Source: Candidatus Nomurabacteria bacterium RIFCSPLOWO2_01_FULL_33_17 (GTDB lineage Bacteria; Patescibacteriota; Minisyncoccia; Phycocordibacterales; UBA9973). Taken from it: a DNA stretch of 35,961 nucleotides. The notes below the pieces were generated by a model. It was not told the DNA's origin. It ran no database searches and saw nothing but the letters and a program-made list of their open reading frames with translations. The number at the start of each line of letters is the position of its first letter. The stretch's first letter is position 1. The translations under genes and the position numbers were made by a program. The stretch spans positions 1-35,961 of the forward strand of contig MFUO01000004.1 of NCBI GenBank assembly GCA_001786995.1. Direction: 5' to 3'. This document shows, one piece after another, positions 1 to 35,961 of the stretch.

Positions 1-317
1 TAGTCCAATCCTGTTTCCCCTATAGCTACAACTTTTTCATTTTTAGCTAATTCCAAATATTTCTCATAATCAAAAACCTCATCCGGATTACCTGCCTGTC
101 CGGTAGGCAGGTCATTCGGGTGTTGCCCTACAGTCGCCCATAAAATATCAGGACGATCATTGGCCATTTCAACTGCTAATTTAGATGTCTCATAATCAGT
201 CCCAACAGTAATTGTCCCAATACCTGCATCTCGCATATTCTGTATTATCTGGTCTTTATTTTCCAAAAGTGGCGAAAGGTTTAAATGCGAATGAATGTCG
301 ATGTAATTTAGCTTCAT
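1..317 (-). CDS. TatD-family metal-dependent hydrolase, N-terminal ~105 aa (gene continues beyond the left window edge)
   Basis: Own minus-strand translation from ATG at 315-317 gives MKLNYIDIHSHLNLSP...WATVGQHPNDLPTGQAGNPDEVFDYEKYLELAKNEKVVAIGETGLD. It has the HxH metal motif and the GETGLD motif of TatD/YabD. It is missing from the ORF track because the window holds no stop codon for it. Confidence 0.75.
   Translation of the reverse strand, partial: MKLNYIDIHSHLNLSPLLENKDQIIQNMRDAGIGTITVGTDYETSKLAVEMANDRPDILWATVGQHPNDLPTGQAGNPDEVFDYEKYLELAKNEKVVAIGETGLD
87..113. repeat. 27-nt palindromic module in frame in the tatD-like gene
   Basis: attacctgcctgtccggtaggcaggtc, with stem cctgcc/ggcagg. 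It encodes DLPTGQAGN. Confidence 0.7.
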
Positions 318-339
318 GTTATTTGTATGTACCCCCACC

Positions 340-1812
340 TTATTCTTTCCTTAAAAACAACGGATGCTCGGGTTTTTTATTTTGTTTTATTAATTCTTGA
401 ATCTTTTGTGAAGTTTCAGGTAAAAATGATTTTAACATTTCTGAAATATTATATAATTCTAAAACCATTTCGGAAATTAATTCTTTGCCTTTTTGTTCAT
501 CTACTTTCACTACTTTGAATGGCTCCGACTCTTGGATTTTTTTATCTAAATCTTGAATTTTATCCCATATAAAATCCATAGCATGTTTAATTTCAAATTT
601 TCCCAAATAATCCGAAAGTTCTTGAGATATTAAATTTTCAGAAAGTTCTATATGATCATCTAGGTATTTTTCTGAAAGAGTGAGAATACGCGATGTTAAA
701 TTTCCTAGTCCATTTGCAAGTCCTGAATTATAGGCATCTTTAAATCTTTCAATTGTAAATGGTGAATCTTCAAAATTTGAAATTTCACGAAGTAAAAAAT
801 ATCGCAAAGCATCCGTATTGTAATCTTCCACGATAGTACGAGGATCAACTACATTACCAAGTGTTTTACTCATTTTTATCCCTGCATCACCTGTTATGAA
901 TCCATTTACTACTATTTGATATGAATTGGGCACACTGGCGGCCATTAACATGGCTTGCCACATTGCACCCTGAAAGCGTGTATTGTCTTTGCCACAATAC
1001 TGCGTTGGAGTGCCATTCACCCAGTATTTTTCAAATAAACCCAACCCCTCCTCAGTCCTCCCCTTATCAAGGGAGGAAGTAGAACCCCACCCCAGTGTAT
1101 TTATATAATTCGTCAATGCGTCAAACCATACGTACATGACTTGTGTATCATCACCCGGTACAGGTATACCCCATGGCATTTTTTCAACCTTGCGTGAAAT
1201 TGAAAAATCTTGCAAGCCACTTGAAACAAAGTTTTTAATTTCATTAAATCTAAAATCAGGAATTATAAAACTTGAGTTTTTTTCATAAAATTCTAAAAGT
1301 TTTTCACCAAATTCAGAATATTTAAAAAAATAATTTTCTTCTTCAATTTTTTGAAGCTCGACTCCAAGATGATCAGGGCAAAATCCGTCATCATTCAATT
1401 CACTGTCAGTTTTTTCTGATTCGCAACCAACACAATACTTTGCTTCATAATTTTTTTTATAAATATAACCATTATTATAAACTATTTTCCAAAATTCTTG
1501 TGCTCCCATTTCGTGTTTCTTGTCAGTTGTACGGATAAAATGTGCATCAGAACTTATTCCAAATATTTCAAGTTGTTTTTTAAATGTTTCAAAACCAGAA
1601 TCAACAAAATCTTGAACATTAAGACCTGCTTCCCGTGCTTTTTCATAAATTTTTATACCATGCTCATCAGTACCAGTATTAAAAAATACATCAAAACCAA
1701 TTGATTTTTTATATCGTGCTATTGTATCAGCTCGAATAAATTCTAAAGCATGCCCCATATGTAATGGAGCGTTAACATAAGGTAGTGTCGTTGTAATATA
1801 AAAAGGCTTCAT
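340..1812 (-). CDS. metG: methionine--tRNA ligase (short form, no C-terminal tRNA-binding domain)
   Basis: 490-aa ORF with class I HIGH-type motif (PLHMGHALE), KMSKT motif, a Cys knuckle (CVGCESE...CPDH) and the conserved WFDALTNY segment. Confidence 0.95.
   Translation of the reverse strand: MKPFYITTTLPYVNAPLHMGHALEFIRADTIARYKKSIGFDVFFNTGTDEHGIKIYEKAREAGLNVQDFVDSGFETFKKQLEIFGISSDAHFIRTTDKKHEMGAQEFWKIVYNNGYIYKKNYEAKYCVGCESEKTDSELNDDGFCPDHLGVELQKIEEENYFFKYSEFGEKLLEFYEKNSSFIIPDFRFNEIKNFVSSGLQDFSISRKVEKMPWGIPVPGDDTQVMYVWFDALTNYINTLGWGSTSSLDKGRTEEGLGLFEKYWVNGTPTQYCGKDNTRFQGAMWQAMLMAASVPNSYQIVVNGFITGDAGIKMSKTLGNVVDPRTIVEDYNTDALRYFLLREISNFEDSPFTIERFKDAYNSGLANGLGNLTSRILTLSEKYLDDHIELSENLISQELSDYLGKFEIKHAMDFIWDKIQDLDKKIQESEPFKVVKVDEQKGKELISEMVLELYNISEMLKSFLPETSQKIQELIKQNKKPEHPLFLRKE
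1041..1093. repeat. GC-rich hairpin repeat embedded in frame in metG
   Basis: ccaacccctcctcagtcctccccttatcaagggaggaagtagaaccccaccc is about 60% GC, with stem tcctccc/gggagga at 1056-1077. It encodes GWGSTSSLDKGRTEEGLG. Confidence 0.75.
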
Positions 1813-2931
1813 TTAAGAATTATCTGTATTTAATTTGCGAATCAAATCTTTCTTAGTTTCAACATCATTCATTAATTCTAATAAGAACAATGATATAGGC
1901 ATTGCTAATACAAGACCCCAAAAACCAGCAAGCTGACCACCAATCAAAAGCGCTAAAATAACCATTAGTGGTGATATACCCGTTGTTTTTTTATTCATTA
2001 ATGGCACAAAGACATATCCTTCTAATTGTTGAAGTAAAAAATAAAACAAAATAACTATCAATCCAAGCTGTAAACCACCTGATGAAAAACCAGCCAAAGC
2101 TGCAGGAATGGTTGCGAAAATCATACCAAAAGGAATAAGTTCACAAACCATTGTTAAAATTGCTAATATTAATGCATACGGAACATTTAGTAAATAAAGT
2201 ACGACAAATGTAATAATTGCTATTAAAATAGCCAGAAGCATTTGTCCTCGAAACCAAAGTGTAATTTTACGAGTTGATCGTTGCCATAAATCCAAGATAT
2301 AAACTTCATATTTTAAAGGAACTACGATTTTTAAGAATCCTTCTATGCCACGCTCTTGAATTGAAAGATAAAATGACAAAACAAAAATCAGAACTAGATT
2401 AGCAAGACTACCAAACAATGTTTGGACAATACCATAAAATGCACCAGAAATATTATTAATCAGAGCTTTTGTAGTAGTTGCAACTTGAGCTACTGGTAAT
2501 TCTTGGCCGATAGTATTTATAAAATTATTAATACTTTTAATTGCATTTGGGTCAATAATTGTTTGTAATTTATCAGCTGGAACATATTTTACAAGGGTAT
2601 TTAACGCATGAGAGATTTCTGAAAAAAGTGTTGGTAATACAATATAAGCTATACCCAAAAGACCAATTATCATAAATAAAAAGACTAAAACTACACTAAG
2701 AGTTCTTGGGAATTTATAGCGTTTTAAACGATGAGCAATAGCATCTACAAAACTTGCAATTACAATTGAAACAAGTAATAGGAAAAGTAAATTACGAATC
2801 TTGTATAATAAAAAACCTAAAACTATAAACAATATAATACGTAATATCGTTCCTGTAGTTATATTCACATGTATACTTTTATGGTCTAAACTCATAACTA
2901 AACTATACCATAGATTTGGCAAATTATCCAA
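1813..2931 (-). CDS. AI-2E family transporter (PerM-like permease)
   Basis: 372-aa multi-pass membrane ORF with the typical AI-2E/UPF0118 layout (WFRGQ..., C-terminal GxxGxxLAxP). The metG start codon immediately follows its stop codon, with no intergenic gap. Confidence 0.8.
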   Translation of the reverse strand: MDNLPNLWYSLVMSLDHKSIHVNITTGTILRIILFIVLGFLLYKIRNLLFLLLVSIVIASFVDAIAHRLKRYKFPRTLSVVLVFLFMIIGLLGIAYIVLPTLFSEISHALNTLVKYVPADKLQTIIDPNAIKSINNFINTIGQELPVAQVATTTKALINNISGAFYGIVQTLFGSLANLVLIFVLSFYLSIQERGIEGFLKIVVPLKYEVYILDLWQRSTRKITLWFRGQMLLAILIAIITFVVLYLLNVPYALILAILTMVCELIPFGMIFATIPAALAGFSSGGLQLGLIVILFYFLLQQLEGYVFVPLMNKKTTGISPLMVILALLIGGQLAGFWGLVLAMPISLFLLELMNDVETKKDLIRKLNTDNS

Positions 2932-2932
2932 G

Positions 2933-4195
2933 CTATATTTTTAAAATAGTTTTATCAAGTTTTACCCCATCAGGCCCAACGATGGCAAGCCTAAGATTCT
3001 CGGATTTTATTATTTCTTTGGCTATTTTTTGGATGTCTTTTGGTTTTACAGATAAAATCTCTTTTTCTTTGTCTTTCATTGTTTTTATTTCATTTTTTAA
3101 AATCAATTGCTGCCCATAAAATCCAGCTATATCGTCACTTGATTCTAAGCCCAATTTCATATTCCCTATTAATGAATTTTGTACTTTTTTAAGCTCTTTA
3201 TCTCCCACTAACTCAATTGTTAATTTTTTTAATTCAGAAATTAAAACTTTTATAACTTCTTGTAATCTTCCTGTTGTTACACCAGCATTAATTACAAACA
3301 TGCCTGTTTCATGTCTTGCAGTTATACCCGAGCTAACATAATAACAAACACCCATTTCTTCACGCAATTTGTTAAATAGTCTTGAAGACATACCTGCCCC
3401 AAGAATAGCCGACAATATGCGTAATGTTTTATTTTTAGGATTATTCCGTCCATATGATTTTAATCCTAACATCATATGAATTTGATCTGTCTTTTTATTT
3501 TTTATTTTAATTTTTGTTTTATCTTGTATAAAAGATTTTAATTTTTTATTTGGATTTTTATTATTTAATTTACCAAAAGTATTTTCTATTTCTTTGTAAA
3601 CTATTTTAGTATCAATATTGCCAGTTACAACTACCACTGTATTAGGTGCAGTATATTGGGCATTTTTATATTTAACAAAATCATCTCTTTTCATATTTTT
3701 AACAGTTGTATGAGTACCAGCAATATTTCGTCCCGATGGGGTATCCCCATAAACAAGCTCGTCAAATACATCATGGACAAGTCTCGCTGGCATGTCTTCA
3801 TACATATTTATTTCTTCAATTATTACACCTTTTTCTTTCTCAATTTCTTTTTCCGGGAAAATCGAATTCAAATATACATCCCCAACAACATCTAATAATT
3901 TTTTAAAATGTTTAGAATCACCTTTGGCATAATAACCTGTCATTTCATGATCAGTAAAAGCATTGTATTGGCAACCAAGCATGTCTAATTCATGTGAAAT
4001 AATACTTACATTTGGGCGTTTAACAGTACCCTTGAAGCACATATGCTCTAAAAAGTGCGAGACTCCACCTAAATCCTTGGTCTCATAATCTGACCCTGTA
4101 CCTACCAAAACCAAAACTGTAACTGTTGGATTATCCTTCATAGGGACAGTAACCACACGCAATCCATTTTTTAATGTGTTTAAATTATATTTCAT
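2933..4195 (-). CDS. M16-family (pitrilysin/insulinase-like) zinc peptidase
   Basis: 420-aa ORF with the inverted zinc motif HFLEH (HxxEH) near the N-terminus and two M16-like halves. Confidence 0.85.
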   Translation of the reverse strand: MKYNLNTLKNGLRVVTVPMKDNPTVTVLVLVGTGSDYETKDLGGVSHFLEHMCFKGTVKRPNVSIISHELDMLGCQYNAFTDHEMTGYYAKGDSKHFKKLLDVVGDVYLNSIFPEKEIEKEKGVIIEEINMYEDMPARLVHDVFDELVYGDTPSGRNIAGTHTTVKNMKRDDFVKYKNAQYTAPNTVVVVTGNIDTKIVYKEIENTFGKLNNKNPNKKLKSFIQDKTKIKIKNKKTDQIHMMLGLKSYGRNNPKNKTLRILSAILGAGMSSRLFNKLREEMGVCYYVSSGITARHETGMFVINAGVTTGRLQEVIKVLISELKKLTIELVGDKELKKVQNSLIGNMKLGLESSDDIAGFYGQQLILKNEIKTMKDKEKEILSVKPKDIQKIAKEIIKSENLRLAIVGPDGVKLDKTILKI

Positions 4196-4212
4196 AAAGC
4201 GAGTATAGCATG

Positions 4213-4446
4213 CTATAGAAAATATCTAAATATTGCAATCAATGTAACGGTTATCCAAAATATTTCTAAAAATACATTAGAATAATTCTTATCTTTAAGA
4301 ACTCTAATACCCAAAAATACCCCAGCCAAAAGATTTGGAATTAAATACGACAATGAATCTGCACTGATAACACCAAAAACATTTAACATATATGTCACCA
4401 TTAAAAGTAATGTCCCCGCCCAGCCAATTATTTTAATATAATTCAT
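4213..4446 (-). CDS. small 3-TM membrane protein
   Basis: 77-aa ORF that is hydrophobic throughout, tightly packed between neighbouring genes. No family assigned. Confidence 0.5.
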   Translation of the reverse strand: MNYIKIIGWAGTLLLMVTYMLNVFGVISADSLSYLIPNLLAGVFLGIRVLKDKNYSNVFLEIFWITVTLIAIFRYFL

Positions 4447-4453
4447 ATGTAAA

Positions 4454-5020
4454 TTAAAAAAATTTTAAAATTTCTGATAATTCTTTTACACTATCATCTT
4501 CAGTAAAATGACCTTTATTTTTTAAAATTGTAACTTTAGCATTTAATTTTTCTTCAAAAATTTTCTTATTTTCTTCTACATAACCAAAAGGTTCATTACT
4601 CGATAGTAGAACTTGAATCTTAGGACAAATATTTTTGACACGATCAAAATTAATTGGGGTCTCTAACCATGGACGTGCAATATTTATTATCTCCTCACCT
4701 TCCTCTGCTAATCCATCTAATTTCAACCAACCAGCAACAAACACAATTTTATTAATTTTTGTATTTTCAGATAGTGTCATTAAATATCGCATAATTGTCT
4801 GAGACCCAATACTGTGCCCAATTAAACAAATATCATCATCCGGTGTTCCAATAATTTCACTCAATTTTGAAACCCATTTATTAATATCTGGTTTATCGGT
4901 TTCGGGCATAATTGGTATAAAAACTTGATAGCCCTTAATTTGTAGCTCATTTAAAACCCACTGATACCAATCACTATTAGGTGTCCCACCCCAACGATGG
5001 ATTATAAAAATTCTTTTCAT
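4454..5020 (-). CDS. YdeN/RBBP9-type alpha/beta serine hydrolase
   Basis: 188-aa ORF with IIHRWGG start, nucleophile elbow GHSIG, and C-terminal GHF. These are typical of the Ser_hydrolase (YdeN) family. Confidence 0.75.
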   Translation of the reverse strand: MKRIFIIHRWGGTPNSDWYQWVLNELQIKGYQVFIPIMPETDKPDINKWVSKLSEIIGTPDDDICLIGHSIGSQTIMRYLMTLSENTKINKIVFVAGWLKLDGLAEEGEEIINIARPWLETPINFDRVKNICPKIQVLLSSNEPFGYVEENKKIFEEKLNAKVTILKNKGHFTEDDSVKELSEILKFF

Positions 5021-5061
5021 ATATTAAATCTTACCATAATGAAACTTTTTATAAAACATAT

Positions 5062-5095
5062 ATAACGAACTATCACGACCGTGATAGTTCGTTAT
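5062..5095. promoter_or_regulatory. perfect 16+2+16 palindrome ataacgaactatcacg-ac-cgtgatagttcgttat (candidate operator and/or terminator hairpin)
   Basis: Read directly from the sequence. It lies between the regulator stop (5112) and the hydrolase start (5020). It shares the core TATCACG-N2-CGTGA and the outer ATAAC/GTTAT with the palindrome at 5604-5637. Confidence 0.6.
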
Positions 5096-5111
5096 CAAAA
5101 TTATTTAAATA

Positions 5112-5594
5112 TTATATTTTAATTTTAACGGCACTAAAAATTTTTATATTCTTTTTAATACCAAGTAGCTCTAAATGATTTTTAAAATTGTCAGTCAATT
5201 TACCTTTTCCAAACCAAACGCTTTGTTGAATCATTATAAAACCCCATAACTTTAATTGTTTGCGTAACCAGTCACGAATCTTTCTTTTTTCTTCTGGAAT
5301 ATCAAACATAACCATAACACCATCTGTATTTTCTTCTTTTTTAAAATACGTTGAAGTACTCTTAGCATTTATATATTTCTTATGATCAAGAACAATATCA
5401 TCTTTGATTAATTTAATAAAACCTTGTTTTTTTAACCTATACAAACTTTGAGAAAATGCTTGTTTTTTTTGTTTATCTCTTCCTTCAACAAGATTTCGGA
5501 GTATTTTTGTTTGTAAAGACTTTGATTTACATGACAAAAGATGACTTATTATTAACTCAGTAAAAGTTGCTCTTTCCCAATATGGTTGTTTCAT
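5112..5594 (-). CDS. winged-helix plus Cas2-fold (PaaX-like) putative transcriptional regulator
   Basis: The C-terminal VMFDIPEEKRKIRDWLRKQLKLWGFIMIQQSVWFG matches the Cas2-like ferredoxin module of PaaX-type regulators. The N-terminal half looks like a wHTH. I prefer the ATG at 5594 (MKQPYWE...) over the track's GTG at 5618, which lies inside the upstream palindrome. Confidence 0.6.
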   Translation of the reverse strand: MKQPYWERATFTELIISHLLSCKSKSLQTKILRNLVEGRDKQKKQAFSQSLYRLKKQGFIKLIKDDIVLDHKKYINAKSTSTYFKKEENTDGVMVMFDIPEEKRKIRDWLRKQLKLWGFIMIQQSVWFGKGKLTDNFKNHLELLGIKKNIKIFSAVKIKI

Positions 5595-5603
5595 TTTTCT
5601 ATT

Positions 5604-5637
5604 ATAACTATTTATCACGGTCGTGACAAATAGTTAT
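5604..5637. promoter_or_regulatory. 34-bp near-perfect palindrome ataactatttatcacg-gt-cgtgacaaatagttat (candidate operator)
   Basis: Read directly from the sequence. It sits in the divergent region between the regulator (start 5594) and the GT2 gene (start 5676). It has the same length and architecture as 5062-5095. Confidence 0.6.
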
Positions 5638-5660
5638 CAGATTTTTAATCATTTAAAAAG

Positions 5661-5669
5661 TGCTATAAT
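5661..5669 (+). promoter_or_regulatory. extended -10 element TGcTATAAT for the GT2 gene
   Basis: tgctataat ends 6 nt before the ATG at 5676, so the predicted transcription start falls on or next to the start codon. This suggests a possible leaderless mRNA. Confidence 0.4.
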
Positions 5670-5675
5670 ATATTT

Positions 5676-6386
5676 ATGAAAATTTCTGTACTAATAGTTG
5701 CACATAACGAGGAAGAATACATTGGAAAATGCTTGGAAAGTATTTTAAACCAAAGTCAAAAACCAGATGAGATTATTTTAATAGCTCATAATTGTACTGA
5801 CAAAACTATACAAATTTCTAAAAATTATCCAACTATAAAAACTATAGAATACAACGGGCCTGCTGGTATACCATATGCACGCATAAAGGGTTTTGAAATT
5901 GTTAATGGTGATATAATTTGTTGTATTGATGGAGATGCATATGCACATAAAAATTGGCTAAAAAACATTATAAAGCCATTAATAAAAAATAATAAAATCA
6001 CAATTGTTGGCGGACGACTTATTATGACAAATAATATTTTATGGAGACTAGAAATGATCGGCCAATTTATACGCCGAAAATTTTTAAACGATGAAATTTC
6101 ACAATTTGCATCTGGTGGAAATTTTGCTTGTCGAAAAATTGATTATGAAAAAGTTGGTGGAATAAAACCAATTATAGAACTAAAAGATAAACTGAATTTA
6201 TATTTTTGGGCCGAAGATTACTATCTTTCTCAAGCTTTACGTCAAATAGGAAAGTTCCACATTGCATGGAATGCATTGGTTTATACCAAAATGTCGCCCG
6301 AGCAAGAACCAATAAAAATTCAACCGAAATTAATAAAAAAATGGAATCATGATAATAATGCAATATTAAATTATTTTAAAAAATGA
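5676..6386 (+). CDS. family 2 glycosyltransferase
   Basis: 236-aa ORF with the typical GT2 N-terminus (ISVLIVAHNEEEYIGKCLESILNQ) and a DGD (DxD) motif. Confidence 0.85.
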   Translation: MKISVLIVAHNEEEYIGKCLESILNQSQKPDEIILIAHNCTDKTIQISKNYPTIKTIEYNGPAGIPYARIKGFEIVNGDIICCIDGDAYAHKNWLKNIIKPLIKNNKITIVGGRLIMTNNILWRLEMIGQFIRRKFLNDEISQFASGGNFACRKIDYEKVGGIKPIIELKDKLNLYFWAEDYYLSQALRQIGKFHIAWNALVYTKMSPEQEPIKIQPKLIKKWNHDNNAILNYFKK

Positions 6387-6388
6387 TC

Positions 6389-6628
6389 TTAATCCTCATC
6401 ATCTAAATCTAAATCAATTTCATCTTCATCTCCTAATATAGTTTCAGGGTATTTTTTTTCTTGCTCATCTCCTTCTTCTAATTCTATATCTTCTTCTTTA
6501 ACTAATTGCTCTAAAGTTTTGTTTGGTATATCTGATTCTATCTCTTCATCATTAAAAAAATCATCATCTTTTTTAACAAATTCAGGGTCAGAATGATGAT
6601 TTTCTAAATTTTCTGGTGCCATATTCAA
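6389..6628 (-). CDS. small highly acidic protein (D/E-rich), unknown function
   Basis: 79-aa ORF dominated by Asp/Glu. It begins 6 nt after the glyQS stop. Confidence 0.45.
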   Translation of the reverse strand: MNMAPENLENHHSDPEFVKKDDDFFNDEEIESDIPNKTLEQLVKEEDIELEEGDEQEKKYPETILGDEDEIDLDLDDED

Positions 6629-6634
6629 TAAAGA

Positions 6635-8020
6635 TTAACTTTTAAATTTATTTTGTAAATACACAACGAGTTCACTAATTGATACTCTTTCTTGCTCCAT
6701 TGTATCGCGTTCTCGTACTGTTACCATATTATCGTTGATAGAATCAAAGTCATAAGTAATACAATATGGTGTCCCGATTTCATCTTGTCTTCTGTATCTT
6801 TTGCCAATGCTTTGGGTTTCATCATATTGACACATAAAATTATCTGAGAGTTCTTCGAACAAACTACTTGCTGGAATAGACAATTCATCTTTTTTAGATA
6901 GTGGTAATATTGCAATTTGAATTGGGGCTATGTGTTTCGGAATACGAAGAACTATACGCATATCATCTCCAACTTGCTCTTCGGTATAACTTTGGCACAA
7001 AATTGCTAAAAATAACCTACCAACACCAATACTGGACTCGATAATATGCGGTAGAAAATGTTCTTTTTTTTCTTCATCAAAATATTCTAATTTTTGCCCA
7101 CTGTATGTACTGTGTTGAGTTAAATCATAATTTCCACGTGCATGAATACCTTCTAATTCTTTAAAACCAAACGGGTATTTAAATTCAATGTCATACGCTT
7201 CGCGTGCATAAAAAACCAAATTTTCATGTTTGTGCCATTGCAAATTTTCTGGCTTTATTCCAAGAGACAACAATGATTTCCATCGAAATTCTTTTAAGGC
7301 TTCATACTCAACCATTTCTTCTTCCGGCCTTACAAAATATTGCATCTCCATTTGTTCAAATTCTCGAGTTCGAAAAATAAATTGTCGCGCTGAAATTTCA
7401 TTTCTAAAGGCTTTACCAATTTGTGCAATGCCATATGGAATTTTTTGACTTGTGGTATCTAAAACATTTTTATAATTCAAATATATACCTTGGCATGTTT
7501 CCCCACGAAGATATGTTGGATTATCATTTTGTTCTGTAAAATCTCCAAGATTTGATTTAACAAGTAAATTAAAATATTTGGCTTCGCTATATTCATCTAT
7601 ATTAAAACCTGTTTTTTTTAAAGCTACAGAATTTTTTTGTAAAAGTTCATTAATTTCTTCGATACTCATTTTTTCATCAGCTACAACACCAATCTCTTCT
7701 AAAATATGATCAGCCCTGACCCTGTTTCCATTTTTCTTATTTTCCATCAAAGGATCCGAAAATCCAGAAACATGACCCGAGGCTTCCCAAACTTTGGGTG
7801 ACATAAATATACCAGAATCAAGACCAACAATATCGGGTCTTTTTTGAACCATATTTTTCCACCAATGATTCTTTATATTATTTGCCAGAAGTACGCCTAT
7901 TGGCCCATAATCATAAACACCGCTAAAACCACCATATATTTCACTGGATGGGTAAATAAACCCTCGTCTTTTAGTTAAATTAACTACTTTTTCAAATAAG
8001 TCTACATTTTCTTCTTCCAT
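6635..8020 (-). CDS. glyQS: glycine--tRNA ligase (homodimeric GlyQS type)
   Basis: Has RRGFIYPSSEIYGG, class II motifs and a C-terminal anticodon-binding region. The ATG at 8020 (MEEENVDLFEK...) is preferred. The track's start at 8074 would overlap the upstream gene by 20 nt. Confidence 0.9.
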   Translation of the reverse strand: MEEENVDLFEKVVNLTKRRGFIYPSSEIYGGFSGVYDYGPIGVLLANNIKNHWWKNMVQKRPDIVGLDSGIFMSPKVWEASGHVSGFSDPLMENKKNGNRVRADHILEEIGVVADEKMSIEEINELLQKNSVALKKTGFNIDEYSEAKYFNLLVKSNLGDFTEQNDNPTYLRGETCQGIYLNYKNVLDTTSQKIPYGIAQIGKAFRNEISARQFIFRTREFEQMEMQYFVRPEEEMVEYEALKEFRWKSLLSLGIKPENLQWHKHENLVFYAREAYDIEFKYPFGFKELEGIHARGNYDLTQHSTYSGQKLEYFDEEKKEHFLPHIIESSIGVGRLFLAILCQSYTEEQVGDDMRIVLRIPKHIAPIQIAILPLSKKDELSIPASSLFEELSDNFMCQYDETQSIGKRYRRQDEIGTPYCITYDFDSINDNMVTVRERDTMEQERVSISELVVYLQNKFKS

Positions 8021-8054
8021 TAAACGATTATACCATAATTTTTTTATAGGAGTA

Positions 8055-9944
8055 TTATTGTATAACAATTCCATCTTTTGATGTACCGTTAGAAATTTCA
8101 GTTGTTATATTGGGATGAATAGCTGTAACTTCTTTATTAGAAAATAAATCAGTTCCATTAAATCGAATTCTTTGTAAGATTTCTGGTGATAGACCAAGTT
8201 GAGAAAGTGATGGAGAAAAAGATAATTGAATTGCTGCAGACCGTGGTGCATTTGTGTTACCAGCACCAGATTCAATATTTCCTAAATTCCATATTATTTC
8301 ACGAGTATCTGGATTATATGTTACTTTTTCACCAGCAGTAACTTTACCAACCCATTTAACATAAAAAGGAATTTTTGAAACAAGTTTACCACCTGTTATA
8401 TCATTATGAGTATTCTTTAAAGAAAATGTAATTTGATATATAGTTTCTTTTTCAACAGTTAATGGAATCATCCCCGAAGCATAAATATTTAAGACACTAA
8501 TGGTTGGTTCTGTTGCAACACGTACTGTAGCAGTTTCAATATTTTGAAGATTTTGTACTATACCACTACCGTCATCTTTTATACCACTAAATGACAACGA
8601 TAAATTAACCAATGGATCTTTAACAACAACAGGACCATCCGTACTTTTAGCTAATGCACGAAATGTAAAATTAAGAATACCATCGGTACCTGGTGGGATT
8701 ATATTTAGTGATTCTTTTGTATTTTTATCCCAAAACATTTCATTTTTTGCAGAATCATAAAATCCTTCTACAGGAATAATTGATAATTCATCGAGTGCTG
8801 ATCCACTAATATTTAAATGAAAAACTGGATTAATAATAGGTACAGATCCACGATTACGATATACTATTTCACCTTGAATATTAGTATTTGGATTAACAGC
8901 AATTGTTTTACCTTTTTCTGTACCCAAAAGAATATAAACATCGAGAATTGGGCGAGTTAGTGATATAACATGTGTTCTTGATACATAACTTGTTTTTATA
9001 TTAGTTCCACTAGAATCAAGTGGAACACCTGCAAAAAAACGAAAAGACCTTTCATCCCCTTCTTGTGAACTAAATCTTCCAGTAATAATTATATCTTCAT
9101 AATCACCTTCATTTTGTGTATTGATAATCCAAGTCCCTACACTAAAACTTGGTTGTTTAGAGAGTGATTCAACAGTAAAATCTCGTGGAAAAACAATTGA
9201 TATAAGAGACCCTATTGGTAAAGATTTAGTATTTTGACTAATACGCAAACGAAGAGTATAAAGTTGACCTGGTGAAATTTCATTAGGAGCATCAACATCT
9301 AAAATTATTGGTGAACTTGATATACTTAGAGCTGATTCTGCAATTTTAGTATATGTTAATGTTGAATCTGGAAGACTATATTCAAGAGTTGCTTTTATAT
9401 TTTTTGTACTACCCTTTTCACCATACAAAACAACTGTAATACTTTTATTAATTTTTTCTCCTGGAGCAATATCAGGTAAATCTAACCGAACAAATTCAAA
9501 ATCTTCACGAAGTAATTCTTCGCTACCCCTGGGGTATTGTATTTCCATGTGAACATTTTTAAGAGCAGTATTATTACGATTTACAATTTGGATAGATAAA
9601 GGTAATGATTCTCCACCTTTTGAAAAAGGAGCAGTTACAATTTCTATATCAATATGTTTTGATATAAAATCTTCTCTTGATTCAGAAAAAAATAAACGAT
9701 AACCTGCATATAAAAATGCTAATAACAACACAATAAGAGAAATCATAAAAAACTTTTTTGCAAAAGAAGATTTTCTAATAATATTCTCATTATTATCTAT
9801 ATTCTCTGGTATAAAAGGTGTTCTTAGCTTAAATGATGTACCTGTTAGTGGATGATGCTCTAATTTAGGTACACTGTGTGATGTACTATACAAATCATTT
9901 TCTTCTTGATTTATAAAATCATTTTTTTCTTCTTTAGGAATCAT
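8055..9944 (-). CDS. membrane-anchored protein with repeated beta-sandwich (CARDB/DUF11-like) ectodomain
   Basis: 629-aa ORF with a single TM helix (FFMISLIVLLLAFLYAGY) after a ~70-aa cytoplasmic tail, followed by a long beta-rich region. No catalytic motifs recognised. Confidence 0.65.
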   Translation of the reverse strand: MIPKEEKNDFINQEENDLYSTSHSVPKLEHHPLTGTSFKLRTPFIPENIDNNENIIRKSSFAKKFFMISLIVLLLAFLYAGYRLFFSESREDFISKHIDIEIVTAPFSKGGESLPLSIQIVNRNNTALKNVHMEIQYPRGSEELLREDFEFVRLDLPDIAPGEKINKSITVVLYGEKGSTKNIKATLEYSLPDSTLTYTKIAESALSISSSPIILDVDAPNEISPGQLYTLRLRISQNTKSLPIGSLISIVFPRDFTVESLSKQPSFSVGTWIINTQNEGDYEDIIITGRFSSQEGDERSFRFFAGVPLDSSGTNIKTSYVSRTHVISLTRPILDVYILLGTEKGKTIAVNPNTNIQGEIVYRNRGSVPIINPVFHLNISGSALDELSIIPVEGFYDSAKNEMFWDKNTKESLNIIPPGTDGILNFTFRALAKSTDGPVVVKDPLVNLSLSFSGIKDDGSGIVQNLQNIETATVRVATEPTISVLNIYASGMIPLTVEKETIYQITFSLKNTHNDITGGKLVSKIPFYVKWVGKVTAGEKVTYNPDTREIIWNLGNIESGAGNTNAPRSAAIQLSFSPSLSQLGLSPEILQRIRFNGTDLFSNKEVTAIHPNITTEISNGTSKDGIVIQ

Positions 9945-10004
9945 ATATTCATTATAGCAGAAAAATTTTTAATCTGCGATAAAGTAATCATATCTCCATG
10001 ATTT

Positions 10005-10574
10005 TTATGGGTTAAAAATCACATTTGCTAGGCCATTTTCACTTAAAATGGTTACATATTCTTTTATTAGATTATTTTCATTATAGTCAACAGTTTCATC
10101 AACTAGTTTAGCTTCTTTTCGATATCCTAAAGCTGATAATAAATTCAATGCATTTTTATAAAAAATTTTATTACTATTCGAATCCAAAACAATATTATTT
10201 TCTAAATAATTAGATAATGAAACAAATAATAAAAATGAATTTATATGTGGTGCCCCGATAGGTAATAATTCTTGAATTAATTTTGTGGTTTTATTCAGAA
10301 TAAAATATGCTTCTTTTTTATATAAAAAAAATCCCTGATTATTACTAACAGCTCGAACTAACCTATACCCAGTTTTACCATGAACAACATCAACGGAAAT
10401 ATTACAAAATCGTGTTATATAGGAACGAAGTTTTGATTTTGGTCTTTGTAAGCCAATACCGACAATATTGATAATTCCAAATTCTTTCGAGAAAAAAACA
10501 AATTTCTTGTCCCATTCTTTATGGTTGTAAACATCCAAAACAATTCCATTCATTGTATATATGTCGTAAGCCAT
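10005..10574 (-). CDS. recO: RecO-like DNA repair protein (short form)
   Basis: 189-aa ORF. The N-terminal OB-like pattern (GIVLDVY...FVFFSKEFGIINIVGIGLQRPKSK) and helical C-terminus resemble RecO. Identified by pattern recall only. Confidence 0.5.
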   Translation of the reverse strand: MAYDIYTMNGIVLDVYNHKEWDKKFVFFSKEFGIINIVGIGLQRPKSKLRSYITRFCNISVDVVHGKTGYRLVRAVSNNQGFFLYKKEAYFILNKTTKLIQELLPIGAPHINSFLLFVSLSNYLENNIVLDSNSNKIFYKNALNLLSALGYRKEAKLVDETVDYNENNLIKEYVTILSENGLANVIFNP

Positions 10575-10579
10575 AAAAT

Positions 10580-13500
10580 TTAATTTATATCTATATCAAA
10601 AATTAAATTATCTATCTTAAAGACAGACCCATTTATCTCCTCTCCCAATACCATCTCTTTTGCCGATACTTCACTAAGTAATGCTTGCTCCCAAAAATTT
10701 AGAAAATCTTTCCCTTTATCATTTGTTTTTATTTGAACTGTTATTTTATCATGGGCTTTTAATCCACGGGCTTTACGCATATCTTGGACAAATCTTACTA
10801 ATTCACGAAAATTACCTTCGCTTTTTAATTCTTCATTTATTTCTGTGTCAAAATCAACCTTGTCACCAATGACGACACTTTCTACATTTAATTCATCAGC
10901 GACGATCACAATATAATCCATAGATAAATTATCTGTTATAAAAAATGTTCGAAGTATTTGGCGAACAGGAATACCATATTTTTTTCGAAGAGAATGTCCA
11001 ACAGTGCAAATATCTTGAACTTTCTCCATTGTTTCTAAAATAAAATCAGATTCTGGTATACCAAAATAATCGGGCCAATTTACTAAATGCACGCTTATTG
11101 GGTCAGATTCTAATCTTAAATCTTGCCATAATTCTTCGGCAACAAATGGTGTAAATGGCGCCATGATTTTAGCTAAATTTTTTAAAACAAAATACAATGT
11201 ATTATGGGCATCCATATCACCCCCACGAATTCGCAAACGCGAACGACGAGTATACCATGTTGATAATTCATCTATAAAATTTCTAATTTCTCTTGTTGGT
11301 GGAAGTAATGAATAATTATCCAATGATAAAGTTGTATTTTTTATAAGATTCATTAATTTAATTAATATCCATTTATCCAATACATTATTGCTATTTGGTA
11401 TACTAAAAAGATTTTCTTTTGTTTTGTCACGATAAAGATCGTAGAAAGCATAAACATTACGAAGAAGATTAAAAACTTTTTTAATTACTTCATCTACTGT
11501 TTTTTCGTCAAAATTTTTAAAATCCCCTGGTTGGTTAATACTATACATCCAAAAACGCAATGCATCAGCTCCGAATCGGTTACACAAATCCCATGGATCA
11601 ACAGTATTACCACGAGATTTAGACATTTTTTGTCCATCTTTATCCATTACAAGCCCAAGACAAATTACATTTTTATATGCTGGCCCGCGCCCCATAAGAG
11701 CTGATACAGCATGTAAAGTATAAAACCAACCGCGAGTTTGGTCTATACCTTCACAAATATAATCAGCAGGAATTGATACTTGGTCTGTTTTAAAGGGATA
11801 ACCATCTTGGGCAAATGGCATACAACCAGAATCAAACCAACAATCCATGACTTCGGGAACTCTTTGTAATTTATTTCCATTTTTATCATAAACTGGATAA
11901 TCATCAATATATGGCCGGTGTAAATCAAGTTCATAATTTTCATTATGTGGCAATGGAACAAAATCTAATTCTTTCCATTCGGCGTTTTGTGAATAATGAA
12001 AATCTTCAATATTATTAGGAATTTCATTTTTACTCAATCCTAAAGAACCAATAACCATATTCAAAACTGGCCCACCATGGGAAAAAATTAAAATATTTTT
12101 GTTTTGATATTTTTCCTCAAAATCATAAAGCGCATTCATGACTCTATTTTTTACATCTTGATAATTTTCTCCATCTTTATTTTCTTTTATGTAGCGGTCT
12201 TTGTAATTTGAGAAAAGTCCCAAGAAATCACCAAGATCACGACCTTGGTAAATTTCCCCTGGATTCATTTCGCACAATCTTTCATCAAAAATAATCTCAT
12301 TTTTGTCATACCCAATTACATCCGCTACTATTTCAGCTGTCATTTTTGTTCTCAACAATGGCGAACAAATTATAAGATCTATATTTTTATCTTTCAAACC
12401 TTGCGCGGAATTTTGTACTTGATCTTTACCCTTTTCAGTTAACTTTACAATACTATTTGGTTTTGAATCCCAAACATTTTTTATATTATTTTCTGCTTCA
12501 CCATGACGCATTACAAAATATTTATTTCCAGATTTTTTTGTAGCGGCCTGCAAATCTTTATGATTCGTAAAAATATGTTTTTCTCCGTTTTGCCCTATCC
12601 AAACAGGTAATGGCGTACCCCAATATCTTTCGCGTGATATTGCCCAATCTTTTACTTCGCGTAGCCATTCACCAAATCGTCCATTTTGAATATGCTTGGG
12701 TTCCCAATTTATAAAATCATTATTCATGACCAAATCATCACGAAGCTCACTCATCCGGATGTACCATGAATCTCGAGTATAATAAATAAGTGGAGTTTGA
12801 CAGCGCCAACAATATGGATAACTATGTTCGTATTTTTCTTTTTTAAACAGTAGTCCACGATGGGCTAAATCTTTAATTATATCAATTGCGACTTGTTCAT
12901 CTTTTACAAATCTATTGCTCAATTCTAATTCATCAGAATTCATTTCGGAATTAAAAGTTCCATCTAATCCAACTAAATGATATTTTGGAAGACCAAGTTT
13001 TGTACCCAATTCAAAATCATCTTGTCCATACATAACTGCTGTATGCACTATCCCAGTCCCATCATTGGCATTTACGAAACCTGCTTCATAAACTTTGTAT
13101 GCTTTATCTAAATTTCCTGTCTGTCCGGTAGGTAGGTCTTTTTGCTCGTGAGATATTTGATTAACAAAAAATGGATACAGTGGTTCATAAGATAAACCAA
13201 TTAAATCTTTACCAATATATTCTTCAACTATTTCATACTCTCCATCAACTATACTTAACCTGTCTTTACCTAAGATCAAAAAATCTGCATCTTTTTTAAT
13301 TTTTACATACGACAAATCAACATTAACAGCCAATGCAACATTACCGGGTAATGTCCAAGGAGTAGTAGTCCAAGCTAGCAAATATGTATTTTCTTGTCCA
13401 AGAATTTTAAATTTTGCAGTAATAGATAAATCTTTTACATCTTTATAACCTTGCGCTAGTTCATGTGATGACAATGCTGTACCACACCTTGAGCACCACG

Positions 13501-14035
13501 GCACAATTCGATAGTCTTTATAAAGTAAATTTTTCTTATCAACTTCGGCTACGATATTCCAAAGTGATTCTATGTAATTTGATTCATAAGTAATATAAGG
13601 ATTATCTTGATCAATCCAATACCCAACTCTATCAGTAAATTTTTGCCATTCATCAATATAAGTCCAAACGCTTTTTTTACATTCATTATTAAAATTTCCT
13701 ATTCCATATTCTTCAATTTGTTTTTTGTTTACAAAACCAAGTTCTTTTTCAACTTGTAATTCAACTGGTAGTCCATGTGTGTCCCAGCCACCCTTGCGAC
13801 CTACATGGTACCCCTGCATTGTTTTATAACGAGGTATTGCATCTTTAAAAGCTCGAGCTTCTAGATGATGAATTCCAGGACGACCATTGGCAGTAGGTGG
13901 CCCATCATAAAAAACAAATTCACCATTTGGAGAATCTTTTTCCAAACTTTTTTCAAAGATTTTATTATCCTTCCAAAAAGACATGATTTCCAACTCATGC
14001 TCGTTTATTGATTTACTTATTTTCTCTTCTTTCAT
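10580..14035 (-). CDS. ileS: isoleucine--tRNA ligase (type 2) with an inserted histidine-phosphatase domain
   Basis: Has the editing-domain TTPWTLPGN, WAISRERYWGTPLPVW, EGIDQTRGWFY and KMSKSRGN. The true start is probably the ATG at 14035 (MKEEKISKS...). The track's extra 16 codons (MFCCMWTSFYLDNINY) lie on the T-box terminator. Confidence 0.95.
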   Translation of the reverse strand: MKEEKISKSINEHELEIMSFWKDNKIFEKSLEKDSPNGEFVFYDGPPTANGRPGIHHLEARAFKDAIPRYKTMQGYHVGRKGGWDTHGLPVELQVEKELGFVNKKQIEEYGIGNFNNECKKSVWTYIDEWQKFTDRVGYWIDQDNPYITYESNYIESLWNIVAEVDKKNLLYKDYRIVPWCSRCGTALSSHELAQGYKDVKDLSITAKFKILGQENTYLLAWTTTPWTLPGNVALAVNVDLSYVKIKKDADFLILGKDRLSIVDGEYEIVEEYIGKDLIGLSYEPLYPFFVNQISHEQKDLPTGQTGNLDKAYKVYEAGFVNANDGTGIVHTAVMYGQDDFELGTKLGLPKYHLVGLDGTFNSEMNSDELELSNRFVKDEQVAIDIIKDLAHRGLLFKKEKYEHSYPYCWRCQTPLIYYTRDSWYIRMSELRDDLVMNNDFINWEPKHIQNGRFGEWLREVKDWAISRERYWGTPLPVWIGQNGEKHIFTNHKDLQAATKKSGNKYFVMRHGEAENNIKNVWDSKPNSIVKLTEKGKDQVQNSAQGLKDKNIDLIICSPLLRTKMTAEIVADVIGYDKNEIIFDERLCEMNPGEIYQGRDLGDFLGLFSNYKDRYIKENKDGENYQDVKNRVMNALYDFEEKYQNKNILIFSHGGPVLNMVIGSLGLSKNEIPNNIEDFHYSQNAEWKELDFVPLPHNENYELDLHRPYIDDYPVYDKNGNKLQRVPEVMDCWFDSGCMPFAQDGYPFKTDQVSIPADYICEGIDQTRGWFYTLHAVSALMGRGPAYKNVICLGLVMDKDGQKMSKSRGNTVDPWDLCNRFGADALRFWMYSINQPGDFKNFDEKTVDEVIKKVFNLLRNVYAFYDLYRDKTKENLFSIPNSNNVLDKWILIKLMNLIKNTTLSLDNYSLLPPTREIRNFIDELSTWYTRRSRLRIRGGDMDAHNTLYFVLKNLAKIMAPFTPFVAEELWQDLRLESDPISVHLVNWPDYFGIPESDFILETMEKVQDICTVGHSLRKKYGIPVRQILRTFFITDNLSMDYIVIVADELNVESVVIGDKVDFDTEINEELKSEGNFRELVRFVQDMRKARGLKAHDKITVQIKTNDKGKDFLNFWEQALLSEVSAKEMVLGEEINGSVFKIDNLIFDIDIN
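11960..12523 (-). other. histidine phosphatase (PGAM-superfamily) domain embedded in ileS
   Basis: KYFVMRHGEAENN, ICSPLLRTKMTAEIV, ERLCEMNPGEIYG and ILIFSHGGPV are all present, in frame, between two conserved IleRS segments. Confidence 0.8.
13112..13138. repeat. 27-nt palindromic module in frame in ileS
   Basis: atttcctgtctgtccggtaggtaggtc differs from the tatD-like copy at two stem positions plus one flanking base. It encodes DLPTGQTGN. Confidence 0.7.
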
Positions 14036-14241
14036 ATAATTTATATTATCCAAATAAAAACTCGTCCACATACAACAAAACAAATTGTTATATAAGGACG
14101 AGTTTCACTCGTGGTACCACCTTAATTACTTCTCATTTACTGGATTCTAATCCCCTAAATTAGGGTTTCTTTCCAAAGCCTGCCTGCCTAAATTTTACAA
14201 ATTTTAGTAGGCTCCGGGGCGATACTCCCATCATTGCTTAT
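14036..14241 (-). promoter_or_regulatory. T-box leader (tRNA-sensing riboswitch) controlling ileS
   Basis: The minus-strand RNA contains AAUUAAGGUGGUACCACGAG (T-box core; + strand 14106-14125). A terminator follows: AAACUCGUCC...GGACGAGUUU plus UUUUAUUU (14053-14105). A GAUGGGAG K-turn-like start and a possible AUC specifier (+ strand 14221-14223) are also present. Confidence 0.8.
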
Positions 14242-14247
14242 ATTTAA

Positions 14248-14276
14248 ATAATACCCTATAGGATATATATTGTAAA
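14248..14276 (-). promoter_or_regulatory. sigma70-like promoter TTTACA-17-TATTAT for the T-box/ileS transcript
   Basis: Read on the minus strand. The -35 element is at 14271-14276 and the -10 at 14248-14253, with a 17-nt spacer, directly after the dut stop. Confidence 0.5.
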
Positions 14277-14278
14277 GC

Positions 14279-14701
14279 TTATTTTTTACCAGTACTACCA
14301 AACATTCCAAGACCACGAGCTGATTCACTTAAAGTATCTGTTTCCTCTAATTCACCAATAACAACTGGCATAATGACAAGTTGAGAAACTTTGTCACCAA
14401 CTTCAAAAGTATAAGGCTCATTTGATAAATTTACCAAAAGCGTATTATATTCACCCCTATATCCAGCATCAAAAACCCCACCCATATGATGAAGCCCAGC
14501 TTTTGAAATACTTCCCTTGTCCATTATAATTCCTCCATACCCTTCGGGAAATTCCAATGCAAATCCATGCCAAAACCGATAATGCTCACATGGCTTTAAT
14601 GTAACCGTTTCCATTGCATACATATCCATCCCCACATCTCCCGGATGAGCATAACTTGGCAACTTTGCATTATCTTTTAATCTTTTTACTTTTATTTTCA
14701 T
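14279..14701 (-). CDS. dut: dUTP diphosphatase
   Basis: 140-aa ORF with dUTPase motifs (HPGDVGMD, FDAGYRGE, C-terminal RGLGMFGSTG). Confidence 0.9.
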   Translation of the reverse strand: MKIKVKRLKDNAKLPSYAHPGDVGMDMYAMETVTLKPCEHYRFWHGFALEFPEGYGGIIMDKGSISKAGLHHMGGVFDAGYRGEYNTLLVNLSNEPYTFEVGDKVSQLVIMPVVIGELEETDTLSESARGLGMFGSTGKK

Positions 14702-14801
14702 CCACCTAAACTTTTCACTTATATAATATTTATTTTCATGAAAAATACTTTAATTTATTAATTATACCAAAGATTTCTAATTTAAAAAAGTTTTGGCGGA
14801 T
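14700..14801 (-). repeat. ~100-nt structured intergenic cassette, copy A (between tmk and dut)
   Basis: Terminal inverted repeats are atccacctaaactttt (14700-14715) and aaaagttttggcggat (14786-14801). One end overlaps the dut ATG and the other abuts the tmk TGA. The interior contains TGgTATAAT on the minus strand. Confidence 0.85.
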
Positions 14802-15506
14802 TCATTTTATCTTTAATACTTTCTTAATATTATTAAATACTTCTTCATGAATGTCTTCGCGGGTGCGGATGGATTTCTTTTCAGCACAATCTATTTTAAT
14901 AAAGTTTTTAAGTTTTGTTGCCAGCCACATTGCGCTTTTGCGAGAATTTATTAAAAAATCTTTGTCGGATTCATGAACATCTTTTTTATTTTTTAAATAA
15001 GACCTTTTTGTTTTTTTATTTCGTTCATCAATTAATTTTAATATAATGTCTATTGGCAAACTAAGATACAAAACAATATCCGGTCGTGGAATTTTAAAAA
15101 CTTTATATTCCATCTCGTCTAACCATTCTAAATATGCTTCGCGTTTTTTATTACTTTTTATTTTACCACCTTGGTGAATTTGATTAGCACTAACATAACG
15201 GTTAGCAAGCACAATATATCCCCCATCGAGCCATTTACGAATTTCACTTGATGATTCAAATCTGTCCGCAGCGTATAGCACTGATGCAATTTTAGGATGA
15301 ACTTTCAAAAAGTTAAAATACTGTTCACTCAAGCAATGCCCAATAAATCCCCCAAAGAAATTTTTATAATATTCAGGAAAATCAACGGTTTTTATTTTAA
15401 AACCATCTTTTTTAAGTCTTTTGGCAAGTAAATCAATTTGTGTGGTTTTACCAGATCCATCAGTACCATCTATTACAATAAGTTTTCCTTTTTCTTTTTT
15501 ATTCAT
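14802..15506 (-). CDS. tmk: thymidylate kinase
   Basis: 234-aa ORF with P-loop VIDGTDGSGKTTQ, the DRY-like ADRF segment and a lid region. Confidence 0.9.
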   Translation of the reverse strand: MNKKEKGKLIVIDGTDGSGKTTQIDLLAKRLKKDGFKIKTVDFPEYYKNFFGGFIGHCLSEQYFNFLKVHPKIASVLYAADRFESSSEIRKWLDGGYIVLANRYVSANQIHQGGKIKSNKKREAYLEWLDEMEYKVFKIPRPDIVLYLSLPIDIILKLIDERNKKTKRSYLKNKKDVHESDKDFLINSRKSAMWLATKLKNFIKIDCAEKKSIRTREDIHEEVFNNIKKVLKIK

Positions 15507-15600
15507 CCGCCTAAACTTTTCACTTATTATAATATTTTATTTTTGTAAAAAGTAATCTAATCTAATAATAATTTCTAATTTAATAAAGTTTTGGTGGATA
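15505..15600 (-). repeat. ~100-nt structured intergenic cassette, copy B (between RluA-family gene and tmk)
   Basis: Terminal inverted repeats are atccgcctaaactttt (15505-15520) and aaagttttggtggat (15586-15600). The distal arm encodes the last 8 codons plus the stop (LSTKTLLN*) of the upstream gene. Confidence 0.85.
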
Positions 15601-16351
15601 AACCTAATTCTTTAATTGCATTTAACATATCATCTGGTAATGGGGCAACAAAATTAACCATTTTTTGGGTTTTTGGATGAGTAAATTTGATTTCATACGA
15701 ATGAAGTGCTTGGCGCTTCATATTTAAAAGTTCTGGTAAATAAGATGCATATAATGAATCACCAATTATTGGATGTTGAATGTATTGCATGTGAACACGA
15801 ATTTGATGAGTGCGACCCGTTTGTGGATAAATAGAAACCTTTGAAACACTGTAATTTTGTCCATCGAGGCCTGTTGTTTTACCATCACCAGATACTGTGT
15901 ACATAGTTAATGCTTCTCTTTTTTCTCCCCTGGCATGCACGCCGGCTGCCCATTTACGAATGTCTTGATTTGAACGCCCAATTAATTCATCTACTTTTCC
16001 ACGAGTATGTCGAAATGATCCAAAGACTAAAGCTTGATAATGTTTTTTTACAATATGGTCTTGAAATTGTTTTTTCAAACTATCATAAGCATTTTGTGTT
16101 TTAGCTAAAACCATAATACCACTGGTATCGCGATCAAGACGGTGAACTATACCTGGTCGCATTATCATTTCTCCACTATCCACGGTCAAAGGCTCTCCAA
16201 CAAATTTCATCGCAGGATTATATTCCAATACCATGTTTGATAAAGTATCAAATTCATTCTTTCCATCTGGGTGTACAGTAAGACCGGCTGGTTTGTTAAT
16301 AACCATAATTGCATCATCTTCAAAAATTACCATGTCTTTAAATTTGTTCAT
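15575..16351 (-). CDS. RluA-family 23S rRNA/tRNA pseudouridine synthase (no S4 domain)
   Basis: 258-aa ORF with VINKPAGL and the catalytic HRLDRDTSG motif, plus GRTHQIRVH. Confidence 0.85.
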   Translation of the reverse strand: MNKFKDMVIFEDDAIMVINKPAGLTVHPDGKNEFDTLSNMVLEYNPAMKFVGEPLTVDSGEMIMRPGIVHRLDRDTSGIMVLAKTQNAYDSLKKQFQDHIVKKHYQALVFGSFRHTRGKVDELIGRSNQDIRKWAAGVHARGEKREALTMYTVSGDGKTTGLDGQNYSVSKVSIYPQTGRTHQIRVHMQYIQHPIIGDSLYASYLPELLNMKRQALHSYEIKFTHPKTQKMVNFVAPLPDDMLNAIKELGLSTKTLLN

Positions 16352-16467
16352 CCCGTTAGAGGCAGGTCACGATCTATTTATATAGAAGAAAACCTAACCA
16401 AATTAAACTAATACTAATTTTTAAAAACTTCCCATTAGAAAATATCGTGATCGTGGCCTCTAACGGG
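16352..16467 (-). repeat. 116-nt inverted-repeat cassette abutting the RluA-family start codon
   Basis: cccgttagaggcaggtcacgat (16352-16373) is complementary to atcgtgatcgtggcctctaacggg (16444-16467) as 12 bp, a bulge, then 7 bp. The interior is AT-rich. Confidence 0.7.
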
Positions 16468-25200: not shown

Positions 25201-25828
25201 TACCAGAATCATTTTTTGCGGCTAACCGTACATAATATTTTTTGTATTCTTTGAGGTTTTTTACTTCCTCTTGCATACTACTCATATTATAGTTTTTGCT
25301 TTGGGTTTCTGGTTGAATGATTTTCTTTGTTGCACTCCTGAAAGAATCAGGAGTAATATCGTACTCATACCAAGTCGTGGTGATAAGTCCGTTTGCAAAA
25401 AAGTATCCGTTCACCTGAAACTGATTTGTGTCATTTGTCCAAAGTCCCCATAAATCCACACTAGGAAGTCCAGTTGGTGGTGTGTATAGATAATAGACAC
25501 TACCATAGCTTACCCCATTTGAATTTTTTGCAACCACCATATATTCGTATGATGTTTGTTCGTTGAGGTTTGTAATTGTCTGGCTTATTGTGCCAGAATT
25601 ACTTTTTGTGTAACGTTGGCTTGTGTCAACTTTACTTGACCCACTTTGCCAGTAGATAAAGTAGGATTCACAGGCCGATCCATTTGGGTTTACATACCCA
25701 TTTAAGACTGCGGAATTTCCAAATACACGAGTTGCATCGTATGTATCGACATACGGTGCTTGTGCGTAAGATGTTAGGCTACAGCTAATAATAGCGAGCC
25801 ATGTCATAATCATTTTTTTTGTTTTCAT
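22244..25828 (-). CDS. large secreted protein: ~11 tandem Fn3-like modules plus T9SS (Por) C-terminal sorting domain
   Basis: 1194-aa ORF with signal peptide MKTKKMIMTWLAIISCSLTSYAQAP. It has about 11 modules of roughly 95-100 aa, each ending L.PNTTYYYR..A.N..G...G....F.T. The C-terminus KAYPNPFLEQLTVES...INLDHLPAGVYFIQIYKGSQFIGNQKIVKQ matches the T9SS type A sorting tail pattern. Confidence 0.85.
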   Translation of the reverse strand: MKTKKMIMTWLAIISCSLTSYAQAPYVDTYDATRVFGNSAVLNGYVNPNGSACESYFIYWQSGSSKVDTSQRYTKSNSGTISQTITNLNEQTSYEYMVVAKNSNGVSYGSVYYLYTPPTGLPSVDLWGLWTNDTNQFQVNGYFFANGLITTTWYEYDITPDSFRSATKKIIQPETQSKNYNMSSMQEEVKNLKEYKKYYVRLAAKNDSGTVYSSVGTIITQSGKPPVVITDSATNLSNSTAMLNCRFDGLANCAYSYYEYGQSPKSLNKSTYDSYFQSWNCQYGMFNYSKEIYGLSPNTTYYYRAVSESNRGKSYGEILSFKTEGSYAPEVLTLQASNISYTSADLWGYYNSNGAESTEISFQHGTSIYLGLETSPVSYQKGTDTVKVSIKDIESGAKHYYRLKAKTKFGISYGSLVEFTTDFNFPPTTNTDSAIASSTTQINVFAKFDANRTDTKTWFEYDTLVNKYSMSTSKSSQGKSAGNISETLSGLLPNHTYFIRSGAENVFGIVYGKTIAVTTLNNQQPLVVTDSIDAISSTYAILAGFVDGKKSDTKFVFEWGTSSQTLTNQTPEIKTGKGSSYQLVPIYGLDQYTTYYYRIKATNEWGVTKGQVYKFRTLPNKEAVVKILKIDSITPNSAKITVVIDGRGTISDFALNYGNDLNLREQTDFFTAKKVLDTLTVLLSGLNPDSRYYLAPISRNSFGEIQGNVKELTTLNNKPPTIKLETVCATATTIVFDGYYNSNKTKTNVWVVCKDKNGFTIKTTILDDKIDSGPFSILANDLDANTWYYYQAYAQNSFGIVMTTTDSVLTLGNQKPIVKTLTPIVHDTYAILFAEVDGQGTNTNIEFVYGTDPSELYKITGKFNSGSYKKTVQGIMYGLKPNTTYFFYVSAENTWGIEKSEIMSFRTLDFTPQKEKVFLKILSIEVTADIHYAVLKASISSKDELASYWTTYGDGQKSSVEMFYDSGIRIVTIVLTNLWANSTQSCLFYLQNVNGKDSMLVEFKTKNNQTPNVKTLKITQVDDSTLLFEGKYNANGSAPIRYYFEYSTDLSFSKRSPIYFSKNDSDVVYSMVSCNYGETYYTRLVCENEIGITQGNILSLKTKEKDVTGINDVSINPDQVAIKAYPNPFLEQLTVESKEGDLVVFINIQGVVVHKTLIQNDVEQINLDHLPAGVYFIQIYKGSQFIGNQKIVKQ

Positions 25829-25992
25829 TTTTTTGTTTTTTGTTTTTTTAAGTTTTAGAAAATTTTTATTTAAAGAAATTTAATTGTTAGTTAATTCAAT
25901 AAAAAAGACGAATTTGCATCCGTTTTATAGAACTAACTAACCCCTAAAAAGCAAAAAATCTGCCTGTCAAAGAACACTGTAGATTGGTGTAT

Positions 25993-26021
25993 ATACTATC
26001 ACAAATAGCCCTATTTGTCAA
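25993..26021 (-). promoter_or_regulatory. sigma70-like promoter TTGACA-17-TAGTAT facing the Fn3-repeat gene
   Basis: The minus strand reads ttgacaaatagggctatttgtgatagtat. It overlaps the palindrome acaaatag-cc-ctatttgt (26001-26018). Confidence 0.45.
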
Positions 26022-26029
26022 TGGCTATA

Positions 26030-26057
26030 TTGCAATCCCCTTTTTATGTGATATAGT
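26030..26057 (+). promoter_or_regulatory. candidate promoter TTGCAA-16-TATAGT for the 26083 gene
   Basis: Read on the plus strand, 26 nt upstream of the ATG. Confidence 0.4.
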
Positions 26058-26082
26058 ATAAGAAACCTAAAAATCTGACGCT

Positions 26083-26610
26083 ATGAAAAACAATGACTAC
26101 TTCAACCTATTAAAAATAGGTCTAATTGTAAAAATTATTGCATTGGCACTAACTGTGATTTTATTAATCCTAGTGATAGGAAGCAAATCTGCCTTTGGGC
26201 AAACAAAACCCCAAAACAAAATCAAGAAAAAGGCTGAAAAACAAGTAGAGTTTGTTTTAAACTACGAGTTGCAGTTTGATTCAATAACAGTAGTAATCCC
26301 ATGGATCCGCCTACAAGAGAATCAAGAAATCAGCTCTCTATCTTGGATATTAAAAGAGTATTTACAAAAATCTGGTGATACCTTGTGGTTGGAAATTCCC
26401 AAAGGGTACACCCCCTTCTCAAGAGAATATCCTGATAATAAAAGCCTTATAAATACCGCAATGGTTGAAATAAGGCAAGGTTATTCTCCCGGATTTAAAA
26501 AGGAAGACGAAGAGATATTTTATATCCCGGAGTCTGAGATTATAGGGAACCGATTCCCTATTTGCACAAATACAAAAAAGGAAAGACTGTATATATACAT
26601 CTACTTATAG
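26083..26610 (+). CDS. membrane-anchored hypothetical protein
   Basis: 175-aa ORF with one N-terminal TM/signal anchor (IIALALTVILLILVIGS). No motifs recognised. It is followed by a terminator. Confidence 0.5.
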   Translation: MKNNDYFNLLKIGLIVKIIALALTVILLILVIGSKSAFGQTKPQNKIKKKAEKQVEFVLNYELQFDSITVVIPWIRLQENQEISSLSWILKEYLQKSGDTLWLEIPKGYTPFSREYPDNKSLINTAMVEIRQGYSPGFKKEDEEIFYIPESEIIGNRFPICTNTKKERLYIYIYL

Positions 26611-26634
26611 ATTGTTGGGTTCAAACCCAATAAG

Positions 26635-26660
26635 GCGTGTCTTAAAAGATGCGCTTTTTT
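26635..26660 (+). terminator. intrinsic terminator
   Basis: gcgtgtc-ttaaaa-gatgcgc (with G-U pairs) followed by tttttt. Confidence 0.55.
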
Positions 26661-26728
26661 ATTTGCAATTATGAATTTATTTAAAAACTTACCCTAAAAA
26701 ACATTTAAAATTGGGCTTATTTTAGCCC

Positions 26729-26757
26729 TTGACAAATCCATCCGAATTTGCTATACT
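26729..26757 (+). promoter_or_regulatory. near-consensus sigma70 promoter TTGACA-17-TATACT
   Basis: The -35 ttgaca is at 26729-26734 and the -10 tatact at 26752-26757, with an exact 17-nt spacer. This is the best promoter match in the window. Confidence 0.6.
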
Positions 26758-27160
26758 GTCCCCAAGATGCAACAACACCGATGAGACGGATTTGGATGCA
26801 GGAAAATTCCTGGTAAACATCCCCCGTCCGTGGCTTATGCATCAACGCCGAGATGGTCAGGTATGGGGAAAGACCCCACTTAAATGCCTAGATCGTCAAT
26901 TTAGTTCTTTTATTACATATGTAATTTAAATATAAACCAAATAGAAAGGTTTGTAAGTAAATGACATAATTGATTCTTGAGTCAGAGTTATAAGAATCAT
27001 AAATAGAAGAACGTAAGTTTTGTAAACTCCTCTTTTTATTTTTTAGGAAATGACCGCAGGCAAATGATATCGAAAGATAAACGCAACCGCCACCGGATAA
27101 TCCAAAATAAAAAGAGCATAACCACAAAAACTATAATTTACTCTGAAGTTATAGGGTTAT

Positions 27161-27184
27161 GATAAAGAAAGCCCATTAACGGGC
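27161..27184 (-). terminator. possible terminator of the SIMPL gene
   Basis: The minus strand reads gcccgttaatgggc followed by tttctttatc. Confidence 0.35.
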
Positions 27185-27190
27185 ACAGAT

Positions 27191-27225
27191 GCGGCAGCCA
27201 ATTGGTTGCCGCTTTTTTATTTTTT
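27191..27225 (+). terminator. intrinsic terminator (plus strand)
   Basis: gcggcagcc-aatt-ggttgccgc followed by ttttttatttttt. Confidence 0.7.
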
Positions 27226-27227
27226 AT

Positions 27228-28019
27228 TTACCTTATTTCGTAAGTTATCGAAACATTTGATGTATATTTATTTTCACCCATTGGAATTTCTGGAATTATA
27301 GATTTTTCCATAGCACCATCGCGCATCATAGTTGCGCCACCGTACATTGGATATATTCCCCCACCATTATTTTCTGAAAAATTTTGAATTTTTACAAGTC
27401 TTACACCAAGTTGAGCGGACAATGTTCGCGCTTTAGATTTTGCATCTCCAATTGCATCAGTGCGAGCTTTGTTTCTTGCTTCATCTTCGTTTGCTAATGT
27501 AAATTCTGGGCCTGATACATTTGTTGCACCCCATTCGGTCAATTTACCAGCAACTTCCCCTGCAAGATCAATGTCTTTAATTTTCACACTGACGGTTTGG
27601 TTAAAAGTATAACCAACAGCTACATTTTTACCATCGGGTTGTGGACATGGTGCACGAACACAATATATTGTTTGTTGTTGCCATTCGTATTTTGGATTTA
27701 GAGAAAAATTAATTGTTTTTAAATCTTTATCATCCATATCATAATCTTTCTTTAATTTAGCCAAAATATTATTCATGACTTCACTACCTGCATCTTTGGC
27801 TTGTTTTTGAGTAATGGCATCCTTCTCTACAGTAAAAGTAAACAACGCTGTATCGGGTATTGCAAAATATTCACCAGTACCATCTACGGTAATAGTTGCA
27901 ACTGGCTTGTTTTCATCATTACGATTAAAAGCACCATAAGCATTAGCTAGGAAAAATATAGACAAACAAACACTGGTAATAATGATAAGATTTGTCAAAA
28001 GCTTTTTATTTTCAAACAT
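27228..28019 (-). CDS. SIMPL-domain (DUF541) protein
   Basis: Has an N-terminal TM anchor and a typical SIMPL layout ending ...YTSNVSITYEIR. The ATG at 28019 (MFENKKLL...) is preferred. The track's GTG at 28061 lies in the GC-rich repeat. Confidence 0.75.
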   Translation of the reverse strand: MFENKKLLTNLIIITSVCLSIFFLANAYGAFNRNDENKPVATITVDGTGEYFAIPDTALFTFTVEKDAITQKQAKDAGSEVMNNILAKLKKDYDMDDKDLKTINFSLNPKYEWQQQTIYCVRAPCPQPDGKNVAVGYTFNQTVSVKIKDIDLAGEVAGKLTEWGATNVSGPEFTLANEDEARNKARTDAIGDAKSKARTLSAQLGVRLVKIQNFSENNGGGIYPMYGGATMMRDGAMEKSIIPEIPMGENKYTSNVSITYEIR

Positions 28020-28075
28020 AAATTTATATATTAAGAGTAATACAGCTATTATAGCACACACCCCCTCTTAAATCT

Positions 28076-28091
28076 CCCCCTTAGCAGGGGG
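28076..28091. repeat. GC-rich hairpin repeat (ccccc-ttagca-ggggg)
   Basis: It is preceded by cacacaccccctc, giving the same organisation as the other family members. Confidence 0.6.
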
Positions 28092-28180
28092 CGAAACAGC
28101 GAAGCAAAATTGTCTTTTTGAAAATGTCTGGTGAGCCAACCCGAGGACTTTTTAAAAAGATTATTTTGCGTAGCTGATTT

Positions 28181-28864
28181 TTATGCTATTTTATTCGTTA
28201 TATCAGAAACAATTTTGCCATCTACCAAAAAAATAGTCCTGTCAGACATATGGGCATATTCAACTTCGTGCGTAACCATAATAATGGTTTGACCTTCATG
28301 ATTTAGCTTTAAAAACAAATCAATGATATTTTTTGAAGTCTCTGTATCTAAATTAGCTGTTGGCTCATCAGCAAAAAGAACTTTCGGATTATGTGATATT
28401 GCCCGGGCAATGGAGACTCGTTGCTGTTGCCCTCCGGAAAGTTGACTAGGTAAATTATGCATTCTATCTTCCAATCCAACTTTAGTTAAAGCTTCAATTG
28501 TCTTGTTTTCTGCTTGCTTGTCATCCAGACCCAACATTAACAATGGGACCATGACATTTTCAAATGCAGTTAATGATGGCAATATTGCGTAATCCTGAAA
28601 TATATAACCAAGATTTTTTAATCGCATACTACTTTTTTGATTTTCATCTAAAGATTCGGTATTAATATCATCAATTATAATTTGACCATCAGTTGGTGTA
28701 TCTAATAATCCTAATTGATAAAGTAATGTTGATTTACCACTACCTGACTTTCCAGAAACTGTTAAAAACTGACCATCTGGAATAGTAAAAGACACATCAT
28801 CGAGTGCTCGAATTGGTGAATCACCATTCTCAAAAATTTTAGCTAAATTTTTTATTTGTATCAT
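28181..28864 (-). CDS. ABC transporter ATP-binding protein (MacB/LolD-like)
   Basis: 227-aa ORF with Walker [10 protein letters not shown], signature LSGGQQQR and Walker B LFADEPT. Confidence 0.9.
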
Positions 28865-28965
28865 CCTCCTAAACTTTTCACTTATATAAGTTATTTATTT
28901 TTGTGAAAAGTATTTTAATTTATTAAATAATAATTAAGACCTAATTTAAAAAAGTTTCGGCGGAT
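28863..28965 (-). repeat. ~100-nt structured intergenic cassette, copy D (between FtsX permease and ABC ATPase)
   Basis: Terminal inverted repeats are atcctcctaaactttt (28863-28878) and aaaagtttcggcggat (28950-28965). AGGAGG lies flush against the ATPase ATG. Confidence 0.85.
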
Positions 28966-28973
28966 AAATTCTC

Positions 28974-30251
28974 TTACCGGCCTAATATGGCACTTAATGT
29001 ATTTTGCTTTACGACTATTCGAGCTGGTATAAAGCCGGCAATAACTGTTGTGATCATTAATAACAAAACTCGATATAATGTACCCGATAGTGTTGCAACT
29101 AAAATACCGTCAGAAAAAGGAAAATCAATAGGATGCGCAATAAAAGCTGGTTTGATAAAAGCAAAAACCAAAATCATACCAATAATTGAGCCTAAAATAG
29201 CATAAAATAAAGATTGATAAATATAAGAAATTATAATAGCTCGTCTTGTTATACCAATACCTTTTAATATCCCAATATAACGACGGCGTGTAATAGCATT
29301 TACAAAAATAACAATAAATATAGTAATCGATGCCACGACAAGCCCAATAGACGATATTGCATTACCAAGTATCGCAAAAGTTTTTTGTATATCTTTTAAA
29401 AATTTAGGTTGAGCTTCGATAGATGTTTGAATACGAGCATAACCACCAATACCAGACGACACAAGTGCATTCTTAGCTAAATCTTCGTCAATACCATCTT
29501 GCAAATCAATTGCAATTTCATTATAGGTAATAAGACTTGTACCCATCATTTTTCGAAGCTCGGACTGATTCATAAATACACGCGAATCAACTTCGTTAAC
29601 TTTGGCTTTTATTGTCCCACGAACTATAAATTCTTTTTGAGTATCACCAATAGTGATAAGAACACTGTCTCCAATAGACACACGCTTCAAAGCGGTAAAC
29701 CCAGGAAATTCAATTGGTGTTTCTTCATTATAAATTAAACTATCACCTATCAAAATCCCATCTGGGTCATCAGACGACAAATATGTGCCTGTTTTGATTG
29801 CTGTTTTAAGATTCGTAACTAAATCTTCTTGCTCGGGAATTATACCAACCAATCCAGCCCCAACTGCATTTGGTAATTCATCTTTCAAAAGTGTTTTTCG
29901 AAATTCGGCAGTTACCCGCCCAGAACTTGTAATTCGCGCAGTATAATTTGCGAGTCCTGGAGTATTTTCTACAACTTTTACAACTTCAACACTTTGGTCA
30001 ATATAATCGCGATTTAAAAATGAACTGATAAAAATATCGCCAGTGTTTCGAGCTTTGTTGGCTTGAACCGAGCCTTCAATCAAACCAACTAAAATTCCAG
30101 AAACCACGACTAAATTTAAAAAAGTAAAAATCATAACAAACACAATTAAAATTGTTGTCCATTTATTGGCTCGTTTGATATCACGTTTGGCTAAAAATAA
30201 TCCAACCCGAGCGTCATTTTTTATAATTTTTAAAATTTTTTCTTTAAACAT
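28974..30251 (-). CDS. ABC transporter permease, MacB-type (periplasmic domain plus FtsX 4-TM)
   Basis: 425-aa ORF with an N-terminal TM helix, a large extracytoplasmic domain and a C-terminal FtsX-like helical bundle (GILKGIGITRRAII). Confidence 0.85.
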   Translation of the reverse strand: MFKEKILKIIKNDARVGLFLAKRDIKRANKWTTILIVFVMIFTFLNLVVVSGILVGLIEGSVQANKARNTGDIFISSFLNRDYIDQSVEVVKVVENTPGLANYTARITSSGRVTAEFRKTLLKDELPNAVGAGLVGIIPEQEDLVTNLKTAIKTGTYLSSDDPDGILIGDSLIYNEETPIEFPGFTALKRVSIGDSVLITIGDTQKEFIVRGTIKAKVNEVDSRVFMNQSELRKMMGTSLITYNEIAIDLQDGIDEDLAKNALVSSGIGGYARIQTSIEAQPKFLKDIQKTFAILGNAISSIGLVVASITIFIVIFVNAITRRRYIGILKGIGITRRAIIISYIYQSLFYAILGSIIGMILVFAFIKPAFIAHPIDFPFSDGILVATLSGTLYRVLLLMITTVIAGFIPARIVVKQNTLSAILGR

Positions 30252-31813
30252 TATTTTGTTTTAAACAAAACCATTTCGCTACCTGTAAGCCCACTTGTAA
30301 TTTCAGTCATTGCCCCATCACCAGTAAAACCAACAGTTACTGGTAGTTTTTTAGTTTTGGCCTTTTTCTCATTTGTAACAAATAAAATATATTTAGTTCC
30401 ATCTTCATTTGTGTATATTGCTCTGTTTGGAATTACTACAATATTTTCTTTTTCTTGTATTAGAATAGAAAGATTTGCAGTTGAACCAATTTTAATTTGA
30501 TCTTGTCCTGTTAAAATATTGGCTTTGATTTTATAATTAACAATATTACCATCTTTTGTTGGGGAACCATCTATATGTGTAACTTCTGCTATAAATGTTT
30601 GATTATTCCCAAGTGTATCAACTGTAAAACTAACAACTTGTCCGGGTTTAATAAGATCAATATCGGCTTCATTTATATTGGCTTCTAAAAACAAACCACC
30701 TCGTTCTTCTAAAACTATAGCTATCTTTTTAGATTCAATGTTTTCACCAATGCGCAAATCTTGCCTTGTTATATAACCATTAATTGGTGCGCGAATTATT
30801 TTTTCTTCATACGCACCAAGAGCCGATTGAACCCGACCTTGAGCTGTCAAAACATCAGCTTCTCGAGCTAAAACATCGCTGGGGCGGGCTTTGGCTTTTT
30901 TTAAATCTAAATTAGCTTGTGCATTATCAATAGTTGCTTGGGCAGTTTCCAAGGCTGAAAATCGTGTATCTTCCGCACTTTTTAAACTACTTAAATTAGT
31001 ATTGTAATTAACGCTTGTAGTATTTGGAATTTTTATCTTCCAACTTTCATTATAAGTCGTGGAGCTCGTTGAAAATTGTATATAAAGACCTTTGTCCCCC
31101 AATGCTATCGGAGTATTTGTAGAAACTGGGAAAGACCCACCTTGCCCTGTTAGGCTAGAGTACGATGCGTATTGTCCGGAACCTGTCGAATAAATATTGA
31201 TATTATATTCATCTTCAATATCAGCTGTATACGTTCCACTAATTGTTGGAGCAGTTGTATTAGAACTTGCCATATTTGAAACAGCTAAAAGCGAATTAGA
31301 ATATAAATTTGCCCGTGCATTTTTTACCAAAGTATTTTGTAATTTCTCGGTACTACTATATGCGCGTTTTGCATTTTCAAGAGTAACTTCAGCAACACGA
31401 ACTTCTTCAGAAGTATTTCCTTCTAAAGTACGAGCAAGTGCAGCCTGTGCAGATTTTAAAGCACCATATGCTTGGTTAAGTGCCCCAAGTTCAGACCCGG
31501 CATTTAATGATGCTAGAACCTGACCTTTGTATACATATTGCCCTAAAAATGTATTGACATTTGATACCACCCCTGAATTATTAAATGATAATTCTAAATT
31601 AACACTGGAAGTGACATTTCCAGTGGCTTTTACGGTTTTTTGAAGATTTTGTATTTTAGCAATTTCAACAATTTCTGTCTTTGGATTAAATCCGTTAGGT
31701 ACGATTTTAGATATAATTATCAGTAAAATAACTAATCCCAAAATACTCCATTTCCAATTTTTCCGTAAAAATACCCATTTAGATTTTATTAATGTGGATA
31801 TTTTTTCTTTCAT
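30251..31813 (-). CDS. HlyD/MacA-like periplasmic adaptor (membrane fusion protein)
   Basis: 520-aa ORF with an N-terminal anchor, a lipoyl-like segment (GQYVYKGQVLASL), a long Ala/Gln-rich coiled coil and a beta-barrel end. Its stop overlaps the permease ATG (TAATG). Confidence 0.8.
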   Translation of the reverse strand: MKEKISTLIKSKWVFLRKNWKWSILGLVILLIIISKIVPNGFNPKTEIVEIAKIQNLQKTVKATGNVTSSVNLELSFNNSGVVSNVNTFLGQYVYKGQVLASLNAGSELGALNQAYGALKSAQAALARTLEGNTSEEVRVAEVTLENAKRAYSSTEKLQNTLVKNARANLYSNSLLAVSNMASSNTTAPTISGTYTADIEDEYNINIYSTGSGQYASYSSLTGQGGSFPVSTNTPIALGDKGLYIQFSTSSTTYNESWKIKIPNTTSVNYNTNLSSLKSAEDTRFSALETAQATIDNAQANLDLKKAKARPSDVLAREADVLTAQGRVQSALGAYEEKIIRAPINGYITRQDLRIGENIESKKIAIVLEERGGLFLEANINEADIDLIKPGQVVSFTVDTLGNNQTFIAEVTHIDGSPTKDGNIVNYKIKANILTGQDQIKIGSTANLSILIQEKENIVVIPNRAIYTNEDGTKYILFVTNEKKAKTKKLPVTVGFTGDGAMTEITSGLTGSEMVLFKTK

Positions 31814-31824
31814 ATTATTTTTAT

Positions 31825-33966
31825 TTATTTTCTTGCGGCGACGATGTCTTTTTCAACATTTGGAGGAACAATATCATAACGAGAAAATTCCATAGTAAAG
31901 CTTGCTCGGCCTTCGGTCATGCTTCTTAGTGAATTTATATAACCAAACATTTCAGAAAGTGGAACCATAGCACGGATAACTTTGTTCATACCACGGTCTT
32001 CCATACCTTCAACAAGCCCACGCTTCGACGATAGATTCCCTGTTATGTCTCCCATGAATTTTTCTGGAGTTACAACTTCAACTTTCATCATTGGTTCTAG
32101 AATAACTGGACGAGCAGACCGACATGCATCTTGGACTGCCATAGATGCCGCAATTTTAAATGCCATTTCGTTCGAGTCAACATCGTGATATGTTCCATCA
32201 TAAAGTTCCACAGAAACATTAACCATTTTAAAACCGGCAACAACTCCGCGATCAAGACCTTCGCGAAAACCTTTTTCACAAGCTGGAATATATTCTGATG
32301 GAATTGCTCCACCTTTTAATGTATTAACAAATTCAAAATGATCATCACGCTTTGTGTTTTTAGGTAGTTTTTCCAAATCAACATTCATATCCATAGGTTT
32401 GATACGAATTTTTGTATGACCATAGTTACCACGACCTCCGGATTGTTTGATATATTTACCTTCGGCTTCGGATGTAATTGTAATAGTTTCGCGATATGCC
32501 ACCATTGGTTTACCAACATTGGCTTCAACTGTAAATTCACGCTTCATACGATCAACGATAATTTCCAAATGAAGTTCACCCATACCGGCAATAATTGTTT
32601 CATTAGTTTCTTGATCAGTTGAAACTTTAAATGTTGGATCTTCTGCGGAAAGTCGTGACAATGCCATACCCATTTTTTCTTGGTCGGCTTTTGTTTTTGG
32701 TTCAATTCGAAGCGATACAACAGGTTCTGGAAAAACAATACGATCAAGCTCAATTGGGCTAGATTCGGAACAAATAGTGTCCGATGTAATTGTATCTTTT
32801 AAACCAACTGCAGCTGCAATTTCACCAGCAAAAACTTTTTTAACTTCTTCACGATCATTTGCATGCATACGCAAAATTCGTCCGATTCGTTCTTTATTAC
32901 GAGTTCGTGGATTGTAAACATAACTTCCTGATTCAAGAGTTCCAGAGTAAACCCGGAAGAAAACTAGTTGTCCAACATATGGATCACTTGCTAATTTAAA
33001 AGCTAAAGCTGAAAAAGGTTCAGTGTCAGACGGATTACGAATTAATGCTTCATCAGTTGTAGGGTGAACTCCTGTTATTGGTGGAATATCTAATGGACTT
33101 GGTAAATAATCAACAACAGCATCTAATACAAGTTGTACACCTTTATTTTTAAGTGCAGACCCTGCAAAAACTGGAAAAATTTCATTTGCAATTACTGCTT
33201 TACGCAATGTTGCTTTTAATCTTTCAATAGTTATTTCTTTGCCCTCGAGATAATCATTCATCATTGTTTCGTCATTCAATGCGATTTTTTCAACAAGTTC
33301 AGAACGATATTTTTCAACATCCCCCTTCATATCTTCTGGAATATCACATTCTACGATTTTGATTCCCATTTCTCCTTCAAATTTATATCCTTTGCGAGTA
33401 AGTAAATCAACAACACCCATATGGTTTTCTTCAAGACCAATTGGTAATTGGCATCGAACAGCTTTTTTAGAAAGACGATCAAGAATTGATGCAAAAGATT
33501 TTTCAAAGTTTGCACCAGTACGGTCAAGTTTGTTTATAAAACAAATGCGAGGAACATTGGCTTCATCAGCATAGCGCCAGTTTGTTTCAGACTGTGGTTC
33601 TACCCCGGCAACACCGTCAAATACAACAACAGCGCCATCAAGCACACGAAGAGATCTTTTAACTTCTACTGTAAAATCAATATGCCCTGGTGTATCAATA
33701 ATGTTAAAACGATGTTTTTTGTTTTTATCATTAGGTGCGTATGTTGGGTTCCAAAAACAAGTAATAGCCGCAGATGTAATAGTAATACCACGCTCTTTTT
33801 CTTGTTCCATCCAGTCAGTTGTCGCTGCACCATCATGAACTTCTCCAATTTTGTGAGATACTCCTGTGTAATATAAAACACGCTCACTAGTTGTTGTTTT
33901 ACCAGCATCAATGTGCGCAATGATTCCAAAATTTCGAACTTTCTCTAGAGGATAATCTCTTTCCAT
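31825..33966 (-). CDS. fusA: translation elongation factor G
   Basis: 713-aa ORF with [18 protein letters not shown] and the full EF-G domain set. Confidence 0.97.
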
Positions 33967-34001
33967 ATGATATTAATTAATGATTTTATTATTTTTATAA
34001 A

Positions 34002-34472
34002 TTACCAAGCGAAGTGTGCGAAAGCTTTGTTAGATTCTGCCATTTTATGAGTATCTGTACGCTTTTTAACTGCAGAACCTTCATTTTTAGATGCAAGTAT
34101 TAGTTCGTCAGCTAAACATTCATTCATTTGGCGGCCTTTTTGACCACGAGCTGCATTTATTATCCAACGAATTGCTAATGCTTGTTGTCTTTCTTTGCGA
34201 ACTTCTCTTGGAACTTGATAGTTTGCTCCTCCGATACGACGAGATCGTACTTCGATCAAAGGACTTGCATTTTTAATTGCTAAATCAAAAATTTCAAGGG
34301 GATTTGGATTTCCGGTTTTTTCTTTAACTATGTCAAATGCACTGTACACGACTTTCATCGCAGTATTTTTTTTACCATCCCACATAATTACATTTATAAA
34401 CTTGGAAAGTTTTTCCGAGTTATAATTCATGTCTGGACCTACAGTATTTTTATTTGTTATTTTTCTTCGCAT
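34002..34472 (-). CDS. rpsG: 30S ribosomal protein S7
   Basis: 156-aa ORF with conserved S7 sequence (VRSRRIGGANYQVP...AHFAW). Confidence 0.97.
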   Translation of the reverse strand: MRRKITNKNTVGPDMNYNSEKLSKFINVIMWDGKKNTAMKVVYSAFDIVKEKTGNPNPLEIFDLAIKNASPLIEVRSRRIGGANYQVPREVRKERQQALAIRWIINAARGQKGRQMNECLADELILASKNEGSAVKKRTDTHKMAESNKAFAHFAW

Positions 34473-34474
34473 AT

Positions 34475-34912
34475 TTATTTTTTCTTAGATACAGTGTCTC
34501 CAGCTTTTGGACGCTTTACACCATATTTACTACGCTCTTTTCGACGTTTGTCTACTCCGGATGCATCAAGTCTTCCACGGACAATATGATAACGAACACC
34601 AATAAGGTCTTTTACGCGACCACCACGAATCATTACAACCGAGTGTTCTTGTAAATTGTGACCCATTCCAGGAATATAAGCTGTAACTTCCATACCATTT
34701 GTAAGACGCACACGAGCGATTTTACGAACAGCAGAGTTAGGTTTTTTAGGAGTTGTTGTAGTAACTTTTGTACAAACGCCTCTTTTAAAAGGTGAAGGAT
34801 ACATAATAGGACGATTTTTAAGCGCATTAAAACCACGAGCCAATGCTACGGCTTTGGATTTTTTAACGACTTTTTTTCTTCCTTTTCGAACTAGTTGATT
34901 TACTGTTGGCAT
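34475..34912 (-). CDS. rpsL: 30S ribosomal protein S12
   Basis: 145-aa ORF with [19 protein letters not shown] and [17 protein letters not shown]. Confidence 0.97.
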
Positions 34913-35012
34913 TAACTAAAAGAGCATTTATCGTCAGATATTACGAAAGTACCCATATTACTATTAAAATCCCGGATGCCGGGACATGTGTATATAAAGT
35001 AACATAACTAAG

Positions 35013-35058
35013 ACTAAAACGCAAGAAAAATCCCAAGGGATTTTTCTTGCGTTTTAGT
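35013..35058. terminator. 22-bp perfect hairpin (actaaaacgcaagaaaaatccc-aa-gggatttttcttgcgttttagt)
   Basis: It lies between the FKBP stop and the rpsL start. It is followed by the 18-nt perfect palindrome agctgaaagctttcagct (35060-35077). There is no clean U-run, so terminator function is assumed from position alone. Confidence 0.45.
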
Positions 35059-35083
35059 TAGCTGAAAGCTTTCAGCTTAATCA

Positions 35084-35635
35084 CTATTGCCCTATTTTTC
35101 TAAGCTCAATATCAAAAATAAGAGTTGAACCACCAGGAATTGTTTGATAATCATTTGGACCATATGCTAAATCAGATGGAATTGTAAGGCGACGCTTTTC
35201 TCCAACTTTCATACCCAACAAACCTTCATCCCATCCAGCAATAACATTACCTGCACCAACTATGAACAAAAATGGTTGTCCTCTTTTATAACTTTCATCA
35301 AACACGGTCCCATTTGTAAAAAATCCACGATAATCTACACTTACGGTATCACCACTGCGAACACCAGACCCTGTCCCCTCACTTATGATTTCTATAATAA
35401 GACCATTTTCTTTTTTTATAATTTGCACAGGTTCCATTTTATTTGTATCTTTTTTACCTAATAATTCACTACCAGTAGGTATTACTTTAATATTTGTACC
35501 AGTAATCCCATCATCAGTAATTTGTGGTGCAACAACTGAACCACTAAAATTTTTATATCCTAAAATACTTATAATTACAAGAACCATAATGATAACGATA
35601 CCTATAAATACCTTGGAATCTTTTTTCTTTTGCAT
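35084..35635 (-). CDS. membrane-anchored FKBP-type peptidyl-prolyl cis-trans isomerase
   Basis: 183-aa ORF with an N-terminal TM helix and the FKBP core ([18 protein letters not shown]...[26 protein letters not shown]). Confidence 0.85.
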
Positions 35636-35668
35636 ATATTATAAAAATTAATTATTTAAGTTAAAATT

Positions 35669-35950
35669 TTAAAAAAATCGAAGTAATAAAATAAACAAAG
35701 GTGCAACAAGTGCAAATGAAACCAATGAGTAACCAGCATTTATACCAAACAATGTCCAACTATCTCGTCTTGCGCGTCCAGACCAAATAGCACCACTTGC
35801 TTTGTTAGGCATAATAATAAAGAACCAAAATATAATTCCAAATATAAGTGCTGCGGAATATGTACTAGCAAATGCTAAATTCATAATTGTTAAAAATCCG
35901 AAGAACATTATGAAACTTGAAACAAAATCCAAAACTACACGAATTATCAT
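35669..35950 (-). CDS. small 3-TM membrane protein
   Basis: 93-aa hydrophobic ORF. No family recognised. Confidence 0.45.
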   Translation of the reverse strand: MIIRVVLDFVSSFIMFFGFLTIMNLAFASTYSAALIFGIIFWFFIIMPNKASGAIWSGRARRDSWTLFGINAGYSLVSFALVAPLFILLLRFF

Positions 35951-35961
35951 GTCTTTTTTAT

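What the first reader, a model, noticed from the sequence alone, without database searches (positions are those of the whole stretch)
1041..1093. GC-rich hairpin repeat inserted in frame inside methionyl-tRNA synthetase
A 53-nt island of about 60% GC interrupts the roughly 30% GC metG gene. It encodes GWGSTSSLDKGRTEEGLG, between the conserved WFDALTNYINTLG and FEKYW...GKDNTRFQ segments.

Its core (cccctcctcagtcctccccttatcaagggaggaagt, stem tcctccc/gggagga) is clearly the same element as the intergenic hairpin at 19470-19510 (cccctccctaagtccctccccttataaatgggagggact). A palindromic repeat that otherwise lives between genes has therefore landed in an essential gene, with the frame preserved.

This is analogous to the Rickettsia palindromic elements, which are known to sit in frame in coding genes.
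Basis: partly seen in the sequence, partly recalled or inferred. Interest (0 to 1): 0.65.

Follow-up and report, generated by a model that had tools for sequence, protein, structure and literature searches.

The report
In-frame palindromic repeat inside MetRS
A 40-base GC-rich palindromic repeat that normally lies between genes sits in frame inside the methionyl-tRNA synthetase gene of an AT-rich Paceibacteria (CPR) genome, adding a floppy 11-residue surface loop at a position where related genomes repeatedly carry other such inserts.

Summary
Window 1041-1080 (C-box CCAACCCCTCC plus hairpin CCTCCCC/GGGAGG) lies in frame in metG (340-1812, minus strand). It matches the intergenic copy at 19470-19512 (31/33 aligned bases) far beyond chance. 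Three more intergenic copies share the same architecture.

The same element occurs, at up to 33/36 identity, in other Paceibacteria loci, in at least 118 metagenome contigs (28-72% GC) and in 32 viral contigs, often as inverted doublets.

Most MetRS orthologues (73 of 120) have a short loop here (TLGWPxxxGDFEKYW). The window has a net +11 residues, and AlphaFold2 predicts them as a low-confidence coil between two helices.

Unexpectedly, 47 of 120 orthologues carry different inserts at exactly this codon, right after TGGCC. The ones examined at DNA level are mostly GC-rich hairpin sequences, in both orientations. Filled and empty alleles occur in proteins 92-97% identical.

A second in-frame hairpin of another family sits in the neighbouring tatD (91-111).

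This is the RPE / intragenic-REP / mitochondrial GC-cluster kind of phenomenon: a new family in a new host, not a new kind. How the element moves is unknown; no transposase was found. The same-site recurrence is the interesting residue.

The parts
340..1812 (-). metG (methionyl-tRNA synthetase, 490 aa), the host gene
   Evidence: ORF. Precomputed Pfam families PF09334/PF00133 and 8000 homologues. PDB MetRS 2csx at E = 7e-93.
1041..1080 (+). One unit of the C-box + hairpin repeat, written on its C-rich strand (the mRNA carries the G-rich complement). C-box CCAACCCCTCC at 1041-1051; hairpin CCTCCCC-TTATCA-(A)GGGAGG at 1057-1076. Together with remodelled flanks it is translated as residues ~S244-L259.
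   Evidence: 33/36 ungapped identity to L093 and near-identity to copies in L135, L136 and L004.
1081..1093 (+). It encodes the native G241-W242 plus the remodelled G243-S244; it is not clearly element-derived.
   Evidence: Alignment with orthologues. G and W are conserved in at least 90% of 60 sequences.
19470..19512 (+). Intergenic copy, same subfamily as the metG copy. It lies in the divergent nusG / TPR-RDD-gene spacer.
   Evidence: RNA fold z = -3.39.
19417..19455 (+). Intergenic copy, sister subfamily: CTCACCCC-TGC-CCCTCTCC-TGACAA-GGAGAGGGG.
   Evidence: local alignment score 34.
16925..16963 (+). Intergenic copy (ACCTCACCC-TA-CCCTCTCC-CCAAAGC-GGAGAGGG) between convergent genes.
28056..28096 (+). 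Intergenic copy (ACACCCCCTC-TTAAAT-CTCCCCC-TTAGCA-GGGGGCG) between the SIMPL and ABC-ATPase genes.
   Evidence: The same subfamily occurs in L004, L008 and L021.
91..111 (-). Second in-frame GC-rich hairpin, from a different family: CCTGCC-TACCGGACA-GGCAGG. It encodes LPTGQAG inside tatD.
   Evidence: RNA fold z = -4.31. A related copy, LPTGKAG, lies in another gene of L012.

Best explanation
Window 1041-1080 is one unit of a dispersed, non-autonomous, GC-rich palindromic repeat family. A unit is a C-rich box followed by a 7-9-bp CCTCCCC/GGGGAGG hairpin, and units are often paired as inverted doublets elsewhere. This unit has become part of the metG reading frame.

It is not removed. The ribosome reads straight through it. 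The result is a net 11-residue Ser/Gly/Glu/Lys-rich extension of a surface loop between two helices of the catalytic domain.

It persists because this loop tolerates almost any hydrophilic insert (a selection filter), not because the insert has a function. The genome is under steady bombardment by such elements. Copies that land in genes are usually purged, so most survivors lie between genes.

Shown: family membership, frame preservation, absence from most orthologues, loop location (by prediction), depletion from coding DNA, and recurrence at this site.

Inferred: neutrality, and the way the copy arrived (de novo insertion, or gene conversion / patch replacement of a previously occupied site). 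The mobilising enzyme is unknown.
For: Family membership.
- 31/33 identity to the 19470 copy; score 41 against a null of 22.3 +/- 2.0.
- Shared pattern: 2 hits against 0 in 100 shuffles.
- Five copies of the architecture in the window against 0 in each of 30 randomisations; 58 in window + 83 loci against 0-1.
- 33/36 ungapped identity to a copy on a 60%-GC metagenome contig, plus near-identical copies in L004, L135 and L136.
- At least 118 metagenome contigs and 32 viral contigs carry the hairpin. 83% of the 135 metagenome matches also carry the upstream box, which was not part of the search pattern, and 47% have an inverted partner within 45 nt; for the 39 viral matches the figures are 62% and 38%.

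Insertion status.
- 73 of 120 orthologues have the short loop, as do the PDB MetRS.
- The insert is identical in every cluster member covering the site, from several samples.

Loop location. AF2 pLDDT is below 50 at residues 245-253, a coil between H228-238 and H255-265, in a model with mean pLDDT 81.

Read-through. The copy is in frame with no stop codon. All 16 copies internal to long ORFs keep the frame, and no split genes were seen.

Purifying filter. One of 5 window copies is coding, although 89% of the window is coding (P = 0.0007).

Generality.
- A second in-frame hairpin lies in tatD.
- Lineage-specific GC-rich inserts occur in tatD, ProRS-like, IleRS and FtsK-like genes of related loci.

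Precedent. Intragenic REPs (including in tRNA synthetase genes) and RPEs are documented (PMC3733652; PMC10969869).
Against: - No empty-site sister genome was found. The nearest relatives (78% and 76% identity) already carry other inserts at this codon, so a simple insertion event is not demonstrated.
- No target-site duplication or terminal inverted repeat is evident at the metG copy.
- No transposase is present in the window, and none is enriched among 150 ORFs next to copies elsewhere.
- 47 of 120 orthologues are filled at exactly the same codon, with insert sequences of several families. Those examined as DNA are mostly GC-rich hairpins, in both orientations. This is more concentrated than a passive filter obviously predicts: 10 of 12 GC-rich metG inserts are at this one site.
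- In two of three close filled/empty pairs, the 45 nt on the 3' side of the insert are the most or second-most divergent stretch of the gene. This hints at co-transferred flanks or compensatory change.
- The hairpin energy of the metG copy is unremarkable for its composition (z = -0.49).
- Neutrality is untested.
Confidence: 0.7

Rival explanations
1. Site-directed spread (homing-like). The codon after TGGCC in metG is a preferred target or exchange point. GC-rich hairpin cassettes are copied into it, or swapped between alleles of different Paceibacteria, by break repair / gene conversion, carrying some flanking sequence with them.
For: - The 5' boundary is always immediately after GGNTGGCC(N), in every family and in both orientations.
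- The same insert classes (FADAQDLRPEE, SASGISPLAGGEE, KTCA..CSAEH, RSAEA.GEGD) recur in lineages no more related than average. Within-class identity is 0.76-0.80 against 0.774 overall, with empty alleles as nearest neighbours.
- Filled/empty pairs exist at 97%, 95% and 92% protein identity.
- The 45 nt on the 3' side of the insert carry 20 mismatches against a gene mean of 4.0 +/- 3.3 in L234/L235, and 16 against 4.8 in L236/L237.
- Filled alleles mostly end ..E[ED][ND]LF, whereas empties end xxxG[DN]F.
- Precedent: yeast mitochondrial GC clusters in var1 spread by unidirectional gene conversion (PMC8811140).
Against: - No nuclease or recombinase candidate was identified.
- The third pair (L238/L239) shows no elevated flank divergence.
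- The NJ tree at 70-78% identity is nearly star-like, so 'independent' acquisitions are weakly resolved.
- A fixed 5' boundary is also expected if W242 must be kept and only the following loop is permissive.
- Flank divergence can be compensatory substitution.
Confidence: 0.2
2. The insert is kept because it does something. At RNA level, the G-rich hairpin with SD-like GGAGG tracts could pause ribosomes, stabilise the mRNA or time folding. At protein level, the loop could create a new contact.
For: - On the mRNA the element reads CUUCCUCCC-UUGAUAA-GGGGAGGA-CUGA-GGAGGGG, with two strong Shine-Dalgarno-like tracts and an anti-SD-like arm.
- The insert is fixed and identical in all sampled members of the 90% cluster.
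- Element sequence is strongly conserved across very different genomes.
Against: - Orthologues carry unrelated sequences, opposite orientations or nothing at this site, so no common RNA or peptide feature is conserved there.
- The predicted loop is disordered.
- Copies are depleted from coding DNA.
- Cross-genome conservation applies equally to intergenic copies, so it reflects the element's own propagation rather than metG.
Confidence: 0.08
3. It is not a mobile repeat at all: a lineage-specific loop expansion whose GC-rich, palindromic look arose locally (slippage, or template switching at the TGGCCA quasi-palindrome) and resembles the intergenic hairpins by compositional convergence.
For: - Some inserts in other genomes build their stem partly from the target itself, for example GGCCTAAAA...TTTTAGGCC in L238 and CCCGCC...GGCGGG starting in the Pro codon in L082.
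- The loop is naturally variable among MetRS.
Against: - For the window copy, 36-40 nt match dispersed copies at 92-97% identity, including loop and spacer bases that are not constrained by pairing.
- The pattern is absent from shuffles.
Confidence: 0.03
4. The element is skipped rather than translated (translational bypass as in Magnusiomyces mitochondrial 'byps', or RNA-level excision), or it is an assembly artefact.
For: - GC-rich hairpin inserts in AT-rich mitochondrial genes can be bypassed (PMC8811140).
- The element is a strong local hairpin.
Against: - The frame is preserved with no stop. All 16 internal copies in related loci are also in frame, which bypass would not require.
- The identical protein was assembled independently from several samples and sources, on 11 contigs.
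Confidence: 0.02

Closest known systems
Rickettsia palindromic elements (RPE; Ogata et al. 2000, as summarised in PMC10969869 and PMC3733652)
   Same: - Palindromic repeats that also occur between genes.
- Found in frame inside housekeeping genes of a small, AT-rich genome.
- Read through as extra surface peptide.
- No own coding capacity.
   Different: - RPEs are ~100-150 bp and confined to Rickettsia and relatives. This unit is ~40 nt (doublets ~75-90 nt).
- This family is GC-rich in a 32%-GC host.
- It is found in contigs of 28-72% GC and in viral contigs.
- Sequence similarity to RPE consensi was not tested.
REP / REPIN elements and intragenic REPs (Di Nocera et al. 2013, PMC3733652; Bertels & Rainey REPIN concept)
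   Same: - 20-40-nt GC-rich imperfect palindromes, frequently as inverted doublets.
- Mostly extragenic, with a minority inside ORFs, including tRNA synthetase genes.
- Non-autonomous.
   Different: - No GTAG or CGTC tag at either end.
- No RAYT/TIRYT gene found nearby.
- An extra C-rich box lies 5' of the hairpin.
- The family is conserved across very different genomes, whereas REP families are usually species- or genus-specific (own knowledge).
[quoted passage not shown]
   Same: - Short GC-rich palindromes in a very AT-rich genome.
- Mostly intergenic but also as optional in-frame inserts in a protein gene, with alleles with and without the insert.
- Several cluster families use the same sites.
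- Spread is linked to gene conversion.
   Different: - Organellar rather than bacterial.
- Unrelated sequences.
- Flanking AG/TAG repeats reported for yeast clusters are not seen here.
MITEs (e.g. Correia/NEMIS, ERIC, Nezha; review PMC10969869)
   Same: - Small non-autonomous repeats.
- The doublet form has terminal inverted repeats (box + hairpin on each side).
- Occasional in-frame fusions with host ORFs.
   Different: - No target-site duplication recognised.
- The single unit in metG is far below MITE size.
- No parent IS known.

Membership tests
C-box + CCTCCCC-hairpin repeat family (defined here) | 7-9-bp pyrimidine-rich 5' arm (CCTCCCC-type), 4-8-nt loop (TTRTCA-type), complementary G-rich arm | tested here: met
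   Window 1057-1076, CCTCCCC-TTATCA-(A)GGGAGG.
C-box + CCTCCCC-hairpin repeat family (defined here) | C-rich box (A)ACCCCTCC 2-5 nt upstream of the hairpin, on the same strand | tested here: met
   CCAACCCCTCC at 1041-1051. The box is present in 83% of 135 metagenome matches although it was not part of the search pattern.
C-box + CCTCCCC-hairpin repeat family (defined here) | Multiple dispersed copies, far above chance | tested here: met
   5 in the window against 0 in 30 randomisations; 58 against 0-1 in 1.38 Mb. The whole source genome could not be examined.
REP (GTAG/CGTC super-families) / REPIN | 20-40-nt imperfect palindrome, often in inverted doublets | tested here: met
   Unit ~40 nt. 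47% of metagenome copies have an inverted partner within 45 nt, for example L126 1538-1612.
REP (GTAG/CGTC super-families) / REPIN | Conserved GTAG or CGTC tetranucleotide at one end (PMC3733652) | tested here: not met
   The flanks of aligned copies are AACCCCTCC..(5') and AGC/AAG..(3'). No GTAG or CGTC is conserved on either strand.
REP (GTAG/CGTC super-families) / REPIN | Cognate RAYT (Y1 HUH transposase) gene flanked by the repeats | tested here: inconclusive
   No transposase among 31 window ORFs. None among the 25 most frequent Pfam families of 150 ORFs next to copies. Complete genomes were not available.
Rickettsia palindromic elements | In-frame insertion in functional ORFs with the peptide on the protein surface | tested here: met
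   In frame. Predicted disordered loop. Surface exposure is inferred from the model, not measured.
Rickettsia palindromic elements | ~100-150-bp elements of RPE-1..10 sequence families, in Rickettsiales | tested here: not met
   The element is ~40 nt. The host is Paceibacteria-like by MetRS homologues. Sequence comparison with RPE consensi was not run.
MITE | Terminal inverted repeats plus target-site duplication | tested here: inconclusive
   Doublets have inverted box + hairpin ends. No consistent direct repeat was seen at the metG copy or in filled/empty pairs.
Translational bypass elements (byps) | Insert interrupts frame or carries stops and must be skipped | tested here: not met
   Frame open through the element. 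16 of 16 internal copies are in frame.

The most novel reading that the evidence does not exclude
The loop codon after TGGCC in Paceibacteria metG is a genuine exchange site. Unrelated GC-rich hairpin cassettes, including a short palindromic element family shared by bacteria from 28 to 72% GC and by phage-like contigs, are repeatedly copied in, swapped and lost there. The process would be homing-like gene conversion with co-converted flanks, driven by a machinery that is not a linked transposase and has not been described.
Probability: 0.2. Interest if true: 0.8.

Novelty: new member of a known kind. Interest (0 to 1): 0.5.

Why it matters
In-frame palindromic repeats in housekeeping genes have been documented mainly in Rickettsia, in a few REP-rich proteobacteria and in mitochondria. 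This finding extends the phenomenon to the CPR/Patescibacteria. It concerns a repeat family for which I found no Rfam model and no paper containing its sequence.

It also provides a natural experiment. One loop of an essential enzyme exists in dozens of filled and empty versions among close relatives. That makes two questions testable:
- how such elements enter genes (random hits filtered by selection, or targeted conversion);
- how much sequence a synthetase loop will tolerate.

There is a practical side as well. These inserts inflate apparent protein divergence. They can also seed spurious 'hypothetical proteins' and misalignments in CPR genome annotation.

Tried and rejected
- The repeat finder on the whole window was swamped by AT-rich chance matches and did not report the family. 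MAFFT could not register the hairpins, so I did not build a covariance model and used a purpose-written structural scan instead.
- Rfam found nothing in the window at gathering thresholds. On doublet-bearing loci it gave only sub-threshold miRNA-hairpin noise.
- No tRNA or tmRNA genes in the window.
- BLAST of a doublet against PLSDB plasmids gave no match, possibly because of the low-complexity filter.
- Literature searches for CPR in-frame palindromes and for the element sequence itself found nothing specific.
- Transposase search: none in the window and none enriched near copies.
- The GGGGWSAS motif of TIRYT-flanking repeats (PMC3733652) fits the GGGGTGAG box of the sister subfamily but not the metG subfamily. 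I left it as a lead only.
- Hairpin stability as evidence: rejected for the metG copy (z = -0.49).
- Bypass, intron or intein readings: rejected on frame and size.
- A clean target-site duplication at metG (GGGGTT on both sides) was considered, but it is not reproducible in other pairs.
- The genome-contig collection does not contain the source genome (best 74% identity), so neither a genome-wide census nor an empty-site sister could be obtained.
Full report
**What is at the coordinates.** The window is 32.5% GC. metG is the minus-strand ORF 340..1812 (490 aa). It has thousands of MetRS homologues, the closest labelled Paceibacterota/Nomurabacteria (CPR). Window 1039-1097 is a 59%-GC island. 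On the coding strand it reads CTG GGG TGG GGT TCT ACT TCC TCC CTT GAT AAG GGG AGG ACT GAG GAG GGG TTG GGT TTA TTT, that is L-G-W-G-S-T-S-S-L-D-K-G-R-T-E-E-G-L-G-L-F. The stem TCCTCCC/GGGAGGA is present.

**Is it the same element as 19470-19510, beyond chance?** Yes.
- Local alignment gives 31 identities in 33 aligned bases with three 1-nt gaps. The score is 41, against a best score of 22.3 +/- 2.0 (maximum 27) in 40 Markov-1 randomised windows.
- A pattern spanning 23-25 nt of shared sequence hits exactly these two places and nothing in 100 dinucleotide shuffles.
- A structural scan looked for a pyrimidine-rich 5' arm, a 4-10-nt loop, a complementary arm and a C-rich box within 16 nt upstream. 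It finds five copies in the window, all with the C-rich strand on +: 1041-1080, 16925-16963, 19417-19455, 19470-19512 and 28056-28096. Thirty randomised windows gave none.
- The hairpin energy of the metG copy is ordinary for such a composition (z = -0.49). The intergenic copies score z = -1.2 to -3.4. Homology carries the argument, not folding.

**The family is much wider than the window.**
- The same scan over 83 related loci (1.38 Mb in total with the window) gives 58 box-plus-hairpin hits, against 0-1 in randomisations. The hits fall in nine sources, and several subfamilies are shared between genomes.
- Among the 135 metagenome matches, 83% also carry the box AACCCCTCC, which was not in the search pattern, and 47% have a second, inverted hairpin within 45 nt. 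Examples of these REPIN-like doublets are L126 1538-1612 and L159 271-360. The 39 viral matches show the box in 62% and the partner in 38%.
- The metG unit is 33/36 identical, without gaps, to a copy on a 60%-GC contig, and nearly identical to copies in L135, L136 and the Nomurabacteria locus L004.
- On this evidence the element-derived DNA in metG is about 1041-1080.

**Is it an insertion in MetRS?**
- Of the 120 best homologues, 73 have the short form TLGWPxxxG[DN]FEKYW, with a modal protein length of 480 aa. The window has a net +11 residues.
- Solved MetRS structures have short loops here: Aquifex 2csx reads ...NYISALE-DK-VEIYW and Brucella 4dlp reads ...ALGYPDTTDERWAYW.
- An AlphaFold2 model built on 60 homologues (mean pLDDT 81.3, pTM 0.82) places residues 239-254 in coil between helices 228-238 and 255-265. 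pLDDT is below 50 at 245-253. The only other such segment is the mobile KMSKS loop, residues 306-318.
- All members of the 90% cluster that cover the site, from several samples and assemblers, carry the identical insert. An assembly artefact is therefore excluded.

**The unexpected part: an insertion hotspot.**
- 47 of the 120 homologues, and 16 of 58 parsed genome loci, are longer at exactly this position, and their insert sequences differ from one another.
- At DNA level most of these inserts are GC-rich (about 42-62% GC across the insert region, up to 0.86 for individual inserts, in genomes of 29-52% GC) and most can form hairpins.
- They come from several families and lie in both orientations. 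L008 carries CACCACCCC-GCCCTAAAGGGC-ACCCCTCCT-CAGGC-AGGAGGGG, which is the window's type of element inverted. L004 carries a G-orientation relative. Other examples are the RSAEA.GEGD, FDPAQ..RPEE, ASAQGYGEAKP and KTCA..CSAEH classes.
- The 5' boundary is always directly after GGNTGGCC(N).
- Within metG, 10 of 12 GC-rich lineage-specific inserts are at this one site.
- Filled and empty alleles are interspersed on a tree built without the insert columns. They occur in proteins 97% (P0025/P0063), 95% (P0010/P0035) and 92% (P0049/P0097) identical. P0117 and P0039 (91% identical) carry different inserts.
- Members of one insert class are no more similar to each other in the rest of the protein than random pairs (for example 0.762-0.798 against 0.774 overall).
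- In the L234/L235 pair, the 45 nt immediately 3' of the insert hold 20 mismatches against a gene mean of 4.0 +/- 3.3, the maximum in the gene. In L236/L237 the window holds 16 against 4.8. In L238/L239 the flank is not unusual.
- The window's nearest relatives (78% and 76% identity) already carry other inserts there. No empty-site sister of the window genome exists in the data I could reach.

**It is a general habit of these genomes.**
- In the window itself, tatD (partial ORF 3-317, minus strand) contains CCTGCC-TACCGGACA-GGCAGG (91-111, RNA fold z = -4.3). It encodes LPTGQAG where short orthologues have nothing. Compare VGQHPND-LPTGQAG-NPDEVFDYEKY with L013 VGQHPADN-I-EEEFDLEKY.
- A near-identical hairpin encodes LPTGKAG in a different gene of L012.
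- Syntenic tatD, ProRS-like, IleRS and FtsK-like genes in related loci show further lineage-specific GC-rich hairpin inserts. Some belong to the window's family.
- All 16 copies that lie well inside long ORFs keep the reading frame. The two cases with different frames on either side are gene junctions. Nothing suggests bypass or split genes.
- Genic copies are nevertheless under-represented. 89% of the window is coding, but only 1 of its 5 copies is (binomial P = 0.0007).

**Mechanism, with what is shown and what is inferred.** I commit to the passenger model at about 0.7 confidence.
- Shown: the segment is a unit of a dispersed palindromic repeat family. It is in frame and stop-free. It is absent from most orthologues and from solved MetRS. 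It sits in a predicted disordered loop. The family is depleted from coding DNA, and the same loop accepts many unrelated inserts.
- Inferred: it is translated through; it is selectively near-neutral; it is retained only because this loop is permissive.
- Open: how it arrived. Simple insertion, or gene-conversion-like replacement at an already occupied site, are both compatible with the data. I give the homing-like version about 0.2.
- Open: what moves it. The window has no transposase. Among 150 ORFs within 1.5 kb of copies elsewhere, no family is enriched.
- A functional role for the RNA hairpin, the SD-like tracts or the peptide is unlikely, because neither sequence nor orientation is conserved at the site among orthologues.

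**Comparison with what is known.**
- Functionally it behaves like the Rickettsia palindromic elements and like the intragenic REPs catalogued by Di Nocera et al., who list tRNA synthetase genes among the hosts (PMC3733652; PMC10969869).
- It is not a member of either group. RPEs are 100-150 bp and rickettsial. The two REP super-families are defined by a GTAG or CGTC tag that these elements lack. No RAYT was found.
- The best analogy in genome ecology is the GC clusters of yeast mitochondria. These are short GC-rich palindromes in an AT-rich genome. They are optional in-frame inserts in var1 and spread by gene conversion (PMC8811140). Sponge and placozoan mitochondria have similar hairpin elements (PMC2800124, PMC7813641).
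- Rfam 15 has no model for the element. No paper in the searchable library contains its core sequence.

**Verdict.** The finding is correct and its interpretation is sound. By kind it is a new member of a known class, so the base interest is moderate. Two things lift it. One is the recurrence of different GC-rich hairpin inserts at a single codon of an essential gene across a radiation of CPR genomes. The other is the very wide distribution of the element family across genomes. Both are unexplained and testable.

Noticed in passing
window 91-111 (tatD, minus strand): A second in-frame GC-rich hairpin from a different family: CCTGCC-TACCGGACA-GGCAGG, encoding LPTGQAG. It is absent from short tatD orthologues. 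A near-identical hairpin encodes LPTGKAG in another gene of L012.
   Followed up: yes
window 10580-14083 (minus strand): The 1167-aa IleRS-like class I synthetase carries a complete histidine-phosphatase domain (PF00300, residues 523-706) inserted between the two halves of the catalytic core. The same architecture is seen in L082/L083 and L235.
   Followed up: no
window 5062-5095 and 5604-5637, flanking ORF 5112-5618: A PaaX-middle / Cas2-like protein gene is bracketed by two 34-nt near-perfect palindromes (ATAACGAACTATCACGACCGTGATAGTTCGTTAT / ATAACTATTTATCACGGTCGTGACAAATAGTTAT). They could be operators or ends of a small cassette.
   Followed up: no
window 14673-14757, 15478-15562, 17927-18011, 28836-28920: Four genes (dUTPase, thymidylate kinase, DUF975, ABC ATPase) share a conserved upstream module, on the minus strand ..TATATAAGTGAAAAGTTTAGG[TCA]GGATG. 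It looks like a common promoter plus short leader, SD and start codon.
   Followed up: no
window 26610-27228: A 600-nt gene-free stretch with two GC-rich islands (26818-26877, 27169-27213). Rfam gives only chance-level matches. It could hold an unmodelled RNA.
   Followed up: partly
L004 17176-17227 and 18109-18129; L008 17423-17475 and 18357-18377: Two different species carry an inverted doublet plus a third unit of the repeat family, in frame, at corresponding positions of the same ~750-aa minus-strand ORF (FtsK-like by synteny with L082). This is either another shared hotspot or an old insertion.
   Followed up: partly
L084-L233 (metagenome and IMG/VR contigs): The box + hairpin unit AACCCCTCC-NN-CCTCCCCTTRTCAGGGGAGG is nearly invariant on contigs from 28% to 72% GC and on phage-like contigs. 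That is unusually broad for a REP-like repeat. Neighbouring genes show no common mobilisation gene.
   Followed up: partly
L014 11449-11469; L004 11513-11943; L025 11441-11534: Units of the family sit exactly at the metG-tatD junction or inside a small unannotated ORF between the two genes. In L014 the metG and tatD frames appear continuous across the element.
   Followed up: no
L238 insert in metG (about 3700-3760): The KTCA..CSAEH-class insert ends in TTTTAGGCC, the reverse complement of the target GGCCTAAAA. Target plus insert therefore form one long hairpin. This hints that some inserts are built by template switching at the site.
   Followed up: no

Follow-up and report, generated by a model that had tools for sequence, protein, structure and literature searches.

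A PGAM-like histidine-phosphatase domain nested in a patescibacterial type-2 isoleucyl-tRNA synthetase and its recurrent association with IleRS and ValRS

The analysed window, i.e., the whole stretch of 35,961 nucleotides, carries on its minus strand a single uninterrupted open reading frame (10580..14083, ORF listing), which from the ATG at 14035 encodes an isoleucyl-tRNA synthetase (IleRS) of 1151 aa; the continuous reading frame described in an earlier note on this DNA has thereby been confirmed. The alignments of homologues and of PDB IleRS2 sequences begin at the same methionine. The protein is 100% identical to a protein of a Candidatus Nomurabacteria metagenome-assembled genome (MAG), and two contigs encode it. 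Neither a second ileS elsewhere in the 36-kb window nor any Rfam family or tRNA in the window has been found. The features of the gene are the following, all given in window coordinates:

10580..14035, minus strand: ileS, 1151-aa type-2 IleRS with nested phosphatase (stop codon 10580-10582; matches to TIGR00392 and 8c8w)
12578..14035, minus strand: N-terminal part of IleRS (aa 1-486) as far as the insertion point, with the first Rossmann half, the CP1 editing domain, and connective peptides (aligns to 8c8w 1-464)
13865..13876, minus strand: GIHH, aa 54-57, class-I HIGH motif in its GXHH variant (opposite 'pgvhh' in the 8c8w alignment)
11948..12577, minus strand: insert (aa 487-696), made up of the phosphatase domain with a short structured linker before it and a return linker after it (gap in the PmIleRS2 alignment)
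11966..12517, minus strand: His_Phos_1 (PF00300) domain, aa 507-690 (Pfam E 1.1e-28; Foldseek TM 0.72-0.75)
12500..12508, minus strand: RHG motif, R510, H511 (predicted phospho-accepting nucleophile), and G512 (R and H in 120/120 close homologues)
12350..12352, minus strand: R562 of SPLLRT, second phosphate-pocket arginine (120/120 homologues)
12269..12271, minus strand: E589 of RLCE, predicted general acid (E in 109/120, D in 11/120)
12077..12079, minus strand: H653 of SHGG, second catalytic histidine (120/120 homologues)
10583..11947, minus strand: remainder of IleRS (aa 697-1151) with the second Rossmann half, KMSKS, and the anticodon-binding and type-2 C-terminal domains (aligns to 8c8w 480-849 and beyond; Pfam Anticodon_1, DUF5915)
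11615..11629, minus strand: KMSKS motif, aa 803-807 (invariant in the homologue alignment)

The host protein is a type-2 IleRS according to its equivalog score (827.9 bits for the ileS model TIGR00392, cutoff 621.4), its motifs, and its C-terminal domain. The best PDB match is IleRS2 of Priestia megaterium (PmIleRS2, 8c8w, E 8.6e-230), whereas IleRS1 (1ffy) reaches only 1.1e-89, and Foldseek likewise places the query with IleRS2. Enzyme type, domain order, and C-terminal organisation are the same as in PmIleRS2 (8c8u/8c8w), and the GIHH of the query stands against the GVHH of the mupirocin hyper-resistant PmIleRS2 mutant (8c8w). In the homologue alignment, no variation is seen at the editing motif TTTPWT (aa 223-228), at H331, or at D340 either; the signature motifs of the host are retained and the synthetase is, judged by its residues, intact. 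The GXHH motif of IleRS2 is a known variant of HIGH that confers mupirocin hyper-resistance (Brkic et al. 2023, PMC10485003), which suggests that intrinsic mupirocin resistance is possible in these IleRS. The query does not belong to the resistance-type IleRS MupA and MupB (746.6 and 735.4, respectively, cutoff 1900), nor to the GNAT-bearing IleRS of NF040702 ('ileS_w_GNAT', 298 bits, cutoff 1999), and it is devoid of a GNAT domain; the latter family is a curated precedent of a catalytic passenger inside a bacterial IleRS.

Regarding the position of the insert, alignment with a type-2 IleRS has defined the boundaries as the earlier note had proposed: query residue 486 corresponds to residue 464 of 8c8w and query residue 697 to residue 480, and ∼195-210 extra residues, a 210-residue phosphatase module with its linkers, stand where PmIleRS2 keeps a ∼15-residue Zn-hairpin loop. 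This loop belongs to the connective-peptide region before the second half of the Rossmann core, and the four Zn-hairpin cysteines are lost in the query. The domain therefore lies inside the IleRS, as had been stated, yet not in the Rossmann core of the catalytic body itself. The IleRS segments WAISRERYWGTPLPVW (aa 464-479) and DLHRPYIDD (aa 704-712), the latter followed by VMDCWFDSG (aa 729-737), are indeed normally only tens of residues apart (∼24 in IleRS2), but stand 224 residues apart here (first estimated at ∼250). In the full-length model (pTM 0.81), the linkers have a pLDDT of ∼90 and most of the inserted segment one above 90, and a linker motif, KKSGN, is strongly conserved among the fused forms.

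Composition of the insert closely follows that of the host gene (GC 0.305 vs 0.328, GC3 0.21 vs 0.20, codon-frequency r = 0.89), in line with the earlier reading. Pfam registers only His_Phos_1 at aa 487-696, with no Hint or homing-endonuclease domain in this segment, and an intein or mobile element is rejected on this ground. Since the source is a metagenome-assembled genome, one may still suspect a chimera of the assembly, a pseudogene with a frameshift, or a mobile insertion of the intein type; we regard the chance of such an artefact as negligible, given the unbroken ORF, the identical protein on two contigs, and the lack of Hint or endonuclease domains. Misassembly, a concern raised from the outset, is excluded because hundreds of independent assemblies repeat the same join and because the composition of the insert is native.

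The inserted domain matches PF00300 with 100.7 bits (gathering score 21.7) over profile positions 2-179 of 194, far above chance level, and is flanked on both sides by tRNA-synt_1 stretches. Positions 11960-12523, where a histidine-phosphatase domain had been proposed, correspond to aa 505-692 and thus to this match. The AF2 model of the insert alone has a confident fold (pLDDT 95.8, pTM 0.91), and Foldseek aligns it with TM 0.72-0.75 to PspA (4ij5), PhoE (1h2e), and 1fzt. These results support the assignment of the insert as a complete branch-1 histidine-phosphatase (PGAM-like) domain and not a decayed remnant. The motifs quoted before, namely YFVMRHGEAENN (aa 506-517), ICSPLLRTKMTAEIV, which contains SPLLRTKMTA (aa 558-567), and ILIFSHGGPV (aa 648-657), have all been found at their residues, except that the third in the series correctly reads ERLCEMNPGEIYQG, a Q having been dropped. 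Among the 120 close homologues and in 231 more distant copies of every context, the catalytic residues R510, H511, R562, E589, and H653 show no or almost no variation, which bears out the view of an intact domain: R562 is kept in 159/159 fused and 59/59 free copies, this catalytic set is present alike in free-standing, fused, ValRS, and TsaC copies, and Gracilibacteria-type copies keep it at all three IleRS sites. Among the close homologues, the column entropy of the phosphatase domain is 1.88, compared to 0.7-0.9 for the IleRS core; the domain drifts fast outside the catalytic set, and its conservation is therefore centred on the active site. Purifying selection on the catalytic residues is evident from these alignments, and the insert is accordingly predicted, from its residues, to be catalytically active.

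A specific known function has not been matched by the domain. The best NCBIfam match is the archaeal dPGM model, whose score remains below cutoff (dPGM_arch 80.3 vs 225), as do those of other phosphoglycerate mutase models (pgm_1 26.4 vs 81.7; GpmB 60.7 vs 261). The query motifs RLCEMNPG and SHGGPV differ from the mutase-type motifs ERHYG and HGNSLR, and the domain has no free C-terminal tail because the chain re-enters the IleRS. The phosphohistidine phosphatase SixA (46, cutoff 74.5), the alpha-ribazole phosphatase CobC (74.2, cutoff 162.9), and the phosphoserine phosphatase PspA (59.6, cutoff 350) are rejected likewise; SixA, Sts-1, and PGAM5 are absent among the top 50 Foldseek matches, and PADLOC defence profiles give no match for the insert, its free-standing homologue, or the whole protein. 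Small PGAM-family phosphatases such as PspA (4ij5), PhoE/YhfR (1h2e), CobC (6nru, 6e4b), and GpgP (Rv2419c) have the fold, the size of ∼190-210 aa, and the RHG...R...E...H set in common with the insert (Foldseek TM 0.70-0.75, sequence E down to 3e-10), but identity is only 20-25%, the scores stay below the curated equivalog cutoffs, and the phosphatase studied here is set apart by its place inside a synthetase or in an operon with one. A PGAM-type phosphatase is likewise joined to a nucleic-acid enzyme in the bifunctional RNase H/acid phosphatase (NF005567, Rv2228c type; E 1e-20), although the insert scores 74 against a cutoff of 326.

The same fusion has been found in related genomes, as had been suggested as a check: PF00300 is carried by 120/120 of the closest IleRS homologues, and at 63/80 GTDB species loci it is fused at the same IleRS site. 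Another 16 of the 80 species show a split state in which the phosphatase is a separate same-strand gene immediately 5' of an insert-less ileS, with a gap between phosphatase stop and ileS ATG of −11 to +14 bp in 16/18 evaluable loci (typically ∼1 bp) and with ArgRS upstream in 16/16 split loci. No free-standing phosphatase away from ileS has been found in these 16 split-state species, and a rough IleRS tree shows the split and the fused state intermingled. As the whole block ArgRS-(phosphatase)-IleRS-RecO-orf629-ProRS is syntenic, the adjacency alone is weak evidence of coupling. In Gracilibacteria-/Peregrinibacteria-type bacteria, the domain has entered two further IleRS loops by independent placements, and a protein may contain up to three copies, all intact. 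It is also found inside ValRS (P0124 and P0234), in one genome instead of IleRS, amounting to 2-4 intact copies per protein across IleRS sites and ValRS, and is fused to TsaC in four clusters. The architecture is thus the rule in Paceibacteria-type and common in Gracilibacteria-/Peregrinibacteria-type bacteria. Both its repeated association with IleRS and ValRS and the native character of the insert are regarded as shown. The statement that no such IleRS had been described holds for the literature covered by our full-text search, in which no description of a phosphatase-bearing synthetase has been found; the architecture is, however, widespread in CPR, precomputed Pfam annotation already registers the phosphatase inside IleRS, and one JGI product is named 'isoleucyl-tRNA synthetase/phosphohistidine phosphatase SixA/...GNAT'. 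By the criterion set in the earlier note, the individual instance is consequently not novel, as automatic annotation detects it, whereas the class is not described in any paper found.

Several other domains travel in these enzymes. His_Phos_1 is by far the commonest IleRS passenger (∼107/120, compared to 5-16/120 for any other domain). In one case (P0454), a non-homologous HAD phosphatase occupies IleRS site B, which suggests that phosphatase activity itself is under selection. Some IleRS carry GNAT, P-loop kinase, or serine-hydrolase domains together with the phosphatase; GNAT and His_Phos_1 co-occur in single IleRS of Gracilibacteria-/Peregrinibacteria-type proteins, and the P-loop kinase passenger of P0205 shows weak, generic matches to APS kinase, shikimate kinase, and Pnkp1. 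CPR IleRS also contain unrelated passengers, namely a deaminase, an IS200-type Y1 transposase, and a DUF559 endonuclease-like domain. The fusion partners of TsaC are numerous and unrelated, 2H cyclic phosphodiesterases being those of sister TsaC proteins, and a YbaK-type tRNA_edit gene follows one insert-less ileS. An 'AlkB-like' fusion (P0245) has been set aside as a single case with an oxygenase match under the gathering score.

Taking into account conservation and distribution, we consider it somewhat probable that the insert is an active accessory phosphatase dedicated to class-Ia synthetases. It would be a native, catalytically competent PGAM-type (His_Phos_1) phosphomonoesterase serving the cell's type-2 IleRS as a dedicated accessory, and would represent the fused form of a ∼190-aa phosphatase that sister Paceibacteria encode as a separate gene directly upstream of, and probably translationally coupled to, an insert-less ileS. 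Short structured linkers would dock the phosphatase as a discrete lobe in the Zn-hairpin loop. Following the chemistry of the family, R510, R562, H653, and N517 would hold the phosphate, H511 would attack it to give a phospho-histidine intermediate, and E589 would protonate the leaving group before water frees the phosphate. Fusion or operon coupling would provide a 1:1 stoichiometry and closeness to the ligands of IleRS. The arrangement may work like the CP1 editing domain, likewise a hydrolytic domain set into the connective peptides of the Rossmann fold; CP1, however, has an unrelated fold, hydrolyses the ester of aminoacyl-tRNA where the insert is predicted to hydrolyse phosphomonoesters, and is universal in IleRS, ValRS, and LeuRS, whereas our searches have found the phosphatase module only in CPR-type MAG/metagenome sequences.

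We infer that the phosphatase is active and is coupled to IleRS physically and functionally, and likewise the class of its substrate, for which our leading guess is a tentative and rather unlikely one: a nucleotide-type phosphomonoester met at the synthetase, e.g., a 2'/3'-phosphorylated tRNA acceptor end that would be healed before charging, or an AMP-like mononucleotide product. Co-inserted P-loop kinases, the TsaC-2H cyclic phosphodiesterase fusions, and the YbaK-type neighbour may hint at a nucleotide or RNA-end substrate, as may, by analogy, the resemblance to CobC, which acts on a nucleotide-like 5'-phosphate. The pairing of a P-loop kinase and a phosphatase in one chain of some IleRS relatives recalls the end healing of the T4 Pnkp type, but Pnkp phosphatases have other folds (HAD or metallophosphoesterase) than the PGAM fold of the insert, and the kinase matches are weak and generic. 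We know of no PGAM-family RNA-end phosphatase. A nucleic-acid-binding signature has been sought via the predicted pI of the phosphatase domain, which is uninformative, spanning acidic to basic (5.3 in the query, medians of 7.2-7.8) and not being consistently basic. Ap4A, one of the substrates considered initially, has little to recommend it, being a diester. Against an accessory role, the unrelated passengers in IleRS and the TsaC fusions fit a picture of permissive loops without functional meaning, every one of the closest structures is a metabolic phosphatase of small molecules, and such a role does not account for the choice of IleRS and ValRS over the other synthetases.

The main alternative, somewhat unlikely, is one according to which the phosphatase is a housekeeping enzyme with an ordinary small-molecule task (phospho-amino-acid, sugar-phosphate, or PGM-like) unrelated to aminoacylation. 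Its gene, lying beside ileS, would have entered permissive surface loops of large, essential, and constitutively expressed genes by local rearrangement, and would be retained in the streamlined CPR genomes only through the need for its own activity. The neighbourhood is syntenic throughout and adjacency therefore nothing special, IleRS loops admit even selfish-looking domains (DUF559, Y1 transposase, deaminase), TsaC is a comparable fusion hub, and the genome with the domain in ValRS instead of IleRS makes the place appear flexible; moreover, the nearest structures are metabolic (PspA, PhoE, GpgP, CobC, and a riboflavin-pathway HFP), and the best NCBIfam match is the archaeal dPGM model. Against this alternative, one family dominates (∼107/120, 120/120) where other passengers are sporadic, the domain is met again and again, at three sites of IleRS as well as in its sister enzyme ValRS, and no free-standing copy away from ileS has been found in the 16 species. 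Two to four intact copies per protein would be odd for a plain housekeeping enzyme, a HAD phosphatase replaces the phosphatase at the same site, and no equivalog cutoff of a known metabolic function is reached.

A protective role at the target appears improbable. Along with the GNAT, kinase, and serine-hydrolase passengers of relatives, the phosphatase would in this case inactivate phosphorylated antimetabolites or aminoacyl-adenylate-like inhibitors of IleRS/ValRS, or would strip an inhibitory phosphate from the synthetase, e.g., a KMSKS phosphoserine of the Hip-kinase type. The KMSKS-type serine of class-I synthetases is a phosphorylation target of the kinases HipA and HipT, the passengers (acetyltransferase, kinase, esterase, and phosphatase) are reminiscent of classic resistance enzymes that modify small molecules, and GXHH, conferring mupirocin hyper-resistance in IleRS2, is consistent with past inhibitor pressure. 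Nevertheless, we know of no phosphorylated IleRS inhibitor, PADLOC gives no match, no neighbourhood examined contains a kinase toxin, and the phosphoprotein phosphatases SixA, Sts-1, and PGAM5 lie outside the top 50 structural matches, with the SixA model below cutoff. Very improbable, finally, is a catalytically silent module whose fold would be kept as a structural, tRNA-binding, or phosphate-sensing lobe without turnover. Inserted domains often serve class-I synthetases for RNA contacts, and the KKSGN linker motif is strongly conserved in the fused forms; but the full catalytic set, nucleophile and general acid included, is invariant over very deep divergence while the remainder drifts, and the free-standing form retains the identical set.

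Aminoacyl-tRNA synthetases are among the best-studied enzymes, and those of class Ia normally contain the CP1 editing domain as their nested hydrolytic module. In a large part of the Patescibacteria, IleRS is associated with a further hydrolase, which is unrelated to CP1 and has an intact active site. The operon partner, the three IleRS loops, ValRS, and the HAD substitute together argue for a phosphorylated molecule relevant to the charging of tRNA(Ile) and tRNA(Val). It is a possible, if rather doubtful, extension of the accessory-phosphatase reading that tRNA charging has gained a step in CPR bacteria, in which a dedicated PGAM-type phosphatase, operon-coupled or nested in IleRS/ValRS, acts on the ligands of the synthetase and which relatives extend by modules of the kinase, GNAT, and esterase type. 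Metabolic reconstructions of CPR genomes that rely on domains may miscount the inserts as 'phosphoglycerate mutase family' enzymes. If healing of tRNA ends proved true, the domain would be, to our knowledge, the first histidine-phosphatase RNA-end repair enzyme, and end healing or the clearing of nucleotides or antimetabolites would make class-Ia synthetases multi-enzyme quality-control platforms. Naming the phosphorylated molecule would give translation biology a new reaction in a major, mostly uncultured bacterial group, and would explain more than 100 clusters at 50% identity whose database label is merely 'class I tRNA ligase family protein'.

The gene that carries the nested domain is a single long ORF (10580..14083, minus strand), which yields 1151 aa when translated from the ATG at 14035, and the Met encoded there is also where the alignment with its nearest homologues and with IleRS2 sequences from the PDB begins. 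Its product is a type-2 IleRS; it scores 828 bits against TIGR00392 (cutoff 621), its top PDB match has been found to be Priestia megaterium IleRS2 (PmIleRS2; E 8.6e-230, IleRS1 reaching only 1e-89), and the full-length AlphaFold model (pLDDT 89.4, pTM 0.81) can be superposed on structures of IleRS2. Conservation extends to KMSKS, to the motifs for CP1 editing and to the C-terminal domain of type 2, and the HIGH motif reads GIHH (aa 54-57, 13865-13876, minus strand). Among Paceibacteria-type homologues G54, I55 and H56 are kept in at least 90% and H57 is invariant, and the GXHH variant, which in IleRS2 has been linked to mupirocin hyper-resistance (Brkic et al., 2023, PMC10485003; also the description of 8c8w), appears conserved. 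A 100% identical protein is on record as a hypothetical protein from a Candidatus Nomurabacteria MAG (Patescibacteria/CPR).

An earlier note had read a complete histidine phosphatase within this synthetase, and Pfam bears this out: His_Phos_1 (PF00300) matches aa 507-690 over nearly the entire profile (E 1.1e-28, 100.7 bits vs a gathering score of 21.7), flanked by two tRNA-synt_1 stretches. The motifs lie at the residue positions quoted there, with the sole exception of ERLCEMNPGEIYQG, from which one Q had been omitted, and in GC, GC3 and codon usage the insert is indeed like the remainder of ileS. The placement in the catalytic body is right insofar as the domain is nested within IleRS, but it lies outside the core itself. 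Query residue 486 pairs with PmIleRS2 464 and 697 with 480, about 210 residues standing in place of about 15; since the catalytic HUP core of PmIleRS2 comprises residues 40-168 and 513-632 (PMC10485003), the insertion falls in the connective-peptide region, just ahead of the second half of the core. A set of cysteines that resembles a Zn hairpin (four in all, C..C plus CxC) flanks the insert in 70 of 120 relatives; the window's subclade has lost all four and carries I/N and D/N instead (aa 480-483 and 717-719, about 12587-12598 and 11879-11887, minus strand). The linkers, which are short and conserved (KTKKSGN-x-YF), have high model confidence, so that the phosphatase domain is predicted to be docked as a lobe and not to hang loosely.

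Across 120 homologues with 55-68% overall identity, R510, H511, T533, G536, S558, R562 and H653 are invariant, G512, N517, E623 and R631 are conserved in at least 98%, and at position 589 there are 109 E and 11 D. The catalytic signatures, R510, H511, R562 and H653 among them, are thus intact as had been claimed, and the domain looks catalytically active, judged from its residues. The rest of the phosphatase domain drifts rapidly (mean column entropy 1.88, vs 0.7-0.9 for the IleRS core), and a fixed active site amid drifting positions indicates that selection acts on that site. The insert has a complete PGAM-type active site under purifying selection and is native to ileS. Modelled alone (pLDDT 95.8), it is closest in structure to small-molecule phosphatases of about 200 aa (PspA, PhoE, riboflavin-pathway HFP, GpgP and CobC; TM 0.70-0.75), with mutases as poorer matches and no phosphoprotein phosphatase among the top 50. 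It falls below the cutoff of every curated NCBIfam model, and its substrate is not deducible from homology.

The nested phosphatase is the rule among relatives and not a one-off, PF00300 being present in all of the best 120 homologues (NCBI, JGI, ENA and Logan assemblies). When the insert alone was searched against 1.84 billion cluster representatives, 800 matches were obtained at E <= 1e-10; roughly 100 of the best 150 are IleRS, whole or in fragments, that carry the domain at the window's site, and a true free-standing family of about 190-196 aa (MKLNNKYFLLRHG...) has a catalytic set identical to that of the insert. Loci from 80 GTDB species were sorted with local HMMs (record names including Staskawicz-, Jorgensen-, Niyogi-, Taylor-, Lloyd-, Wolfe-, Nomura-, Kaiser-, Zambryski- and Campbellbacteria and Paceibacter). 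All taxon names given are as in the records, many of which read 'uncultured Ca. Saccharibacteria' and look generic. The domain is fused at the window's site in 63 loci, one locus is fragmented, and in 16 the phosphatase gene lies on the same strand directly 5' of an insert-less IleRS (930-1009 aa), a split arrangement with which the contexts from three additional look-ups agree. Of 18 evaluable loci, 16 have between -11 and +14 bp from phosphatase stop to ileS ATG, most commonly 1 bp, and no free-standing copy distant from ileS has been found in the 16 species. Split and fused forms are intermixed on a rough, unbootstrapped NJ tree of the IleRS core, which suggests that fusion or fission occurred more than once. 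At one Campbellbacteria locus (RB_MAG_00022, L085 4573-8070) the fused gene is scattered over eight or more short ORFs, for which decay to a pseudogene, a faulty assembly or a non-standard genetic code could account. Beside insert-less ileS genes we have observed a YbaK-type tRNA_edit gene 1 bp downstream (L093 9109-9585) and, at L090, an RpiB gene overlapping the start (4483-5004) and a Ser_hydrolase-like gene straight after the end.

ArgRS-(phosphatase)-IleRS-RecO-orf629-ProRS is syntenic as a whole block, with ArgRS upstream in all 16 split loci, and the adjacency of phosphatase and ileS is for this reason weak evidence of function by itself. The neighbours of ileS in the window are housekeeping genes (Tmk, dUTPase, RecO, ProRS-like, MetRS, L11, NusG, EF-G, S7 and S12), and MetRS, IleRS and the ProRS-like gene place three synthetase genes within 14 kb. 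Further features of the window are:

340-1812, minus strand: MetRS of just 490 aa, catalytic core and anticodon domain without the C-terminal appended domain
4454-5020, minus strand: Ser_hydrolase (PF06821) as a gene of its own, downstream of ileS within the syntenic block
5112-5618, minus strand: 168-aa ORF with a PaaX-middle/Cas2-like domain; no CRISPR/cas context visible within the window
8055-9944, minus strand: 629-aa ORF (orf629) between RecO and the ProRS-like gene, without Pfam match
22244-25828, minus strand: predicted surface protein of 1194 aa with Fn3 and purple-acid-phosphatase N-domain repeats, ending in a Por_Secre_tail (T9SS-type C-terminal sorting domain, E 1e-9), unexpected for a CPR genome

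A syntenic ORF of 558-610 aa takes the orf629 position in most related loci, and orf629 lies downstream in 50 of 79. Neither tRNA genes nor Rfam families at gathering threshold were found across the window (1-35961, 36 kb), and the cumulative GC skew declines steadily, which fits the mostly minus-strand genes.

In Gracilibacteria-, Peregrinibacteria- and Peribacteria-type IleRS the phosphatase domain occupies two further loops besides the window's Zn-hairpin loop (site A): site B, the YPF...PAD loop (about aa 746-755, window numbering), and site C, just ahead of the anticodon-binding domain (about aa 872-883).

Occupation of the three sites among the 120 proteins listed
C only: 45
A only: 40
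B and C: 11
B only: 5
A and C: 3
A, B and C: 2
A and B: 1
none: 13

Practically every copy has kept its catalytic set. The B and C architecture of P0170 recurs on six independent contigs, the longest of 1.06 Mb. The same clade is hosted inside the catalytic domain of ValRS in one to four copies: in P0234, in P0124 (with four) and in a 1337-aa ValRS (L091 12319-13204 and L092 9725-10610) from a genome whose IleRS is insert-less. The phosphatase is recurrently and preferentially tied to IleRS and to ValRS, the paralogue nearest to IleRS, either nested in the synthetase or as a partner in its operon. Four clusters fuse it to the t6A enzyme TsaC/YrdC. Patescibacterial TsaC/YrdC (P0276-P0392) is itself a fusion hub, with an MGMT DNA-binding domain in most copies and TruB, 2H cyclic phosphodiesterase, MPG glycosylase, NUDIX, GNAT and His_Phos_1 as other partners.

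Other, less frequent passengers have been found in the IleRS listed: GNAT in 16 of 120 (NCBIfam NF040702), P-loop kinase-like domains in five, DUF559 endonuclease-like domains in five and, more rarely, Ser_hydrolase (P0444, where it occupies site B and is 26% identical to the window's free-standing gene), a deaminase and a Y1 transposase domain of IS200 type. The kinase-like domains (AAA_18, AAA_33 or Zeta_toxin, the family not pinned down) stand in phosphatase-bearing IleRS (P0205, P0455, P0470, P0475 and P0476). In P0454 site B holds a phosphatase of the HAD superfamily and His_Phos_1 is absent, an apparent non-homologous replacement. P0205, P0454, P0444 and P0476 represent one cluster each. 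DUF559/REase-like, IS200-type Y1 transposase and MafB19-type deaminase domains lie in frame in P0406, P0419, P0420, P0469, P0470, P0476 and P0446, so that CPR IleRS looks like a hot spot where domains, selfish-looking ones among them, have been inserted in frame.

On balance we incline, with limited conviction, to regard the insert as a functionally coupled accessory phosphatase. It would hydrolyse a phosphomonoester via a phospho-His511 intermediate, with R510, R562, H653 and N517 holding the phosphate and E589 as the putative general acid, and its substrate would be something that the synthetase binds or makes. Our leading guess, a tentative one, is a nucleotide-type monoester, either a tRNA acceptor end that bears a 2'/3'-phosphate and so could not be charged, or a product resembling AMP. 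Hints in this direction, none decisive, are the co-occurrence of kinase and phosphatase in a single polypeptide, the fusion of sister TsaC proteins to 2H cyclic phosphodiesterases, the YbaK-type trans-editing gene right after one insert-less ileS, the tRNA-related genes around the TsaC fusion and the resemblance to CobC, whose substrate is nucleotide-like.

The strongest rival, which we hold to be rather unlikely, is that an ordinary small-molecule phosphatase, by chance a neighbour of ileS, has been moved by rearrangement into loops of large essential genes that tolerate insertions. The synteny baseline of the ArgRS-to-ProRS block, the unrelated and selfish-looking passengers, the numerous TsaC fusions and the metabolic character of the nearest structures all agree with such hitch-hiking, but one family dominates the passengers, it has been placed repeatedly in IleRS and ValRS, several intact copies occur in one protein, and P0454 has a HAD substitute. 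Protection of the target site, against inhibitors or a kinase toxin, is distinctly improbable, and a silent structural module is more improbable still. An artefact is scarcely credible.

The statement that no IleRS of this architecture has been described holds for the full-text literature searched, including the most relevant papers on IleRS evolution and structure, in which neither a phosphatase in any synthetase nor the CPR IleRS architecture is mentioned; it does not hold for automatic annotation, as precomputed Pfam matches and one JGI product string already show the domain. The curated NCBI model covers the GNAT-bearing IleRS only. The window protein is therefore an ordinary member of a large family which is picked up by automatic annotation but of which we could find no published description, and that family, as a class, is a novel variation on the theme of a synthetase with an accessory domain.

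Follow-up and report, generated by a model that had tools for sequence, protein, structure and literature searches.

We propose that two short palindromes, one in the isoleucyl-tRNA synthetase gene and one in a TatD-family gene of the 35,961-nt stretch analysed here (the window), are copies of a mobile element of only 21 nt. The reading that we consider probable as a whole is that of a non-autonomous mobile hairpin, which inserts into single-stranded DNA (ssDNA), is moved by an enzyme acting in trans, and shows a frame bias in genes produced by selection. The element is GC-rich and hairpin-forming, with the consensus CCTGCCT-GTCCGGY-AGGCAGG and the form CCTGCCT-GTCCGGT-AGGCAGG in this genome. 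If its mobility is confirmed, it would be among the smallest DNA units that behave as a transposable element. The two copies in the window and their host genes are as follows.

Positions 3 to 338, minus strand: host gene 1, the 5' part of a TatD-family hydrolase gene, truncated at the contig end (open reading frame list; Pfam TatD_DNase, E 1.2e-18).
Positions 91 to 111, plus strand: TatD copy, an intact 21-nt hairpin unit, CCTGCCTGTCCGGTAGGCAGG, with a stem of 7-8 bp.
Positions 10,580 to 14,083, minus strand: host gene 2, ileS, encoding isoleucyl-tRNA synthetase (IleRS, 1167 aa; Pfam tRNA-synt_1 and Anticodon_1; PDB IleRS matches, E 9e-78).
Positions 13,116 to 13,136, plus strand: IleRS copy, a decayed 21-nt unit, CCTGTCTGTCCGGTAGGTAGG, read on the minus strand as LPTGQTG.

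The sequence-only reading had described a 27-nt module, 24/27 identical between positions 87-113 and 13,112-13,138, which is translated as D-L-P-T-G-Q-(A/T)-G-N in two unrelated genes and lies in IleRS in a variable stretch of the editing-domain region. Both sequences were found at these positions, inside long minus-strand open reading frames, and Pfam and PDB matches identify the hosts as a TatD_DNase-family gene and IleRS. The motif CCTGYCTGTCCGGTAGGYAGG has exactly two matches in the window, compared with 0.00 expected from 100 dinucleotide-preserving shuffles. The IleRS copy falls within the span that structures of the isolated editing domain cover, inside a 17-residue gap relative to the solved IleRS 8c8u. 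The length of the module had to be corrected: judged by presence and absence in orthologues, the repeated unit is 21 nt (seven codons, LPTGQ[A/T]G) and not 27 nt, because the flanking GAC and AAT codons pre-exist in the host at empty orthologue sites. The TatD copy reads LPTGQAG on the minus strand and sits between a GAC (D) and an AAT (N) codon, both of which are present at the empty TatD sites, while the empty IleRS sites read GAN|AAN; the outer D and N are host codons. Two of the differences in the IleRS copy do fall in the stem arms, as had been noticed, but they hit two different base pairs and do not preserve the stem. The two strands of the TatD copy fold as DNA hairpins at -6.5 and -6.1 kcal/mol, whereas those of the IleRS copy reach only -0.3 and -0.1 kcal/mol and folding is abolished. 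The loss of folding energy on both strands rules out a compensatory change; the IleRS copy no longer folds, and its arm changes are therefore decay, which shows that old copies of the element decay.

Alignments of filled with empty sites show that the element enters DNA as an exact 21-nt unit without target-site duplication and that the lineage of this genome itself acquired the insertions. Further copies had been predicted, and a genome search recovered seven at up to two mismatches (none in the reversed control) and about nine with looser matching. Exact gains of 21 nt relative to genus orthologues were identified in four essential genes, namely those for TatD, IleRS, S9 and GyrB. The TatD insert is absent from 8/8 genus orthologues and from 37/37 orthologues across the order, 29 other genera included, and the empty orthologues read HPND|NPDE without a gap; as all 37 are empty, the polarity of the change is that of a gain. 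Exactly seven codons are missing from IleRS in 8/9 genus orthologues, and the IleRS of one genome (G008) carries a different seven-codon insert, NPTTNMG, at the same site as LPTGQTG. The orthologue alignments thus upheld the suggestion that the shared residues are insertions in both proteins. The S9 and GyrB copies are lineage-specific 21-nt insertions, the latter in another frame and orientation (PAWPVGR). The S9 insert is present in none of the 120 closest S9 homologues, the nearest protein in the collection being only 90% identical to the S9 of this genome, and the GyrB and IleRS inserts coincide with gaps or breaks in alignments with solved structures. Outside genes, the host repeat TTACAnnnACTG|TACACCYTTCGTAT occurs in this genome in five empty and two filled copies, the insert in the filled copies being exactly 21 nt by exact regular expression; one such pair, on C22, has identical flanks. 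Filled and empty pairs also stand side by side at two loci in other phyla (L057, L139). At the TatD, S9, GyrB and non-coding repeat sites, the insert ends are defined to within 1 nt and target-site duplication is absent. An Rfam search with the non-coding copies matched only neighbouring tRNAs. In this way, essential proteins of streamlined genomes (IleRS, GyrB, S9, TatD) gain seven-residue loops in one step, and 21-mer units explain some puzzling short indels in orthologue alignments.

The distribution of the element extends far beyond this genome. It was detected in 59 of the 401 sampled genomes of the phylum (none in the reversed control) and, across many phyla, at a minimum of 119 loci with unrelated flanks, isolate genomes included. 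The same loop is found in 85/125 cross-phylum copies, and the subfamilies of the 21-mer are lineage-specific. Carrier genomes mostly hold one to three copies and a few hold 40-56; these bursts (up to 56 and 40 copies) are lineage-specific, with none in six sampled genomes of the same genus. Fifteen loci are viral, and one phage contig bears at least eight copies. It is unusual for the same sequence to be kept across distant phyla and phages. In the literature searched, neither the 21-mer sequence nor its peptide had a match, and no publication was found that links Patescibacteria with in-frame palindromes.

The junctions show an asymmetric rule, with a purine on the 5' side and rarely an A on the 3' side, and some copies lie in hairpin loops, including those of other copies of the element. 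The 5' neighbour is a purine, usually G, in 93% of copies (47/51 non-genic, 50/53 genic), and the flanks of 122 copies are otherwise unrelated. The folding energy of intact copies as ssDNA is -6.1 to -8.8 kcal/mol, with a stem of 7-8 bp. Insertions are about 5-fold over-represented at the centres of host palindromes (Fisher p 4e-5), where 9% of copies lie, five copies are housed in tandem 7-8-mers, and at the reconstructed empty TatD site a local imperfect hairpin has the junction in its loop. Self-nested copies are inserted after G8, G13 and A15 of the host loop. The four strict cases are all oriented as the host copy; a uniform orientation was rejected, as at least one looser case (L148) is inverted. 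GTAG occurs only inside the unit, spanning the loop/stem junction. We propose that insertion would take place in ssDNA at unpaired positions; the narrower idea of loops as targets draws on a minority of the copies, because most target sites are plain unpaired AT-rich DNA.

Catalysis would be provided in trans by an ssDNA enzyme that recognises the hairpin. The leading candidate would be a Y1 (HUH) transposase of RAYT-like type, two of which are encoded in this genome, at C19:11006-11707 and C17:11227-11904. Peel-and-paste chemistry of the IS200/IS605 type would account for a seamless gain without duplication. Members of the IS200/IS605 family insert seamlessly 3' of a short specific target on one strand, typically of 4-5 nt; the 21-mer shows no duplication and borders precise to 1 nt, but only a single conserved target base, the purine, which falls far short of that length. 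RAYT-like genes number two to eight in 5/5 burst genomes and are present in 0/5 zero-copy congeners, Y1 genes occur in 7/7 genomes with at least five copies, and Y1 genes and carriage of the element are associated at the level of genomes throughout the phylum (odds ratio 2.5, p 0.002). This association may merely mirror genomes that are generally permissive to repeats, because it derives from related genomes. Both RAYT-like genes of this genome are bracketed by their own, different palindromes (the 'REPtron' arrangement), and the 21-mer brackets neither of these (0/2) nor any in five burst genomes (0/20), where other palindromes do so instead; a cognate RAYT defined by this arrangement was rejected, as every RAYT-like gene examined is bracketed by another hairpin. 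Searches by tblastn and with a custom HMM detected no RAYT-like open reading frame at distances of up to 8 kb from the roughly 125 cross-phylum copies. When metagenomes were scanned for a 21-mer in the RAYT promoter position, 40-70 nt upstream of the YHxxNRG motif, three hits came back, all false, and the encoded peptide is in none of the 120 closest homologues of one RAYT (C19). Unbiased clustering of the open reading frames near cross-phylum copies gave no recurrent family, and gene-sized copy pairs in two genomes (G312, G461) bracket no recognisable enzyme in the interval sequence examined. An enzyme for a bare 21-nt hairpin could give a very compact tool for ssDNA insertion, of the kind for which Ssn nucleases and IS200/IS605 have drawn interest.

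It is conceivable, if doubtful, that the element forms a class of mobile DNA of its own, namely a single bare hairpin that lacks a tag, terminal repeats, duplication and a linked dedicated enzyme. It would insert 3' of unpaired purines on ssDNA by means of either a hairpin enzyme of relaxed specificity or an activity common to all hosts, travel between phyla with phages, and have a sequence shaped so that the frame used most gives an innocuous LPTGQAG loop. Were this true, even those essential genes of minimal genomes that are under the tightest constraint could be colonised.

In a rather unlikely variant, the Y1/HUH enzyme is replaced as the mover of the same hairpin by an Ssn-type ssDNA nuclease, a small protein with a single GIY-YIG domain that cuts beside specific hairpins. 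Ssn enzymes are proven site-specific ssDNA nucleases linked to hairpin repeats, the NTS/SRM (Chenal et al. 2025, PMC11893778), and the likeness extends to repeats that are recognised as single-stranded DNA and cluster round the enzyme gene, and to a widespread enzyme family. This genome encodes one 85-aa single-domain GIY-YIG protein, burst genomes have 4-12 such genes compared with 1-2 in zero-copy congeners (2-6 times more), and such a gene is 110-155 nt away from 2/119 cross-phylum copies. This adjacency is indirect, because both times a different, longer repeat flanks the nuclease gene and harbours the 21-mer; no 21-mer lies near the GIY-YIG gene of this genome, and every zero-copy genome has GIY-YIG genes as well. 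SRMs are about 30 nt long, with CGTC and oriented non-palindromic flanks (PMC11893778). They occur in hundreds of copies, mainly intergenic, and flank the ssnA-type gene, whereas the 21-mer lacks the length of about 30 nt, the CGTC tag and the fixed asymmetric flank of SRM/NTS and has no direct association with a GIY-YIG gene. A nuclease alone would also leave seamless integration unexplained.

Movement without any dedicated enzyme, through template switching at stalled forks, short-patch gene conversion templated by copies already present or repair synthesis primed by the highly stable hairpin, with phages or transformation as the carriers between phyla, appears unlikely. No gene bracketed by the element was found in any data set, 20 carrier genomes and five copy-bearing viral records have no Y1 match, some phage contigs with copies have neither enzyme family, and most genomes hold only one to three copies, all of which fit such a process. 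However, at unrelated sites without homology to the donor, conversion or template switching would not easily yield borders as sharp as those seen, to within 1 nt, and the strong single-base junction rule and the bursts of 40-56 copies in single genomes, with congeners at zero, also speak against it.

A copy of the element that lands in a variable part of an essential protein survives as an addition of seven residues, mostly LPTGQAG, because 21 nt make seven codons and five of the six frames of the 21-mer are open. The suspicion of a repeat family that tolerates or prefers in-frame insertion proved to hold generally across phyla: the LPTGQAG frame is used by 34/53 genic copies (64%), other frames and the opposite orientation being used as well, and open reading frames of at least 250 aa hold 42% of cross-phylum copies. 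The dominance of LPTGQAG would mainly reflect purifying selection for a harmless, flexible Pro/Gly-rich loop. A single dominant frame could also be expected of a functional motif that arose repeatedly and is not mobile DNA, either a selected LPTGQAG peptide or a regulatory or terminator hairpin, and in one genome (G006) a T-run follows the hairpin in the manner of an intrinsic terminator. We regard this as very improbable: the identity is at the DNA level, synonymous positions included, both in genes for unrelated proteins and outside genes; further frames occur, as does the opposite orientation, for example in the GyrB copy; the inserts occupy variable stretches that are prone to alignment gaps; the hairpin of the IleRS copy is gone while the gene is retained; and 37/37 TatD orthologues function without the insert. 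As an artefact of the assembly or library, for instance through a contaminating, adapter-like hairpin oligonucleotide that became part of contigs, an identical short sequence could appear in many unrelated assemblies, but this origin is hardly credible given genic copies that are always in frame with contiguous host sequence on both sides, occurrence in isolate genomes of independent laboratories, lineage-specific subfamilies together with one mutationally decayed copy, nesting at defined positions, and no trace of the sequence as a reagent in the literature searched. For annotation and phylogenomics, the 21-mer creates spurious shared peptides in unrelated proteins and local GC spikes.

The advance is one of degree and breadth only, and not a new principle, because intragenic REP-like palindromes, SDRs and mitochondrial GC clusters have already been published. 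Intragenic REPs, tagged with GTAG or CGTC and accompanied by RAYT transposases, were described by Di Nocera et al. 2013 (PMC3733652), and REPINs in PMC3116915. The REP/REPIN class comprises dispersed stem-loop palindromes of 20-40 bp, a range that includes 21 nt, and like the 21-mer they sometimes lie wholly within open reading frames of known proteins, replication and repair genes included, add residues, and are presumed to be non-autonomous and to depend on Y1/HUH enzymes for their movement. In contrast to REPs, the 21-mer carries neither GTAG nor CGTC as a conserved unpaired tag beyond the stem, its flanks being unrelated but for one purine, and it brackets no cognate RAYT. REPs are high-copy, mostly extragenic, often in inverted doublets and species-specific by family, whereas the 21-mer mostly occurs as one to three singletons per genome and is near-identical over many phyla, nearly half of all its copies being genic.

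The SDRs of Nostoc, attributed to Elhai and colleagues, are reportedly hairpin units of 21-27 nt in eight families. They are said to be inserted in other repeats, including tandem heptamers and the palindrome HIP1, and reportedly no enzyme has been assigned to them. By description, the 21-mer resembles them in being 21 nt long and nested in tandem 7-8-mers, in palindrome centres and in itself. SDRs are reported only from Nostocaceae (PMC5861425), whereas the 21-mer is pan-phylum. It further resembles the Rickettsia palindromic elements as selfish palindromic DNA that lies in frame in housekeeping genes of a small AT-rich genome and is tolerated as a surface peptide. Those elements, credited to Ogata and colleagues, reportedly measure about 100-150 bp, are restricted to Rickettsia and add 30-50 residues; at 21 nt, the 21-mer falls well outside this size. 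GC clusters and byp elements are likewise GC-rich palindromic mini-elements of AT-rich genomes, which proliferate, nest or merge, cross species and enter coding regions. Yeast mitochondrial GC clusters are organellar and usually 30-50 nt long, and AG is their putative target-site duplication (Wu and Hao 2015, PMC4478555), whereas the 21-mer has no duplication. The ribosome bypasses byp elements, whereas the 21-mer insert is simply translated.

The two copies in the window, one in the TatD-like gene and one in ileS, are 24/27 identical, as noted in the sequence-only reading of this DNA, and both read D-LPTGQ(A/T)G-N within long minus-strand open reading frames; the core pattern has two exact matches in the window, for an expectation of 0.00 in shuffled sequences. 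That reading took the repeated unit to be a 27-nt palindromic module. Codon alignments with genus orthologues, from which the insertion borders were taken, reduce it: host codons flank the empty sites, so the outer D and N of the nonapeptide belong to the host and the unit is a palindrome of 21 nt (the 21-mer), its phase being ambiguous by 1 nt where the 5' neighbour equals the last base of the unit. The same alignments bear out the proposal that the shared residues are insertions, and further copies were found in the source genome (557,613 bp in 37 contigs, of which C4 is the window, G+C 32.6%, completeness ~82%; protein homologues named Paceibacterota/Nomurabacteria (Patescibacteria) in their source records), namely in the S9 and GyrB genes and between genes on contigs C22, C36 (two copies), C33 and C29, some within a tRNA cluster.

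Genic copies of the 21-mer in the source genome, with the corresponding orthologue sites
Window 87-113, minus strand: span ATTACCTGCCTGTCCGGTAGGCAGGTC; TatD_DNase-family gene, truncated at the contig end; GAC, then CTG CCT ACC GGA CAG GCA GGT, then AAT; 8/8 orthologues join HPND to NPDE, gapless
Window 13112-13138, minus strand: span ATTTCCTGTCTGTCCGGTAGGTAGGTC; IleRS of 1167 aa; GAC, then 21 nt, then AAT; 8/9 orthologues join GAN to AAN, gapless
C6:7743-7763: S9, N-terminal tail; GAC, then 21 nt, then AAA AAA TAC; orthologues GAC AAA AAA/ACA TAC
C31:13961-13981: GyrB; ATG, then CCTGCCTGGCCGGTAGGCAGG, then GGT, read as PAWPVGR in the opposite orientation; 8/9 orthologues join ATG to GGT

The short S9 tail is blurred by MAFFT, the codons themselves being unambiguous. 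The filled state is confined to the terminal branch of the source genome in a tree with good support, and with 29 orthologues added from other genera of the order the TatD site is empty in 37/37, which makes the TatD copy a gain. A peptide derived from the 21-mer is absent from all of the 120 S9 proteins closest to this one in public data, and the protein collection contains no near-identical strain. The comparison of filled with empty sites thus suggests that the 21-mer is mobile DNA. At two of these sites relatives of the same genus carry other inserts. The very GyrB position is occupied in G006 by a palindromic insert of 39 nt that differs from the 21-mer (CCTGCCCGC + 21 nt + GCAGGCGGG; locus L171), and the IleRS position in G008 by 21 nt encoding NPTTNMG (L019); either the positions are hot spots for insertion or the inserts are copies that are old and have diverged.

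The intergenic copies at C22:4516 and C36:1778 are embedded in a larger repeat, at the junction of TTACAnnnACTG and TACACCYTTCGTAT. At least seven copies of this host repeat occur in the genome, five of them empty and two interrupted by exactly 21 nt at one and the same position, and the flanks of a filled site (C22:4502-4548) and an empty one (C22:5754-5779) are identical. The repeat contains TTACAnnnACTGTACACCYTTCGTATCG... and is dispersed, non-coding and partly adjoining tRNA genes.

Sites of the larger host repeat
C5:10628
C17:4316
C22:4429-4454
C22:4502-4548, filled
C22:5754-5779, empty
C23:5892
C36:1764-1810

A scan of species-representative genomes gave at least 119 loci, and 125 copies were used for cross-phylum counts. 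Among the matches listed, the carriers include Saccharibacteria, Paceibacterota, many Bacteroidota (cultured isolates too), Nitrospirota, Dehalococcoidia, Omnitrophota and others; the flanks of cross-phylum copies are unrelated, and the loop is GTC in 85/125 among the matches listed. Within the phylum the 21-mer is present in 59 of 401 sampled genomes, a reversed-pattern control giving zero in all, and most carriers hold 1-3 copies. Bursts of high copy number occur in a few genomes, with 56 copies in G312 and, by a looser pattern, 40 in G461, six other sampled genomes of whose genus have none. Subfamilies are genome-specific, G364 having almost exclusively ...CTCGCCGGC..., which is the pattern expected from copy-from-copy amplification. 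The exact 21-mer is also found at 15 viral loci, and the phage contig IMGVR_UViG_3300038551_000082 (L209, L211, L217; 28.8 kb, 58% G+C) bears at least eight family copies, several mutually nested; neither a Y1 nor a GIY-YIG gene was detected in that record.

The proposal that the repeat tolerates or prefers in-frame insertion is supported. Of the six frames of the 21-mer one has a TAG and the other five are open, and 53 of the 125 cross-phylum copies lie within ORFs of at least 250 aa, where one frame is in excess: LPTGQAG in 34 copies (binomial p 3e-12 vs 1/5), PAYRTGR in nine, PACPVGR in five, CLSGRQ in four and CLPDRQ in one. Exactly 21 nt also occurs in the non-coding host repeat, and therefore the length belongs to the element itself rather than resulting from frame selection alone. 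In our reading LPTGQAG is in excess mainly because this peptide, a loop rich in Pro and Gly that has neither Cys nor Arg, does least harm and so survives; a bias at insertion may lie behind it as well. The inserts of the source genome coincide with gaps or breaks in alignments to solved structures: the IleRS insert lies within a 17-residue gap against 8c8u, inside the span of isolated editing-domain chains, the region to which it had been assigned from sequence, and the GyrB insert lies in an unaligned linker separating the two conserved blocks.

No target duplication was seen at any resolved site. With the unit oriented as CCTGCCTGTCCGGTAGGCAGG, 74% of copies follow a G and 93% a purine; the purine rule applies equally to non-genic (47/51) and genic (50/53) copies and is thus not a coding effect. 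The 3' neighbour is A in only 6/122, and the 3' base is unlike between genic and non-genic copies, which indicates that selection acts there in genes. Centres of host palindromes (stem of at least 6 bp) hold 9.0% of copies against 1.8% of control positions (Fisher p 4e-5), and tandem 7-8-mers hold five copies. Strict self-nested copies are inserted after G8, G13 or A15 of the host loop, looser ones between CCG and GTAG. Folding prediction leaves the reconstructed empty sites of the source genome unpaired, with that of TatD inside the loop of an imperfect hairpin formed locally; in DNA so AT-rich, this would hint weakly at loop targeting.

Intact copies fold as single-stranded DNA at -6.5/-6.1 kcal/mol and the C14 variant at -8.8, and the IleRS copy at -0.3/-0.1 kcal/mol, no more stably than shuffled sequences whichever strand is taken. 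Two differences do fall in the stem arms of this copy, as had been pointed out; both are C-to-T (plus strand) and hit two separate base pairs, so that the hairpin is lost, and they represent decay rather than compensation. Such decay fits an older insertion and an absence of selection to retain the hairpin in that gene.

As the enzyme moving the 21-mer, our leading inference is a RAYT-like HUH enzyme, which would act on it in trans. The source genome encodes two such proteins, both outside the window, from a family with 2119 homologues and the name RayT in several sources.

RAYT-like genes of the source genome
C19:11006-11707: RAYT-like protein 1, Pfam Y1_Tnp; with bracket palindromes, C19:10992-11706
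C17:11227-11904: RAYT-like protein 2, Pfam Y1_Tnp; with bracket palindromes, C17:11208-11951

The two genes are bracketed by different palindromes, CAGATAGCGCC-TSA-GGCGCTATCTG (8 copies) for the C19 gene and TGCGYAAGAAC-SG-GTTCTTRCGCA (6 copies) for the C17 gene; neither is the 21-mer, and both families are mostly extragenic. A third copy of the C19 palindrome lies in frame in the coding sequence (QIAPEALS), the stop codon of the C19 gene falls in the hairpin loop, and the C-terminal tails of homologues (NLPDSA-stop, NLPDRV-stop and others) change along with the hairpin.

In favour of an association, each of the five burst genomes (G312, G461, G364, G443, G478) has 2-8 RAYT-like genes. Among five zero-copy genomes from the genus of G461, four lack such genes altogether and the other has just a classical IS200 TnpA of 144 aa. 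Y1 genes occur in 7/7 genomes holding at least five copies, and in 39/59 carriers vs 151/342 non-carriers (odds ratio 2.5, p 0.002, a test that overstates independence, the 401 genomes being related). Other results speak against pairing the 21-mer with a RAYT: twenty carriers have no Y1 gene, the 21-mer flanks 0/20 RAYT-like genes of burst genomes, a search out to 8 kb from the ~125 cross-phylum copies among the matches listed found no RAYT, copy-bearing viral records have RAYT-like/Y1 genes in 0/5, and a metagenome scan for the 21-mer in the RAYT promoter-position layout was negative. Second to a RAYT-like enzyme comes an Ssn-like GIY-YIG nuclease: small GIY-YIG genes are present in all tested genomes and more numerous in burst (4-12) than in zero-copy genomes (1-2); their adjacency to the 21-mer, seen in two cases, is indirect and accounted for by its nesting in another repeat. 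Two Bacteroidota-type loci, L057:1-900 and L139:3600-4400, have small GIY-YIG genes with arrays of longer repeats on their flanks (for example ...GTCTTTTCGACCGTAGGGAGAAATCT... and CGTCATTGCGA-type units) that resemble Ssn/SRM arrangements, one unit per array bearing a 21-mer insertion. Spread by an enzyme-independent route ranks third. The richness of burst genomes in both RAYT-like and GIY-YIG genes suggests that selfish DNA of the hairpin type is tolerated as a general trait in some lineages of Patescibacteria.

Very small hairpin repeats nested within other repeats were reportedly described in Nostoc by Elhai in 2008. Intragenic palindromic repeats are already documented, as REPs of 20-40 bp in genes that include those of replication and repair (PMC3733652); GC-rich palindromic mini-elements occur in AT-rich mitochondrial genomes (PMC4478555), and hairpin repeats are linked with ssDNA nucleases (PMC11893778). 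The literature searched contains neither the 21-mer sequence nor its peptide. The 21-mer family departs from these four systems in five features: it is without a tag, a linked enzyme was not found, its sequence is nearly the same in different phyla and in phages, its copy number is usually low, and it is very often genic.

Residues 523-706 of the IleRS (window 11966-12517, minus strand) match Pfam His_Phos_1 (histidine phosphatase, branch 1; E 1e-28), between the tRNA-synt_1 match and the remaining synthetase core. Since the open frames of genus orthologues are of similar length (1148-1201 aa), the domain is probably common to them; a phosphatase domain within an aminoacyl-tRNA synthetase is unusual.

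What the first reader, a model, noticed from the sequence alone, without database searches (positions are those of the whole stretch)
14700..15600. Family of ~100-nt inverted-repeat cassettes that each end exactly on the start codon of an unrelated gene (4 copies in 36 kb)
There are four copies:
- 14700-14801, between tmk and dut
- 15505-15600, between the RluA-family gene and tmk
- 17954-18053, between rplK and a membrane protein gene
- 28863-28965, between the FtsX permease and the ABC ATPase

In the transcribed (minus) orientation the consensus is ATCCRCCRAAACTTTT, then about 45 nt of variable AT-rich sequence, then ACTTTTCAC, then about 19 nt (AAAAATAAATA..TATATAA), then GTGAAAAGTTTAGGNGG-ATG.

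The 16-nt ends are inverted repeats. 13-15 of 16 positions are complementary, with the same central mismatch position in every copy (A-A in three copies, G-A in copy D).

The 3' arm places AGGYGG or AGGAGG flush against the ATG of four functionally unrelated genes. The other start codons I inspected in the window (secE, nusG, rplK, fusA, rpsG, rpsL, the adaptor gene, the FKBP gene and others) have only A/T-rich upstream sequence and no SD.

The 5' arm abuts the tmk stop codon. In copy B it encodes the last 8 codons and the stop of the RluA-family gene (LSTKTLLN*). One copy sits inside what should be a single permease-ATPase operon.

Size, terminal inverted repeats and copy number are MITE-like. 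The nucleotide-exact docking on start codons suggests a start-site or expression cassette, either mobile or exapted.
Basis: seen in the sequence. Interest (0 to 1): 0.8.

Follow-up and report, generated by a model that had tools for sequence, protein, structure and literature searches.

The report
Hairpin mini-elements docked on start codons
The four ~100-base inverted-repeat cassettes are real, and they look like gene-less copies of a tiny selfish element (an 87-93-residue GIY-YIG nuclease gene bracketed by the same repeats) that inserts exactly in front of host start codons in some candidate-phyla-radiation bacteria.

Summary
Four cassettes of 95-103 nt lie on the minus strand, and each ends ...AAAAGTTTAGGNGGAT-G on the start codon of dut, tmk, a DUF975 gene or an ABC ATPase.

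The source is a Candidatus Nomurabacteria genome that otherwise lacks Shine-Dalgarno sequences.

Searches that did not require an ATG found 35 distinct copies in all. Every copy has the orientation of the downstream gene, and 26 sit flush on ATG/GTG.

The cassettes are insertions:
- A syntenic relative (L040) lacks all three of copies A, B and C.
- 185 kb from ten related genomes holds none.
- At clean empty/filled pairs, one ATGA (the old start, or a stop/start overlap) becomes ATGA[cassette]ATGA.
- Copies resemble each other by genome, not by locus.

The likely parent is a UPF0213-type GIY-YIG gene:
- In L051 its ORF lies between the same two arms, and the 3' arm encodes its last residues KSLGG plus stop, next to rplA's ATG.
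- Elsewhere the ORF runs into a 5' arm (...MNPPKLS*) and carries a cassette in front of dut or glyA.

So this is a MITE-like element with a non-transposase parent. Whether the hairpin preserves translational coupling of host genes is inferred, not shown.

The parts
14700..14801 (-). Cassette A (102 nt), between tmk and dut
   Evidence: RNA fold -20.6 kcal/mol, z=-3.3. Empty site in L036-L040, L043 and L044.
14786..14801 (-). 5' arm of A, ATCCGCCAAAACTTTT
14700..14715 (-). 3' arm of A, AAAAGTTTAGGTGGAT. Its last two bases, AT, are the first two bases of the dut ATG.
14802..14805 (-). Left ATGA of copy A. Its TGA is the tmk stop. It aligns with the single ATGA (the dut start) of the empty sites.
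   Evidence: L039 has ...ATAAAATAAT|ATGAAAATA; the window has ...ATAAAATGA[cassette]ATGAAAATA.
14698..14701 (-). Right ATGA of copy A (dut start codon plus the next base)
15505..15599 (-). Cassette B (95 nt), between the RluA-family gene and tmk. The RluA ORF lost its own stop and reads through the 5' arm to TAG at 15575-15577.
   Evidence: L040 has GGAATATAA-t-ATG at this junction.
15584..15599 (-). 5' arm of B, ATCCACCAAAACTTTA
15505..15520 (-). 3' arm of B, AAAAGTTTAGGCGGAT
17954..18053 (-). Cassette C (100 nt), between rplK and the DUF975 membrane-protein gene
   Evidence: The syntenic L040 has a terminator plus GGGTATATGAtatacttataaccatATGAAT here and no cassette.
18038..18053 (-). 5' arm of C, preceded by ATGA at 18054-18057
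17954..17969 (-). 3' arm of C
28863..28965 (-). Cassette D (103 nt), between the FtsX permease and ABC ATPase genes
28950..28965 (-). 5' arm of D, ATCCGCCGAAACTTTT. The FtsX stop TAA ends 8 nt upstream of it.
28863..28878 (-). 3' arm of D, AAAAGTTTAGGAGGAT. It is identical to the 3' arm that encodes KSLGG* of the GIY-YIG gene in L051.
14279..14701 (-). dut (dUTPase), the gene downstream of cassette A
   Evidence: 100% identical to a Candidatus Nomurabacteria protein.
14802..15506 (-). tmk, downstream of cassette B and upstream of cassette A
17128..17955 (-). DUF975-like membrane-protein gene, downstream of cassette C
28181..28864 (-). ABC ATPase gene, downstream of cassette D

Best explanation
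The cassettes are ORF-less (MITE-like) copies of a very small mobile element found in some Patescibacteria.

The complete element is about 290 bp. It consists of a 16-19-bp 5' arm, an 87-93-residue GIY-YIG (UPF0213/YhbQ-type) nuclease ORF, and the inverted 3' arm.

Shown:
- The element inserts in one orientation, directly in front of a host start codon.
- The 3' arm AAA AGT TTA GGN GGA T(G/A)A is the nuclease's last five codons plus its stop.
- That stop either overlaps the host ATG (GGATGA, the classic ATGA overlap) or places AGGAGG 5 nt before it.
- Where an empty site can be compared cleanly, one ATGA becomes ATGA[element]ATGA. The upstream gene therefore keeps a stop and the downstream gene keeps its start and reading frame.

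Consequences:
- This explains the nucleotide-exact docking and the strict orientation.
- Loss of the ORF leaves 5' arm, about 70 AT-rich nt, and 3' arm, which is what the window holds four times.

Inferred, not shown:
- The GIY-YIG nuclease supplies the break or strand transfer that spreads both forms.
- In the mRNA the two arms pair (-16 to -21 kcal/mol), masking the AUG and placing it next to the upstream stop.
- Ribosomes finishing the upstream ORF, whose stop lies from 24 nt before to 28 nt after the first arm base, would unzip the stem. Translation of the downstream gene would then stay coupled in a genome without SD sequences.
For: Family and docking:
- There are 35 distinct copies, from a GTDB genome scan, a metagenome scan that specified only the two arms, and later loci.
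- All 35 have the orientation of the downstream gene.
- 26 are flush on ATG/GTG, one has its start inside the arm, and five have the start 2-5 nt after it.
- The antisense reading of the same copies gives no ORF start.
- The base after the ATG is A in 26 of 28 copies, against 17 of 30 window genes (p=3e-5).

Insertion:
- L040 is syntenic with the window (nusG-rplK-membrane gene ... RluA-tmk-dut-IleRS) and lacks cassettes A, B and C.
- Ten related loci totalling 185 kb hold none.
- A clean empty/filled pair exists at dut->argS. L039 reads AAAATAATGAAACAAC; L015 reads AAAATAATGA[ATCC..GGAT]GAAACAAC.
- 19 of 35 copies have ATGA on the left flank.
- The middle parts are 72-81% alike among the four window copies, and 93% between copy A and L007 (in front of a different gene). 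They are only 56-58% alike to the cassettes in front of dut in other genomes.

GIY-YIG link:
- In L051-L053 the ORF lies between ATCCTCCAAAACTTTT and AAAAGTTTAGGAGGAT, 256 nt apart. The 3' arm reads KSLGG*, followed by AAG and the rplA ATG.
- Of 95 homologs, 33 end in residues encoded by a 5' arm (MNPPKLS.. or S[AT]KTF) and 13 end in ..LGG.
- GIY-YIG plus cassette sits in front of dut (L003, L023, L025) and in front of glyA (L045-L050, L054-L061).
- L043, whose Dut is 90% identical to that of L025, has tmk and dut adjacent.
- The nuclease is 76% identical between L003 and L025, while the L003 Dut is only about 50% identical to the Nomurabacteria Dut set, to which the L025 Dut is 86-90% identical.
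- In L045 the only cassette in 20 kb is the one attached to the GIY-YIG gene.
- A second GIY-YIG subfamily in L032 is bracketed by a different, perfect 12-nt inverted repeat 260 nt apart.

Arms:
- 13 of the 16 positions are Watson-Crick paired in at least 34 of 35 copies.
- Position 12 changes C-G to U-A in 3 copies.
Against: - The ORF-between-arms form was seen at DNA level at only one locus (three samples). For the other 12 ..LGG* proteins it is inferred from protein sequence alone.
- No GIY-YIG gene lies in the window, and the rest of the source genome could not be read.
- The nuclease has only a catalytic domain and no DNA-binding domain. No enzyme activity, target or transposition chemistry is known for UPF0213 proteins.
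- Sites B and C are not clean insertions. 8-15 nt of the old junction are missing, and RluA lost its stop.
- 16 of 35 left flanks are not ATGA.
- Homology between the cassette middles and the ORF ends, beyond the arms, is weak in AT-rich sequence.
- The metagenome pattern required two intact arms, so decayed or differently placed copies would have been missed.
- The coupling function has no direct support. In three copies with a long upstream ORF (C, L012, L049) the upstream stop ends 16-24 nt before the stem, probably too far for a terminating ribosome to open it.
Confidence: 0.68

Rival explanations
1. A plain selfish MITE of an ordinary (DDE or HUH/IS200-IS605-like) transposon that targets ATGA. 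On this view the adjacency to GIY-YIG genes is a coincidence: those genes are just further genes with a cassette behind them, or they home into cassettes.
For: - Terminal inverted repeats, small size, ATGA direct repeats, patchy distribution and empty sites.
- Orientation-specific insertion next to a tetranucleotide, and a hairpin with conserved mismatches (A.A at position 8 in 30 of 35 copies; A.C or G.U at position 5 in 26 of 35), recall ssDNA-hairpin transposition. That comparison is from my own knowledge of IS608/REP-RAYT; the counts are.
Against: - No transposase gene of any kind was seen in about 0.5 Mb of loci carrying or neighbouring cassettes.
- The arms bracket a GIY-YIG ORF in L051, and the 3' arm is in frame as its C-terminus.
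- 46 of 95 homologs end in arm-encoded residues.
- A second GIY-YIG subfamily has its own bracketing repeat.
Confidence: 0.17
2. A host-selected translational control module. The stem masks the start codon, and it is opened by upstream translation, temperature or a factor. The module would be kept because it regulates these genes.
For: - The stem includes the A and U of the AUG, and the folds are better than shuffles (z -1.8 to -3.3).
- The arms are invariant while the middles diverge. L015 and L030 share 32 of 32 arm bases at 80% middle identity.
- A compensatory C-G to U-A change occurs at position 12.
- The window genome lacks SD sequences.
Against: - The cassette is absent from the same junctions in close relatives that have the same genes.
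- The downstream genes are functionally unrelated.
- The middles cluster by genome, not by gene.
- There is no Rfam match.
Confidence: 0.08
3. A portable promoter/RBS cassette. An internal promoter would start a short-leader mRNA at the 3' arm, and AGGNGG would serve as the ribosome-binding site.
For: - Copy A has TGGTATAAT.
- The window copies have TATATAAG/TATAAT about 20 nt before the ATG.
- In the GC-richer loci L051, L011, L031 and L032, AGGNGG lies 4-7 nt from the ATG, a workable SD spacing.
Against: - The simple sigma-70 scan finds no two-hexamer promoter in the cassettes on the gene strand, and fewer sites overall than in shuffles.
- In 26 of 35 copies the spacing to the ATG is zero.
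- The middle base of GGNGG is mostly C or T.
- Cassettes occur inside ribosomal-protein operons, where a promoter is not needed.
Confidence: 0.05
4. Integron-like attC recombination sites that delimit gene cassettes.
For: - Imperfect inverted repeats of attC-like length, with conserved unpaired positions.
- A small gene (GIY-YIG) found between or next to the sites.
Against: - No integrase was seen.
- The flanking genes are core, syntenic housekeeping genes.
- The arm ends do not fit RYYYAAC/GTTRRRY.
- The sites lie in front of genes rather than behind promoterless cassettes.
Confidence: 0.02

Closest known systems
Bacterial MITEs that sit in transcribed intergenic regions (Correia/NEMIS of Neisseria, ERIC, RUP, Chunjie)
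   Same: - About 100 bp long, with terminal inverted repeats.
- Tens of copies per genome, and non-coding.
- Inserted between co-directional genes without breaking operons.
- Fold into long hairpins in mRNA.
- Show presence/absence between strains.
(Review PMC10969869; my own knowledge.)
   Different: - The parent is not a transposase-encoding IS but a GIY-YIG nuclease ORF.
- Orientation relative to the downstream gene is strict (35 of 35).
- The ends are nucleotide-exact on the start codon, and often on the stop codon.
- The flanking repeat is ATGA rather than TA.
Free-standing GIY-YIG homing endonuclease genes of T-even phages (seg genes; I-TevI relatives)
   Same: - A small GIY-YIG gene wedged between conserved genes, often nucleotide-metabolism genes (here tmk/dut/glyA).
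- Patchy among close relatives, and more conserved than its hosts.
- Weak hit to the group I intron endonuclease model TIGR01453.
   Different: - Only the catalytic domain is present (87-93 aa), with no DNA-binding domain.
- The ORF is bracketed by inverted repeats.
- It has ORF-less derivatives at many unrelated junctions, which homing alone does not explain.
- It is found in cellular CPR genomes and not in viral contigs.
UPF0213 / YhbQ-type GIY-YIG proteins (PDB 1zg2 BH0048, 1ywl EF2693)
   Same: This is the sequence family of the associated nuclease (E=2e-6; Pfam GIY-YIG).
   Different: To my knowledge these proteins are annotated as conserved proteins of unknown function. No bracketing repeats or mobility are described in the papers I could search.
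MIRUs of Mycobacterium tuberculosis (my own knowledge: Supply et al. 1997)
   Same: Intercistronic repeats within operons, co-oriented with the genes, whose ends overlap the upstream stop and the downstream start.
   Different: - MIRUs are tandem direct repeats that carry a small ORF across the unit.
- Here there are inverted repeats, lengths of 95-109 nt that are not multiples of three, and a mini-ORF (MNPPKLF*) that stops after 7-24 codons.
REP/BIME-RAYT and IS200/IS605-derived palindromic elements
   Same: - Hairpin with conserved mismatches.
- Strand- and orientation-specific placement next to a short conserved tetranucleotide.
- A 34-nt arms-only form exists (L003 2829-2862).
   Different: No Y1/HUH transposase was seen. 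The associated gene is a GIY-YIG nuclease.
Ribosome termination structures and ATGA termination-reinitiation coupling
   Same: - A stable stem immediately after the stop codon of the upstream gene (RTS, PMC7518266).
- ATGA stop/start overlaps as coupling devices (PMC6728339).
   Different: Here the stem's other strand is the downstream start site about 100 nt away, and the structure arrives ready-made on a mobile element. A functional effect has not been tested.

Membership tests
Prokaryotic MITE | Small (<300 bp), non-coding, multi-copy | tested here: met
   Copies are 95-109 nt (short forms of 34 and 70-71 nt). There are 4 in 36 kb and 35 distinct copies overall. The only ORF is a 7-24-codon mini-ORF.
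Prokaryotic MITE | Terminal inverted repeats | tested here: met
   16-nt arms. 13 of the 16 positions are Watson-Crick paired in at least 34 of 35 copies.
Prokaryotic MITE | Target-site duplication | tested here: inconclusive
   - ATGA flanks both sides in 19 of 35 copies, and ATGT/ATGT in L006.
- A single ATGA is present in the clean empty sites.
- The left ATGA could equally belong to the element, since it is the Met-Asn codons of the GIY-YIG C-terminus. 16 of 35 left flanks differ.
Prokaryotic MITE | Presence/absence at orthologous sites | tested here: met
   L040 lacks copies A, B and C. L036-L044 lack the tmk-dut and dut-argS copies.
Prokaryotic MITE | An autonomous element with the same ends that encodes a transposase | tested here: not met
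   The only ORF-carrying element with these arms encodes a GIY-YIG nuclease, not a known transposase.
Free-standing GIY-YIG homing endonuclease gene (applies to the parent element, not the window copies) | GIY-YIG catalytic domain | tested here: met
   PF01541, E=1e-14 to 5e-17. No such gene lies in the window itself.
Free-standing GIY-YIG homing endonuclease gene | A separate DNA-binding or target-recognition domain | tested here: not met
   The proteins are 84-104 aa, and the catalytic domain covers residues 2-67.
Free-standing GIY-YIG homing endonuclease gene | Cleaves the allele that lacks it; spreads by break repair | not testable with these tools
   Only the pattern is seen. A 375-nt block of GIY-YIG plus cassette lies between the tmk stop and the dut ATG in L025, against adjacent tmk and dut in L043.
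IS200/IS605-type or REP-RAYT palindromic element | An associated Y1 (HUH) transposase | tested here: not met
   None appears among the called genes and Pfam hits of loci L035-L061, nor in the window. Whole genomes were not available.
Integron attC site | IntI integrase, RYYYAAC/GTTRRRY cores, arrays of accessory cassettes | tested here: not met
   There is no integrase. The arm sequences are GCCAAAAC/GTTTAGG. The flanking genes are core and syntenic.
MIRU-type intercistronic repeat | A small ORF spanning the unit that overlaps both the flanking stop and start; tandem direct repeats | tested here: not met
   The mini-ORF ATG AAT CCR CCR AAA CTT ... stops after 7-24 codons. No tandem direct repeats are present.
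Known cis-regulatory RNA family (Rfam) | Match to a curated covariance model | tested here: not met
   No hit at gathering score in the window. At E<=1 there is only a chance snoRNA hit.

The most novel reading that the evidence does not exclude
UPF0213/YhbQ-type GIY-YIG genes bracketed by inverted repeats are a previously unrecognised class of minimal autonomous mobile element, about 290 bp with one 87-residue nuclease. The element inserts at start codons. Its 3' repeat does three jobs at once: it is the nuclease's C-terminal codons, a terminal repeat, and a translation adaptor that hands ribosomes to the host gene. Its ORF-less hairpin copies keep operons of SD-less CPR genomes translationally coupled by bringing stop and start together across about 100 nt.
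Probability: 0.35. Interest if true: 0.85.

Novelty: new variant of a known kind. Interest (0 to 1): 0.7.

Why it matters
If this is right, three things follow.

- It gives a concrete biological role, selfish mobility, to a widespread family of 'conserved hypothetical' GIY-YIG proteins.
- It describes what may be one of the smallest self-contained mobile elements, with a MITE-like offspring that does not derive from a transposase-encoding IS.
- It shows how a parasite can insert inside tightly packed, SD-less operons (even between ribosomal-protein genes) at minimal cost, by rebuilding the stop/start junction it splits.

There is also a practical consequence. The cassettes are markers of recent genome flux in Nomurabacteria-like CPR genomes. 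They can mislead gene callers: orphan ATGs, C-terminal extensions such as LSTKTLLN* on RluA, and an apparent SD.

Tried and rejected
- **Shine-Dalgarno function in the window.** Rejected as the main reading. Spacing to the ATG is zero, the middle base of GGNGG is mostly C or T, and the genome is SD-less.
- **Internal sigma-70 promoter.** The consensus scan found none in the cassettes.
- **Known RNA family.** No Rfam match.
- **Two operators for a DNA-looping regulator.** Rejected. A 34-nt arms-only form exists, the ends dock exactly on codons, and the cassettes are absent in relatives.
- **Gene-60-like translational bypass** (GGA UGA ... GGA UGA). Rejected, because landing would be followed at once by UGA.
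- **Integron attC.** See the membership test.
- **Phage origin.** Three viral-contig scans (cassette, ORF-length element, tail-to-head junction) found nothing.
- **GIY-YIG gene in L032 flanked by our arms.** It is not; it has its own 12-nt repeat.
- **Weak nhmmer hit at window 6063-6160**, inside the GT2 gene. Treated as chance.
- **Homology of the cassette middles to the nuclease ORF ends.** Only weak (for example TTTTGTAGATTA against TTTTGTAAATTA), and I do not rely on it.
- **Literature.** Six full-text searches found no description of this element or of repeat-bracketed bacterial GIY-YIG genes. Subscription journals are not covered.
Full report
**1.

The 20-nt 3' end GTGAAAAGTTTAGGNGGATG occurs exactly four times in the window, all on the minus strand. 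None is expected by chance. The partner ATCCRCCRAAACTTTT lies 79-87 nt upstream of each.

The cassettes span 14700-14801, 15505-15599, 17954-18053 and 28863-28965. They align at 82% mean column identity with invariant arms.

Each one ends so that the last two arm bases, AT, plus the next G form the start codon of a real gene. These genes are dUTPase, thymidylate kinase, a DUF975-like membrane protein and an ABC ATPase.

- The tmk stop abuts arm A.
- RluA reads LSTKTLLN* through arm B.
- Copy D splits an FtsX-ATPase pair.
- No other gene start in the window has an SD-like motif.

As single RNA strands the cassettes fold at -16.5 to -20.6 kcal/mol, with z-scores of -1.8 to -3.3.

**2. Organism and setting**

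Dut is 100% identical to a protein of Candidatus Nomurabacteria RIFCSPHIGHO2_02_FULL_33. The window is 32.5% G+C.

Upstream regions are A/T-rich, and several genes have a TGnTATAAT box only 6-7 nt before the ATG. This points to leaderless or SD-independent initiation.

**3. The family outside the window**

An exact scan of one genome per GTDB species found the 3' end in two MAGs labelled Saccharibacteria. In one of them (L003) it again sits in front of dut.

A metagenome scan specified only the two arms, not the ATG. It gave 29 loci. With later loci there are 35 distinct copies.

Orientation can be defined independently of genes, because arm position 8 is A.A (30 copies) or G.A (5 copies) on one strand only. 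On that definition:
- All 35 copies point the same way as the downstream gene.
- 26 are flush on ATG/GTG.
- One has its GTG inside the arm.
- Five have the ATG 2-5 nt after the arm.
- Three have no clear ORF.
- Reading the same copies in antisense gives no ORF start.

Upstream, 31 of 35 copies have a co-directional ORF of at least 60 residues. Its stop ends between 24 nt before and 28 nt after the first arm base.

The downstream genes are unrelated to one another: rplV, rplX, rplE, rplI, ksgA, recR, pnp, argS, zwf, pilC-like, FtsX genes and others.

**4. They are insertions**

L040 (GCA_964603415.1) has the window's gene order, nusG-rplK-membrane protein ... RluA-tmk-dut-IleRS. It has no cassette at any of the three junctions. 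Ten loci from relatives whose Dut is 80-88% identical to the window's, 185 kb in all, contain none, against four in this 36-kb window.

The clean cases are these:
- dut->argS. L039 reads AAAATAATGAAACAACAAATAG. L015 reads AAAATAATGA[ATCC...GGAT]GAAACAACAAATAG.
- tmk->dut. L039 reads ...ATAAAATAAT-ATGAAAATA. The window reads ...ATAAAATGA[cassette]ATGAAAATA.

One ATGA, the old start or a stop/start overlap, is therefore present on both sides after insertion. ATGA is the left flank in 19 of 35 copies, and L006 has ATGT on both sides.

The base after the ATG is A in 26 of 28 copies whose arm is followed directly by G, against 17 of 30 ATG-start genes in the window (p=3e-5).

Sites B and C are less tidy. 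RluA lost its own stop, and 15 nt of the L040 spacer are missing at site C.

The AT-rich middles group by genome, not by locus:
- 72-81% among the four window copies.
- 93% between copy A and L007, which sits in front of a pilC-like gene.
- Only 56-58% to the cassettes in front of dut in other genomes.

**5. The parent element**

In L025, L023 and L003 the gene just upstream of the dut cassette is not tmk. It is a roughly 93-residue GIY-YIG gene.

L043 has a Dut 90% identical to that of L025, and there tmk and dut are adjacent. So a 375-nt block of nuclease gene plus cassette sits exactly between the tmk stop and the dut ATG in L025.

The nuclease is 76% identical between L003 and L025. The L003 Dut is only about 50% identical to the Nomurabacteria Dut set, to which the L025 Dut is 86-90% identical. 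That indicates horizontal transfer.

Among 95 homologs of the nuclease:
- 28 end in ...(D/E)MNPPKLS.., which is ATG AAT CCR CCR AAA CTT, the 5' arm read in frame.
- 5 end in S[AT]KTF, the same arm in another frame.
- 13 end in ..(K/N)(S/N)LGG.

The last group is explained by L051-L053 (secE-nusG-rplK-orf-GIY-rplA). There the ORF lies between the arms:

ATCCTCCAAAACTTTT-gtagattatt-ATG...(87 codons)...AAA AGT TTA GGA GGA TAA-g-ATG(rplA)

The arms are 16 nt, 94% complementary and 256 nt apart. Its 3' arm is identical to that of window copy D.

Other points on the nuclease link:
- The same nuclease plus cassette also sits in front of glyA in many samples.
- In L045 that cassette is the only one in 20 kb.
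- A more distant GIY-YIG gene in L032 is bracketed by its own perfect 12-nt inverted repeat 260 nt apart. Repeat-bracketed ORFs may therefore be general in this protein family.
- The proteins belong to Pfam GIY-YIG, and their nearest solved structures are UPF0213 proteins.
- No such gene lies in the window.

**6. Why the docking is exact**

In the ORF-carrying form the 3' arm is coding sequence followed by the nuclease's stop codon.

- With a TGA stop...GGN GGA TGA overlaps the host ATG. This is the ATGA arrangement known to give termination-reinitiation coupling (PMC6728339).
- With a TAA stop, as in L051, AGGAGG lies 5 nt before the ATG, a normal SD spacing.

The solo cassettes keep this end. 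Their strict orientation follows, because the two arms are not equivalent.

Tail-to-head remnants fit repeated insertion at the ATGA that the element itself recreates:
- AGTTTAGGCGGATGA directly before a full cassette in L012.
- A 34-nt arms-only hairpin before the GIY-YIG gene in L003.
- Two successive 5' arms in L049.

**7. What it does to host genes (inference)**

I could test nothing about expression.

The AGGNGG is unlikely to act as an SD in the window, and a simple scan finds no sigma-70 promoter in the cassettes.

My preferred reading is as follows:
- The arm-arm stem masks the AUG on read-through transcripts.
- The stem is opened by ribosomes that terminate at or inside the 5' arm.
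- A 100-nt insertion would therefore not uncouple the two genes.

This resembles the stop-proximal structures reported to tune reinitiation (PMC7518266). It is weakest for copies whose upstream stop ends 16-24 nt before the stem (C, L012, L049).

**8. Unexplained detail**

Arm position 5 is A.C (19 copies) or G.U (7 copies) far more often than G-C (4) or A-U (1). Fisher's exact test gives p=0.0009, but the copies are not independent. The orthologous glyA copies L045 and L054 differ by exactly this double change.

Together with the invariant purine.A at position 8, this suggests that a folded form (RNA or single-stranded DNA) with fixed non-Watson-Crick positions is what is recognised. Position 12 shows C-G to U-A in three copies.

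**9. Rivals**

- An ordinary transposon MITE is not excluded. No transposase was seen, and whole genomes were not available.
- A host-selected riboregulator is unlikely, given the empty sites in close relatives and the clustering by genome.
- The promoter-cassette and integron readings have little support.

**10. Known relatives and novelty**

The window copies behave like bacterial MITEs in operons. The parent behaves like a free-standing GIY-YIG homing endonuclease gene.

Three things are not in the literature I could search:
- the combination of a repeat-bracketed, catalytic-domain-only GIY-YIG ORF with ORF-less hairpin derivatives,
- the strict start-codon docking,
- a terminal repeat that doubles as coding sequence and as the stop/start junction.

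I rate this a new variant of known kinds.

**11. Caveats**

- The ORF-between-arms form rests on one locus.
- The search pattern required intact arms.
- The mobility mechanism and any effect on translation are inferred.

Noticed in passing
window 10580-14083 (-): The isoleucyl-tRNA synthetase is 1167 aa and has a histidine-phosphatase (His_Phos_1) domain inserted at residues 523-706, in the middle of the catalytic domain. The same architecture is present in relatives L035-L041.
   Followed up: partly
window, e.g. upstream of the starts at 9944, 5676 and 4195: Several genes have a TGnTATAAT-type extended -10 box only 6-7 nt before the ATG, and no SD anywhere. Leaderless mRNAs may be common in this genome.
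   Followed up: no
window 22244-25828 (-): A 1194-aa FN3 / purple-acid-phosphatase-N protein ends in a Por_Secre_tail (type IX secretion sorting) domain. That is unexpected in a Patescibacteria genome.
   Followed up: no
window 5112-5618 (-); L035 8866-9429; L039 5611-6087; L054 3444-3932: A small PaaX_M/Cas2-like protein recurs, usually on the opposite strand, inside the nucleotide-metabolism gene cluster (glyA-tmk-dut) of many relatives.
   Followed up: no
L032 4683-4966: A second, more distant GIY-YIG (UPF0213) gene is bracketed by a perfect 12-nt inverted repeat, ACCCTGTGAAAT/ATTTCACAGGGT, 260 nt apart. It lies with a PemK-like gene pair between rplB and rpsS of the S10 operon.
   Followed up: partly
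L032 1107-1180 and 1400-1474 (minus strand): Short (70-71 nt) cassette variants lie between rplN-rplX and rplX-rplE. Their arms are changed in a compensatory way (AAATTTTT/AAAAATTT), and the ATG lies 5 nt after the arm, at SD-like spacing.
   Followed up: yes
L054-L061, e.g. L054 1294-1722: A HicB/HicA-like toxin-antitoxin pair sits immediately upstream of the GIY-YIG plus cassette unit in front of glyA.
   Followed up: no
L040 4897-8473 versus window about 16350-17130: Ribonucleotide reductase genes lie between the DUF975 gene and RluA in the syntenic relative. They are missing from the window, which has only small unannotated ORFs there.
   Followed up: no
All 35 copies, arm position 5 (window: 14797/14704, 15595/15509, 18049/17958, 28961/28867): The pair at arm position 5 is A.C or G.U in 26 of 35 copies and Watson-Crick in only 6. 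Orthologous copies L045 and L054 differ by the double change A.C to G.U. This is unexplained.
   Followed up: partly

Follow-up and report, generated by a model that had tools for sequence, protein, structure and literature searches.

What is carried by a gap that runs from a strong promoter to an intrinsic terminator and holds no credible gene? The window analysed here is a whole contig of 35,961 nt (C4) from a genome of 558 kb in 37 contigs that is 82% complete, and the genomes of its relatives are 0.5-1 Mb, except one contaminated 1.9-Mb bin, sizes in keeping with an ultra-small bacterium of the CPR/Patescibacteria type. Between a 175-aa ORF and a convergent SIMPL-domain gene it has a 617-nt gap without any ORF of at least 80 aa, which is the seventh largest such stretch genome-wide, the median gap being 68 nt; several of the larger ORF-free stretches are occupied by rRNA or tRNA genes. 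An earlier note on this DNA had described a unit on the plus strand of this gap (26729-27225) and proposed a stand-alone structured RNA of no known class. That proposal is borne out as far as the promoter, the terminator, the fold and the lack of an Rfam match are concerned, while no relatives of the unit were found.

We regard it as an even call that the unit is a stand-alone, species- or population-specific non-coding RNA (ncRNA) gene of about 460 nt, situated in the variable, accessory stretch that separates secE from the SIMPL gene. An ncRNA gene is favoured because an RNA-gene-type promoter, a dedicated terminator, an exceptional fold and the absence of a coding signal come together in a large gap of a compact genome. 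At the sequence level the unit has what a generic ncRNA gene has, namely its own promoter, a Rho-independent terminator and no ORF support. The features of the region are collected in Table 1.

Table 1. Genes, signals, predicted RNA domains and small ORFs in and around the 617-nt gap
Feature	Position	Strand	Description
175-aa ORF	26083-26610	+	left neighbour of the gap
Terminator of the 175-aa ORF	26632-26664	+	left boundary of the unit; 11-bp stem then TTTATTTGCA (terminator scan)
Sigma-70-type promoter	26729-26757	+	TTGACA (26729-26734), 17-nt spacer, extended -10 TGcTATACT
Predicted transcription start	26764-26765	+	A 7-8 nt past the -10 box, placed by promoter geometry only
Predicted domain 1	26766-26843	+	78-nt irregular hairpin, four nested helices, ~50% G+C; -26.8 kcal/mol, z -3.2
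45-aa TTG ORF	26792-26929	+	frame of the 66-aa ORF; nested 30-aa ATG ORF from 26837; nothing supports coding
Predicted domain 2	26852-26897	+	46-nt hairpin, UGGGG/CCCCA tip, 6-nt bulge (CUUAAA); -19.7 kcal/mol, z -3.8
Predicted domain 3	26898-27019	+	A+U-rich Y shape, 17-bp outer stem around two hairpins; -30.1 kcal/mol, z -5.6
Predicted domain 4	27030-27116	+	perfect 13-bp stem CUCUUUUUAUUUU/AAAAUAAAAAGAG around the second G+C-richer block; z about -2.5
32-aa ATG ORF (MISKDKRNRH...)	27064-27162	+	inside domains 4-5; nothing supports coding
Predicted domain 5	27117-27161	+	45-nt hairpin; z -1.5
Small hairpin	27171-27184	-	GCCCGUUAAUGGGC plus UUUCUUUAUC; likely terminator of the SIMPL gene (terminator scan)
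Intrinsic terminator of the unit	27191-27225	+	9-bp stem (7 G-C pairs), AAUU loop, U-run
SIMPL-domain gene	27228-28019/28061	-	convergent, right neighbour of the gap

Transcription signals and predicted fold

The promoter, whose -10 box TATACT lies at 26752-26757, scored 11/12 plus the TG extension and was the top-scoring site in the 16 kb scanned, in agreement with the earlier view that TTGACA-17-TATACT is the best promoter match in the window. The strict pattern TTGAC[AT]-N14-16-TG[CT]TA[TA]A[ACT]T occurs at only three sites in the whole 558-kb genome, the candidate's included. The other two are C26:151, which belongs to a 6S-like RNA adjoining ruvB, and C8:3166, the promoter of a roughly 75-nt unit that is closed by a terminator ahead of tpiA. 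All three strict-pattern promoters precede non-coding, terminator-ended units, and the signature of the candidate promoter, cTTGACAA-N9-AATTTGCTATAmT, marks predicted non-coding RNA genes of the lineage.

The terminator of the unit reads GCGGCAGCC-AATT-GGTTGCCGC (27191-27212) followed by TTTTTTATTT. It was the second-best terminator site in the scan and is the clean plus-strand terminator that had been noticed by eye; read on the minus strand, the 27191-27212 hairpin lacks a U-run behind it. The sequence at 27171-27184 makes a hairpin in plus-strand RNA as well, and the candidate unit and the convergent SIMPL gene are served by separate terminators. The next genes 3' of the unit are all on the minus strand, and no plus-strand gene follows, so the earlier argument that the unit is not a leader held. 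A riboswitch or cis-regulatory leader is equally unsupported, since there is no co-oriented gene downstream, the unit is terminator-ended and no credible Rfam cis-regulatory match was obtained. A 13-nt direct repeat CGCTTTTTTATTT (26652-26664 and 27210-27222) was considered as a target-site duplication and rejected, because this 13-mer is simply the usual terminator tail and turns up at many other terminators. A replication origin was ruled out since the region has no DnaA boxes.

From these signals we infer transcription of the unit and its exact ends. The housekeeping RNA polymerase holoenzyme would start at about 26764 from the near-consensus extended -10 promoter, run through five independently folding stem-loop domains and stop at the terminator of the unit. 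The product would be a stable, highly base-paired RNA and not a template for protein.

The 462-nt transcript was predicted to fold at -141.3 kcal/mol, as compared to -92.3±5.6 for dinucleotide shuffles (z -8.8), and none of 100 shuffles was as good. Among 2345 plus-strand segments of 462 nt genome-wide, it ranked 12th in GC-adjusted energy (top 0.5%); about eight of the 11 lower-energy segments include at least part of a tRNA gene, of RNase P RNA or of the tmRNA fragment, and three are unexplained. The predicted fold is a chain of five consecutive local stem-loop domains plus the terminator hairpins, with no helix closing the 5' end on the 3' end. Domain 2 was not equalled by any of 200 shuffles, domains 4 and 5 together gave a z of -5.3 and the terminator region gave -5.7. 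The 13-bp stem of domain 4 (27030-27042/27104-27116) is a 100% complementary inverted repeat, and the domain also contains a UAUC-GAAA-GAUA hairpin. The helices that had been picked out by eye, i.e., the four nested ones at 26766-26843, the tgggg/cccca hairpin and every further hairpin listed, all occur in the minimum-energy fold, and the estimate of about 50% GC for the first 120 nt or so fits the G+C of 0.50-0.51 over 26750-26899 vs 0.22-0.25 in the middle section.

The candidate RNA would most likely be trans-acting, binding a protein or serving in regulation; this role is proposed because the predicted product is a stable string of hairpins without a closing helix and the promoter is strong and of constitutive type. 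Target complementarity was scanned as RNA duplex energies against 620 start regions, and the best value (-50.6) was close to those of shuffled sequences (-42.6 to -46.4). The neighbouring genes did not stand out in this crude scan.

Distribution of the unit and its possible origin

BLAST searches of 60 relatives and of 400 order genomes returned only short chance matches, promoter similarity aside. Two covariance models of the candidate, R1 for the 5' 137 nt and R3 for domains 4-5, recovered the query alone among 140 relatives, 150 genomes of the phylum, all nine congeners and, with the search filters off, the syntenic and ruvB loci; the E-values of these models are rough. Exact 18- to 23-mers gave nothing or chance matches in coding genes (GTDB species genomes, JGI metagenome contigs and IMG/VR), and the phage and plasmid libraries held nothing relevant. 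All these homology searches are samples of public data, so that a sequence not found is one not found in the collections searched.

At the syntenic secE-SIMPL site the unit is absent from the nine congeners, in which secE-nusG comes straight after the SIMPL gene or different inserts without relation to the unit take that place. The nearest relatives of the SIMPL protein share at most 63% identity with it among 5.8 billion proteins, and a search with this protein for syntenic relatives in JGI metagenome contigs gave nothing. Because the nearest SIMPL relatives are just 63% identical, there is no sister species with a moderately diverged copy to examine. The earlier note had held that a lack of conservation or covariation in relatives would refute its proposal. 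No relative was found indeed, and this counts weakly when the nearest relatives stand at about 63%.

Within its own population the locus is well represented. The 175-aa ORF is present in eight other assemblies of the same population (ENA, Logan and one NCBI MAG), six of which span the whole unit and both flanks with zero differences. The unit is identical across the population assemblies; since the flanks are also 99.3-100% identical, this identity indicates a real sequence and not selection. Both junctions were reproduced in several independent assemblies, and therefore the unit is no assembly artefact. In its own genome it is a single copy by BLAST, blastn-short and nhmmer. A repeat, a MITE or a DGR template was rejected, as there is no second copy in the genome and no terminal inverted repeats span the unit.

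In the main rival explanation, which is unlikely though far from negligible, the unit is a neutral relic, i.e., leftover DNA of a recent insertion or rearrangement in the variable secE-SIMPL hotspot, which happens to hold a copy of a strong promoter ahead of the SIMPL-side terminator and whose transcript, if any, is functionless. Foldability would then be a property of A+T-rich palindromic DNA, for example of decayed hairpin mini-elements as known in this genome. The absence of the unit from the nine congeners and from every other genome searched points this way, and so does its place in about 8 kb of species-specific DNA (roughly 19.5-27.2 kb), whose 175-aa ORF had no significant match among 200 family genomes searched. 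In one congener (G006), an ORF that by eye is weakly similar to the 175-aa ORF is directly followed by a similar terminator with an AATT loop. Start-codon-docked inverted-repeat cassettes, which are present in the same window, would also fit such an origin. The fold itself is ambiguous in this respect: 129 of the 139 predicted pairs are Watson-Crick and 10 are G-U, so that palindromes at the DNA level could supply much of the signal, and the reverse complement also folds well (z -5.2).

Against a relic stands the single copy without similarity elsewhere in the genome, which makes the unit no recognisable repeat element. The promoter is among the three best of the genome and has the full stable-RNA promoter signature, the two terminators are separate and correctly oriented, and all five domains fold better than their shuffles. 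Moreover, 617 nt of junk would be unusual in compact CPR genomes, given the median gap of 68 nt.

Small ORFs and the ends of the neighbouring transcripts

The ORFs in the gap are one of 66 aa that starts on the TTG of the -35 box, one of 79 aa on the antisense strand and several of at most 45 aa. The first two had been judged not credible by eye, and this judgement is confirmed by the Pfam searches, which gave nothing credible in the three listed ORFs and nothing in six frames read through stops, and by the gene callers of eight public assemblies, which called no gene in the gap. The empty six-frame Pfam search also disposes of a decayed protein gene. Several short matches to known genes were followed and rejected. 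A guanylate kinase pseudogene was suggested by the best of the short BLAST matches, one of 42 nt and 83% with an exact 19-mer inside the gmk gene of one genome (G335). The match corresponds to 'DAGKFL' in the 66-aa frame, and tblastn of that Gmk returned just this stretch (E 0.08). This reading was rejected because an exact 19-mer is expected about once in the search space and the match does not extend. A phage terminase relic was likewise dismissed: the IMG/VR 18-mer matches lie in coding genes ('GQVWGK'), nothing further aligns, and their number is about that expected by chance, as estimated from a rough collection size. A match to UDP-glucose dehydrogenase in GTDB genomes was a chance one.

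The unit could alternatively be the mRNA of one or more very small proteins with long structured UTRs, much like dual-function RNAs such as the RNAIII of Staphylococcus aureus; the candidates are the 32-aa ORF and the 30- and 45-aa ORFs (26837/26792-26929), and we consider this improbable. Such ORFs do exist, and apart from those in the G+C-rich 5' part the 32-aa one is alone among internal ATG ORFs in exceeding 30 aa. The genes of this genome are mostly without a Shine-Dalgarno sequence and many appear leaderless, so that the absence of a ribosome-binding site is no argument against small ORFs. In addition, through the perfect 13-bp stem of domain 4 a U-rich tract that precedes the start codon at 27064 is paired with coding sequence of this same ORF, and such a layout is known among translationally repressed small ORFs. 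The 32-aa ORF had no Pfam match, however, and the 45-aa frame had no real homologue among 1.84 billion representative proteins; its matches were just four artefacts of translated tandem-repeat DNA, each reached via many weak stretches. The missing gene predictions in the eight assemblies argue in the same direction, the start codons are buried in predicted helices, and the peptides, as read from their sequences, show no signal, transmembrane or cysteine pattern.

It is very unlikely that the hairpins form a passive 3' end or insulator between the convergent genes, useful just for ending the 175-aa ORF and SIMPL transcripts and making them stable, with a fortuitous promoter match. The arrangement of the hairpins suits this explanation, because terminator-like hairpins lie on both strands at both ends (26632-26657, which is the stem-loop of the 175-aa ORF terminator, and 27191-27212 on the plus strand, 26728-26713 and 27184-27171 on the minus strand). 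Promoter-like sites in the 16-kb scan were also not above shuffles (59 vs 68.6±9.7). But in the congeners one hairpin of about 25-40 nt suffices where these genes converge, and about 430 nt of extra structured sequence would be superfluous for termination. Nor is the promoter marginal, since its full extended signature is limited to three sites in the genome.

Known RNA families, housekeeping RNAs and the RNA adjoining ruvB

The search of the window against Rfam 15 gave no match at gathering score, and for 26550-27350 only noise was obtained at E<=10. ARAGORN found no tmRNA in the window. These results agree with the earlier failure to match the unit by eye to tmRNA, RNase P, SRP, 6S or any riboswitch.

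Among well-studied RNAs, the RNAIII of Staphylococcus aureus is 514 nt long, forms 14 hairpins and also encodes a 26-aa peptide. The candidate would resemble it in size class, in a predicted chain of many local stem-loops without a closing helix, in lineage restriction and in a possible tiny ORF. It differs in that it has no sequence or Rfam similarity to RNAIII, and neither a regulator nor a quorum-sensing locus nor complementary targets could be assigned to it. The OLE, GOLLD, ROOL, HEARO and raiA RNAs, which are Rfam families whose function is unknown, are likewise longer than 400 nt, strongly structured, non-coding and sometimes found in mobile or accessory DNA. Those RNAs, however, are widely conserved and covarying and have multi-helix junctions and pseudoknots, whereas the candidate had no match to them at E<=10 and no relatives, and was predicted as a simple string of hairpins.

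The unit might be the first member of a new class of large (about 460-nt), multi-domain RNAs in accessory DNA of CPR bacteria with a dedicated partner or regulatory role, a reading that we regard as doubtful. Relatives would then have escaped detection for the sole reason that sister species are still unsequenced. The promoter is of the same stable-RNA type as that of the 6S-like RNA, and such an RNA could, for example, control the neighbouring species-specific surface-protein genes.

The RNA biology of CPR bacteria is almost unknown, and our literature search returned nothing on non-coding RNAs of CPR bacteria or on SRP loss in Patescibacteria. If real, the candidate would be among the very few regulatory or structural RNA candidates described for these ultra-small uncultivated bacteria, and it would mean that even in very compact genomes, accessory hotspots are places where species-specific RNA genes are acquired or invented. 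As an orphan of a single genome it carries modest weight, and the wider value of the analysis lies in the promoter signature, the RNA inventory and the non-detection of SRP.

The inventory of housekeeping RNAs in this genome is now settled. RNase P RNA (rnpB) lies at C3:10375-10670 (102 bits), and the 16S and 23S rRNAs are on C3 and C9. Of tmRNA, which is truncated where its contig stops, the 3' part lies at C19:1-208 and corresponds to the 3' 220 positions of the model. A canonical tmRNA of about 390 nt was found in seven of the ten genus genomes. In the genus, none of the SRP components RNA, Ffh and FtsY was detectable. All ten genus genomes were negative for SRP RNA, small or large, the Ffh M domain, the SRP54 GTPase domain, TIGR00959 and an E. 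coli Ffh query had no match in five of them, and no FtsY was found in the genus. An SRP54-type GTPase domain was not detectable in 150 genomes of the order either. As Ffh and FtsY were not detected in the genus, no SRP RNA is expected.

The earlier suggestion that the unit may be a divergent copy of ssrA, rnpB or ffs is refuted by this inventory of genome and genus. A universal RNA (tmRNA, SRP RNA, RNase P RNA or 6S RNA) missed by the databases could be entertained when the initial whole-genome scan had found no tmRNA, SRP RNA or 6S RNA and about 460 nt is near the sizes of tmRNA and RNase P RNA, but RNase P RNA and tmRNA lie elsewhere in the genome, SRP components are undetected, the genus has its 6S-like RNA beside ruvB, the unit had no match to RF00023, RF00010/RF00011, RF00169/RF01854 or RF00013 at E<=10, and it is absent from the congeners, unlike an essential RNA.

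6S RNA (RF00013) is similar to the predicted ncRNA in having a strong housekeeping-type promoter and in being non-coding and highly base-paired. It forms a single rod of about 180 nt whose large central bubble mimics an open promoter, whereas the candidate is 2.5 times longer with five predicted domains, and the 6S-like niche of the genus is already filled by the RNA adjoining ruvB. This RNA is present in all ten genus genomes, this one included (C26), with the promoter cTTGACAA-N9-AATTTGCTATAAT kept, and it has no Rfam family match.

The sole meaningful similarity of the candidate to another genome is its promoter, which across 40 nt has 85% identity with a G003 site that drives the unrelated, highly structured RNA adjoining ruvB. 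The candidate promoter agrees with those of the ruvB-adjacent RNA in G003 and G009 at 33-35 of 45 positions, and the agreement takes in the predicted first bases of the transcript, CAAGA. The two units are alike in promoter architecture, in being stand-alone and non-coding and in their U-run end. They differ in size and spread, the ruvB-adjacent RNA being about 150-175 nt and widespread and the candidate about 460 nt and found in its own genome only. A paralogous origin was rejected, because there was no covariance-model match in either direction. Judged by sequence, the candidate shares the promoter type of the 6S-like RNA and not its body, and it may perhaps share its regulation and high expression. 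A model of the 150-nt core of the ruvB-adjacent RNA matched 49 of 150 order genomes, each of which, with a single exception, had one plus-strand match, and compensatory changes were seen at 26 of its 41 predicted pairs (28 sequences).

The signal recognition particle and a conserved RNA beside ruvB

The signal recognition particle (SRP) pathway was not detectable in the genus genomes and the 150 genomes of the order that were searched. The search covered the whole genomes G000 (the source genome) and its congeners G001, G003, G004, G007 and G008, together with the 150 genomes of the order, and its controls gave matches in 14/14 reference genomes. No SRP RNA (RF00169, RF01854) was found in the 10 genus genomes, and five genus genomes, including two with a completeness rating of 100%, had no match to the Ffh M domain (PF02978), the SRP54 GTPase domain (PF00448, which would catch FtsY as well) or TIGR00959, and no homologue when E. 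coli Ffh was the query. Across the 150 genomes of the order, PF00448 returned P-loop fragments of about 20 bits only. If this absence is real, an entire order of CPR bacteria would be without Ffh, FtsY and 4.5S RNA; our literature search found no paper reporting absence of the SRP pathway in such a CPR order.

The head-to-head neighbour of ruvB is a conserved structured RNA, represented in alignments A2 and A4. Its promoter has the form cTTGACAA-N9-AATTTGCTATAAT, and two hairpins, the second of them terminator-like, separate this promoter from a core of about 150 nt, in which the closing stem is 26 bp and the motifs CUCUAAGCAA, GGAC, UGG and AUCC are invariant. The RNA was present in all ten genomes of the genus (10/10) and in 49 of the 150 genomes of the order, with a single plus-strand match in all except one, and compensatory changes occurred at 26 of 41 pairs. 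No Rfam family matches this RNA.

The promoter class of the candidate RNA unit has a third site in the source genome, on contig C8. There the promoter precedes a unit of roughly 75 nt, which runs to the terminator AAAACCCCCGCAAGGGGGUUUU, immediately 5' of tpiA-pgk. This unit may encode a small RNA or act as a transcription attenuator.

Features of the source genome, the G003 copy of the ruvB-adjacent RNA and sites within the RNA unit
Feature	Location	Strand	Remarks
ruvB-adjacent conserved structured RNA	G000 contig C26:150-470	+	head-to-head with ruvB; outside the window
ruvB-adjacent RNA, G003 copy	L003:1225-1545	-	head-to-head with ruvB
Third promoter of the candidate's class	G000 contig C8:3166-3270 (L098)	+	TTGACA-17-TGCTATACT
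tmRNA, partial	G000 contig C19:1-208	+	model positions 155-374, 53 bits
Group II intron D1-D4 match, borderline	G000 C3:15464-15536	-	35 bits, exactly the cut-off
Window of unusually low GC-adjusted folding energy	G000 C3:14323-14785
Window of unusually low GC-adjusted folding energy	G000 C2:10396-10857
Window of unusually low GC-adjusted folding energy	G000 C16:3928-4389
Window of unusually low GC-adjusted folding energy	G000 C29:4390-4851
NCBI MAG contig end	window 26749		inside promoter of RNA unit
ENA contig end	window 26896		end of domain 2 of RNA unit
UAUC-GAAA-GAUA hairpin, GNRA-type tetraloop	window 27067-27078		domain 4

Other RNAs and low-energy regions

The tmRNA of the source genome was missed by whole-genome scans because a contig end cuts the gene. 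The borderline group II intron match is located about 230 nt past the 3' end of the 16S rRNA gene. The parts of the four low-energy windows that were checked were free of tRNA genes and Rfam matches, and these windows are possibly further unannotated structured regions.

The insertion site and gene starts

Compared with congeners in which secE abuts the SIMPL gene, the source species carries an insertion of about 8 kb at 19500-27227 of the window. Besides the RNA unit, the insertion contains a fusion protein of 497 aa, a protein with an HExxH motif, a 1194-aa Fn3/Por-tail giant and a 175-aa ORF. A search of 200 family genomes gave no significant match for the 175-aa ORF. Other congeners have different inserts at the same secE-SIMPL spot, which is therefore a variable hotspot. 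Contigs break within the RNA unit in two independent public assemblies, and these breaks may have arisen from strain heterogeneity, or from difficulties with coverage or assembly at the hairpins. In domain 2 (26860-26888) a UAUGG 5' strand faces a CC...CUUAAA bulge, an arrangement which, judged by eye only, loosely resembles a GAAA tetraloop receptor.

At the gene starts of the window (e.g. 5676, 9944, 4195, 5020), most genes lack a Shine-Dalgarno sequence, and in several cases a TATAAT-like box stops 6-7 nt short of the ATG. Boxes placed so near the ATG suggest that leaderless mRNAs are widespread. The cassette end tatataagtgaaaagtttaggNgg occurs upstream of four genes (starts 14701, 15506, 17955 and 28864).
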